From: the human T2T-CHM13v2.0 reference genome, Homo sapiens
DNA length: 64,000 nt
Strand: one strand, 5' to 3'
Assembly: GCF_009914755.1 (NCBI RefSeq)
Contig: NC_060947.1
The notes below the pieces were generated by a model that made no database searches, was not told where the DNA came from, and was given only the letters and a program-made list of their open reading frames with translations. This document shows positions 1 to 64,000 of the stretch, in pieces. A program made the position numbers and the translations under genes. How positions within the stretch are numbered: the stretch's first letter is position 1; every line of letters begins with the position of its first letter.

Positions 1-976
1 CCACACAATAATAGTGGAAGACATTAATACACCACTGCCAGTATTAGACAGATCATCAAGACAAAAGATTAACAAAGATATTGAGGACTTGAAGTCAGCT
101 CTGGACCAAATAGACCTAATAGATATCTACAAAACTCTCCACTCCAAAACAACAGAATATCCATTTTTATCGGTGTCACATGGCACCTACTCTAAAATTA
201 ACCACATAATTGGACATAAAACATGCCTCAGCAAATGCAGAACTGAAATCATAACAAATGGTCTCTCAGACCACACTGCAATCAAGTTAGAACTCAAGAT
301 TAAGAAACCCACTCAAAGCCACACAACTACCTGGAAATTGAACAACCTGTTCCTGAATGTCTTCTGGGTAAATAATGCAGTGAAGGCAGAAATTAAGAAG
401 TTCTTTGAAACCAATGAGAACAAAGATACAATGTACCAGAATCTCTAAGATGCAGCTAAAGCAGTGGTAAGAGGAAAATTTATATCACTAAATGCCCATA
501 TCAAAAAGCTAGAAAGATCACAAATTGACACCCTAACATCACAACTAAAAGAACTAAAGAACCAAGAACAAACAAATCCCAGAGCTAGAAGAAGACAAGA
601 AATAACCAAGCTCAGAGTGGAACTGAAGGAGATAGAGACAAAAAACTCTTTTAAAAAATCAACGAATCCAGGAGCTGTTTTTTTGAAAAAAATTAACAAA
701 ATAGATTGCTAGCTAGACTAAAGAAGGAAAGAGAAAATATTCAAATAAACACAATCAGAAATGATAAAGGGAATACCACCACTGACCCTCCAGATATGCA
801 AACAACCATCAGAGAATACTATAAACACCTCTATGCAAAAAACTGGAAAATCTAGAATAAATGGATAAATTCTTGAACACATACACCCTCCCAAGACTGA
901 ACCAGGAGGAAGTTGAATCCCTGAATAGACCAATAACAATTTCTGAAACTGAGGCAGTAATAAATAGCCTACCAAC

Positions 977-1008
<32 letters not shown>

Positions 1009-3400
1009 CCCAGGTCCAGATGGATTTACAGGTGAATTCTACCAGAGGCACAAAGAGGAGCTGGTACCATTTCTTCTGAAACTATTCCAGGCAATTGTAA
1101 AGGAGGAAGTCCTCCCTAACTCATTTTATGAGGCCAGCATCATCCTGATACCAAAACCTTGCAGAGATACAACAAGAAAAGAAAACTTCAGGCTAATATT
1201 CCTGATGAACATCAATGTGAAAATTCTCAATAAAATACTGGCAAACTGAATTCAGCAGCACATCAAAAGCTTCTCCATGATGATCAGGTTGGCTTCATCC
1301 CTGGGATGCAAGGCTGGTTCAACATACACAAATCAATAAAGGTAATTCATCATATAAACAGAACTAAAGACAAAAACCACATGATTATCTCAATAGATGC
1401 AGAAAGGGCCTTCAATAAAATTCAACATATCTTCTTGTTAAAAACTTACAATAAACTAGGTATTCATGGAACATATCTAAAATACTAAGAGCCATTTACG
1501 ACAAACCCACAGCCAATATCATACTGAATGGGCAAAAGCTGGAAGCATTCCCCTTGAAAGCCAGCACAAGACAAGGATGCCCTCTCTCACCACTCTTATT
1601 CAACATAGTATTGGAAGTTCTAGCCAAAGCAATTAGGCAAGGGAAAAAAAAATAAATGGTATTCAAATAGGAAGAGAGGAAGTCAAATTGTCTTTGTTTG
1701 CAGATGACATGATTCTATATCTGGAAAATGCCATGAACTCAGCCTCAAATCTTCTTAAGATGATAAGCAACTTCAGCAAAGTCTCAGGATACAAAACCGA
1801 TGTGCAGAAATCACAGGCATTCCTATACACCAACAACAGACAGAGAGTCAAATCATGAATGAACTCTCATTCACAATGGCCACAAAGAGAATAAAATACC
1901 TAGGAATATAGCTAACAAGGGAAGTGAAGGACCTCTTTAAGGAGAACTACAAACCAGTGCTCAAGGAAATCAGAGAGGACACAAGCAGACGGAAAAACAT
2001 TCCATGCTCATGGATAGGAAGAATCAATACTGTGAAAATGGCCATACTGCCCAAAGCAATTTATAGATTCAATGCTATTCACATTAACCTACCATTGATA
2101 TTCTTCACAGAATTAGAAAAAATCTATTTTAAAATTCATATGAAACAAAAAAAAGAGCTTTATAGCTAGGACAATCCTAAGCAAAAAGAACAAAGCTGGA
2201 ACCATCACACTACCCGACTTCAAAATATACTACAAGGCTACAGTAACCAAAAAAGCATGGTACTGATACAAAAACAGGCACATAGACCAACAGAACAAAA
2301 TAGAGAAGTCAGAAATAAAACTGCACATCTACAACCTGACAAAAACAAGCAATGAGGAAAGGATTACCTATTTAACAAATTGGTTCTGGGAGAACTGGGT
2401 AGCCATATGCAGAAAAGTGAAACTGGACCCCTTCCTTACACCTTATACAAAAATTAACTCAAGATGGATTAAAGACTTAAAAGTAAAACCCCAAACTATA
2501 AACGCCCTAGAAGAAAACCTAGGCAATACCATTCAGGACATAGGCATGGGCAAAGACTGTATGATGAAATCGTCAAAAGCAATGGCAACAAAAGCAAAAA
2601 TTGACAAATGGGATCTAATTAAACTAAAGAGCTGCTACACAGTAAAAGAGGCTATCATCAGAGCAAACAAACAACCTACAGAATGGGAGAAAAACTTTGC
2701 AATATATCCATCTGAGAAAGGTCTAATATTCAGAATCTACAAGGAACTTAAGCAAATTTCCAAGAAAAGAACAAATGAATCCATTAAAAAGTGGGCAAAA
2801 GACATGAACAGACACTTCTCAAAAAGACATATATGTGGTCAACAAACATATGAAAAAAAGCTCAACATTCACTGATCATTAGAGAGATGCAAATCAAAAC
2901 CACAATGAGATACCATCTCATGCCAGTCAGAATGGGGATTATTAAAAAGTCAAGAAACAACAGATGCTGGTGAGGTTGTGGAGAAATGGGAATGCTTTTA
3001 CACTGTTGAAGGGAATGTAAATTAGTTCAAGCATTGTGGAAGACAGTGTGGTGATTCCTCAAAAGTTTAGAACCAGAAATACCATTTGACCCAGCAACCT
3101 CATTACTGGGTATATACCCAAAGGAATATAAAGCATTCTACTATAAAGATATGTGTATACATATGTTTATTGCAGCACCATTCACTATAGCAAAGACATG
3201 TAATCAACCCAAATGCCCATCGATGATAGACTGGATAAAGAAAATGTGGTACATATACACCACGGAATACTATGCAGCCATAAAAAGGAACAAGGTCATG
3301 TCTTTGCAGGGACATGGAAGAAGCTGGAAGCTATTATCCTCAGCAAACTAATGCAGAAACAGAAAAACACCATATGTTCTCACTTATAAGAGGGAGCTGA
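1..3400 (+). pseudogene. Disrupted L1 ORF2 (endonuclease/reverse transcriptase) remnant
   Basis: Collinear ORF2p peptide fragments in different frames (14-448, 464-712, 861-1079, 1306-1488, 1924-2169, 2417-2875, 3151-3351) broken by stops and frameshifts. Confidence 0.93.
978..1006 (+). repeat. Poly(A)29 expanded inside L1 ORF2
   Basis: ccaacc(A)29gcccagg at the site of the short native L1 A-run. Confidence 0.95.
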
Positions 3401-3624
3401 ACAAGGAGGACACATGGACACAGGGAGGGGAACAACACACACTGGGGCCTATTGGGGGAGAGTGGGGGGGTGGCGCATTAGGGAAAAGAGTTAATGCATT
3501 CTTGGCTTAATACCTAGGTGATGGGTTGATCTGTGCAGCAAATCACCATGGCACACGTTTACCTATGTAACAAGCCTGCACATCCTGCACATGTACCTCA
3601 CAACTTAAAAAAATAATTGTTTTA

Positions 3625-4040
3625 AAACTTTCTTTTTATCTTTGGTTTTCATCAGTTTGACCATGGTGTATCTAGGTGTGATTTTGTTGACATTTATTTT
3701 TCTTTGGGTTCTCTGAGATTCTTGGATAAGTATTTTAATATAGTTCATTATTTATTAAAACTATCAGGGCTTATATCTTCACATATATGTTTAACACTAT
3801 TCCATCTTCTTTCTTTTCCTCCCCTTCCCTCTTTTGTCCTCTCCTTTCCTCCCTTCTCTTTCTGGGACTAGAGGTTAGAGCATTTGATACTGTTCCACAG
3901 TTTTGGAATGACCTTTCATATTTTTTCATGTTTTTATCTCTGTCTTTCAGTTTAGATAATTTATATTAACGTATCTTCCAGTTAACTGAGTTTGTCCTCA
4001 AAAGTGCTTAGTTTACTAATGGGTCCATTGAGGAAATTCT
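3625..4040 (-). mobile_element. Ancient mammalian L1 (L1M/L1ME-type) ORF1-region fragment
   Basis: 'tttggttttcatcagtttgaccatggtgtatctaggtgtg...ctctgagattcttgga' resembles antisense old-L1 ORF1. Confidence 0.65.
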
Positions 4041-4054
4041 TGGGTACCAGAAAC

Positions 4055-6570
4055 AAAAATAAAAAGATTGTTCATCATGACCAAGTGGGATTTATCCCTG
4101 GGATGCATATGCAAATCAATCACTGTGAAATGGCATATCAACAGAATGAAGGATAAAAACCATATGATCATTTCAATTGATGCCAAAAAAGCATTTGATA
4201 AAATTCAACATCCTTTCATGATACAAACTAAAAAAACTGGGTATAGAAGGAACATATCTCAGCATAATAAAAGCCAGTTATCACAGATCCACAGCTAGCA
4301 TCGTACTGAATGGGGAAAAACTGAAAGCCTCTTCTTTAAGATCTGGAAAAAGATAAGGTGCCCACTTTCATCACTGTTATTCAACATAGTACTGGAAGTC
4401 CTAGCTAGAGCAATCAGACAAGAGAAATAAATAAACTACGTCCAAATTGGAAAGGAAGAACTCAAATTATCCTTGTTTGCAGAGGATATGTTCTTATATT
4501 TGGATAAACCTAAAGGCTCCACAAAAAAACTATTAGAACTGATAAATTCAGTACAGTTGCAGGATACAAAATCAACACACAAAAATGGGCAGCATTTCTA
4601 TATGCCATCAGCAAACAAACTGAAAAAGAAATCATGAAAGTAATCCCATATATCATAGTCACAAATAAAATAAAATACCTAGGAATAAACTTAACAGAAG
4701 AAGTAAAAGATCTCTACAATGAAAACTATAATACATTGAAAAGGACACTAAAATTGGAAAGATATCCCATATTCATGGATTACAAGAATCTATATTGTTA
4801 AAATATCTATACTACCCAAAGTAATCTACAGATTCTATGCAAGCCCTGTCAAAATACCAATGTCATTCTTCAGAGAAGTTTTCTAAAATTATATTCCTAA
4901 AATTTATATGGAACCACAAAATACCCAGAATAGCCAAAGCTATCCTGAGCAAAAAGAACAGAAGTAGAGGAATCACAATACTTGACTTCAAATTATACTA
5001 CAACGCTAACCAAACAACAAACAAAACCAAACATAACCAAAACAGCGTGGCACTGGCATAAAAACAGGCACATAGACTGATGTGACAGGATAGAGAACCC
5101 AAAAAGAAATGCGTACATATACAGCACACTCGTTTTCAAAAAGGTGCCAAGAACATGTATTAGGAAAAGGACAGTCTTCTCAATAAATGGTGCTGGATGT
5201 CCACATGCAGAAGAATAAAACTAGACCCCTATGTCTTGTCATATACAAAAATCAAAACAAAATGGACTAAAGATTTAAATTTAAGGCTGCAAACTATGAG
5301 ACTACTGAAGGAAAACATTGGGGAAACACTCCAGGATATTGGTCTGGGCAATAATTTCCTGAGTAGTACCCCAAAAGAACAGGCAACCAAAGCCAAAATG
5401 GGTCAATTTGGTCACATTAAGTTAAAATCTTCTTCATGATCAAGGAAACAATCAGCGAAGTGATGAGACAACCCACAGAATGGGAGAAAATATTTGCAAA
5501 CTACCCATCTGCAAGAGATTAGTAACCAGAATATATAAGGAGCTTGAACAACTATAGGAAAAATATCTGATTTTAAAATAGGCAAAAAATCTGAATAGAC
5601 ATTTCACAAAAGAAGACATAAAATGGCAAACAGGTATATGAAAAGGTGCTCAACATCATTGATCATCAAAGAAATGCAAATCAAAACTACAATGAGATGT
5701 CATCTCACCCCAGTTAGAATGGCTTTTATCCAAAAAAGAGGCAATAATGAACGCTGGTGAGTATGCAGAGAAAAGAGAACCCTCACACACTGTTGGAGGG
5801 GATGTAAATTAATACAGCCACTATGGAGAAAAGTGTAGAAGTTCCTCGGAATACTAAAAATAGAACTATCATATGATCCAGCATTCCCACTGCTAGGTGT
5901 ATATCCATATGGAAGGAAATCAGTATACAGAAGAGATAACTGCACTTTCATGTATATTGCAACACTATTCACAATAGTCAAGATGTGGAAACAATGTGTG
6001 TGTCCATCAACAGATGAATAGATAAAGAAAATGTGATACATATATACAATGGAGTACAATTTAGCCATGAAAAGAATCAGATCCTGTCATTTGCAACAAT
6101 ATGGATGTAACTGGAGGATATTATGTTAAGTGGAATAAGCCAGGCACAAAAAGACAAACTTTGCATGTTCTTACTCATTTTGGGGAGCTAAAAATGAAAA
6201 CAACTGAACTCAGGGAGATAGAGAGTAGAATGATGGCTACCAGAGGTGGGAAGGGTATGAGGGGTGAGGTGGGGAGAAGTGGTGATCGTTAATGGTTACA
6301 AAATTATGGTTAGATAGTTAGAATGAGTAAGAGCTAGTATTTGATAACACAACAGACTGACTACAGTCAACAATAATTTATTGCACATTTTAATATAAGT
6401 AAAAAAGTATAATTGGACTGTTTGTAACACAAAGAAGGGATAAATATTTTAGATGATGGATACCCCATTTATCCTGATGTAATTATTACACGATATGCCT
6501 GTATGAAAATATCTCATGTATGCCATATATACACCTACTATGCACCCACAATATTTAAAAATAAAAAATA
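4055..6570 (+). mobile_element. 5'-truncated LINE-1, L1MA3-like
   Basis: Starts in RT ([10 protein letters not shown]), continues through ORF2 3' part; L1MA-type 3'UTR 'ttgtaacacaaagaagggataaat...gatggataccccatttatcctgatgt...cacctactatgcacccaca' and A-rich tail. Confidence 0.92.
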
Positions 6571-8068
6571 CATCCTGAATTCCAAAAAATTACCAATGTC
6601 ATAGAGCTTTCCTTCTACGTTTTCTTCTAGTAATTTTATAGTTTCAGGTTTTATGTTTCAGTTCTTAATCCATTTTGAGTTGATTTTTGTATATGGTATG
6701 AATTGAGGATCTAATTCTATTATTTTGCATGTGGATATTCAGTTTTCCCAGCACCATTTATTTTCCCATTGTGTTTTCTAGGCATCTTTGTTCAAAATCA
6801 ATTGACCATAAATGTGTAGATTTGTTTCAGGCTCTCTTTTCTGTTCCATTGGTCAATATGTCTGTTTCTATGCCAGCATCATATTGTTTCAATTATTACA
6901 GTTTTGTAGTAGATTTCAGATCAAGTAGTGTGATGTCTCTGGGTTTGTTCATTTTGCTCAAGATTGCTTTCTTTATTTGAGGTCTTTTGTGGTTCTATGT
7001 AAATTTTAACATTGTTTTTCTATTTCTGTGAAAAATGTCATTGGAATTTTGACAGGGATGGTGTTGAATCTGTAGATCCCTTTGGGTAGTAGGGACATTT
7101 TAACAATATTAACCATATGGATTGCCCCGGAGCCTAGGTCCCTAAAGGCTAGCCTAGAAGATGGGCGTGCAAGTAGCGGCTTGGAGATTAGGTCCATGTG
7201 GGCTAGCCTGAGTTCTGGGGTTTTGGGGCCATCCTGGAACCTGGGTCCATAGTGACAGTCATGATGCCTGTCTCCATGGGGGCCCACCCAGCACTGAGGT
7301 CTACTGGGACAGTACTGAGCAGATCTATACCCTTGGTCTGCTGGTCTGGTCTGGAGGATGGGCTCATTGGGATTGACTTGGCACTGGGAAGGCCTTGAGA
7401 CTGTGCCCACAGGGCCTGGCCTGGTGTTGGGTAAATTTGGAGCCTATATCCACAAAATCCTGCCTGGAGACTGTCCATAGGTGCTGGCCTCATGACTTAG
7501 GCTGTGGAGATCAGCCTGGTGCTGAGGACGGCCTGAAACCTGAGGAAATGGGGGCCGACTCAATGCTGGGAGTGGTTTAGAACTCAGGGTTGCTAGGGCA
7601 GACTGGCCTGTGACAGGCCTGAAGCCTGAGTCCACTTGGCAGGCTTGGAGCCGGGGGCTGTTTGTTCCAAACTGGTACTGGGGCATGCCCAGAGACTCAG
7701 TGGAGGAGCCTAGAGTCTGGGGCTCTGGGGGCCTGCCTGGCATTGGGTTTTAGTGAGTCTGGTGTTGGGGTTTGTGACAAATCCAGTGCTCATTTCCTTC
7801 TCCCAAGCAAAGCTATCTCTTTCCATACTATGTTGACTGAGTTTTGGGGGAGAGATGACATGGGTAGTATAAAACTGTCCTTCCTATGCTCTTCAATGTG
7901 TCTTTTCTTATTTCTGTTTTGTATCTGGTGCTATGATCTCTCACCTGGTTTTCTCAGCTCTTGTGAAGATATTTTTGTGTGTGGACAGTTGTTCAAATTG
8001 ATGTTTCTGTGGTGGGCTGAGTGCCAGAAAGTCCTATTCTGCCATCTTGCTGACTTATGCCTCCTAGG
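6571..8068 (-). mobile_element. Internally deleted L1 (L1M2/L1MA-type): 5'UTR joined directly to the 3' part of ORF2
   Basis: 6590-7112 is antisense ORF2 ([32 protein letters not shown] in ORF 7006-7410); 7115-8068 is a GC-rich repetitive 5'UTR ending in 'ctattctgccatcttgct', the reverse complement of the L1 5' terminus (agcaagatggcagaatag). Confidence 0.8.
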
Positions 8069-8319
8069 AGTTTTTTGTTTTTTTTTTTTTTTTTTAACTA
8101 TAGTACATTTTTGAGTCAGAGTTTCTTAACCACAGTTTCATATTCTCCACAGGTTTTTCAAGTGGCACAAATTAATTTTGCCAAAAGGAATATACATCTT
8201 CTCTTAAAGGAGCATATTTTAACCAAATTAATTCTATAAATAGCAGGTCAATTTTAAGGCTTCTTTATATAGATGACATTTTTTCCCAAAACCACATAAA
8301 GAGTTTTGCGTTTCCACTC

Positions 8320-10476
8320 TCCTCAGTTACCTATGACTATGTAACAAACTTCTTCATAACTTAGTGGTTTAGAATGACAACAATTCATTATGATGACTAT
8401 GTGTATTGATTGTGCAGTTCTTTTGCTCTTTGCAGTGTTAGCTAGGCTCAGTTATGTGACTGCATTCAGTTAGTGCCTGGTCTAATATCTAAGGTTCATG
8501 AAGGCTTCTTTCTCATGACTGGGCCTTGATGTTGCTTATCACCTGGGGGGCATCAATTTTACTCCACGTGGGATCTTGCTGCATATGGCAGCTCGTTCTC
8601 TAGGGCCTTGCCACATGTCTTTTGTCTCCAGCATGACAGCTGAGAGTTTCTTACAGCATGGCAACTGGGTTCCAATGGAATAAAACAAACTACCACTGAA
8701 GTCCCAGGCCCAGAACTGGTACAGTGGAACTTCTGCTATATTATATTGGTCAAAGAAAGTCACAAACTAGCCTTGCTTCAAGAGAAGGGAAGCTAGACTC
8801 TAACACTTTATGAGAGTAACAGTATGCAAGTACAGAGAAAAGAATAATTTTCATGAACATAGTTGGAGACTATCTAACACAATTCACCCACTAGCCACAA
8901 CAACTCACATCCCTTCCATATGCAAAGTGCATTCAATGTCATTTTCAACAATATCATACCACTGTAGCATTAGCTCAAAGTCGAGGGTCTCATCATCTAA
9001 AATTAGTTCAGATGAGGATGAAGATCCTTAGGTGCAGTTTGTTGATTGCAGCTGCTTAGGTATAGTTTCTCTCAAACAAGAAAACTGTAAATTAAAAATG
9101 CACGTTATCTGTCCCCCAACATGCAAAGGTGAGATAAGAATAGGAAAATTACAACAGACACATCCATCCAAAGGAGGGGATGGAAGGCACACAGTGGTCA
9201 CTGGCCCATAGCAATTCTGAAATCCACCCAGCTACATTATGTCAGGACCCCATACTCTAGTAAACCTTACAGATTTTCTACTAATCAAATTATAATCTAC
9301 TCCATTAAATGAAAGCTTCACCTATAATTATTTTCTTAACAGGCTTTCTCTAAACTGGGCCATGAGTCGAAGTGCTGTGGAACAATGGCTTTATGAATTT
9401 TTAAAGCCCCTTTGTCCAGCTGAAAGAGGATTTTTGAGGCACTGCACTAAATCATTCAGCCTCACTTTTGATTTGATCTTGATCCTGAGGCCACAGTTTA
9501 CTGGTAGTATCCTGAATTTAATGTATTCCCCAAGTTTCCTTCAAACTAAAGTCTCTTAGCAATTGAAGAGACTGTCTTAAACTCTCTACATTTTCTCCAA
9601 ATCCTTATCAAAAACTTTAACAGTTTTTTCATTAGCCTATCTTTCTTTTGCAATACATCATACAGGGCTAAGAGAAGTCAATTGGCATCTTCAACATTCT
9701 TTCTGAAAATTTAGCCAAATACATAAGTTCATTGGATTCCTTGCTACAGGCAAGAGTATTGCCAAATATTCTAACAGTGCATAACTGATTCTCCCTTTGC
9801 CAGTCTCCAACAGCATTTTCCTTACTGCTCTTCTACTCTCTAACCTCTGCCCAGTCTCAAAGCTAATGTCACATGTCTAAGTTTTTTTTTTTTTTTTTTT
9901 TTTTTTGGCAAGACCCCAGACCAGATACAAAGGTCTATCCTGTTACTTATTGATAGGTAACAAACCACCCTTAAACTTAGTGTATGAAACAACTGCTATT
10001 TACTGTTTCTTATGATTCTGCAGGTTGATTGGTGATACTTACGTTCCATTAATGTCAGCTGGAATCACTCATGTTATTGCATGGGCTGGGCTGGAAGGCA
10101 CAAGATGGCTGCTCTTGCATTTCTGAGGTCTCAGTATTGACTGTCATTGAGGATTCAATTCTACCCAATATGTCTTCTCTCTATGTGGCAGCTTATCCTC
10201 CTCATTCTCTAGGGCCTTTCTACATATCCTCTTTCTCCAGCAGGCTAGCCTAGACTTTCTTATAGCATGACATCCGGGTCTCAAGAAAGCAAAGGTGAAA
10301 TCTGTCCCTGAAGGTGTAGGCCTGGAACTCGGAAAGTCACTGGCTAGCCTACATTCAAGGGAGAGGGAAATAGACTAGTTTTTAATGGGAGAAGTGGGAG
10401 CAGCATGCATATGCATATGAATATCGAGGAATAATTGGCAATTGCTGGTAACCATATTTGGGGACTGTCTAGTACA
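8320..10476 (-). mobile_element. ERVL-MaLR (old MLT1 family) proviral remnant: LTR - internal - LTR
   Basis: Two homologous LTRs (~8320-8880 and ~9935-10476) both start with 'gttac.tat(t)ga...gtaacaaac...aacttagtg' and end 'ggaga/ggggact.tcta..aca'; MLT1-int-like sequence lies between; candidate 5-bp TSD cactc (8315-8319) / cattc (10477-10481). Confidence 0.75.
9882..9906. repeat. Poly(T)25
   Basis: Direct count. Confidence 0.95.
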
Positions 10477-11429
10477 CATTCTTTAGCATGTAGCCAACAA
10501 AGAAGGATTTCAAATTTTCAAATTTCAAGTTCAACCTTTCAAAACGTCTGAACGTATAACCTAATGTTTTGCTTCCAGGTAGAAAGGGATCTGTTACATG
10601 CATATAAATGCCTTTAGGTAAATCTTACAATGTGCCTAAAATTATTCCTTGAGATTGAAGTTTTAAATACACAAAGCAAGGAGGTATGAAGGTTTGCATT
10701 TGACCTGGGAATGCAGTCAAAGTCTGGTTTTCAACTTGTGCTTTGGCTGCAGCCTTTGGAAGGCTAAATAGCCTCTTTCCTACTTTAACATCACATGAAA
10801 GATTGTGCAATTACCTAGGTTGCCATTATATATACTTAGTGTAATAACAATGGTAATACAAATAATAGTACAATAACAGTAAGGTTATTGGGATTTATAG
10901 TTAATTTCTTGATATTCACTTTCAAATATAGATAAGCATTTTGAGTGTAACATGAAGTTAAAATCTTGTTGTGTGCTTTATTTGTTGAAATTCTAACAGT
11001 CAATTGTAATATAAATGTGTATTTTTATTGCAGAAGTAAAATCCTATAATAATTAATGATGGCTGTGAAAGCCATTAATTTTTATGTATAGAACCATTAT
11101 TAAGAATTTTCAGAGTTAAATGAATAAGGAAAAAGGTTGACAGTTATTATAAATATTATGAAAATGCATGAGGAAAATAACATTAGAAAGAACACATTTT
11201 CTTTTTTGTCTAATAATTATTTATACAATTTGAATAATAATAAGACTGAAAAAAGAGATTAGATTACATATTAATTCAAATTTAGCAGAATTGTTTGGTG
11301 TATGAACAATTATAACACCAAATAAAATAAACTTTTAAGAACTTAAAGTTTAAGAATTTAAAATATTGCTATTTACTTCCATTTAGGCAAAACATTTTTA
11401 AAAAGCCTTATTGATAATTCGTCACATCT

Positions 11430-13140
11430 TGGGAGTATGATTTAAAAGGTAAATGTCAATTTTGCCACCTCAAACTATCATAAGCAGAAAAAAAACTAAA
11501 TGATAAACTATAAATTAACTTAACAAATAACTTTTGATCCTGATATAATAAAGGATGTAAAGAATACAAAGAATAAATGTTAGAGAAAAATGAGATATCT
11601 TTATCTCATTTTGTTCCTACCATCAAACTTCAAAATAAGAGACTTTAAAATCATACATTTGGGAAGACAATTCCTTATAGATTTAAGTTTTCAGAGCCTA
11701 AAACTTTAAAACAAAAATCCTATTTAAATTATCTCTATAGAGAGCCAATCTTTTTAAGGATTTAAGAGAAAGGATTCTTGAGTTCCCTCAATTTTAACAT
11801 TTCTAAAATCCTAGGTACAAAGTTTCATCTAGAATATATTACTGAAAAAAAATCCTGAATTATATTCTGCTATCCACAAAAAGTCTAGAGATATTACTGA
11901 ATATGTGACCTCTGTATCTTGTAAATTCGACAATTGATAATTTAGAAATGAGCAGAAGTTTCTTTAAAGTTTAACTACTTGGTGGATCAATATGAATTTA
12001 ATTGTTTTTCTGCTTTACTTGCTTACCAAGGGATTTCTAGGTTTTACATAACCATTAACATACCACAGCTCGTTGATAAACTATAAAATGGAAAATTATT
12101 GAATAAAATTATAATTGTTTATATTGAAAGTTATACTGGGATCCACAATCATATAATGTCTCGTCCACTCTTTTTGGTTGTGCATTCAGAAAAAAAATTA
12201 TAGTACAGCGGAAAGGTAGTGAGACACTTTCATCATTCTTCAGCAAGAAACAGACTTCATGTCATACAAGAGATTTTGGAATGTTATTTTATATAGAGAT
12301 GCAAGCTATTTTAGAACTGCCTTACCATGTGTTTTACAAGATGTCCAAGCATGATGGAAGAAGCACTGCTACACACTTAAAAAGGCAGCTTAAATACAAG
12401 AAAGCTTTTATACCATATTTTGTAGATAATAATAGCATTGTAGAACTTAATAACAACTGATGATTGCATGTAGAGAAAGTCGTAAAGTTGCTTGAACGTG
12501 TTGAAAAAATAACATTGTGCCTGGAGAACGAAAGTGTTTCTTATATGATAGCTGATGGAAATACACTTCTATCATTCCTTTCCAGTCAAAATGCTAAGAG
12601 TGTTATCCAGGCGATGAAAGCTGAAATGCAGATGGAAATTCAGGGAAGATTTTGTCTTGAAGGCCAATAACTTAGTTTCAAAGCTAATTATTTTTCCCTA
12701 TTCCAGACTGAAGATTTAGAAATATCATTTTCTCAAGTTCTTGTTTTAAGTAGCAAATGCATGAAAAGTATTAGAAATAAACAATATAATGGGAAATCAA
12801 TTGTATTTTTGCTTCTGAAAATGTTCAGAAAGCTTCTTCTTTGAGCAGTGTATAAACATTTCCATTTGTGGAATTGCTATAATGCATTTGCATTATCACC
12901 ATCAGCCAACCATCAAGACTAGGAGTTAAAAAGGAGATAAGTCTTTACCTTAGCAATTCACTATTAAAGAGGAAGGAAAACATAATAATTTGGTGGCAAC
13001 ATCACCATCAGTATCTTACACTGACAAAGCTATCTAAAAATTTTTCTGTTTCTCTACCAACTTCAGTAAAAAGCAGGAGACTATTTAATATAATGGGAAC
13101 AAACCAGTGCTAAGCAAATTATTGTTCTTGCACTATATTA
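11430..13140 (+). pseudogene. Decayed hAT (Ac/ZBED1/ZBED4-like) transposase of an ancient DNA transposon
   Basis: Manual translation across frameshifts gives, in canonical order: WEYDLKGKCQFCHLKLS (BED finger, 11430), PRYKVSSR (11810), PELY...SVSCKFDN* (first catalytic D at 11929), SLTTWWIN, CLVHSFWLCIQ (CxxH, 12157), KVVRHFHHSSARNRLHVIQE (12213), LQDVQA*W (12334), VEKVVKLLERVEKIT...MKAEMQMEIQGRF (ORF 12464-12670), EISLYLS...WWQHHHQYLTLTKLSK...PTSVKSRRLF (12934-13086), KLLFLHY (13116). Confidence 0.88.
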
Positions 13141-13511
13141 GCATATAAATATTGATATTATCATTATTAATAATTATATTGTTAATGAGTATACTATCAT
13201 TGTCATTGCACTATATTGAACATTTAAAATCTAACCACTCAATTTTTAATGATAAAATTATAAATTTCCCCAAAAGGTAATATGATGATAGTGAGATATT
13301 CAGCTTTATATAAATGTTGATTTTAAAAGTTGACCATTTGATATTTTGCAAGATGTGTATTTGGGACATCTCTAGCAAAAAGCTAATCATGAAGATATGA
13401 TGGGGCATGGAGCAGAGAACTTAAGTTACTTAGGCAGAGAATGATAAGTCAGGAACCCAAAAATCATTGAAAATAAGGGGGTAAACCAGAGTAAGATAGC
13501 AGCAAGGTCAC

Positions 13512-13530
13512 TATATATATATATATATAT
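13512..13530. repeat. (TA)n microsatellite
   Basis: Direct reading. Confidence 0.9.
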
Positions 13531-13644
13531 GTACTACATGATGTTGAGTACCTGAACCATGCCACTAATTTTCCTAATCAACAGTCCTGTGGGCCTGAGT
13601 GGTTTCAGAGCCTGAATAGAATCCAACAAGTATTTCAGAGACAG

Positions 13645-14105
13645 TATCAGTTATCTATTTTTGCACAATAAACCATCCCAAAACGTAGTGACTTAAAGCA
13701 AAAATTACTTAATAGGTAAAACTCAAGATTCTGTGGGTCAACAATTTAGCCTAGGTCAGCTGGGCATCTCTGCTTTTGAAGGTCAGTTGGCTGGCTATTG
13801 GTTCAGGCATGTCAGCTCTCCCCTCTGTGTGGTCTCTCATCCTCCAGTAGTCGAGCTTGTGCTTGTTCACGTATTAGCTAATAGGAGTCCAAGAAAGAGT
13901 GGAAATATACAAAATCTCGAAACTGTCTCACTCTCATTTTCACCAAGTTCTACCAGCCCAGGAAAGTTCCAAAGCCAGTCCAGAGCAAAGGGTGGAGAAT
14001 TAGATTTCTCCACTCAGTGATAGGAGCTACAAAGTCACATTAAAAAGGACCTGGACACAGGGAGGGGTAAAGCATTGTAGTCATTTTTGTATTTAATCTA
14101 CCACA
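13645..14105 (-). mobile_element. MaLR LTR (MLT1I/J-like)
   Basis: 'gtatcagttatctatttttgcacaataaaccatcccaaaacgtagtgacttaaa' ... 'tttaatctaccaca'. Confidence 0.75.
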
Positions 14106-14395
14106 AGTTCATTGGCTCCAAATGTGGGGACTAGAGGGATTTGGGATCAGAGATGGCCAGGTAGCTCTGTGTAAGATAGCAATATTTAAATAGATTTCTT
14201 CACATGGTAGCTGGAATTCATTTTGGGCCAAAAAATACTTTCAAATCATTATTTAGTTGATGCCTTTAATTATGAAATCGTCTTACTCATGCTTTTGAAA
14301 CTCCTCTCTGGTAATTAGTTTATTTCAACATCACAAGTGCTACACTGAGCATATGTTGTTATACTTATTTTCCCTTTTTAGGAACAGAAACAGAG

Positions 14396-15230
<835 letters not shown>

Positions 15231-15499
15231 CTAGAAGTAAGCTCTTCCAGCATTTAAGAGGGTCTGCTCTGCTCTTTTCTAACACTGTGTGCTAGGGAAT
15301 TGCTCAAACATAGAAGAATGGTTCAGATCCTGGACAGTAAAAAAATCATCAGTGACTAATGTCCACTCTACTCTTAGTAAAAATCTTGGTTGGAAAATGA
15401 AGCACACCTTATGTGTACTTGCTCTTATTACCTCAGCTCTCACCTTCACACATCATCAAAGGCTATTTTACTGCAAAAACCATGGTTCTACCTAAAACT

Positions 15500-15888
15500 G
15501 TTTGTTCTGACAAAACTGTTTGTTTGGTCATGGAAGTGCTTGGCCTGCCCAACAGCAAGCCAGAAGTGCCATAGAGTTTATGGGCTTGCAAGCAGCCCTT
15601 CACCCGAGAATGGATGAGTTGGTAGCTCAATACTGCAACTTCCTCACACCTCAGCTGTGATAATTCTGAGGCATGTTCTTATACTAGCCACTGGAGTCCC
15701 TGAGGGAGATTGAGGTCCAGTTTCCCACAGTGGTAACTACCCTGATTCAACCCCATAATGGCTTTCTTCCTTTCTCTGTCTTACTTGCACACTCCTCTAC
15801 CAATGCTTCCTGAGATGACATCCCAAATGTAACACTGGAACTTGAAATTTTGTCTTAGGTTCAGTTTCTGGGGAAATCCAATTTAAAT
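15500..15888 (+). mobile_element. ERVL LTR16-family LTR
   Basis: 'gataattctgaggcatgttct', 'cccacagtggtaact', 3' end 'gtcttaggttcagtttctggggaaatccaatttaa'. Confidence 0.7.
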
Positions 15889-15894
15889 GGTGGA

Positions 15895-15974
15895 TACTTA
15901 GGTATTCAAATGATTTAAAAAATGATTTATGTGATCCCAAATGTGTTTACTACCAAAAGTTTGAGGATCAGTTG
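15895..15974. mobile_element. MER5-type terminal fragment
   Basis: 'ttaaaaaatgatttatgtgatcccaaatgtg...aagtttgaggatcagttg' resembles the other MER5 end. Confidence 0.45.
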
Positions 15975-17159
15975 CAGTGACAAATGGAAAAGATTGCCCA
16001 AGATCTCATTAATGGTATGGGTTCTACACACAACCTTAAATCCATGTCTTTTCTTCTGGTTCTTGGGTCAGTTCTCTCCCCATTAAATTGCACTAATAGC
16101 AATAAAGGAAAGACTTCTATTTCCAGATGACTTTATGTGAGGCGAGCTTTGTGAAACAGCCAATATAATCACGCCCAGATTTCAAGGAATAGATAATGTC
16201 ACTAGTGACTTATTCTTTTTAAAAATATAACAATAGTCTTTCCTTTGTCTCCTGTTAATGTTTCTGCCTTTGCAAATTCTTTGCCTATAATTCACTTCCA
16301 ATATTGTTGTTTTGATTGACAATTTTATTTCCATTTTTGAAAAGTTAAAAGAGACAAATGCAAAATGGAATACCCATCAAAGAATGAGCCTTTATTTTAA
16401 AAAACAGAACATTTGCATGATAATGTTCAAAAAGAGAAATGCACTTGTTATTGTTGTAACCTACTGCTAATAACTTGTCTTTGTAAATGGTATTATGCAA
16501 CAATATTTTTGAGGGGGAAACAAAGCCAAAATGAAATACATACTGATGGCCTACAATGATATACAGAGTACTAAAATAATAATAAACCTTTAATAAATAA
16601 AATTGAAATGAAAAATATGAGAAAAAAATAACTAACTTCGGATGTATCCTGAAAGTATCAAGAGAATATGTTTAGGGTTGTTCTTTTTGCACATCAGCTG
16701 AATAGGGAAAGTGAACTAAAATCTTCAACAGGAATGAATGACTCAATCGTTTGGCTTAGTTATTTCTATTAGACTATTTTTTTCTTCAGATATTTTAACC
16801 AACTGCCCAGGGATTTTCACTCATTTGAACCATGTCCTCAATTGTCTGTCTAAGGGTTTTCTTTTTTTTTTTGCAAATGTTTTACAGCACTAGGATATAC
16901 ATTTCCCATCTTTTGTGGGTTTGTAACCAGTGCCAGGACTTACCAATAATTTGATCTTTGGCCATAATCATATAATTTCTCAGAACTTTGGGTTTTGTCT
17001 TTAAAATGATCACGTATGTGATAGTTTTCATTTCACAAAGAAAATGTGCAAACCAATGAAATAATATCTGTGCAAACCCTTCATAATGTACCATATACAT
17101 ATAAGCATTATTGTTTGATTATGGATTAGCATTTTTCCCTGGCTGAAGTATCAAATGCA

Positions 17160-17325
17160 TAGTTAGATTTTAGACTATGGGGTTTGATAGTCCTGGGGAA
17201 AATCTTGATTCTTCTAATAGTTATGTGATCTTAGGAAAATTCTTTAACATCCCTTAGCCTCAGTGTCCTCATCTGGAAAGTGGAGGTGATAATGCTATTC
17301 TGGGAACATAGTAAGTGTTCAAATA
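17160..17325 (+). mobile_element. MIR SINE
   Basis: Core 'ttatgtgatcttaggaaaattctttaacatcccttagcctcagtgtcctcatctggaaagtggaggtgataat'. Confidence 0.8.
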
Positions 17326-17809
17326 GCAGAGGATATTAGTGATGATTATGATGACGATGATCTGCCATAATTTGGGACATATTCTGCCTTTAATTTGGGA
17401 CTTTTTTCTCCATAAGGGATTTTTTCTGCCTTTGTCTACCTTCACTCTTTACTATTTCTCAGATCATTTTTCTTAGGTAATTATATTCAAAATCCTATAA
17501 CAACATTCAGGGACCAAAGTATCCACCTAAAGACCTTCTATAGACCATTAGCTTAATATATTAGCATTGGCCATCACTTTGTACTTCTACAAGGGTATAT
17601 AAAATAGTGATGCCCCCTATTCTCAAAGTTCTCTGTTAGTTCATTATTATCAGATGCATCGGTCAGACTGGCTACAACACTTTTGAGTTTGCGGGTGGCT
17701 TATTATAAAAAACTACCCTAAAACTTAGAAATCTACATTCCACTGACATGGCTCTGCTCCAATTGTCTTTTATCCTCTCTGTACCAGTGGGTTAATTGGG
17801 GGCAGATAA

Positions 17810-18062
17810 TTCTTATAGCAATGATAATGTGCAGGAAATCAAGTGGAAATATGTATGGTATCTTAAGGTCTAAGCTCAGATCCATCATGATTGCCCCCCA
17901 TTACACTGGCCAAAGCAAGTCACATAGTTAAGTCCAAAGTTAAGTGGGAAAAGGAAACATAGTCTATTTCTTTAGTAGGAGCTATATTAAAATCACGTGG
18001 CAAAGAAATTGGATACAGTGAAGGGTGAAGAATCAGGGCCAGTAATGGAAATCAACCATAGT
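17810..18062 (-). mobile_element. MLT1 LTR fragment
   Basis: 'ctggccaaagcaagtcacatagttaagtccaaagt...aaatcacgtggcaaag...ggatacag'. Confidence 0.65.
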
Positions 18063-18489
18063 AATAAAAGACTAAACTAAAATCCTTGAGAAAAGAGTTC
18101 GAGCCTTACACACCAAGGAATCAGTGTTCCTAAACCAATGCAATGTTTCATTGCCTCGTGCAATGATTCATTGGTTCATTCAAAAACATTGCAATAGAGC
18201 TAAGAATATGAAGCCTTGATGAAAGACACCTCCCTCCATATAAACAAAATCAGTGAAGAGTTATAGGGATTATAATCACAGCCTATATAGGTTATAGTAG
18301 GGCTAAAAAAGAGGAAGTGGTAGGCACATGTAATAGATACCAAATAGGTAGTGAATGAATGAATGAAGGAAGAAATGCCTATTCATGCTGCTAAGTTTTA
18401 AGAAAATAGTTGTGGAGATATTAGGCAAGCAGGAATACCCAGGCAATGCAGGAAAGGGTAGTAATAACTATTCATCATCTTTTTACCAT

Positions 18490-19003
18490 TTCATAAGGGA
18501 CCTGAAATTCCTTTCCGTATATGGAAAATCCTTACACATGAAGCTTGCCACTGAGTTTTCCTAACACTATAGAAGCAAATACCAGGTATTCGCTTTCCCA
18601 GCCTCCTTTGCTGCTGGAGTGTGGTCACATCCTTTCCAATCAGTTGCACCCTCTCTGGACTCTGCAATTAATAAACAAAGAAGCAAGACCTATTGGAAAT
18701 TTATCCATGTGCAGACAATACTACTCTATTTTCCAGGAGTAGCAATGGCCATAACTTCAAGCTATAATATAGTGGCCAGCATTGGTGGTGTTGGCTATGC
18801 AATCCATTGTGTCTGTGTATAGTGACAGCAATAACTATATCTTCAGGAGGGTAGTTATGAAATGTTATTTTGGTCATTAATCATTACTTCAAACTTGGTT
18901 CTCTGGCTCTCCTGGAAAATTCTAGTATTGTTTAAATAAGTTCCTTTTCTGCCTCAATTAGTCAGAATTTGTTTTTATTCTTGCAGCTAAAACGGACCTA
19001 TCA
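18490..19003 (+). mobile_element. ERVL LTR (LTR33-like)
   Basis: 'cgctttcccagcctcctttgc', 3' end 'aataagttccttttctgcctcaattagtcagaatttgtttttattcttgcagctaa'. Confidence 0.55.
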
Positions 19004-19186
19004 GAGGGCTTGACCACAAATTGAGGGAAAAGTCAAAGCCAGTAATCAGGCAAAGTAAGATAATAAATGAAATTAAGCTGAGCTATTAAAATCTCTGGCA
19101 AGTGATGAGTGAGCTGGAAGAATCCTAACAACCAATGGCAGAAGTTCTTGTCAGTCCTCAGCTTCTATCACAACCAATAACTTGTA

Positions 19187-19350
19187 TCAGTGTTTGGCAG
19201 CCTTGCCTGCACTTTGAATTACCTGAGGACTTTTTTAAAATCCCAAAGCCCAGGTCACACCCCATATCACTTATATTAGAATCTTAGATAAAAGTATTTT
19301 TAAAAGTTCTCCAGGTGGGTAAATATTCAGCCAAAATGTAACCAAGGCTG
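19187..19350. mobile_element. MER5A DNA element
   Basis: 'gaattacctgaggacttttttaaaatcccaaagcccaggtcacacccc...ttagaatct...tttttaaaagttctccaggtg'. Confidence 0.8.
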
Positions 19351-19544
19351 AGATAGGATTTGAGGAAGCTAGAACCTTAGATAGAAAATGAAACAGGTAC
19401 GCCTGACTGGAATAAGGAATTAAAAAAAGAAATCAGAAGTGAAAATGATACAGAATAAAAACACTGACTTGTATGCACTGGATTACATATATGTATATTG
19501 AATTTAATACAAATTACTGACCTTACCACATCTCACCACTTTTA

Positions 19545-19960
19545 ATTCTACAACGTTTGTCCAAACCACTTTTCTCTCTAAATCCATCTCCTACCTTAGC
19601 TCAGACCCTCATCAAATGTTTCATGGCCTATTGCTACCACCTTCCTGTTGGCTTTCCTGCCTCAATTCATTCTGACCTCCAACTCATTTAACACAAAGCT
19701 ACCAGAATAGAACAATCTTTCTGAAAGGCAAATCTGGTTGTATTACTAACATAATTCAATGGATCCCCACATACTATCATATAAAATCCCAACTTTTTGG
19801 CATGGTCTAAAAGCCTTCATCTTCTGTCCCTGCTTAATTTACCAGCCTCATCCTTGCCTCATTTTGAGTCTCCAGCCATTTTCTGAACACTCATCTGTTC
19901 CGAAAGGCATCATCACCTTCTACATCTTCATGCCTCTTTGCTGATGCAATTATTCTTTCT
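19545..19960 (+). mobile_element. L2 fragment
   Basis: 'ctaccttagctcagaccctcatc...ggcctattgctaccaccttcctgttggctttcctgcctc...gctaccagaat...tctttctgaaaggcaaatctg'. Confidence 0.7.
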
Positions 19961-21280
19961 TTGAATCAGGTGTAAATGTTTGTAAGACTATGATTTGTAT
20001 GTTAATAGTTTACTACTTTGATATTTTGATTCATGTAATAGTATTCACTAAAAAGATTGGAAGATTCTAGTATGCAGAGACCCCACTTTCTAATCTATAA
20101 AATATTTTCTGATGATTCTGATATAGTCAATAATATGAATCTCATGGTGAATGAAAATGGTACCATAGATGTTGCATGTTTAAAAAAAGGGGTAAGGATG
20201 AGGAAAAATTGCCTATTTTTTTGCATATCAGAAAAAGCATAAATGAGCCTTTCAGCAATAGGGAAAATGAGTTAACTTTTGAAGTCGTAATTATTATACT
20301 ATTCAGTTATTGCCACAAAATACAGAATGGATGATCTTTTATGTCTCCTGAGATAGGTTATTTCACCATTGTGGTTATCCCCCTCTTTTTAAATTTTTAA
20401 ACACTAAAATAATGCTGTAGCTCAAGTGTTTCATTATGTTAAATCTTAAAAGACCAAGTTTAAATACTTCATCCAGTGAGTAAGAGATTCATATGAGGAG
20501 ACCATAATAATTATCTAATTTGGAGCGGTATTTTCCAGCTTAAAAGATCCACAGATGTGGCAATTTTTCTTCATTTCAGATGTTTGTCTTTACCTATGCA
20601 ATCTTCATTGTCACTTCAATTTGCCTTCAAAGGAAATTTTGAATGGTTATATATAGTAATATAAAATTATGTATTAGAATAATTAAAAGAGCTTATGCAT
20701 GTATGGAATAGAAAATTATCATTCTGCATTATTAAAAGTGTCTAACTTTTAAATATTTGAATGCCATCTTTGTAGAAATTTACTTGCCTAGAACTTTAAG
20801 TCCATTGCTGTGATTACCATGTAGGTTAGAATGACAAACGCTGACAAGAAGATGCAGTACCTCAACTGTCTCTGGTTTGCCAACTGTACTGTCTCTACCC
20901 TTGGGGTATTACTGTAATTCCGACCTCAGACATTTTTGTTTTGAAGAAAAGGCTTCTCATTTTATAGTGCTATTGTCAGGTGTTAGAAGACCAAGCCATA
21001 GGTTCAGTTAAAACTCAGCAAATTAAGCAATTACTAATGCCAGATAAGATTGGGAGGGTGGAGTTTGACAAGGAATTAGTTGTATGTGAAAGGAAATGTA
21101 GTCATCACATATTTCTTGGTTCAGGTGTGAATATTCTTTACAATATTATAATAATGTGAAAAATACAGAATATAAATTTAACTGAAAATTGTGATGTAAC
21201 TATCATGTAAGCAGGAGAGGACACAATGCGTAATGTGGAAGAACTAAAACCCTCATGAATTTTACAAGGAAGTCAATACC

Positions 21281-21531
21281 CGTATGAGATCTCTGTTGCT
21301 GCCATAACAAATTTACCACAAACATAGTAGCTTAAAACAACACAAATTTACTATCTTTCAGTTCTGAGGTCAGAAGTCCAGTATGGGTCTCATGAACTAA
21401 AATTTAGGTATTGGATGGCTGCATTTCTTTCTGGAAGCTCTAGGGAAGAATCCATTTTTTATTCATTCTGGTTGTTGGCAGAATTCAGTTTCTTGTGGTT
21501 GTAGAACCAAAGTCTCTGTTTTCTTTTTTCT

Positions 21532-21579
<48 letters not shown>

Positions 21580-22213
21580 AGATAGGATCTCTCTCTGTTG
21601 CCCAGGCTGGAGTACAATGGCTCAATCAAAGCTCACTGCAGCCTTGAACTCCTGGGCTCAAGCAGTCTCCCACGTCAGCCTTCCAAGTAGCTAGGACTAC
21701 AGGTGCACATCACCATGCCTGGCCAATTTTTTATTTTTTGTAGAGATGGGGGTCTCACTAGTTGCCCAGGCTGGCCTTGAAATCCTGGACTCAAGTGATC
21801 TTCCCACCTTTGCCTCTTAAAGTACTGAGATAACAGGGTATGAACCACCATGTCTGGCTGGTTCCTGGTTTTCTTGCTGGCTGTAGGCTGAGGCCTGCTG
21901 CAAGCTTCTAGAGGTCATCATATTCCTTGGCTCATGGCTCTCTTTTTCTATATTCAAAGACAGCAATTGTGAGGGTTGTGTGGGGGGAGGGAGTCCTTCT
22001 TATGTCCTATCTTTCTCATATTCTCTCTGTCTTTTACGCTTTTAAGGACTCACATAATTAGATTAAGCCCACCCAGATAATTCAGAATAATCTTCCCATT
22101 TCAAGATCTTTAACCTTAATCTGCAAAGTCCTTTTTGCCATTGAAGGTAACAATCACAGGTGCCAGGGAATAGGACATGAACATATTTCTAAGTCCATTA
22201 TTTGCCTACCACA
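21281..22213 (-). mobile_element. MaLR LTR (MLT1C/D/E-like), interrupted by AluJ
   Basis: 'tgctgccataacaaatttaccacaaacatagtagcttaaaacaacacaaatttactatc...gtcagaagtcc' ... 'ttaagcccacccagataattcagaataatct...tgcctaccaca'. Confidence 0.85.
21524..21861 (-). mobile_element. AluJ with 45-nt poly(T) tail
   Basis: J-type 'gctcactgcagccttgaactcctgggctcaagc'; degenerate TSD gtctctgttttctt / gttcctggttttctt. Confidence 0.92.
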
Positions 22214-22663
22214 ATATCTAATGACTAACAAAGACGCATTTTAAAAATTATATCCATATTATTTCTAAAAAAGAAACAGCCAAAAAAGAGGGTGCTTCTA
22301 GAAAATGTCAGTGCCTGTGTGTGTTCATGGGTTGGGGGAGAAAAGTTCAAATAAGGTGGTATTATTTTTTTGTTAGAAGCCTCTAAATACTACTTGACAT
22401 TTAAAACTATGTGCAAATACTTCTTCAATAAAAATGAAATGTAATTATAAAAGAAAGGGAAAGCTTTTCAAGTATTGTTTTTGAAAAAAAAGCAAATTGG
22501 GTTTGCAAAGAAGGATAGTGTTTGGGAGGAAATAATGACTCAATTGTATATAATGGCCTAGTTGAAATTCAGAAAAGTACGATTCTATTTTTTTTTTTGT
22601 TTTTTGCTACAGATTATAGGAAAAAATCTGTTTCCTAGTTGTCAGATTTTTTTATTGTTAGCA

Positions 22664-25600
22664 TTTTTTAAACTTTTATTTACATTCAGGGGTACTTGTG
22701 CACGATTGTTATATAGGTAAATTACATGCCATGGGAGTTTGGTGTACAGATTATTTCATTACCCAGGAAATAAGCATAGTACCTGATAGGTGGTTTTTTG
22801 ACCCTCACCCTCCTCCTACTCTCCACCCTCAACTAGGCCCCGGTGTCTGTTGTTTCCTTCCTTGTGTTCATGTATACTCAATGTTTAGATCCCACTTACA
22901 AGTGAGAACATGTGGTATTTGCTTTTCTGTTCTTGTGTTAATTTGCTTAGGATAATGGCCTCCATTCATGTTGCTGCAAAGGACATAATCTCATTATTTT
23001 TTATGGCTCCATAGCATTCCGTGGTGCATATATACCACATTTTCTTTATTCATTCTACCATTGATGGGCATCTACATTGATTCCATGTCTTTGCTATTGT
23101 GAATTGTGCTGCAATGAACATACACATGCATGTGTCTTTATGATAGAACCATTTATATTCCTTTGGGTATATGTCCAGTCATGGGATGTACAAATGATAG
23201 TTCTGCTTTTAGCTGTTTGAGCAATAGCCACACTGTTTTCCACAATGGTTCAACTAATTTCGACTCCCAACAACAATGTATAAGCATTCCTTTTTCTCTG
23301 CAACCTCATCAGCATCTGTTATTTTTTGACTTTTTCATAATAGCCATTCTGACTTATGTGAGATGGTATCTCATTGTGGTTTTGATTTGCACTTCTCTAA
23401 TGATCAGTGATGTTGAGCTTTTCTTCATATGCTTGTAGACTGCATGCATGTCTTCTTTTGAAAAGTGTCTGTTCATATTCTTTGCCCACTTTTTAATGGG
23501 GTTGTTGGGTTTTTTTTCTTGTAAATTTGTTTAAGAACTTTATAGACTCTGGACATTAGACTTTTGTCAGATGCATAGTTTGCAAAACTTTTCTCCCATT
23601 CTACAGGTTGTCTGTTTACTCTGTTGGTAGTTTCTTCGGCTGTGCAGAAACTCTTTAATGTAATTAGATCTCATTTGTCAATCTTTGCTTTTGTTGCAAT
23701 TGCTTTTGGCATCTTTGTAATGAAATCTTTGCCTGTTCCTATGTCCAGAATTGTATTGCCTAGGTTGTTTTCCAGGGTTTTTATAGTTCTGGGTTTTACA
23801 TTTAATCCATTTAGTATTTAATCCATCATGAGTTAATTTTTGTATGTGGTGTAACGAAGCGGTCCAGTTTCAATCTTCTGCATACAGCTAGCCAGTTTTC
23901 CCATCACCAATTATTGAATAGGGGGTCCTTTCCCCATTGCTTATTATTGTCAGCTTTGTTAAAGATCACATAGTTGTAGGTGTGAGGCTTTATTTCTGAG
24001 TTCTCTCATCAGTTCCATTAGTTTATGTATCTGCTTTTGTACCAGTACTATGTTGTTTTAGTTACTGTAGCCTTGTAGTATAATTTGAAGTCAGGTAATG
24101 TGATGCCTCCAGCTTTGCTCTTTTTGCATAGAATTGCATTGACTACTAAGGCTCTTTTTAGGTTCCAAATTAACTTTAGAATGCTTTAATTATGTGAAAA
24201 ATGTCATTGGTGGTTTGATAGAAATAGCATTGAATCTATAAATTGCTTTGGGAAGTATGGCTATTTTAAACAATATTGACTTTTTCCTATCCATGAGCAT
24301 GGAATGCTTTTCCATTCATTTGTGACATCTCTGATTTCTTTCAGCAGTATTTCATAATTCATTTTGTAGAGATATTTCCCCTCCCTGGTTAGCCATATTG
24401 CTAGGTCTTTTATTCTTTTTCTGGCTACTGTAAATGGAATTGTTTTCTTGACTTGGCCCTAAGCTTGGATAATGTTGGTGTATAAAAATCCTACTGATTT
24501 TTGTACATTGATTTTTTTATTCTGAAACTGTGCTGAAGTTATCAGATTTAGGAGGTTTTGGCAAAGACTATGGTGTTTTCTAGATATAGAATCATATCAA
24601 CTGCAAACAGAGACAGTATAACTTCCTTTCTTCATATAGGGATATCTTTTTGTTTTCTCTTGCCTGATTGCTCTGGTTAGGACTTCCAGTACTATGTTGA
24701 ATAGGAGTCCTGTGAGTGGGCATCCTTATCTTGTTCCTGTTCTCAAGGGGAATGCTTCCAGCTTTTGCCCATTCATTATGATGTTGGTTGTGGGTTTGTC
24801 ATAAGTGGCTCTTATTATTTTGAGGTATGTTCCTTCAATGGTTAGTTTGTTGAGGGTTTTTAATATGAAGTGATGTTGAATTTTATTAAAAGCCTTTTCT
24901 GTATCTATTGAGATAATCATGTGGTTTTGTTTTTAGTTCTGTTTATGTGGTGAATGACATTTACTGATTTGTGTATGTTGAACCAACCTTGCATCCCAGG
25001 GATGAAGCCTACTTGATTGTGGTGGATTCGCTTTTTGATGTGTTGCTGGATTCTGGTTGCTGGTATTTTGTTGAGGATTTTTGCATCAATGTTCGTCAAG
25101 GATATTGGCCTGAAGTTTTCTTTTCTTTATGTGTCTCTGCCATGTTTTGGTATCAGGATGATGCTGGAATCATAGAATGAGTTAGTGAGGAGTTTCTCCT
25201 GCTCAATTTTTTGGAACAGCTTCAGGAGAAATGGTTCCAGCTCTTCTTTATGCACCTGGTAGAATTCAGCTATGAATCCATGTAATCCTGGGATTTTTCT
25301 GGTTGGTAGGCTTTCTATTACTGATGAAATTTCAGAATTTGTTATTGGTCTGTTCAAGGCTTCAATTTCTTCCTGGTTCAATCTTAGGAAGTTGTGTGTT
25401 TCCAGGAATTTATGCCTTTCTTCTCAGTTTTCTAGCTTGTGTGCATAGAGGTGTTCATAGTAGTCTCCAGGGCTTTATCTATTTCTGCAGAGTCAGTGGG
25501 AATGTCCCCTTTGTCATTTCTGACTGTGATTGTTCCAATAATCCCTCTTTTTTCTTTATTAGTCTAGATAGCAGTCTATAAGTCTTATTTATTCTTTCAC

Positions 25601-28600
25601 AAAACCAACTCCTATAGTCATTGATCTTTTGTATGGTTTTTCACATCTCAATTTCCTTCAGTTCAGCTCTGATTTTGGTTATCTCTTGTCTTCTTCTAGC
25701 TTTGGGGTTGGTGTGTTCTTGTTTTTCTACTTCTTCTAGGTGTAACGTCAGTTTCTTAATTTGGGTTCTTTCTAACTTTTTAATGTGGGCATTTAGCACT
25801 ATAAACTTCCCTCTGTACATTGCTTTAGCTGTATCCCAGAGATTCTGATATATTTTGTTTTTGTTCTCGTTAGTTTCAAATAATTTATTGATTTCTGCCT
25901 TAATTTCATTGTTTACTTAAAAGTTATTTAAGAGCAGGTTGTTTAATTTCCATGTATTTACATGGTTTTGGGGTGATTTTCTTAGTATTGATTTCTATTT
26001 TTATTGCACTGTGATCTGAGAGTGTGGTTGGTATGATTTTGGTTTTTTTGAATATGCTGAGAGTTGATTTGTGGCCGATTGTGCAGTTGATTTTAGATTA
26101 TGTGATGTGTGCAGATGAGAAGAATGTATACTCTGTTGTTTTTGGGGTGAGGGGGTCGGTAGATGTCTGTTAGGTCCATTTGGTCAAGAATCAAGTTCAG
26201 GTCCTGAATATCATTGTCAGTTTTCTGCCTTGATGATGTGTCTTACACTGTGTTGAAGTTTCCCACCATTATTGTGTGGTTATAAGTCTCTTCATAGGTC
26301 TCTAATAACTTGCTTTATGAATATGAGTGCTCCTGTGTTGGGTGCATATATACTTAGGAGATTTAAGTCCTCACATCGAATTAAATTCTTTACCATTATG
26401 TAATGACTTTCTTTGTGTTCACAAAATCATTTTGGTTTTGGTTTAAAGTCTGTTTTGTCTGAAGTTAGAATAGCACCCTCTGCTTTCTTCTGTTTTTTTT
26501 TTTTTTGTTGTTGTTGTTGTTTGTGTGTTTGCTTGGTAGATTTTTCTCTGTCCTTTTACTTTGTGGCTATGTGTGTCATTGCATGTGAGATGGGTCTCTT
26601 GAAGACAGCATGTATTTGGGTCTTGCTTCTTTATTCAACTTGCCACTCTATGCCTTTTAATTGGTGCATTTACTCTATTTACATTCAAGGTTAATATTGA
26701 TATGTGCATATTTGATCCTTTCATCATGTTGTTAGCTAGTTATTATGCAGACCTGATTATGTTGTTGCTTTATAGTGTCAAGTGTCTATGTATTTGAGTT
26801 TGTTTTTGTGGTGGCCAGTAGTGGTCTTTTCTTTCTATACTTAGTAATCCCTTAAGGATCTCTTGTAAGGCAGATCTGGTGGTAATGAATTCCCTTAGTG
26901 TTTACTTGTCTGAAAAGGATCTTATTTCTCCTTTGCTTATAAAGCTTAGTTTGGCTGGATATGAAATTATTGGTTGAAATTTCTTTTCTTTGATAATGCT
27001 GAGTATAGGCCATCAATCTCTTAAGGCTTGTAGAGTTTCTGCTGAAAGGTTTGCTGTTAGCCTGGTGGGGTTCCCCTTGTAGGTGACCGCACTTTCTTTC
27101 CAGCTATCCTTAATATATATTTTTTCATTTCAACCTTGAAGAATCTGATGATTATGTGTCTTGGGGATAGTTGTCTTGTGTAGTATCTTACAGGGGTTCT
27201 CTGCATTTCCTGAATTTGAATGTTGGCTTATCTACTAAGTTTGGGGGAATTTTCATGGACTGTATACTCAAATATATTTTCCAAGTTGCTTGCTTTCTCT
27301 CCCTCTCTTTCAGTGATGCCAGCGAGTCATAGATTTAGTCTCTTTATATTATCCCATATTTCTCAGAGGTTTTGTTCATTCTTTATTTTTTTTTCTTTAT
27401 TTTTGTCGAGTTAGTTATTTTGGAGAACTAGTCTTTGTGCTCTGAGATTCTTTCCTCCTCTTGGTCAATTCTGCTGTTAATACTTGTGATTGTATTATCA
27501 AATTCTTGAAGTGAGTTTTTCAGCTCTAGTACATCAGTTTGGTTCTTAAAATGGCCATTTTGTCTTTCAACTCCTGTATCATTTTTGTTGTATTCCTTAG
27601 ATTCCTTGGATTGGGTTTCAACTTTCTCCTGAGTCTCAATGATCTTTATTCCTATCCATATGCTGAATTCTATTTCTGTCATTTCAACCATTTCAGCCTG
27701 GTTAAAAACCATTGCTGGGGAACTGGTGTGGTTGTTTGGAGGAAGGAAGATACTGGTTTTTGAGTTGCCAGAGATCTTGTGCTAGTTCGTTCTCATTTGT
27801 GTGGGTTGATGTTCCCTCAGTCTTTGATGTTGCTGTCTTTTGCTTTTATCTTCTTTGATGTCGTTGGGGGTTTGATTTTGGTATGAGGTGAGTTCAGTCA
27901 ACTGGCTTCATTTCTAGGAGATTTTAGGGGGCGACAGCTCAGCTTAGAACTCCTAGGCTGCATCTGCTAACTCTCAGGGGCTGGTATCGGGTCTCTTAAG
28001 GTTAGGAACCTGCTTTACTTTAGGGGCCGAGGTGTTTCTGGTCCACTGGCCACAATATTCCAGTGGGCAGTGCTGGCCAAACTGCTTCACTGGGGCAGTG
28101 GCAGTGGTATCTGTGCTTGCTTGCTCATGCCAGCCACTGTGGCAATGTGACAAGGTGCATATGTCTCAGCTGGGGCAGAGTACCAGTGGGAGCAGGGCTA
28201 CAGTATTCTTGCTTGTGCCTGCAGTGGTCGGGGAGGGTCTGCTGGCATCTGTGCACACACTGACACTAGCGGTAGTAGGAGGGAATAGTAAGGTTGCTGG
28301 CATCCCTGCATGTGTTTGTGCCAGCAATGGCAACTTGGCCAGGTGACTGCATATTAGTGGGGAAATGCAGTGGGGTGCTGTTGTGCCAGCAGCAGTGGCA
28401 TGGTGGGGTACACATGTACACGCAAGCTGGTGGGGGAAGGGAGGTGAAGTCTACCCATGCATGTGCATCAGTAAAGTGGTGGTGGGGTGGTCACAGGCAA
28501 GTATGTGCTGGCAAAACAGGATGGGGAGCCTGCAGGGGTTGGGGGGTGGGTTGGTGTGCATTGGCAGGGTCTAGTCTGCTGAAGCTCTCCAATGGCCAGC

Positions 28601-29267
28601 TGTGGCCTGCTGGCAAAGGAGCTATGATGAAGGCCCCTGGGAAGCAATCTGTTTGGGCATCCAAGGCTGCGTTGCAAGCAGATGTGGCCAGGCTACGGCC
28701 CTGGGAGATGCCAGAAGACAGGGAGGTGCTCAGATCTGATTGGCTGTATTTCACAGGCAAGATCATACTGCTGTGTCCAGGCCTGACAGTTGTTGTAAGG
28801 CTGAAGTCTCCTAGAGGAGCATGGTGAGCCTTGAGGGATGGGCATCCCTGGCTGTGCTCCACTGTAGATATTCACACATCAAATCTTCTGGGTTAAGCAC
28901 AGCCTGTAGTACTGGTACTACCACCTCTCTAAACAGCTCTCCCTGACAGCTCAAGTGTCTGTGGGGGGGATGCAGGGTCTGTTGCTGCCAAGATTCTGGA
29001 GATTTGTGGCGAGAGTGGGCCACTCCTCATTGTTCAACTCACCCCTTCTCCAGGATTTGCTGGGGGCCAAGAACAAGTCCCAGTGCCTTGTAATCCAATG
29101 CAAGGTTCCCAGCTTCCTCCTCCTTCAGCGCAGCATCTGATTCTCCCTCCATCCACTCTCAATGCCATCTCTCTGATGATTTGCTGAGAGTGTGTCAGTC
29201 TTCTTGATGTCCTGGTCTCTTGGGAGACGTTTCTCCTGGCTGCATCTATTTGGCTATCTCGGCTCCA
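22664..29267 (-). mobile_element. Near full-length LINE-1, L1PA16-like (~6.6 kb), inactivated
   Basis: 3'UTR 'ggtaaattacatgccatgggagtttggtgtacagattatttcattacccagg'; antisense ORF2 (~22885-26727; [39 protein letters not shown]), ORF1 (~26790-27800; ELKNSLQEF...SINSRIDQEEERISE), GC-rich 5'UTR ending 'tggctatctcggctcc'. Confidence 0.95.
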
Positions 29268-29344
29268 CGTTTTTATGTTTTTAAACTTATTTAGTCACAC
29301 TTATAAGTAAAATTGGGTGCTTGTGCCTAGATGCTATAACCTAA

Positions 29345-29845
29345 GGTGTTGGGTTGCAAGGGGGTGCAATTCTTCACTCCCTTGTTATCCTCACAATGAG
29401 ATTTTGCAGCTCTTTCTATTAATAGATGGAGTCTGTTTCCCCTCTTTCTGAATCTGAGCTGCCCTTGGGACTTGCTTTGGTGACTATTATGAAGTAAAAA
29501 TGACATTGTGTCAGTTCTGAGCCAGGGCTACAAATGTTCATGCTTCTGCCCTCCCTCTTGGACTTTAGCCTGTGTCATGAGAAGAAGCCTGGGAAACCCT
29601 GCTGGAAGATGAGACACCATGTAGAACAGAGACAAGTCATGGCAGCTCAGGCCATCCTAGACCAGACTTCCTCTGACTACCTAGGCAGCTGACCACAGAC
29701 ACTTGAGTAAGCCCAGCCAAGTCCAGAAGTATTGCTCAGCTGAGCCCAGCCCAAACTGCCAATTGTGAACTGAATAAATGGTTATTGCTCTAAGTCATTT
29801 TGTTTTAGGGTGGTTTTTTATACAGCAAAAGCTAACCAATTTGCC
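29345..29845 (+). mobile_element. MaLR LTR (MLT1G/H-like)
   Basis: 'gatggagtctgtttcccctc...gaatctgagctgcccttgggacttgctttgg', 'gctgagcccagcccaaactgcc', 'aataaatggttattgctctaag...cagcaaaagctaac'. Confidence 0.8.
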
Positions 29846-30295
29846 AAAATACCACCATACTACAATTACAAGCCATGCATTTATGTGAAAATAAAGAGAT
29901 TTTAGTTTGAGAATTCAAATTTATGAAGCATAAGTCCCACTTTTCCTCTTGGAATGTTCTGCTTTTAATACTTTATTTGTGGTAGCATTCTATTAAGAGT
30001 TTCTAGAAAAATTTTATATTATTTGACTTCCTATTTTGAAAATTTATATTCAAGAAATAAAGATTAAGAAAAATAAGATTAAGATTGCCCTAGTGTATAC
30101 CACAGTATTATGAGGGCAGTAGAATTTTGAGAAATTTGAGAAATGTTTGATTATTTCTGTAGCTACATAAAGTAGCATGTCCCAGTTCAAAGAGAAAAGA
30201 CTCTCCCTTGTGATATGAGGAAGAGTTAAAAATAGAAAACAGAAGGGTTCTTCTGGGGCTTTTAGTAGTACGTTTTGGATAATAAAATTACTACA

Positions 30296-30400
30296 TGCCT
30301 AGAACACGATAGGAACAATAAAACAGTCACTTATAATCCTGTTTCCCAGAGGTAGTTAACATTTTAGCACATTTCTTTCCATGTTTTAAATATAATTATG
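30296..30400 (+). repeat. 105-bp segment, copy 1 of a local direct duplication
   Basis: Identical to 31089-31194 apart from one extra base in copy 2. Confidence 0.95.
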
Positions 30401-30720
30401 AATGGTTTTTAATCTTTTATAATGTTTTATATGCTGTTTTTCTTTTCTTTTAAAATGCATGTTTAATAGTTTCCCATTAAAATTTTTCTGTAAAATAATT
30501 TTTATTGCTATACAATATTCTATTCTGTGCATATATTACTATTGACTTTAGGTTATATTCCAATAAAATAATGTGTAATTAAATTATCTTTCATAGGAAG
30601 TTGATATAAATAATATGGCAAACATTTCTGTGTATAAATCTCTGTATATGCTTATGTTTCTAGGTATTTTCTTAGGACATATGCCCAGGAGTAGAATTAT
30701 CAGGTAAAACGGCATTAATT

Positions 30721-30962
30721 TGTAGTGGTGCGATCTCGGCTTACTGCAACCTCCACCTCAGCAATTCTTCTGCCTCAGCCTCCCGAGTAGCTTGGACTAC
30801 AGGCATGTGCCACCACGCCCTGCTAATTTTTTGTATTTTTTTTAGTAGAGACGGGGTTTCACTGTGTTAGCCAGAATGGTTTTGATCTCCTGACCTCATG
30901 ATCCACCTGCCTCGGCCTCCCAAAGTGCTGGGATTACAGGCATGAGCCACTGTGCCCGGCCC
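30721..30962 (-). mobile_element. Alu (AluSc/Y-like) lacking its 3' end and poly(A) tail
   Basis: Antisense Alu from 'tgtagtggtgcgatctcggc' to 'gtgcccggcc'; flanking repeat ggcattaat at 30711-30719 and 30966-30974. Confidence 0.9.
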
Positions 30963-31088
30963 ATGGGCATTAATATTTTTAAGGCTCTTGAAATATGTCA
31001 AATTGTCCCTAAAAATGATGGCCTCAATTTCCATTTCTGACTTAAGTGAATGAGAGAGAGTCTTTCAATGCGCCTTCACTAGGTGCAT

Positions 31089-31194
31089 TGCCTAGAACAC
31101 GATAGAGAACAATAAAACAGTCACTTATAATCCTGTTTCCCAGAGGTAGTTAACATTTTAGCACATTTCTTTCCATGTTTTAAATATAATTATG
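31089..31194 (+). repeat. 106-bp segment, copy 2 of a local direct duplication
   Basis: Matches 30296-30400. Confidence 0.95.
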
Positions 31195-33073
31195 CATGGA
31201 TTAAGTATATGCTTATTTTAAAATCTGGGCTATTTTGAAAGACATAAAATAAATCTTACTGCTTTATTTTACTTTTTTACTGACAGTAAAGTTGACTAAT
31301 TTTTCAGGTATTTTACCAATTTTCATTTTTATATTGAAAGAATTTTCTGATTATGTCATTTCCTTCATTTATCAAAAGATTTAAATTCCTGTGAGCTTTT
31401 TATAGATTAAGAATTTTAATCTTTGTCTCACATTTATTGAATATAATACTCCCAACTTGTTTGATTTCTATTTTTGATAAACCTAAGTCTTACATTGCAT
31501 TGTATTATATTGAAGATTCCACTTGATTATTTTTATTACTTTCCAGTTTAGAAAACTTTTCTTAATCCTTAGATCAAATAACTATTCAGCCATTTTATTC
31601 TGTGCTTTTATGTTTTAACTTTTTAATGCTTCTGAATATTTAATCAGAGGGTCAATCATAACTCCCAGTGCTTATGTGTTTAGGAAGAATGAATTACTCC
31701 AGATGAACTGTGGTGGGAGAATCTTTTCTCTTAGGGAACACACACTTAGGGATTAAGTTAAAAGATATTTATTTTAACTTTGACAGTTGAATTTTTTCTG
31801 TCATACTGCTGAACTTCTTTCTAATCCACAGAGGTACAGCACTATCTCCAAGAGGGATGACCTAGATTCATTCTCTGTCTTACAAAAGTTGAGAGGAGTG
31901 AGATCTGTTTCCACATCAGCGATTAGTCTGACCATTGTGATGAGAAACTTAGAACACACGTACCTTCGGGAGACTGAATGGACAATATGGCACGTTAGAG
32001 GTTGGCCTTGATGATTTTTCTAAAAAATAAAATAACTCTAAAGATTGCATATTTTCTTCCTCTTAGTGTTTCCTGATGGCTTCCTAACATAACAAATGAT
32101 TTTCTTTTTTTAATATCAGCTAAACTCATCTTTTATTGCAATATGCTTGGATGTCACTATGCTAAAATTTGAACTAGAGTAATATAACTTATTAGTGGTA
32201 TTGGAGGCTTTATAGAAATTATTTATCATGTATTCTCTACCCACTTCTAAACCTAGAGCAATTTACAAAAACTTAGATACAATGAAGTCAACAAATCTAT
32301 AATTACTAAAGTGTAAGTTCTAAGTAATGGGAGCAAGGGTTGGGATAGAGACGGGAAAGACAAGAGTGGAATAATTAAAACATAAAACAGAGCTAAGAGA
32401 GTCTGGGGTATAATGAATCAAATAACTCTAAGCTTCCTGGAAGCCAAAGTAAAAGGGAAACATAAGGGACACAACAAATTATCAGGAGAGACGATCTCCT
32501 AGCCCAGATCTCTGAGAGAAACTGAACAGTGGGTTGGGAAATTTGAACAATGTAATGAACAGGATCTTCAATACAATTCTGTAACAACTACAGAGACCTT
32601 CTTTATATGCCCATTTTTATATTAGTCCTATATAAGTAATTAAGACATAATGTTAATGGTAGTTTTGTAAATGCATTTTTTGAGGAATCAGTTGAGAAGG
32701 CAATATTGATCAAAGGGAGGATTTGGAATGAGAATTTAAAGCATAGAAGAAGCTGCAGGTTTCAGGGCTAGTTAGTAGAATTCGAATTTGTGAAATCAGT
32801 CTTTTCAGTAGCACATTTGTACGTTATCTGAACATCACTGAAAGAGAGACAAAGTTAAGTTGAGAAGGAAGGGTGGGGGAAACCAAAGAAGGTTTACATT
32901 TTGGATCCAGCGTCCACCATGCTCTTTCACGTGATTCAAGAATCTGTGTTCTTAATGACCACCTTTTCTACTCTTCACACCACATAGAGGTAGATTCTTT
33001 TTTTCTTGGTAAGGATAAGGATACACTGTTGAATTGAACTGGGGTGAAGAGAAGTGACTTAGGAAAATGATGA

Positions 33074-33380
<307 letters not shown>

Positions 33381-33619
33381 CAGAGTTAGTATTTTTAATT
33401 TGAAACCCTATCATCTAATTTCCCTGGATTCCTACCTGAGCCCACTTTTGTCCAGTTTCTTCGTATATTATGACAAGATAGTGTTATCAAAAATACAGAA
33501 AATGAGAGAAAATACATACGCACAATTACATGACTTAAATACAACTCTATATTCAATTTGGATAAACTGTTCTCATTTTAATATATGTGTATGTATATAT
33601 ATGTGAATATATATAAATT

Positions 33620-34000
33620 CTTTTTCTAACTTTTGATTATGGAAAATTTCAAGCACGTGGAAAAGTAGACAGAAAGGTATAATGAATCCATCAATTGTCT
33701 TCTTGCTGCACCAGTTATTGACATTTTCGCCAACTTCATTTCATCTCTCCCACCTGCCACTTTTTCTCAACATTTTATTATAAAACTTTTCTAATATAAA
33801 GAAAAGTTGAAAGATTATAAAATAACATTCATGTGTCCAAGACTTAGATCCTATAATTAACCTTTTCCTATATTTGTTTTATAACATATCTGTCTATCCC
33901 TCCACCTATCCATCCATCAATCTCACTTATATTTTGATTATTTCTAAGTAAGTTGCAGACATCAGTTTTTTTCCCCCAAATACTTCAGCTAGTGAATTTT
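33620..34000 (-). mobile_element. Old L1 3'-terminal fragments (L1MC/L1ME-like, two nested pieces)
   Basis: 'tttgattatggaaaatttcaagcacgtggaaaagtagacagaa' and 'ttttattataaaacttttctaatataaagaaaagttgaaaga...aagtaagttgcagacatcag'. Confidence 0.6.
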
Positions 34001-34011
34001 AGAGTGCATTT

Positions 34012-34475
34012 ATTTATACTTTCTTATTTTGAGGTAAAGGTTACATGCAGTGAAATTCACAAATCTTTAGTGCATTGTTTGATGAGTTTTGACATATGCA
34101 TATTTGACCTATGTAGCCTAAACTCCTATTAAACTATAAAATATAGAAAATAACCATTACCTTAGAAAATCATGCCCCTTCCCAGTCAATTCATGCTTGA
34201 ACCCCTATTGCAAGGGACAGCCACTTTTCTGGTATTTCTTTTTTTACCTTTAGAAACTGATGTTTCTCTTTTTACCTTTAGAAACCGATGTTTCTCTTTT
34301 TACCTTTAGATCAGTTTTATGTACTTTAGAACTTCATATAAATGGATCATGTAGTATATGTTCTTTTGTGTAAGGCTTCTTTCACTCAGATAAATCTCAA
34401 AAACATTGTTTTTTTGATATTTATCAATGTTTTTGAGATTTATCTATATTGCATGTATAAGTAATTTGTTTCACT
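34012..34475 (-). mobile_element. Old L1 3'-end fragment (L1MD/ME-like)
   Basis: 'ttttgaggtaaaggttacatgcagtgaaattcacaaatctt...gatgagttttgaca', 'tagaacttcatataaatggatcatgtagtatatg'. Confidence 0.7.
34233..34310. repeat. 28-bp tandem repeat, ~2.8 copies
   Basis: Unit tgtttctctttttacctttagaaacYga. Confidence 0.9.
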
Positions 34476-35984
34476 CTTCCACTTTAAAAATTATGAAGTA
34501 TTTTATAGCAAATGCACCACGTCCTTTTGCCCCTCAATACTTTCATTTTGTTTGTATTCTAATTTATACATAAGGTAGTCTGCCTCTTGTTTCTCTCATC
34601 ATAATTTTTTCATTTCCCTTCTTTTTTTAAGCCACAGGTCACCCAATGGTTTTGACTGTCTGGATTCCTTATTACTGACACTCTTACATCAACAGGCAGT
34701 TTGTGATAGTACCATGAATGAGGGAAATTTAACATTTTCTCGTTGCATGAAACATGTTTTTGCTATATTAAACTTTCAATGTTCTTTTTCTAGAGAATCT
34801 TTTTCTTCCATAGATGTTTCAAGAAATTTCTGCCCACTTGATTTTCCCACCTCCATCTCTGTCTGCTTCACATCCCAATCATAGCATTACTCCACTCATC
34901 ACTCTATAACAGTAACTATTTTACATGAATGATCCTATCTTCATGGATCCTTTGTTCTGTCATCCATAAGCGGAGAACAATCACAGTAAATGAAGTAGGG
35001 AATAATGGTGAATTAAGAGTGCAATGTTTACTCTACATGAAAGCTCCTTCTTTTCCTGAATATTTTGATATAAATATTTTAAAAGTTGTTTTATACTTTT
35101 TGTCAATTTAAAATTATTTTACTCTCAAATTTCCAGAGAAAAGCTTTTGACCTAAACTACCAGCAGTTTAATTGTGGGACTGGGAATGAACAAGGTGAGC
35201 CTATGTTCCGCTTCACCATAGATGTCAGGTTAATTAGTAAAAACTCTAGAAGGAGAAATTTGGGGATTTAATTTTTATCACCCACTGGGGGAAAAAACAC
35301 CACCTACCAAGACAGTGTTCTCAGTATGTCTGCACCCTGTTATTTCTCCACTTAAAATTTAACATCCAGGATAAAATGCACTCTCTTGGGGGATCACATG
35401 TGGTGACAAACACAGTTACTTCCTCTTTTGCAAGAAGCAGAGAAAGGCAAGTGACTTACTTATTTCTAACATATATTGGCACTCAAAATTTTAAGCAAAA
35501 TATAAAAATTGAGATTTTGTTTCAAAGTATTTCTCATATCATTATATAGTGTATTACATAGTACAATATATGCTTTAAGGAGAAAATAAGTAGTATATCC
35601 TTTGAAAACTACAACAGTTTGAATAAACTTACCATAAAATATGCTAAAATGGATAATATGGAGACATTTATAAAAATGAGCTTTCCAGGATTTGGTAGGG
35701 TTTTCCTTCTTCTATTTAAAAATGGTCACAACAGGGTATGTAGTGGCGCAAAATTATTATGATAATGACATTGCACTTTGGCATAAAAAGAAATGTCTGC
35801 TACAATAAAATGTCTCCCCTCTTTTACCATGTGTCTGTCCTCTTCTCCCATGATATTTCTGTCATGTACCCTAACAAATACTTGTTGAAACAATAAATAT
35901 AGAATACTTGCTGAAATGATAAGTACAAATACATAAGCACAACTTATGTGGATTTAATAAAACATGGCAATTACCTGGGACTAT

Positions 35985-36150
35985 CATTTAGGAGTTTATG
36001 GAATATGTGTAGGTTCATAATCACTTTCATTGTGTTTAATATTCATTCATAAATGAAGTTCAGTGATGTTCGGTGATTTGCTCAAGGTCACAGAGCTGGG
36101 AAAATCAGGACTCAAGCCTCGATCATCTGAGTTTATATCTAGTTTTCTCC
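35985..36150 (-). mobile_element. MIR SINE
   Basis: 'gtgatttgctcaaggtcacagagctggg...caggactcaagcc'. Confidence 0.7.
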
Positions 36151-37581
36151 CTCTTATATCAGGGATTTCCATTAAGGACAGAAGACACATATATACACAC
36201 AAGTGATTATAACACAAGACCATAAGCAATGAATGATGTATATGTTATATAAGATTCCACACATCACATCCGGATGGGAATATCAGGATGCAACCTTAGA
36301 TGACAGTGTGCTGAACCTTTCTTCTTGACAGAGTAGAGATAGGCTACATTTCTCTTCAATTCCAAAATATGTATGGTTTCTGCATTTGGATTCAAATGAA
36401 ATGTGCAAGTGCTCCAGGTTTGTGTGTCCTTTGTAAACACAACTTCCTGTTGGATTTTAGTAAGATTCTGAAATGATTTAAATGACTTCCTGAGTATTAA
36501 ATAGCTCTTGAAGAGTAAGATCTTGATGAATTATGTGTAATCACAGACACAAATTCAAGACATGAATTTTAAACTTCTCCTCAAATACACGTGCTTAAAA
36601 GCAACATAAGGGAAGAAAAGTTTGTAGCAAAAAAATGTTTTAGAATGTTTTCTTTCTTAAATGGTCATAAATTCTATGAAAGGGCAGAGATCTAACAAAC
36701 AATAATGCCTGTGCGTACTCTTTGTCATCAAACTCACTTTTGTACACTTTTAAAAATACTTTCAAGGCTCTGAGGCAAAAGGTAGTTAGACCAGCTTAGA
36801 TAGCTTCTATCACCTCTACTCTTTTACTTTCTAGACCCTCAGTGGGGCCACTCAGAACCATGGACAGTTCCCTTCCTGCTCATAGTCTTGGTTTAAAGCC
36901 CCCGAACAAGTTTTTCTTTTTTTTTCTTTTTGCAGTTTTTAAATTTATTTTTAATCAATAAAATGCAGTTAGTAATACCAATCTGAAAAATTTACCCAAT
37001 GCAAACCATTGCCTCGAGGACAATTCAGCATTCTCAAGTCTCAGATAAATTTGATAAGATGTGGGTCTGGCTCTTCAGCAGCCTCTGTGGACCTCTGTGA
37101 GGCTTCTGAGTGCTGGCAGGCATTATCCTCAAGCCCTTACTCCAAAGTGGGTACACCAAATATGAAAAAGATCAAATAGGAAAGGGAGAAATATGAACAG
37201 TTAAAATGATGTAGGAAAAGTAGTAAGATGAGGAGAAATGTTTAAATTTGAGTGAGAAGAGAGGAGAGAAAACAGAGACTTATATTCTGAGTAGAAGTAT
37301 GACATGAGAAAAAGCTTCCCTCAGTATGAGTTCTTTGGAGCCTTTGGGAGTGCTCAGGAAATACTTGTTGAAGTACACACCTCAACAGGAGAATTGTGGA
37401 ATGCTTATTCCATTTATATTAGGAAAAAAAGAGTCCTAAACACCAAGGACCTGGGGAGAAAGCCTATATCAAAAGCAGATTCTCATGGGTTTGAACTTCT
37501 GAGCTTTTTTGCTGACGATTTTATGTTCTATTGTTTAAAAAAAAAAAAAAAACTCTTCAGTATGCTGGACCCGAAGCCCAG

Positions 37582-37962
37582 TGCTACGATTTGAATGTGT
37601 TCCTCAGAGTTCTTATATTGGAACGTAATCTCAAATGCAATAGTGTTGAGAGGTGAGATCTTTAAGAGGTAATTAGATCATGAGGGCTCTGCAGCATGAA
37701 TTGATTAATGCCATTATCATGGGGATGGGTTCATTATTGTGGGTGTGGTCCTTACAAAGGTTGAGTTTAGCCCCTCTATAACTCTCTCTTGCCCATGTAA
37801 TGCTTGCTGTTATGTTATTATGCAGCAAGAAGGCCTTCATCAGATGCTGGCTCCCCAATCTGGGACTTCCTACCCCCAGAACTGTGAGAAATAAATGTCT
37901 TTTCTTTATAAACTACCTGGTATCTGGTATTCTGTTATAGCAGCACACAACAGACTAAGACA
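37582..37962 (+). mobile_element. MaLR solo LTR (MSTC/MSTD-like)
   Basis: TG...CA termini 'tgctacgatttgaatgtg' and 'cagactaagaca', AATAAA at ~37889, TSD cccag/ctcag. Confidence 0.88.
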
Positions 37963-38263
37963 CTCAGTCAGACAGAAAGAGTTTTTCTTTGACTAATGGA
38001 AACCAAAAACTCATGAATACATATAGACAAATCTCTTCCACAAAACATATTCCATATCATGTAGCTGGATGGAGAAATTTTGCAGTTGATAGAGCCTTGT
38101 CTAGTGGAGTGCAGAAACTTATTTAGCCTTGGGGTAGTCTGTAATTCTAACTATGTTGTATGCAAAGTCTATGCCAATCTCCAATACAGTGGAACCAAAT
38201 AGTTTATGGATCAAATGAGAGTAATTTGACTTGCTGGTTTCTGAATGGGACTTAGAATGGTAG

Positions 38264-38596
38264 TGGCTTAGTTAGTTCAGGCCACCATAACAAAGTACCA
38301 TAGACTGGGTGGCTTAGAAACAATCTGGAGATTGAAAGTCCAAGATCGGAGTGCCAGCATTGTTAGGTTCCAACGAGCGTCCTCCTCTGGGTTGCATTTT
38401 GTCAATTTATTATTGTGTCTTCACATGACAGAAAGAGCTAGTTAGCTCTTTGGCCTCTTATAAGAGCACTAATCCCGTTCATGAAGTCTTCACCTTCATG
38501 GCCTAACAACATTCCAAAGATTCCACCTTCAAATACCCTTACATTGGGATTAGGTTTCAATATACAAATATTGGGGGGACACATTCGCTCATTGCA
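38264..38596 (-). mobile_element. MaLR solo LTR (MLT1A-like)
   Basis: 'ccataacaaagtaccatagactgggtggcttagaaacaa', 'cttataagagcactaatccc', 'gggggacacattcgctcattgca'. Confidence 0.85.
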
Positions 38597-39494
38597 GGTT
38601 GTAAACTTGGAGTATATGAAAAAGGTGAGCAGGAAGTAGGACAAGAACTCCAAATTTCATATAAGATGGTGAACTAGCATGGGATGCTGGCTACCTGCCC
38701 CCATGGCAAACCTAGAGATGCCTCAGAAGAGTTGGAACAGTAGGTGCATTCCATGAATTCACAAAATATATAGAAAAACCTTTAGAGAAAATGAAAGTAG
38801 TTGGGTTTCTGTGTGTGATGAGCAAAAGCAGTAAATATGGCATCTCCTGTGCCAAGAGAGGATGAGAAATGAGATGGGGAAGGGTTGATGGAAAGCTTTC
38901 TAATTCTGATTTGTATTTCCTCATTTGCCCAGGGATGATCACTGTTAGCCCCATTGCTATCCAAGGCTAGGAAAGGCAGCAATGGCAATCACTGCTGAGT
39001 AAGATTGGGGAATCCAAGATCCTGATAAAATGAAGAACCAACAGGAATCAGTATGGCTCTGATTGGTTGTTTTCCCCTCTATTCAAAGACTAGACAGTTA
39101 CCACAGAGGCTGCTTGTCCCCAAAAAGGTACCTCAGGGGGTAGTAAACACTGAAGTGGGGATGAAAACAAGAAGTGATTGGATCCATAATACAATACTAG
39201 AAGTCTCTGCCTTAAATCATGTTCCTTGATAAACTTCTGAAGGGGCACACGGTCCTGAGACAAAGGTAGACACTGCAATGCAAACCATCTGATCACTCCA
39301 AGGGAAAAACGGATGAACTCAAAGGCATTTAATTCATAATTTACTCTAGGAGTGAAGTTGTATCACAATGAGCAATGGCCCCACTCTCAAGGTCAGAGTT
39401 ATGGAGACAAGGGCAATTAATAGTAGGGAACAACTCTGTCTAGTAGAGAGGTATATTTATTACAATAGAGATTAGGCAGATGTACCAAAAGTCT

Positions 39495-39920
39495 AGTTGT
39501 TTAAAAAAGACAGAAGTTTAGTTCTTGCCCATCAAAGGTGGTCTAATACTGGTATGACAGGACACCAGGATCAAGAGCCTAGTGTCCTTCCATCTTGTTC
39601 TGCCATCCTCAATATGAAATTTCCATCTCTTTGTTACAGGCAAAGACACCATCAGATCTGTATTTTAGCCAGTGAGAAAAGCAAAGGGGGAAAAGGAAAG
39701 ATAGACTTCTTTTCTTTTGAAAGTATGAACTTGGAGCTTGCACAAATCACTTACACTCACACACTATAGGCCAGAATCTAGTCACATGGTCCCACCTAGT
39801 TGCGAGTGAGGCTGGGAAATGAGCCTTTGGCTTTGCGCTTAAATAAAAGTTGGGTGTTCTACTACCAAAAAAAATGAAGGTGAGGAGAATATTAAGGGGC
39901 AACTAGCATTCTCTGCTACA
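39495..39920 (-). mobile_element. Old MLT1 LTR (MLT1J/K-like)
   Basis: 'ttccatcttgttctgccatcctcaa', 'ggccagaatctagtcacatggtcccacctagttgc...ggctgggaaatgag', 'caactagcattctctgctaca'. Confidence 0.7.
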
Positions 39921-40654
39921 AGGGACAATCTCACAAGAGTCACTGATCACAGGTCACAGAAGAACAGTTGGAGATGCTTGGTTCTTGGCTGCTTGTGTGG
40001 CCTCAGAATAAACTGGGCACTTTCTCAGTGGTTAATTTATGGCAACAAAGTAAAGAGAAAATATGTGATACTGTATAATGTGTAGAAAAAAATATTGGAA
40101 TAATAAACTACAACTTGATATCAGTAGTTATCTCTGGGAGTGTGGGAATATGGATTGTGTTGTGTATGTGTGTGGTTGGTTTGTAACTTTTTAAAAATAA
40201 GCAAGTACACATTGTATATATAAGTGTATCAAAATTTATACTTTTATGACAACCAAACTCTGATGTTAACCATTTGTCATCTCTTCTTATAGTAGAAAAA
40301 GTATAATGAGGTTGTCATTCTTCAGACTCTGTATTTTCCATGTCTTAATCATCTTTATTAAGTATCTGTCATCTTGTTGTCACTATCATTCTATAGTCAT
40401 TCTAAAGCCAAGAAAAGAGTAAAACTGATATTATATACTTGCTGATTTTTATAACTGATGGATTTGGTAAGTATGAGGATTTCAATATTTAAGAGTCAAT
40501 TGCTATACAAATGAATATATTCCTGTTTTCTACATATATGCTATGAAATGGGTATGTTCCTAAGGGAAAACAGCTTTAGGCATCTTGTAAACCCCACTTA
40601 AAACCCATACAAATTAAGTCTCTAAAGATGAAAGGACCAGAGAAGATTGAGCAT

Positions 40655-40832
40655 CTACTCTGAGTCAGGTGTTCTCACAAACATTTTACTTAATTCTTAC
40701 AGCAACCTCTGTCAGCTGGCTTCATCCTTCTTCTATACTTGAGAAAAAGGAGCCCCCGAGTGCAAAGAAGTCACAGAACTAGTGTCTAAAATTGTTTGTT
40801 TCTAATCCCAAAACACGTGCCCCTTTCACTAT
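40655..40832 (-). mobile_element. MIR fragment
   Basis: 'ttacttaattcttacagcaacctctgt...gagaaaaaggagccc...aagtcacagaactagtg'. Confidence 0.55.
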
Positions 40833-43800
40833 AACTTATCACCTCTTATACAAAACAAAGTGTGCTGCTTGTCTTGTTTGGAAAAGTTACACATCATACC
40901 AAATTATTCTTAGTTTTACATCTGTCCATCATGAAGTGGGGATGTAGCTGATGTGTTCTCTAGTCCTTACAAATCAACTCCTGTATGTGCTGAAGCACAT
41001 ATTCAAAGCTGAATGGTAATTTAAAGCCCTCAGCATGAACTATCTTTCCTAATTTTTTATTTTATGTATTTAACACCTCTAGATAAAACTTTAATAATTA
41101 TGCCTTTATTCTGAATTTACATTGAAGAGTACACTTATACATGACAAATTGTTTATAAATAAATATTTTTAATCATTGAATGTTTTTAATCATTATTTTT
41201 ATTTTTGTTTGTGGCTTATTTTGGTTCCACTGGGCCTCCTTTAAGGGGAGCACATTTGTATTATTACATTTATTTGGTGGAAAATGAGACACAATTTTTG
41301 AGAGGCTGCCCTGTAGTAAGATTTCCACAGAGATTTTATGGAAGAAGTAGGCTGCAAATAAACTGGAATACTTGTAAACCTGAACATTGCAACCTCGAAT
41401 ATAAATTAACTTTCTACAAAAGATCACTATAATGAGCAATTTAATAATGATAGTTTTGTATTTTAGCTAAAAGTCCAGAAATAGAAAAATAGGAAACATC
41501 AGGACCTAAGTGAAGAAATAAATCTAGACTATGTAAAGCTGCTGCCCACACTATACCATTTTCCTCCTGAAATTGCTTTCACATACATAACAACTCATAC
41601 ATCTTTCTTCTTCTCCATGGAAACCTACTTTTCCCTAACAACAATTCTACAAAGCTAATTACTGCCACAAAGATATACGGTACAGAGAAAAGTATTGATC
41701 TTGACAATCCTGAGAAAATTGAAATTACTTTGTAAAACACTATTGGTTTGGGCCAACTTTGTGTGAAATGTTTAAATATGTAAATATGATATCTTAATAT
41801 GATGCAAATAGGTAAGCACTTCTGAATTGTTTAGCATGTCAAATACTTTGAAATAACCAGTTGCACACTCTTTTGAGTTCTAAGACATAACGTGTCCTTT
41901 GTGAGACAGAAGGGTTATTCTGCAAATAAGGAATAATTTCTCAATTGTTACAGGTGGACATATGGTTGCATTGATCCAAAAATGCTTAACTGACTTAGAC
42001 ATCCAGAAAGTGGAAAAATAATTTTCTGGTCAAAGGTTAATTTGTTGCATTGCAATACTTGGCATCAACAGGTACATTTTTTGGTGCCACAGTTGTATAT
42101 CAAGTCCAGCAGTGGGTGTGCCGTTGATTATATGCCAGTGGCAGGCTGCTGAAATGCTATTTTAGCAAGCCAGCTTGTAGTAATTATAATGACTTGACAC
42201 CTCTGCCCAAATTTAGTGTCAGGAAAGTTGAAAACTCTTTTCTTAGGACGAGTATCTGAGGGGTGTGTGTGTGTTGGTGTTGGGGGTGGGGCGAGAGGGG
42301 CGTGCGGTGGTGGGCTCTGTTTTCTGAATTGTCTTTTGTGGAATTTAATTTTTAGAACAAAACACTCATAGTTATTTGAATTGTATCAATTTGATCCAAA
42401 TGCTTTTAAAGTGGTTATGATCACACAAAAAGTTTCTGGAACTTTCTGTTGTTGATGGGGATCTGCCTTTGGAAAGTGACGATGAAAAGATTATATTAGC
42501 TTGCACAGATCTTAGACTCTTATCACCGTTTCGTGATTTTTTTGGTGGAGAGTGCCATTTTATCTTAATATATTTCCCTCTATCTATAAAATAGTGCCCA
42601 TCCACTATTTTCAATTCATAAAACTGTATACATTTTGTAAGAGATCACCTTCTCAGTGCAATTTCCATAGTGTAAACCAGAATCTATGTTGCTTGATAAT
42701 ATTATTTTTCTTGAACTCCTTTTTTTTGTCAGTCCAATTTGTTTGACTGCAAAATTAAGACCATATTGTCTGGCCTTTTTCTCTTCCTAGTCCCCCAGCA
42801 GGTACTCTTATACTTTTCCCCCATGTACTTTCTACTTGACACTCAGGACAGTCTGATAAAATTGCAAATCTGACTGTACTCGCTTCCCTTACTTCCCAAG
42901 CACTGAAGTCCTCCTCCCCGGACAGAGGCTGGGGAGAAGGATGGCCTTTGTCTAATAGCTAATTGGAAAATTTCAAGAGGTAATTTCAAGCTTTAACCAG
43001 GTTTTTGTGTAGCTAGCAGAGTGGTCATTAAGAAGTATATGGCTTAGTAATGGGTCACTTCTTATTCTTGGCAGGCTCAAGGAGGTACAATTTGAGAGAA
43101 GGGGATAAAAGAAAGGCACTAACAGTGCTTTGCATAATAATCTGCTGTACTAACTCCATTGTGAGAGAGGTGACCTTGTAAGTTATGGAACCTTAGGGAA
43201 TTATTGCCTTTTCCTTTTTACTGGGTTTGTTTGTATTGTCTCTGCCAAATAGTGTTTGTCCTCAAAGACCATGAGTAAGTGTATGTGTGTACACATAAGT
43301 ATGTGTTCCAACACTTAACCATTGGGCAATCAGAAAAATTGACTTAGCTGCAACTTATACTGGTGGAAGAAGCTCTGATTAGAACATAAAAGCAGTGTCA
43401 ATGCACACCTGGATATTTCGATAGGATGTAGAATGTCAAAGACTACTATGGACTGTCTTGCTAGACCCTAGGTTGAATAACTCAGATTTATGGTAATTGC
43501 TGGCAGCAGACAGATATATCCAGGACTAAGAACAAGACTTGTGTGCACTGGAAAGATGTCTTGGAAGGTTAATGAAGATTTGGAAAAACGTGGGTGTGGA
43601 ATTTGGACACCCTTCCCCACATACATACTGAGTCCTTTTCCTTTGAGTTATGGGGAGGAACATATTTGCTATGTTCTTTGAGATTTTTTCTTCCCTTCTC
43701 CACTGTAATTCTCAACCATGCACGGAATTCTAATATAACTTCAGCCTTAAAGTGTGGAACTATTGGGATAAATAAACAAAGGAGGAAAATGTGTCCTGTC

Positions 43801-44112
43801 CCACATTTTCCCCTCACTGGGGCCATACAAAGGGGAGCTGTAGCCCATTAGGAGACTCTACCCAATGTCCAAGCTACAACTGCAGTGGAATGAGCAGGAG
43901 TGAGACAGCACAGAGAGGTGGGCAGCAACCTACACACTGAAGAAACTTTTGTGTGGACAACTCATGAGCCAGATCAGATAAGCTCTCCCCTCTCCCCAAA
44001 ATACTGGAGGAAGTAAACACAGAAGATATGGATTACCACTTGTATTCATCATCTTTTTACTGTCCTGATTAGAATCCTTCAATAGCTTCCTATTGTCCTT
44101 AGAAAAACAGGC

Positions 44113-44290
44113 ATGTTGGGGCTCAGAGCACAATACCACAAAATATGGCACCTTGGCAATTGAGAAACTGCAGAAGCAAGAAGGTCACTCTGACCTCCTG
44201 CCTTTCTCCTCTGAAGCATGGTCATAAAAGAATTTTCTGATCTACCACTCCTGAAAGTAGATGATAAGACCCTCAGGTGACAGGTGCCCT
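44113..44290 (+). mobile_element. ERV1 LTR 5' fragment (MER39/MER34-like)
   Basis: 'tgttggggctcagagcacaataccacaaaatatggcaccttggca...aaggtcactctgacct'. Confidence 0.65.
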
Positions 44291-44452
44291 GCAAATCAAA
44301 ACTACAATGAGACATCATCTCACCCCAGTTAAAATGGCTTTGATCCAAAAGACAGGCAATAAGAAATGCTGGTGAGAATGTGGAGAATGGGGACTGTTGG
44401 TGGGAATGCAGATTAGTACAACCACTATGGAGAACAGTATGGATGTTCCTCC
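44290..44452 (+). mobile_element. Short internal L1 ORF2 fragment (L1MA-like), no tail
   Basis: 'gcaaatcaaaactacaatgagacatcatctcaccccagttaaaatggc...caaccactatggagaacagtatgga'. Confidence 0.85.
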
Positions 44453-44737
44453 ATATAAAATTTTGGATCAACTTGTCAATTTCTACAAAGAAGCCAACTG
44501 GAATTCTGATAGGAATTTCATTGAATCTGTAGACCAATTTGGGAAGCATTACCAACCTAAAAGATACTAAATTTTCTGACCCATGAATGTGGAATGTCTT
44601 TCCATTTGCTTATATCTTCTTTAATTTCTTTCAACAACATTTTGTAGTTTTCAGAGTATATGTTTTGTACTTCTTTTGTTAAATTTATTCCTATTTTATT
44701 CATTTTGTAAATGAACTGCAAGCATCTAGATATCATA

Positions 44738-46360
44738 TTTTTTAATTTTTATTTTTATTCAATAGTTTTGGGGGAACAGGTGTTTGGTTGCATGGAAAAT
44801 TTATTTAGTGGTGATTTCTGAGATTTTGGTGCACCCATCACCTGAGCAGTGTACAGGGTACTCAATGTGTAGTCTTTTATCCCTTGCCCCGCTTCCACCC
44901 TATGCCTGAGTCCCCAGAGTTCATTATATCATTCTTATTCCTTTGCATCCTCATAGTTTAGCTCCCACTTATAAGTAAGAACATACGATGTTTGGTTTTT
45001 CATTCCTGAGTTACTTCACTTAGAATAATGGTCTCCAACTCCATTCAGGTTGCTTCAAATGCCATTATTTCATTCCCTTTTATGGTTGAGTAGTATTCTA
45101 TGGTATGTGTGTGTGTGTGTGTATATATATATATACACATAATATATATATTACATAATATAGATACATAATACATATTACATTATATACATAATATATA
45201 TTACATAATATATATACATTATATATTTACATAATATATATTACATGTATGTATGTGTGTGTGTCACATTTTCTTTATCCATTCATTGGTTGATTGGCAT
45301 TTAGGCTGGTTCCATATTTTTGCAACTGCTACTTGTGCTGCTATAAACATGTGTGTGCAAGTGTATTTTTCAAATAATGACTTCTTTTCCTCTAGGTAGA
45401 CACACAGTAGTGGGATTGCTGGATCATGGTAGTTCTATTTTCAGTTATTTAGGGAATCTCCATACTGTTTCCTATAGTGTTTGTACTAGTTTACATTTCC
45501 ACCAACAGTGTAGAAGTATTCCATTTTCACCACATCTATGCCAACATCTGTTTTTTTTTATTTTTTTAAATTATGGGTATTCTTGCAGGAGTGAAGTGGT
45601 ATCTTATTGTGGTTTTGATTTGCATTTCCCTGATAATGAGTGATGTTCAGTATTTTTTCACGTTTGTTGGCTGTTTGCATATCTTCTTTTGAGAATTGTC
45701 TATTCATGTCCTTTGCCCACTTTTTGATAGGATTATTTGTTTTTTTTCTTGCTGATTTGCTGGAATTCTTTGTAGATTCTGGATATTAGTCCTTTGTTGG
45801 TTGCATAGTTTGTGAATATTTTCTCCCACTCTGTGGGTTATCTGTTTACTCTGCTGATTATTTCTTTTACTGTGCAGAAGCTTTTTAGTTTAATTATGTC
45901 CAGTCTATTTATCTTTGTTTTTGTTGCATTTGCTTTTGGGTTCTTGATCATGAACTCTTTGCCTAAACCAATGTCTAGAAGAGTTTTTCCAATGTTATCG
46001 TCTAGAATTTTCATGGTTTTAGATCTTAGATTTAAGTCTTTGTTCCATCTTCAGTTGATTTTTGTATAAGGTGAGAGATGAGGATCCAATTTCATTCTTC
46101 TACATGTGGCTTGCCAATTATCCCAGCATCATTTGTAGAATAGGGTGTCCTTTCCCAACTTTATGCTTTTGTTGGCTTTGTTGAAGATCAGTTGGCTCTA
46201 AGTATTTGCCTTTATTTTTGAGTTCTCTATTCTGTTCCATTGGTCTATGTGCCTATTTTTATACCAGTACCATGTTGTTTTGGTAACTACATCCTTGTAG
46301 TATAGTTTGAAGTCAGATAATGTGGTGCCTCCATATTTGTTCTTTTTGCTTAGCCTTGCT
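44738..46360 (-). mobile_element. 5'-truncated L1PB1-like
   Basis: 3' end 'tagttttgggggaacaggtgtttggttgcatgga...gtggtgatttctgagattttggtgcacccatcacctgagcagtgtaca'; antisense ORF2 C-terminus. Confidence 0.9.
45103..45264. repeat. Compound (TG)n/(TA)n/AT-rich microsatellite inside L1PB
   Basis: Direct reading; repeated 'acataatatata(ta)tt' units. Confidence 0.9.
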
Positions 46361-47321
46361 AAATGAAATTACTTTATTTCCATTTTTAATTGTATATTGC
46401 CAGTGTATAAAAATACAATTGATATTTGTATGTTGATTTCATATCCTCCAACCTTGCTGAATTCATTTATTAGTCTTAATAGTTTTTTTAGTTATGTCTT
46501 AGGATTTTCTTTATACAAGATTATCATCGCTAAACAGATAGTTTTACTCCTTCCTTTCCAGTCTTCATTTTCTTGTCTAATTTCCCTACCTAGAACTTCC
46601 AGTACAATGTTGAATAGAAGTGATGGGAACAGACATCTTTGTATTATTCTTGATCACAGGAGGAAATCATTCCATCTTTTACCATTATGTATGATGTTAT
46701 CTATATGTTTTTGTTGATGCCCTTTATCAGGCTGCAGAAGTTTCTTTTTAATTCTGGTTTGCTGAAGTTTCTTTTTACCATGAAAAGATGTCAGGTATTA
46801 TCAAATGCTTTGTTGCATCTATTGAGATGATCATGTGCTTTTTGTTTTTTATTCTAATGATATGGTGTAATATATCAATTCATTTTCAGTGTTAAAACAA
46901 ACTTGCATTGCTGGGAGTAAATCCCACTTGTTCATAGCATATAATTTTTTTTACATGCTGATGGACTAGGTTTGCTAATATTTGATTATTTTTGTGTCTG
47001 TATGAATAATATATACAATTAGTTTTCTTTTTTATGACTTTGTCTTATTTGGATATCAGAGTGATACTGGCCTCATGAAATGATTGAATTGGGATGTGTT
47101 TCTCCTATTCTTCTCTTTGGAGGAGCTTGAAAAGGATTGGTATTCATTTTTATTTAAATATTGGTAGAATTCACCTGTGTTGACATCTGGGCTTGGACTA
47201 TTTTTTGTAGGTAATTTTGTGATTACTAATTCTATCTCTGTACTTGTTATCCTTGTTCATCTTTCAAGTGTGCATTCTGCTATTTTTAGGTATAGTGTTC
47301 TGCAAATATCAATTAGACTAC

Positions 47322-47681
47322 ATGTTATGTTTTGGTTGTGCCCTCCCAAAATTCATACATTGAAACTTAATTACTAAGGAGATGGTGTTAGAAGGTGAGA
47401 CCTTTGGGAGGTGATTAGGTCATCAGGGCAGAGCCCTTATGAATGGGATTAGTGCCCTTATAAAAGAGGCTTGAAGAAGTGTGTTAGCTTTTCTGCCCTT
47501 CTGCCATATGAGGACACAGCAAGATGTGCTGTCTATGAAGCTGCTCTCACCAGATACCACATCCACTGACACCTTGGTCTTAGAATGTCCAGCCTCTAGA
47601 ACTGTGAGCAATATATTTTTGTTGTTTATAAATTACCCAGTTTCATGTATTTTGTCATAGCAGCCTGAATGGACTAAGACA
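47322..47681 (+). mobile_element. MaLR solo LTR (MLT1A-like)
   Basis: 'tgccctcccaaaattcatacattgaaac...gaatgggattagtgcccttataaaagagg...cagcctgaatggactaagaca'. Confidence 0.88.
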
Positions 47682-48804
47682 CTAAGTTAACTGATATTGT
47701 TGCTCAGATCTTTTGTATTCCTATTGATTTCTTTTTTTCTAGTTATGCTGGCAATTACTGAAAGAGGTGCGTTCAAATTTCCAACTCCATTTATGGTTTT
47801 TTCTGTTCTTCCTTTTAGTTCTGCAAGTTTTTGTTTTGTATACAGTGAGGCTCTATTATTAGATGGATACACCTTTAGGATTATTATGCCTTGTCAATAT
47901 ATGAATTTTTTTTCTTATCATAAAATGTCTCCTTTATCCCTGGTACTACTTGTAGCCTAGTGTGTCTGTAAGAAGTTTACTTTGTCTGATATCAGTATAG
48001 CTATACCAGTTTATCTTACTCCACATAATTTGTTGACCAGTAATTACTGGGTCTTGATTTACATGGAGCACCAGATAATCTTCTTTTCCCAATGTGGGAA
48101 TGAGCTTTCTAGTCGGATTCCTTCTTGGGTTGTGCTGAACCTTAAGATGGTGACTAGAGATATTTACCTGATGGTGCTTAAATGGTATTTCATTGATAAG
48201 TAATGTAATCTTGTCAAGATTTAAAGCAAATCTATATGGATAATATATAGATTATTTGTGGTGAGATTCAGCATCACAAAATGAGGGACCATAGCAAAGT
48301 CCTCCTTGTTACTAGTTATTTTGGATAAACAACTATTATCATGAGTTGGGGATATTGGTGCCCAAGAAAGTGATTTCAAAAGGTTCTAGAGGAGGAAAGT
48401 TTCAATATGTGTGCATGCTTTGAATAATGGAGAACAACATTTTGGGTAGGAGGTCACAAACTTGAGAGTAGCTCCTCCTTCTACGTAGACTAAAATAGCT
48501 TGAAGTCCATTCCGCTGCAGCATGAATAATGATGTGGCATTGTGACATAGTCTGCCTGGTGTTTATGTATGTATTGATTGTATAGCCACAAGTGAAGGAC
48601 TGTGGTTGTAATGTTAATTTGATATATGAAAAAGCTCTAAAGAGTTTAAATGAATAGAAAATGCATTCCATTCAAAGTCTCCGATTGTTATTAAACATGT
48701 TATTCGTGAATCAAATCTGTGAGTCTAGTGACAAGTAAGATGCAAAAGCATGTTGAGGAAATTTTGAAATATATTCAAAGTTATATGAATGCAAGAAGAA
48801 TGGT

Positions 48805-49020
48805 TCAGAGCATGTGCACTGGAAAATTATTTCCAGTTGTGTGCTCTTGAGCATGTTACTTAATCTAAGATTAAGTTTTTGTATTTATAAAATCAAGATA
48901 ATAATGGTATCTGACAGGTGTTTGGTGAGAATTTAAAGATATAGTCCATTTAAAGCACTTAGCATAGTCCTTAACACATGGTAACCATGCAATAATTTGT
49001 AGTTATTCCTTTTATTATTA
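48805..49020 (+). mobile_element. MIR SINE
   Basis: 'gttgtgtgctcttgagcatgttacttaatct...aaagcacttagcatagtcc...acatggtaa'. Confidence 0.7.
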
Positions 49021-49089
49021 TTATCATTATTATGGCTATTACTACTACTATGTTTTAATGGCTTAATCACCAACATCATCACTAAAGGC

Positions 49090-49530
49090 AATTTCGATGG
49101 ATGTAATTTTAGGAAAAGGAAGACCAACACAGAAGGAATGTATGAGATGAAAGAAAAAATGTTAACCATATAAAATGCTCAACATGTAGGCAAAATCGGT
49201 CATATATTGATATCAATAGTGTGTATTTTGTGGGGTTAAAAATTGAGATAGAATCATGTGGTTGTATGGTTAATAAAAAGTATAGAAATTATAAGTGGGG
49301 AGTGATTGGCATTCAAGTTCTAAGGTCCTTACATTATTTGGGAAGAAGATAAAATTATTTATTTACTTTAGACTTGTTAAATAAGCATATAAAAATTCTA
49401 AGGTCACCACAAAAGAATAGAAATACAGTATATCTTCTGAACTACTAGAAGTAAAAATTAGAATATGAGTGAATAAAAGCAAAAATAAAACTCAAGCAAT
49501 GCTTATGAAGAAAGTAAGAAGGGAGAATTT
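49090..49530 (+). mobile_element. Ancient L1 (L1ME-like) ORF1/ORF2 boundary fragment
   Basis: 'aagttctaaggtccttacattatttgggaagaag...tttagacttgttaa...taaggtcaccacaaaagaatagaaatacag'. Confidence 0.5.
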
Positions 49531-50174
49531 CAAAGGCATTATGACTATGTGTCCTGCTTCTACCAGGTGGGCAACATACTAAATAAAGGTTACATTTTTA
49601 TGATACACTAATAATTGTTGAGTACAGTGGCTTGGTTCTGAAGTTCAAGCATTAAATGTCTCATATAATCCAGGTATCTGGCTTATGTGCAAGTATGAAC
49701 ACAGGCAATGAATGTTGAGCTGCTCCACAAGTTCTCCTTTACCTGCCCTTCCCAGTTGGATAAATTTTGCTGTTGCTTTGAAGGAATAAGGCTGAACTGA
49801 GTTGGATACAACTGGACCTGAAGCAGCCCACAAACTCTGGAGAAGTTGAGGCTAGAGAATTCCAGCTCCTTAGATACTCTGTGTTTTAGGGCTTACTCTT
49901 AGGATCCTAACTGGAAGCAACTCCTAATTCTGCCCTAAAGAGGATCTAAGTTATTAAAGAGGAACCTCTTGGTTATATTCTGACCTGGGTTAATGGGATT
50001 CTCTAGGTCTGTGCCAGTCACGTATTGAACTAGCATGCTGATTCACTCTGCACTGCTCTTTCCCTTGTTAAAAGTCAGATAAAAGAATTAATCTCAAGAA
50101 TTGTATTCAGATCAGTGTATACTACTTGAAAGTAGTGAACCCCACTCATTACTTCTTGTCTCTGGTCTTGTGTA

Positions 50175-50325
50175 TTGACTGTCCTCCCTGGTCCGCCATT
50201 AGAATATAAGATCCATGAAGGTAGGGATTTTTGTTTGTTTCATTCACCACCATATCCCCAGTTCATAGAACAGTAGCTGACACATAGTGGGTGTTCAATA
50301 AATATTTGTCAATAATTAATGAATC
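50175..50325 (+). mobile_element. L2 3' end
   Basis: 'tagaatataagatccatgaaggtagggattttt...agaacagtagctgacacatagtgggtgttcaataaatatttgtcaataattaatgaat'. Confidence 0.88.
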
Positions 50326-51009
50326 ATATAGCTAGCATTCTGTTTGGGAAAGGCAACACCATGAGATGCTAGAGCTAAAAAAAAAAAAAACCTTGGAAAG
50401 CTTCTGGTGAAACAGTGGTAGTTTACTTTGCCAAGAAGTTGGTCAACACAGTCTCCCAGAGTGAGTTCAATCTACATCATGGTCCTGCTGTCCACATGGT
50501 ACTAAATGAGGCCTCACTCATGTATTTCTCCAGCCCATGACCATCTGTCAAGCACAAGGCCGATACACAGAGATGTTATTCACATTCCTAGCTAGATATC
50601 TCATATGCACTTAAATACAACACACCAATTGGTCTCATTAGCTGATGCTTTTGAGGATATTAATGAGAAAAACTGATTAATGGCATAATTGATCAACTAT
50701 ATATCAAATCAAGTTTTTCACTTTGGCTGCCAGGATAGCACCTGCTCAAGCCCAAATGGTTGGCCTATTTTTGTCTTACTCTATTCCAGCCCATATTTCC
50801 TAATCTAATTTATGTTTCCCCTGGTCTTAGAGCTTTATTTATTTAACTATTTTTCTTGTGTACTTTCTGCAAGTCATTTCATGTTTTTTGTGGAATTAAG
50901 CACATTAGGAATAAAAGGAAGCAATTATGATCCTTTTCTGCAAACTTCCTTCCCTCCTTCTATCCTCTATTCTGTTTTTTCTGGCCCTCCCCTTTCTGGC
51001 ATCTACAAG

Positions 51010-51625
51010 TAAGAACTTCCCTACTGGTTTCTCTAACTCTCTTGAGTCTTGCCCACACCTAGTTTATATTCCATAAAGTTGCCAAAAAACACTTTCTAAA
51101 ATACATCCTTGGTAATGTTCTTTGCCTGTTATAACCTCTTCATTGATGACCCTCCACTCCCTAGGAATGAAATTCAGACTTCATTGTACAGAAATGAAGG
51201 CTAAACTCTGAAGATACGCCTCTTCATGCTTCTCCTCCCACATCCTTCAGTTGGACTAGATCAAATCTCTTTCACCCGCCTGGAGTGCTCTATGCTCTTC
51301 TACATCCACATGTATTCACATGAGCTGTCCTCTCTCTGTGGAAACTTTGCTTTGACTCATCAAGTTCTACAGCTTTCAGGACTCAGTTCACGTGTAACTA
51401 ATGTCTCCTGGAAAGTGTTCCAAACCCCACTTGATCCTATTTCTTATAGAACACCTGTGCCGTCTATTTTCCTTTCCTATAGTCCTTATACCACAGTTGT
51501 ACAATTATTTGTGTTCAGCTTTTTCTAATTTTCTGTGAGTTCCTCAACCACACTATATTATCTTCACAGTTTTTCCCAGAGACCTTTGAGGATTGCTTGG
51601 CACGTAGGAGATAATTGATATTAAT
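51010..51625 (+). mobile_element. L2 fragment
   Basis: 'ccctactggtttctct', 'ctttctaaaatac', 'tcaggactcagttcacgtgtaac...ctcctggaaag', 'gcttggcacgtaggag'. Confidence 0.6.
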
Positions 51626-51639
51626 GCTAAGCACAATGG

Positions 51640-51840
51640 CCAATATTTTTACAAGGTACTGTGTACTAAACACTGTTCTTCTATAATAACACTAGGAGAT
51701 AGATATTATTGTTAAACACATGTTGTAGATAAGGAAACTGAGGCAAAGATATAGTAAGTAACTTACCCAAGGTAACCTGGTAGGTTCTGAGGCCAGGATC
51801 CAAACAATAAAATATGGCTCCAGAGCCACTTTTCTTAAAA
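51640..51840 (-). mobile_element. MIR SINE
   Basis: 'tagataaggaaactgaggcaaagat...aagtaacttacccaaggtaac...tggctccagagccca'. Confidence 0.8.
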
Positions 51841-52216
51841 ACAAGGAGATTCCCTTACAGTAAATGATTCCAAATAAAGAAAATAGTCTTCAGAGAAATT
51901 AAGGTGTATGTCCAAGGCCAATAATGAATCACTAGTAAATATTCTAAGATAAACATAGATTAATTTTAAAAATCAGTGATGTTGTTGGATGATGGTTGTG
52001 ATTGTGGTCTCCAAGTTGTGATTCCTCCAGGGTAATGAGTAGTTCTGATTGTTAGGTTATTAATAGACTTCTTAAGGCTGTCCATTCAAAGTGAAATAAA
52101 TATTAAATTCTTAATAGAATTTAAGTTTAGGTTTCAATGGAACCCATAAAGGACATCCCCAAGAGAAAATGTTTCCTTCTGGTTCCAGTTCTGCACCTGA
52201 GTTGTGGCAAGTGTGG

Positions 52217-52585
52217 TGATATGCTTTGGCTGTGTCCCCACCCAGATCTCATCTTGAACTGTAACTCCCACAATTCCCATGTGTTGTGGGAGGAACCCAG
52301 TGGGAGGTGATTGAATTACGGGGGCAGGCCTTTCCTGTGCTGTTCTCATGATAGTGAATGAGTCTCAAGAGATCTGATGGCTTTAAAAATGGGAGTTTCC
52401 CTGCATAAGCTCTCTCTTTGCCTGCTGCCATCCATGTAAGACATAACTTACTCCTCCTTGCCTTCCACTATGGTTGTGAGGCCTCCCCAGCCATGAGGAA
52501 CTATAAGTCCATTAAACCTCTTTTGTTTGTAAATTGCTTAGTCTCTGGTATGTCTTTATCAGCAGCATGAAAATGGACTAATACA
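52217..52585 (+). mobile_element. THE1 solo LTR (THE1C-like), perfect 5-bp TSD
   Basis: 'tgatatgctttggctgtgtccccaccca' ... 'gaaaatggactaataca'; TSD tgtgg at 52212-52216 and 52586-52590. Confidence 0.95.
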
Positions 52586-52645
52586 TGTGGTTATGAACAT
52601 CACTTAACCTTTAGCCTCTTGGGAACATTATAAATGATTTGTAGT

Positions 52646-53106
52646 TGTCTTGGTCCTCTGAGAAACAGATGCCAAGATGAGATTAAATTTGTCAGAAACT
52701 TAGTAGGAGACTTGCTTGTGAGAGAAAACTGGGAGGCAGCTAGAAGAGGCTGGAAGAGCCATCAGACTGCAATGCAGGTCTAAACCCAAGTGAAGAACAT
52801 AGGGAAGGAAGGAAGCTTGAGTGGAAGCATCTTAATCTGTAATGCAGTTATAAGATAGACTGGCAATACTGTAGGGGAATCCTTGTGCTTGTCACCCATC
52901 AGAGGAATCCTCTCAGGAATATGCTCACTTTGGTACGCTTGCTGTCCTTAGTCATTAGCTGTGAGGAGCCCCTCCAAGCTGTCATTACCTGAGAAGAGTT
53001 GCTTTGGAGCAAAAGGCAGATGGATTACAGAATATGACAACTGGGACTGCTAGTCCACTGAAATCCTCAGAGTAGAAGATCTAAGATGCATTCTCTTGGC
53101 CACCAC
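52646..53106 (-). mobile_element. ERVL LTR16-family LTR (LTR16E-like)
   Basis: 'tgtcttggtcctctgagaaacagatgccaagatgagatta...gatctaagatgcattctcttggccaccaca'; homologous to 56095-56506. Confidence 0.7.
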
Positions 53107-53659
53107 ACATTTTACTAGCCTACTGTCTTTGAAATCAGTGAAAGTTGTTATTATTAAGTTTTGCTCTTGAGTCACAAAAGTGACTTATAAGCTCTGTTCT
53201 TCCAAGCATAGTGGGATATTTTTTTATTTTGAGATATTATGAGATTCTTTTTATTCAGAACACATTAAAATCAAAGGAACTGACTTGACAAAGGACAAAA
53301 GAACTACTATATTAAAATTTAACTGTATACCTTTGGGTAAATTAGTTAATATATCTATTGTTGGATTTCGGTTTAAGTGCAGTTAACAAATGAGCATTTC
53401 CCTTTAACAGTTCCTGAAGTGGAGAAGATAGGTAAGAGAATGGGTGGGGGACATTGGGAAGCAAGTGTTTTCATAAACACCACAGAAAACGTCAGCACTC
53501 TACTTCTAAACCAGACCACCTTCTGAGACTTGACTTCATCTATCACTCTCTGATTGCATATTCTATATCTCCACTCTCTTATTATGCATGTATTAAATTT
53601 GGCAAACCTTTTAAGAAATATAGGTAAGTAAATCAAGCAATATTAAAACTATGAAATAT

Positions 53660-54070
53660 TATGACCTCAAGATAATCACTGTTAACATTTTGGTGTCAAC
53701 TTCCTAACATTTTCCAATGAAAATATATGCATTTTCAAATTAGAATAACACTGTAATTACTATTAATATTTTGCAATATACATTTTCACTTCTATGTTAT
53801 GAATATTTAGTAAATATTAGGTATCTGTCGCCAGTTTTTATGACTTCACGGTATTCATACTTTTCATGTATGTACTACAATGTATTGAAACAATTTCCTA
53901 TTGTAAGCCATTCAGACACAATAGTTTCTGGTTCTTCACTATTTATAAACAATTCAGTCATACATATCTTGTGAATTTGTTTTTTGTAACTTGTCTGATT
54001 TGTTTCTGAAGACCAGTTTCTCAACATAGAATTGCTGGATCAAAAAATATGAAATTATTTAAGGAAACAC
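53660..54070 (-). mobile_element. Ancient L1ME 3' fragment
   Basis: 'agataatcactgttaacattttggtg', 'aacaatttcctattgtaagccattcag', 'tagaattgctggatcaaa'. Confidence 0.65.
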
Positions 54071-54559
54071 AATAGGATACAAAGCACATTGAGGTTATGC
54101 CATGAGTGGTGGTCAATATTGGCAAGAAAAAGGTTAGTTTGACCTGTGGATTTCCCATTTTTTTGAGGAATCTAAAGGATTTAGTGCTGCCTCATTTTAT
54201 TTCAAAAAATTGATCCCCCCTTCCCTTCTAGTGGCACCAGGGGAGGATTCTCAGAACCTTGTGAAGATGTGCATTTTCTTCAGGGTAGAGCTAGAATGCT
54301 TGGGAAGAACAGAGGTAGAAAGACTAAAGTGATCACAGGAAAAAGAAAAAAAAAAGTTTGGGGGAAACACAGTAAGAGAAAATGAGGTCTCCAAAGTGCC
54401 ATCTCAGGCAGATTCTGTATACACTGAAAGATAATCCAAAATAAGTGAATGTTTTATACCTCTTGGACTCTGATCACATGTGACCATGTAATAGTTAAAT
54501 ATTTTTTCTTACTGATAATGGCTCCTGAATAAGATGCCAGGTATAATAATCATAACAAA

Positions 54560-54920
54560 AGTATGGCAATTATGAAATGCACTGGCTATTTGTTCACCGA
54601 TATTCATGTTCTCTTCCTCCTTGTCACTTGACATTTCCTAGGGTCCCTTGTAATTGAATTATGGTCAATGGAATGTAAACAGATATACTTCACATCTGTT
54701 TGATATGGGAATACATCTTCCTATTATTTTCCATGTTATCTTCCTTTCTTTGTCTGGTGATGGAGCCACATGATGGAAGAAGTCTTATTTCCTAAATGAC
54801 TACATGAAACAGGACCCCTGGGTGACCTGCCCTGGACCATGACGTGAACAATGAATAAACTTTTATTGAGGCAAGTCGCTGATTTGGGGGTTGTTTTAGC
54901 AGTCAGGTAATACTGGCACA
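54560..54920 (+). mobile_element. MLT1J-like LTR
   Basis: 'cactggctatttgttcaccgatattcatgttctcttcctcc', 'aataaacttttattgaggcaagtcgctgatttgggggttgttttagcag'. Confidence 0.65.
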
Positions 54921-55314
54921 CTTATATTTTAAATAACTCAAATTATCCCAAATGGTTGAGTGTTTCATTTAATTCTCATTAGATATTTGCCCTTACAGTG
55001 TTTCCTTGTATGACAGAAAGAGAAACAATTCCTGGTGGGACAATCCCTTAGTCTATCTTAGGGGCTACAGAATGGCAATGTACTGAAGCTGGAAATGGCT
55101 TTAGCCACTGTTCTGTCAGATATTTTCTAAACTCTAGGCTTTGACTAGGTAGACTAGAAATGTTTGGCAATTTCTCTCATTCACTAGGTATTTCCTGTTC
55201 AGCTGTTCACACTTGGACTCAGAATATTTAGAAATATAATTTAGGGATTGGTGTTCACAATTCTCCCCCAATCTTCTTTATTAGTCTCTCAAAATGAGGT
55301 TCGGTAACAAGACA

Positions 55315-55616
55315 GGGCAACATGATGTAATGGAAAGAACAGATAATTAATATTTGGGTTCTTGATTGCATTTGTTCCTTTGATTTTTTTTCTCTTTTTG
55401 CGTTGCACAAACCAACTAACATCTCTCTAAGACTCAGCTCTTTCAGTCTATAAAACAGGGATAATAATATCTGCAGTACTTTCTCAAAGTGTAGTTGTGA
55501 GAATAAAAAGAGATCATAAATGTGAGACTGTGTAAATATCTTTAAAGGACCATACAAATTCATGGCATTATAGCAAAAATAAATTATTATTATTATTATT
55601 ATTACTATTATTATTG
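55315..55616 (+). mobile_element. MIR SINE with (TTA)n tail
   Basis: 'aacatctctctaagactcagctctttcagtctataaaacagggataataatatct'; (tta)n at ~55583-55615. Confidence 0.7.
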
Positions 55617-55715
55617 ATTTTCTCCTTGGTGTAACTCTTAATGTTATGTGGATCTATGATGGGCTTGGGTGGAGGAAGATAATTAATGGGAAACAAGAAA
55701 TAAAACGAGGCTGAT

Positions 55716-56040
55716 CACAATGGTTTTCATCCTTGGCTGGCCATAGGAATCACCTATGATGCCTTATAAAATTCATGTACCTCAAAATTTTAGCTCAAGA
55801 GGACTAGAATGGGCTTAGATTATTATGTTGTGCAGCCAGAATGGAGAGTCACTGGTGTATAATCCAGCACAGTGGCTTCCTACTTGTATTAGACTTACCC
55901 AGAAATTTTGAAAAAATAGATTGGCCTGCAGTCCCTCTACCATCCCCACTCCAGATGTCCCAATTTAGTCAGTGTAAATGGGGTTCAGGAATTTGCCTTA
56001 TGACTTGTCTCCCCATGTGTTCTGATGCAACTCAGTACAT
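55716..56040. mobile_element. Two adjacent MER5-type fragments
   Basis: 'caatggttttcatccttggctggccataggaatcacct' and 'cagtggcttcctacttgtattagacttaccc...ggggttcaggaatttgcc...tgttctgatgca'. Confidence 0.6.
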
Positions 56041-56043
56041 GGT

Positions 56044-56598
56044 TAGGGTGACTATATAATTTTTATAGTCCAAATTAGAACACTTTTGACTCATGTGTTA
56101 TTCTGAATCCTCTGAGAAGCAGATGGCCAAATGGAGTTAGACATATGAGAAATGTATTAGGGGAAATGCCTATGAGAGAAAATAGGGAGAGGGCCAAAAG
56201 AGGCTGGAAGTGCTGTCAGACTTTGATGGAGGTCTGACCCCAAGTGAAGGAAAAAAGGAAGGGAAAAAAAGGATGGATAGAAGCACAGTGTAATTCTAAG
56301 AAAGTTCAGCAAGATAATAGGGGAGTCCTCAAGCCAAAGCTCGGTGTTAGAGAAATTCTGCACCACCCAGAAATGGGCAGGTGTCCTGCCATGGGGGAAG
56401 TGGAATCAACGCAAGCATGGAGTAGATTGCAGAGCATAGTACCTGAGGCGATCAATTACACCCCCTGCAGTTGAAGATCATAGAGGTATATTTTCACAGC
56501 CACCATGAACAAATATGGGGGCATCTTTAGTAATTTCACTCAGGCAGCAGGTGTAAATGAGAGTTGTTCTGTTCAAAGCAGGACATAAGGACACTTTC
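56044..56598. mobile_element. MER81 (hAT-Blackjack MITE) split by an LTR insertion
   Basis: 'tagggtgactatataattt...gtccaaattagaacacttttga' resumes after 56506 with 'ggggcatc...caggtgtaaatgagagttgttc...aaagcaggacataaggacac'. Confidence 0.7.
56095..56506 (-). mobile_element. ERVL LTR16-family LTR (LTR16E-like)
   Basis: 'tcctctgagaagcagatggcc...tattaggggaaatgcctatgagagaaaat...ctgcagttgaagatcatagaggtatattttcacagccacca'. Confidence 0.7.
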
Positions 56599-56629
56599 TC
56601 CGTGGTCTGCACTTGGGAAACACAAGGGT

Positions 56630-56872
56630 TAAGAGCTTTGTAATCAGTGGATATGATACGGAAACAGTTTTCAAGCTAGCCTACCTAATTTAACTGTAAC
56701 TAGTTCCTTGGGGGAACCTAATTAACCTTACTAAACTTCAGTTTACTCATTAGCAAAATGAGAATACAACTAATTGCAACAATTGCATTGTCAGTTTGTT
56801 GTGTCGAGAAAAAGAAATTATATACATGAATCAATTAACATATAAGGTGCTCAGTCAATGACGCTATTAGTA
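56630..56872 (+). mobile_element. MIR SINE
   Basis: 'ttaaccttactaaacttcagtttactcattagcaaaatgagaata...taaggtgctcagtcaatg'. Confidence 0.65.
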
Positions 56873-57774
56873 TTTTTTTAGTTTATCTGGAGAGATAATA
56901 TATACCCCTCAAATATTATCCGTGCCAGCTCCAAGTTCCACCATGCAACCCATCCCATGAGGTCTCAGCGTTGCAGAATTAGATTGGACAGTAACAGGCA
57001 AACAACTTAGAAAACACTTGCTGATGGAGTTGAAATTTGAACAATTATCAGAGAAGCTTTACTTTCTTAGAGATGCCATTGTGTAAGGAGCCTGATCAGC
57101 TTTTTTGCAAGCCTAGCATTGATAATTTCTCCACAGTTCGTCAGAATTATTTTCTAGTCTGATACAAGAGCCACTAACTCATTTTTAAATCAGGGCTTTT
57201 TCCTCCTCTTCCTATGTTTGACTGCAAGAGACAGTACTTTTTGACTCTTCAGAGTATGGAGAATAGCTTTAGATAGTAAGTATTTTTAAATTGTAATAAC
57301 AACAATACATAAGAAAATTAATGGAATTCATTTTAAGTCTGTACATTAAACATAGAGGTTATAAACTAGTCAGATATGTGTGGGAGGATTTTTTTCTAGT
57401 ATGTACCAATTCAGAGAGAACACTTAAAACACTTATTGCTTATAATTTACAAAAGGTTTTTTTTGCTCTAATGTTACAGTTAAGCCCACTCTGAAAACAG
57501 TATCCACCACGCTACTAAACATGACAGGTTTTTACAATCTTAATTAGCTAGAGAATGCCCTTTTTGAAATGAGGTTAATTCCAGCTATTAATTTACCCCC
57601 TGGAGAACAAATCTGCCAAACATGCTTATTACCTGTTCCTGTGAACAAGCAGTTCATCCACTAGCATCCTCAACACTCTCTCTGCCAGCCTTTGGCCTCC
57701 TCTCTCCCAGTGATCCAGATGTGTCTGATGGTGGAGAAGGTTTTTTGCTAAGCGAGGTTTCTTTATTACTCTTT

Positions 57775-57879
57775 GATTTTTAAAAAATAAACAGGTTTAT
57801 GAAAATATAATTCTAAATCCACATGTTTTAACTATTTAAACTATGCACTAAATGGCTTTAGTGTACTCATGTTGAGCAT
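57775..57879 (-). mobile_element. L1MB-like 3' terminal fragment
   Basis: 'acaggtttatgaaaatataattc...tttaaactatgcactaaatggctttagtgtactca'. Confidence 0.55.
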
Positions 57880-57883
57880 GAAA

Positions 57884-60800
57884 ATGTTGAGCACCTTTTC
57901 ATATGCCTGTTGGCCATTTGTATGTCTTCTTCTGAGAAACATCTACTCAAATCTTTTGCCCATTTTTGATTAGATTATTTTTTTCTATAGAGTTGTTTGA
58001 GTTCCTTATATATTATGGTTATTAATCCCAAGTCATATGGGTAGTTTGCAAATATTTACTCTCATTCTGTGGGTTGTATCTTCACTTTGTTGACTATACC
58101 CTTTGCTGTGCAGAAGCTTGTTAACTTGATGTGATCCCATTACTCTATTTTTGCTTTGGTTGCCTGTGCTTGCGTGGTGTTACTCAAGAAATGTTTTCCC
58201 AGACTAATATCCTGGAGTTTCCCCAATGTTTTCTTGTAGTAGCTTCTTAGTTTGAGGTCTTAGGTTTAAGTCTTTAATCCACTTATTTGATTTTTGTATA
58301 TGGCGAGAGATGGAAGGCTAGGTTCATTCTTCTGCATATGGATATCCAGTTTTCCCAGCACCATTTATTGAAAAGACTGTATTTTCCCCAGTGTATGTTC
58401 TTGGCACCTTTGTCAAAAATGAGTTCACTATAGGTGTGTGCATTTGTTTCTGGGTTCTCTTTTCTGTTCCATTGGTCTAAGTGTCTGATTTTATGCCAGT
58501 ACCATACTGTTTTGGTTACTATAGCTCTGTAGGATAATTTGCAGTCAAGTAATGTGATTCCTCCAGTTTTGTTCTTTTTACTTAGGATAGCTTTGACTAT
58601 TCTGGGCCTTTTGTGGTACCATATACACTTTAGGATAGTTTTTTTTTTTCTATTTCTGTGAAGAATGTAACTGGTATGTTGATAGGAATTGGATTAATCT
58701 GTAGATTGCTTTGTGTACTATGGACATTTTAACATTAGTGATTTTTTTAATCCATGAATATGAAATATCTTTCCATTTTTGGTGTTCTCTTCAATTTCTT
58801 TCATCAGTGTTTTATAGTTTTTATTATAGAGATTTTTCACTTCTCTGGTTAATTTCTAGGTATTTAATTTAATGTGTGGCTCTTGTATTAATTTTAAATT
58901 TCTTTTTCACATTGTTCACTGTTGGCATGTAGAAATACTACTGATTTTTGTATGTTGATTTTGTAACCCACAACATTACTGAATTAGTTTAATAGTTTTT
59001 TTATGGAGTCTTTAGGTTTTCCAATATATAAGATCATATCATCTGCAAACAAGGATAATTTGACTTCTTCCTTTCCAATTTGGAAGCCCTTTATATCTTT
59101 CTTTTGTCTAATTGCTCTAGCTGGGACTTCCAGTACTATATAGAGTGACAGTGGTAATAGTGGGCATCCTTGTCGTGTTCCAGATCTTAGAGGGAAGGTT
59201 TTCAGTTTTTCCCCATTTAGGATGACACTAGCTGTGAGTCTGTTGTATATGGTTTTTATCATGTTGCGGTATGTTCCTTCTATACCCAGTTTTTTAGAGT
59301 TTTTATCTTAAGGGATATTGAATTTTATTAAATGCTTTTTCAGCATCAATTGAAATGATCATATAGTTTTTATCCTTCACTCTGTTGATATGATGCATCA
59401 CATTGATTGATTTGCATATGTTGAACCATCCTTGCCTCCCAGGGATAAAACCCACTTGGTCATGATGGATGATCTTTCTAATGTATTGTTGAATTTGGTT
59501 TGGTAGTATTTTGTTGAGAATTTTTGTATCAATATTCATTAGATATATTGGCCTGTAGTTTTCTTTTTTGATGTGTTTTGGTCTGGTTTTGGTATCAGGG
59601 TAATACTGGCCTTGTAGAATGAGTTTGGAAGTATTCATGCCTTCTCTATTTTTCCAAATAGGTTGAGTAGAATTGGTATTAGTTCTTCTTTAAATGTTTG
59701 ATAGAATTAAGCAGTAAAGCCATTGGTCCCAGGCTTTTCGTTAGTGGGAGAATTTTTATTACAGCTTTGACCTTGTTACTTGTTATTGGTCTGTTCAGGT
59801 TTTGAGTTTCTTCATGGTTCAGCCTTGGTAGGTTGTATGTGTTTAGGAATTTGTTCATTTCTTCTAGGTTTTCCAAATTTATTGGCATATAGTTGCTCAT
59901 AGTAGCCACTAGTGATCCTTTGAATTTCTGCAGTATCAGTTGTAATGTCTCTGGTTTCATTTCTGATTTTATTTATTTGCATCTTCTCTCTTTTTTTCTT
60001 AGGCTAAATGTTTGTCAATTTTGTTTAAGTTTTCAAAAAGCCAACTTTTTGTTTCATTTATCTTTTGTATTGTTTTCTTCATTTAAATTTCATCTTCTCT
60101 GATCTTTATTATTTCTTTTCTCCTACCAATTTTGAATTTGGTTTTCTCTTGCTTTTCTTGTTCTTTAAGATGCATCATTAGATTGTTCATTTGAAGTTTT
60201 TCCTCTTTTTTTGATGTAGGCATTTATAACTATAAACTTCCCTTTAAGTACTGCTTTTGCTATATTCCACAGCTTTTGGTATGTTGTGTTTCCATTATAA
60301 TTTGTTTCAAGAAATTTTTCAATGTTTTTCTTAATTTCTTCATTGACCCACAGGTCATTTGGGAGCATATTGTTTAATTTTCATGTATTTGTATAGTTTC
60401 CAAATTTTCTCTTTTTTTATTTTCTAATTTTATTCCATTGTGGTCAGAGAAGATGCTTGATATTATTTCCGTTTTTTGAATGTTTTTAGACTTGTTTTGT
60501 GACCTAACATATGGTCTATCCTTGAGAATGATCCATGTGCTGAGGAAAAGAATTTGTATTCTGCAGCCATTGGATAAAATGTTCTATAGGTTTCTACTAG
60601 ATCCAGTTAGTCTATAGTGCAGATTAAGTGTGATATTTCTTTGTTGCTTTTCTGTCTGGAAGATCTGTCCAATGCTGAAAATGGGGTGTTGAAGTCTCCA
60701 GCTATTATCGTATTTGGGTCTATCTCTTTAGATCTAATACTATTTCCTTTATATAGCTGGGTGTTCCAATGTTTCTTCTTGTTTGTTTTAAATTATTTCA

Positions 60801-62981
60801 ATCTCTTTGTTAAAGTTATCTGGTAGAATTTTGAATTCCCTCTCTGTCATGTTAAATTTCTTTGAGTTTCATCAAAACTGCTATTTTGAATTTTCTGTCT
60901 GAAGGTGGCATGTCTCTGTTTCTCCAGGATTGGTCTCTGGTGCCTTATTTACTTCATTTGGTGATGCCATGTTTTCCTGAATGGCGTTGATGCTAGTAGA
61001 TGTTCTTTGGTGTCTGGACATTGAAGAGTTAGGTATTTATTGTAGTCTTCATAGTCTGGGCTTGTTTGTAGGCATCCTTTTTGGGAGGGCTTTCCAGATA
61101 TTTGAAAGGACTTGAGTGTTGTGATCTAAGCTGTATCTGCTTTAGGGAGTAACCCAAGCCTAGTAATGCTGTGGTTCTTGCATACTTGTAGAGGTACTAC
61201 CTGGATGATATTGGACAAAATCCAGGATATTTCTCTGGATTACCAGGCAGAGACTCTTATTCTCTTCCCTTAGTTTCTTGCAAAGAAACAAAGGCTCTCT
61301 CTCTGCTCTGAGCCACCTGATGATGGAAGTTGAGTGACATAAGCACTCCTGTGGCCACCACCACTATGACTGCACTGGATCATACCTGAAGCCAGTACAA
61401 CACTGGATCTCTCATGAGGGCTGTTTTACCCACCCCCTGGATACTGCCTAATTTCATTCTAGGTTCTGGGGCTCTAGAAGCAACCAGTGGCAATATCAGC
61501 CAGGCCTGTGCCCTTCCTTTCAGGGTGGTGAGGTACCCTAGACCCCAGGTGTGTCCAGAGGTGTTGTCTGGGGGGTCAGGGACTAGAGTCAAAAACCTTA
61601 AAAGTCTACCTGTTGTTCTATCGTACTACAGCTGAGCTTAGTCAAACCACAAGACAGAGTTTTTCCCACTTTTCCCTCCCCTTTCCAAAGGCAAAGGAAG
61701 CTTACCCCATAGTCACCACCATCCCAGGCCATGAGGAGTACTGCCAGAATACTGCTGATGTTCCGTTAAGGCCCAAGGCTTCTTAAATCACCTTTGATGA
61801 ATGCTGCCTGGCCTGGAACTCACTTTTCAGGGAAGTGGGCTCCCCTCTTGCCAAGGGCAGGTCCAGAAATGCCATCCAAGAGTCAAGTCCTAGAGTTAAG
61901 GACCCCAAGAGCCCGCTTGGTGCTCCAACCTCCCATGGCCATGCTGGTACCTAAGGTGCAAGACAAAGTCCCTTTGACTTTTCTTTCTACTTTTCTCAAG
62001 CAGAAGGAGTTTTTCCCCATAGCCACCACAGCTGGTAATGTGTTGAGCCTCACCTGAAGCCAGCAAGTCTCAGAGGCTCACCCAAGGCCCTCAACCTGGG
62101 TATTGCAAGTGATGAATGGTGCCAGGACTTGGTCTTTTCCTTCAAGGCAGCAGGTTCCCTTCTGGCCCAGGGTGTGTCTAGAAGTGTCTAGGGCCTGGAA
62201 TTGGGGCCTCATGACTCTTACTGGGGCCCTATCCTGATGTGGCTGAGCTGGTATCCAAGATGCAAGACAAAGTCTCTCTCTCTCTCAAAGTCCCTCTCCT
62301 CTCCTCAAGTAGAAGGAAGGAGTCTCTTTTGGAGTCATTAGCTGTGTAGCCTGTAGTTAGGGAATGGGTGATGCCAGCACTCCCTTAGCTGCCCTGGCTG
62401 ATGTCTCAGTATGGCACCTGCCCCCTCAGTCCACTGTCTCTGGGCCTAGTTCAGCACTAGGACTCACCTAAGAGTTGCAATCCTTGTGGCCTAGACTACC
62501 TTTCAAGTTTACCTGGAGACAGACAGCACTGTAGCCCTAGGTGATGAGGTTTGCAAGAACTCTAGTTTGGACTGCTGGGCTTGGTGATTCCACTCTGGCT
62601 AGGGCCTGTTTAAATGCTCCCTGCGTGGGCGGGTGTAAGCCGAGTTTGGTCCGGTTTTCTTTTCTGCCCTACCACGACAGCACTGAGTTCAATGCCTCAC
62701 AATTGTTGTGTTCTTTTTCCCTCAGAGCCAAGAGATGCTCTCCGCAGCAGGCCACACTGCTGGGGGTAAGGGAGGGGTGGCGTCCGCCATTCAGAACTAT
62801 TTTTTCTATCTCTTTAGTGCTTCTTTCAGTGATATGAAGTTAAAACTAGGTATTATAAGTGCTCACCTGATTTTTGGTTCCATGAAGATTTTTTTTTTTT
62901 CCTGTGTAGATAGTTGTTAACTTGGTGTCCTTGAGGAGGGGACAATTGGTAGAGCCTTCTGTTCTGCCACCTTACTCTCCC
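57884..62981 (-). mobile_element. LINE-1 (L1M1/L1MA1-3-like) with long 5'UTR, internal deletion of most of ORF1 and truncated 3' end
   Basis: Antisense ORF2 ([41 protein letters not shown]) at 57884-60770; ORF1 start fragment ~60770-61030; 5'UTR with internally duplicated modules; 5' terminus 'ttctgttctgccaccttactctccc'. Confidence 0.92.
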
Positions 62982-63899
62982 TTTCTCCTGGAATTGTTTT
63001 CTTATAAAGAGTTGTTTATTGAAAGTTTCACAAAAGGCCATTTTTTTTTAACTTTGAGTTGGGACTTCAAAAATCATGAGTGATCACAAACACACACACA
63101 ATTTCAAATCTAGGTTATTCATTGCAGAGGGCTGCTCAGGGAGGGAAATATCCTGTCACATCCAAAAGATTTGGCATACTCCCGGTTGCTAAGAGTGTCA
63201 CTACCAATTACTTTGCTTGTAAGGCGGCTTCTCTACAGATTCAGGAAGCAGGTGAGGTCTGTGATGGGCTCCTCAACTCCTCTTTCCTTAGAGCCTCATC
63301 TAAAGCTTCCCAGAGTTCTCTTAAGGCAGCCCTACTTTTCTGACATTCCTTGGTTACCATGTGGCCACCATGTGGCCTCCTACCCGAGTTTGACTTTGCT
63401 GATCCGTATCCTGAATGTCTCATTCTCAGCTACCCAACCACCGACCTCAAATTTTCTGTGTGATGACATTTTTATTAGCACAGAAGTCAGCATACAGTGG
63501 CAGACTTTGGTAAGAAGATGGTACGGGCAGGAGATGTGACCACAAAAGCAACATAGGCTCCAGAGATGTGGGAGAACTTCAGTGAGAGGTACATTTATAC
63601 AGGCAGAGGCAAGATTCAGAAATAAGGTCAAGGGAAAATGGTCATGAACAAGGATGAAAGCAACAGTAATTCATAGAGCAGGCTTAAATGTCATCATGGT
63701 TTGGGACCATGGTAGGATCAATAGACAAGATAGTCGGAGGACTGAACAAAAAGCAGAAGTCAGCAATGAAGCCAAGCCTCAGACAGTAGCAATAGAAATG
63801 ACATTAATTCAGGTCTCAGTCACTTCCTTCAGTTACCATCAGCTCAGCATCTTCCCTTTGAGGTGGCCCCCCAAGTTCTTAAAGGATCCAGGGTTTTAG

Positions 63900-64000
63900 T
63901 GTCAGTCAGAGTTCAATCAGAAAAGCAGAATCATTGGGAGATATTTCTCCCTATCTCTATCACTATCTCTTTCCCTATTACTATCTCTATCTCTAGCTAT
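63900..64000 (-). mobile_element. MLT2-type (ERVL) LTR end with internal simple repeat; continues beyond the window
   Basis: 'tgtcagtcagagttcaatcagaaaagcagaatcattgggagatat' followed by (ctatct)n. Confidence 0.6.

What the first reader, a model, noticed from the sequence alone, without database searches (positions are those of the whole stretch)
11430..13140. Cryptic, almost complete Ac/ZBED-type hAT transposase fossil in apparently unique AT-rich DNA
Seen: reading the + strand across frameshifts gives about ten hAT motifs in the right order over ~1.7 kb: PRYKVSSR, PELY, VSCKFDN* (cf. VSLTTDxW, first D), SLTTWWIN (cf. SLTAHWI), CLVHSFWLCI (cf. CFAHTLQLxV), KVVRHFHHS, LQDVQA*W (cf. QDVxTRWNST; the TGA is explicable as CpG decay of CGA), VEKVVKLLE, D*RF (cf. 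LDPRF) and the C-terminal domain. The ORF track shows only a 68-aa piece (12464-12670). Established: this motif set is typical of Ac-family hAT transposases and of the domesticated ZBED1/ZBED4/ZBED6 genes. Inference: an ancient autonomous element (OldhAT1 is one candidate) or an uncatalogued family. It is clearly non-functional here.
Basis: partly seen in the sequence, partly recalled or inferred. Interest (0 to 1): 0.8.

Follow-up and report, generated by a model that had tools for sequence, protein, structure and literature searches.

The report
Dead ancient hAT-Ac transposon copy
This stretch of human chrX is a badly decayed but nearly full-length copy of an ancient cut-and-paste (hAT, Ac-type) DNA transposon that has many equally decayed relatives elsewhere in the genome, so it is an ordinary genomic fossil.

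Summary
The 76-codon frame 12883-13110 passes Pfam's cut-off for the hAT dimerisation domain. A frameshift-aware alignment to animal 'ZBED4-like' hAT-Ac transposases is collinear over 11810-13098: score 166 against 40±4.6 for shuffles and at most 59 in 104 other tiles of the window. It stays significant without the C-terminal domain. A profile of 66 such transposases hits only this locus in the 64 kb, positions 16-593 of 624.

The gene is dead. The best path has 11 stops and 10 frameshifts, the catalytic E is R, and the R of the RW motif is TGA.

The DNA is not unique. At least 30 loci share the 5' region and 14 share coding parts, at 67-80% identity. Some are internal-deletion derivatives. 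Divergence from a consensus is K2P about 0.23-0.40.

Family name unresolved: no Dfam here. OldhAT1 (hAT-Ac, 2848 bp) fits in class and size, but one OldhAT1-annotated locus showed no similarity. Low interest.

The parts
10677..13180 (+). Extent of the transposon copy as far as homology to other genomic copies supports it. The true 3' end may lie up to about 13265-13375.
   Evidence: nhmmer of the window element against other copies starts at 10675 (L041), 10683 (L003), 10694 (L044) and 10704 (L047). Profile hits in other copies end at positions 2519-2548, about window 13149-13178. A 20/20 match with L047 at 13244-13263 hints at a later end. Termini are not proven.
10677..11426 (+). 5' non-coding region of the element. 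This is the most widely shared part and is also carried by internal-deletion derivatives.
   Evidence: 30 further loci match window 10884-11390 at 67-80% identity; six copies align in register back to a YAGNGAT-like start. In the window this is CAAGGAGG at 10677.
11427..11594 (+). Remnant of the N-terminal BED zinc-finger region (GKCQFCH at 11448-11468).
   Evidence: Family HMM positions 16-71, E 0.92, collinear but not significant alone. The DNA-homologous copies L047, L044 and L003 carry N-terminal hits (E 4e-4, 3e-9 and 0.035).
11783..11991 (+). Start of the catalytic core: PRYKVSSR, the first-D motif region (D at 11929-11931) and SLTTWWIN.
   Evidence: Single-frame alignment of 11810-11941 to P0016 residues 87-129, score 56 against 33.8±3.9. 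HMM positions 134-163. First-D tally: 9 of the 17 proteins that align there.
12157..12281 (+). CxxH motif (C at 12157, H at 12166) and the KVVRHFHHS helix region.
   Evidence: C and H kept in 32 of 60 alignments. tblastn of P0016 residues 241-262 to 12207-12269, 54.5% identity, E 0.34. HMM positions 297-322.
12299..12655 (+). RW motif and the all-helical insertion-domain region. TGA at 12352-12354 replaces the R of RW; the W at 12355 is kept.
   Evidence: HMM positions 317-436, 27.6 bits, E 3.4e-10. R aligned to the stop in 55 of 62 alignments.
12706..12717 (+). D*RF, remnant of the LDPRF motif.
12883..13110 (+). hAT C-terminal dimerisation domain, open for 76 codons. The catalytic E is replaced by R at 13075-13077.
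   Evidence: Pfam PF05699, E 4e-5, over the cut-off. 14 database proteins at E up to 1e-3. HMM positions 530-593, 30.4 bits, E 4.8e-11. E to R in 54 of 62 alignments.

Best explanation
Window about 10677-13180 (+ strand) is one decayed, nearly full-length copy of an ancient autonomous DNA transposon of the hAT superfamily, Ac clade. It holds about 750 bp of 5' non-coding sequence and then the remains of one transposase gene of roughly 620 codons: BED finger, RNase-H-like DDE core with its helical insertion domain, and the hAT C-terminal dimerisation domain.

When the family was active, its transposase would have bound the element ends and moved the element by cut-and-paste. That mechanism is inferred from the family (Hermes/Ac) and was not tested here. 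The same family left many other fragments and shorter internal-deletion (non-autonomous) derivatives across the genome.

This copy has since decayed neutrally and does nothing today as a transposon. The family is most likely already in Dfam/RepeatMasker, under OldhAT1 or another old hAT-Ac entry. That point was not testable here.
For: Shown. (1) Pfam hAT dimerisation domain over its cut-off. (2) Collinear frameshift-aware alignment to hAT-Ac transposases over 11810-13098. The best path, to P0052, has 419 codons, 122 identical, 11 stops and 10 frameshifts. Scores lie far above shuffles, the reverse strand, reversed protein and 104 genomic tiles. (3) A 66-protein HMM gives five collinear + strand hits covering positions 16-593 of 624 and nothing significant elsewhere in the 64 kb. 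(4) The comparators are bona fide hAT: Hermes at E 5.6e-24, and PF05699 in the four scanned, with a BED finger in one of them. (5) Multi-copy: 14 non-self DNA matches to the coding part and 30 to the 5' region. nhmmer gives E 2e-70 to 1e-19 against six other loci. Other copies carry their own transposase remnants (L003 3.7e-11, L044 3.2e-9). (6) Deletion derivatives: L047 joins profile position 986 directly to 2386. L041 and L045 have near-identical breakpoints. (7) Decay: catalytic E to R, RW arginine to TGA, GC 28.7%, 9 CpG against 73 GpC, and K2P to a leave-one-out consensus of 0.23-0.40.

Inferred: the transposition mechanism, neutral decay, and an age of roughly 100-180 My from K2P at about 2.2e-9 per site per year (recalled rate).
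Against: No significant terminal inverted repeats or 8-bp target-site duplication were found. The joint scan scored 17.5 against a shuffle mean of 18.5. The best 3' candidate, ending at 13374, has p about 0.27. The BED region is not significant in this copy alone. Pfam found nothing but the C-terminal domain in read-through frames. The six full-length open frames among the eight human hAT-derived frames tested show no significant direct similarity. The one OldhAT1-annotated locus I could fetch (L050) shows no similarity to the element or to a 26-row family profile, so the family name is open. The DNA profile was trained on the same loci it reports, so its E-values there are circular.
Confidence: 0.93

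Rival explanations
1. Same object, but from a hAT-Ac family that is absent from Dfam/Repbase: an uncatalogued ancient family, with this copy its most complete survivor.
For: No similarity to the one OldhAT1-annotated locus tested: nhmmer found no hit, the profile's best E was 1.8, and Smith-Waterman gave 12 against a null of 12.0±1.4 while a 220-nt positive control gave 44 against 15.2±1.8. The hub note lists no long masked stretch between 6240 and 14447.
Against: The family has at least 30 detectable relatives and deletion derivatives, which is the kind of family that repeat libraries capture. [quoted passage not shown] The L050 test is weak: one 171-nt fragment, 49% GC against 29% here, and both sequences far from any consensus. 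The 21% masking of the window suggests a k-mer masker, which would say nothing about old repeats (inference).
Confidence: 0.1
2. A pseudogene (duplicated or retro-copied) of a domesticated host ZBED gene and not a transposon insertion.
For: Same clade as ZBED1, ZBED4 and ZBED6 by transitivity.
Against: No significant direct similarity to the human ZBED-like frames. Homology to other loci extends about 750 bp upstream of the coding region, into non-coding sequence shared by at least 30 loci. Deletion derivatives that keep both ends are typical of DNA transposons. No poly(A) tail was seen after the frame.
Confidence: 0.02
3. The fossil, or part of it, has been exapted and has a present-day non-coding function, for example as a regulatory element in this gene desert.
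For: None directly. The minus strand of 10970-11521 appears to have been transcribed and polyadenylated at some time, because a retro-copy of it exists.
Against: Heavy CpG loss, low GC and stops in all frames fit neutral decay (34-41 stops per frame). Conservation across species could not be examined with the tools at hand.
Confidence: 0.04

Closest known systems
OldhAT1 (Dfam DF000001275): ancient human hAT-Ac family, 2848-bp model, Tetrapoda age, 1897 annotated human pieces
   Same: Class hAT-Ac and size fit: PMC6224067 (passage read) gives 2848 bp, and homology here spans about 2.5-2.7 kb. Extreme fragmentation and patchy conservation also fit (bioRxiv 10.64898/2026.04.14.718546, passages read). 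Copy number is of the right order (PMC5331655 supplement).
   Different: Identity is not shown. The one OldhAT1-annotated locus fetched (L050) has no detectable similarity. The preprint reports no full-length OldhAT1 insertion, whereas this copy spans nearly the whole coding region.
Animal 'ZBED4-like' autonomous hAT-Ac transposases (P0052, P0082, P0016, P0025 and relatives; fish, insects, hagfish, echinoderm records)
   Same: Collinear homology from the PRY..PSR motif to the SERxFS motif, about 29% identity over 419 codons. The domain order is the same.
   Different: Those are open frames. The window copy has 11 stops, 10 frameshifts, E to R and R to TGA.
Hermes transposase (PDB 6dww, 2bw3, 4d1q, 8edg)
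   Same: Nearest solved structure to the comparators (E 5.6e-24, residues 194-672 of P0052). It gives the mechanistic model: DDE RNase-H fold with an inserted helical domain, and C-terminal multimerisation.
   Different: No direct significant match of the window pieces to any PDB chain.
Human domesticated hAT-Ac genes (open frames on C22, C1 and C23; ZBED4, ZBED6 and ZBED1 by my recall of place and length)
   Same: Same clade by transitivity: P0016-group proteins match them along their whole length, E 1e-41 to 1e-85.
   Different: The fossil itself does not match them significantly, so it is neither a copy nor the progenitor of any of them.

Membership tests
hAT superfamily | C-terminal hAT dimerisation domain (Pfam PF05699) | tested here: met
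   E 4e-5, 23.8 bits against a cut-off of 21.4; 30.4 bits, E 4.8e-11 with the family HMM.
hAT superfamily | Collinear homology to the DDE/RNase-H-like core with inserted helical domain (D..W, CxxH, RW and SERxFS motifs in order) | tested here: met
   Still significant without the C-terminal domain (97 against 33.5±4.6).
hAT superfamily (active member) | Intact DDE triad and an open reading frame | tested here: not met
   E to R at 13075; second D probably E at 12126 (8 of 11 aligned); 11 stops and 10 frameshifts on the best path. It is a fossil.
hAT superfamily | Short terminal inverted repeats and an 8-bp target-site duplication | tested here: inconclusive
   best joint score 17.5 against a shuffle mean of 18.5; best 3' candidate at 13374, p about 0.27. 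Six copies share a YAGNGAT-like 5' start.
hAT superfamily | N-terminal BED zinc finger | tested here: inconclusive
   not significant in this copy (29.4 against 28.4±1.3). The homologous copies L047, L044 and L003 carry N-terminal hits.
Ac clade of hAT (as opposed to Buster/Charlie or Tip100) | Closest relatives belong to the Ac/ZBED1-4-6 group | tested here: met
   by transitivity only. No tree was built.
OldhAT1 (Dfam) | Match to the Dfam model DF000001275 | not testable with these tools
OldhAT1 (Dfam) | Similarity to a locus that RepeatMasker annotates as OldhAT1 | tested here: not met
   L050 has no hit. The test is weak because it rests on one 171-nt fragment.
Interspersed repeat family | Dispersed, diverged copies on many chromosomes | tested here: met
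   K2P 0.23-0.40.

The most novel reading that the evidence does not exclude
The element belongs to a Mesozoic-or-older hAT-Ac family that no repeat library holds. This chrX copy, spanning positions 16-593 of a 624-position transposase profile, would be its most complete survivor in the human genome. It would then be the best template for describing that extinct transposase and its non-autonomous derivatives.
Probability: 0.1. Interest if true: 0.3.

Novelty: already known. Interest (0 to 1): 0.1.

Why it matters
It matters little. Ancient hAT fossils are a known and well-catalogued part of the human genome. The only mild points of interest are that this copy keeps almost the whole coding region of a very old family, when a preprint reports no full-length copies for the comparable family OldhAT1, and that the motif reading by eye was correct. 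If the family proved to be uncatalogued, it would add one entry to repeat libraries.

Tried and rejected
- PDB sequence searches with the 68-aa and 76-aa frames found nothing significant.
- A word-indexed search with the 76-aa frame for longer proteins found none.
- A six-frame genome search with the 76-aa frame found only itself.
- Pfam on read-through frames (X at stops) found only PF05699, below its cut-off there.
- tblastn of eight human hAT-derived open frames against the window gave nothing at E below 2.8.
- The distant hAT protein P0003 matched only the C-terminal domain.
- A genome search with 13030-13430 for 3' ends found only itself.
- A search with 13090-14440 found only other, unrelated old repeats at about 13630-13795 and 13964-14112.
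- TIR/TSD search: not significant. An earlier by-eye candidate target-site duplication (CACAAAGC/CAAAAAGC) was dropped, because 28 of 35,752 end pairs reach 7 of 8 matches by chance.
- OldhAT1 identity through a published annotated fragment: no similarity, inconclusive.
- Lists of expressed OldhAT1 pieces (13 rows, 27-92 nt each) were of no use.
- The literature search for a list of human hAT-Ac families was unproductive.

Full report
**Observation.** I read 11000-13800 and listed all stop-to-stop frames.
- PRYKVSSR 11810-11833
- PELY 11854-11865
- VSCKFDN* 11914-11937
- SLTTWWIN 11968-11991
- CLVHSFWLCI 12157-12186
- KVVRHFHHS 12213-12239
- LQDVQA*W 12334-12357
- VEKVVKLLE 12470-12496
- D*RF 12706-12717
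- the C-terminal domain, inside the open frame 12883-13110

All three frames are full of stops: 34, 41 and 40 in about 560 codons between 11427 and 13110.

**Is it more than chance?** Of 14 open pieces scanned against Pfam, one passes a curated cut-off. It is 12883-13110, PF05699 (hAT C-terminal dimerisation region), E 4e-5, 23.8 bits against a cut-off of 21.4. The other 13 pass none. Scoring that 76-residue piece against 1.84 billion representative proteins gave 14 hits at E up to 1e-3, the best 1.4e-7. All 14 align to 12883-13110 by tblastn. The eight I read carry the WW..SERxFS-type hAT C-terminus.

Through one of these hits (P0004) I reached longer relatives. From P0016 I reached 483 relatives at E up to 1e-10. 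The named ones among the 120 listed are mostly 'zinc finger BED domain-containing protein 4-like' from fishes, insects, a scorpion, a brittle star and a hagfish.

**Frameshift-aware test.** I wrote a local protein-to-DNA alignment that allows frameshifts: BLOSUM62, gap 7, frameshift 10.
- P0016 residues 215-531 align collinearly to 12157-13098 with score 166.
- Controls: 60 dinucleotide shuffles gave 40.0±4.6 (maximum 54), the reverse strand 34, the reversed protein 40.
- Without the C-terminal domain (residues 215-460 against 12150-12900) the score is 97 against 33.5±4.6.
- The N-terminal part (residues 1-214 against 11000-12160) gives 56 against 33.8±3.9 (maximum 51). This is one single-frame alignment of 11810-11941 to residues 87-129.
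- As a real-DNA null, 104 tiles of 2.3 kb from the rest of the window, both strands, have mean 42.5 and maximum 59. The three tiles over the locus score 166, 116 and 93.
- Over 129 database proteins the median score is 113. The best are P0082 (202) and P0052 (201, residues 204-647 against 11810-13098).

**Family profile.** An HMM of 66 full-length relatives (624 positions) was run over all six frames of the whole 64 kb with stops as X. It gives five collinear + strand hits:

| Window | HMM positions | Score / E |
|---|---|---|
| 11427-11594 | 16-71 | E 0.92 |
| 11783-11872 | 134-163 | E 0.67 |
| 12207-12281 | 297-322 | E 0.3 |
| 12299-12655 | 317-436 | 27.6 bits, 3.4e-10 |
| 12910-13098 | 530-593 | 30.4 bits, 4.8e-11 |

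Everything else in the window is noise at E 6. The spacings in DNA match the spacings in the profile.

**What it is.** The comparators are true hAT transposases. P0052 matches Hermes transposase chains at E 5.6e-24 over residues 194-672. The four comparators scanned against Pfam (P0016, P0018, P0021, P0023) all carry PF05699, and P0023 also a BED finger.

Five comparators (P0016, P0025, P0052, P0082, P0104) were run against eight human open frames. I had fetched these through a genome-wide PF05699 search. The comparators match the 1171-, 979- and 694-residue frames on contigs C22, C1 and C23 along their whole length (E 1e-41 to 1e-85). They match the C7 frame only weakly, and the C11 and C1:34.98M frames not at all. 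I take those three frames to be ZBED4, ZBED6 and ZBED1 from place and length; the names are recalled and come from no tool. So the Ac/ZBED clade is supported by transitivity. The fossil itself shows no significant direct similarity to these human frames (tblastn E at least 2.8; z at most 3.5). It is therefore not a pseudogene of one of them.

**State of the gene.** On the best path (P0052) there are 419 aligned codons, 122 of them identical, with 11 stops and 10 frameshifts. Tallied over up to 68 comparators:
- The catalytic glutamate of SERxFS aligns to arginine at 13075-13077 in 54 of 62 (8 unaligned).
- The arginine of the RW motif aligns to the TGA at 12352-12354 in 55 of 62, and the tryptophan is kept.
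- The CxxH cysteine and histidine are kept at 12157 and 12166 in 32 of 60.
- The first aspartate aligns to D at 11929 in 9 of the 17 that align there.
- The second aspartate aligns to E at 12126 in 8 of 11.
- Which residues are catalytic is recalled from the Hermes literature.

The stretch is 28.7% GC against 36.9% for the window, with 9 CpG against 73 GpC.

**BED finger.** The BED-finger stretch is not significant in this copy. The mean score over 51 N-termini is 29.4, against 28.4±1.3 for shuffles. DNA-homologous copies elsewhere keep N-terminal hits: L044 at positions 6-174 (3.2e-9), L047 at 31-72 (4.2e-4), and L003 at 4-96 (0.035) and 110-196 (3.7e-11).

**Not unique DNA.** A genome search with 11430-13140 found 14 non-self matches. 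One is at 93% identity and belongs to the 554-bp duplicate described under 'Seen in passing'. The other 13 are at 67-85% and lie on contigs C2, C3, C4, C7, C10, C13, C14, C17, C19 and C23. A search with 10300-11450 found 30 further loci at 67-80%, all within window 10884-11390. These counts are lower bounds by the tool's own statement.

nhmmer with the window element against six of the fetched loci gives long hits: L006 11081-12659 at E 2.3e-70, L041 10675-11570, L047 10704-11599, L044 10694-11972, L003 in two pieces, and L004 in four.

A profile built from 26 rows shows that several copies join the 5' 900-1300 bp to the last 150 bp or so:
- L047: position 986 to 2386, directly adjacent.
- L041: 983 to 2370.
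- L045: 1005 to 2386.
- L044: 1343 to 2412.
- L042: 729 to 2394, with what look like Alus (recalled) in between.

These are internal-deletion, non-autonomous derivatives, as is usual for DNA transposons. The profile was trained on these same loci, so its E-values there are circular. The junction in L047 was also seen by plain blastn.

Divergence from a leave-one-out consensus over 998 columns with six or more copies is p 0.20-0.31, K2P 0.23-0.40. The window copy has the lowest value, probably because it seeded the alignment. At a recalled neutral rate of about 2.2e-9 per site per year this means very roughly 100-180 My.

**Ends.** Homology to other copies begins at 10675-10704. Six copies line up in register on a YAGNGAT-like start, beyond which similarity stops. 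In the window this is CAAGGAGG at 10677. The 3' limit is vague: profile hits end near 13149-13178, and a 20/20 match with L047 lies at 13244-13263.

A joint scan for an 8-bp duplication plus inverted termini scored 17.5 against a shuffle mean of 18.5. A weight matrix from five other copies' 5' starts picks TAGAGATGTCCC ending at 13374 as the best 3' candidate, but 27% of shuffles do as well. Termini are therefore not established.

**Which family?** No Dfam or RepeatMasker library is available here.
- OldhAT1 is given as hAT-Ac, 2848 bp (PMC6224067, passages read).
- It is described as Tetrapoda-age, extremely fragmented, with no full-length insertion recovered and five islands of higher conservation (bioRxiv 10.64898/2026.04.14.718546, passages read).
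- It has 1897 annotated human pieces (PMC5331655, supplement row).

Class, size and decay fit this element. To test identity I located the one OldhAT1-annotated fragment whose sequence is printed in PMC6224067, using a 24-nt motif (unique hit, L050). I then compared that locus with the element:
- blastn found only what look like Alu matches (recalled) elsewhere in the locus.
- nhmmer found no hit, and the protein HMM only a weak hit (E 0.78) away from the annotated fragment.
- The 26-row profile's best hit was E 1.8.
- Smith-Waterman gave 12 against a null of 12.0±1.4, while a same-length piece of another family copy gave 44 against 15.2±1.8.

This counts against identity, but weakly. It rests on one 171-nt fragment at 49% GC, and two copies each about 25-30% from a consensus may simply be unalignable. 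My estimate is OldhAT1 about 50%, another catalogued old hAT-Ac family about 40%, and uncatalogued about 10%. [quoted passage not shown] The supplement held for that paper is one PDF, which I did not open.

**Mechanism.** Shown: homology to a BED-finger plus DDE hAT transposase, loss of catalytic residues and of the frame, and dispersed relatives including deletion derivatives. Inferred from the family: the ancestor moved by cut-and-paste, with its transposase recognising the element ends. Short derivatives that keep both ends were mobilised in trans. This copy has decayed neutrally since.

**Seen in passing.**
- Window 10970-11521, inside the element, has a 96-97% identical copy at C23:57130850-57131400.
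- That copy abuts a T-run and what I recognise from memory as the reverse complement of an L1 3' end.
- At its other end it stops about 7 nt past the complement of an AATAAA (window 10977-10982), followed by (TG)n and a T-run.
- Read on the minus strand, this is the structure of an L1 3' transduction or template switch. No L1 sits at 11522 in this assembly.

Noticed in passing
window 10970-11521; L002 1040-1590 (C23:57130850-57131400): A 554-bp piece of the fossil has a 96-97% identical copy 36.7 Mb away on the same chromosome. On the minus strand the copy reads: L1 3' end (recognised from memory), short A-run, the 554 bp, AATAAA, then about 7 nt, (CA)n and an A-run. This is the structure of an L1 3' transduction or RT template switch. 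The window is the source, because homology to other hAT copies runs through both ends of the piece. No L1 lies at 11522 in this assembly, so the source L1 is absent or was never fixed.
   Followed up: partly
L047, L041, L045, L044, L042 (contigs C4, C11, C2, C5, C2): Several relatives join the 5' 900-1300 bp of the element directly to its last 150 bp or so. Three have near-identical breakpoints (profile positions 983-1005 to 2370-2386), pointing to a non-autonomous deletion-derivative subfamily (junction also).
   Followed up: partly
window about 13630-13795 and 13964-14112: Two stretches just downstream belong to another, much more abundant old interspersed repeat: 39 non-self genome matches at 71-87% identity. 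The family was not identified.
   Followed up: no
window 14447-14749: A minus-strand Alu-like element (recognised from memory) matches many fetched loci at about 80-85%. It coincides with a masked stretch in the hub note.
   Followed up: no
L027/L013 (C8:38594945-38595172): A short open frame on contig C8 keeps a hAT C-terminal piece that is 57-67% identical over about 40 residues to the animal 'ZBED4-like' transposases and passes PF05699 at 52.9 bits. This is far better preserved than the window's fossil. Whether it lies in a gene was not checked.
   Followed up: no
P0005 (database protein, source unknown): A 130-residue predicted protein in the representative library aligns to the window across a frameshift (residues 6-34 to 12800-12892, 36-102 to 12895-13110). 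It shares the family signature RKEN..IWWQHH and keeps the SER glutamate. It is probably an ORF call on a copy of the same family in another genome.
   Followed up: no
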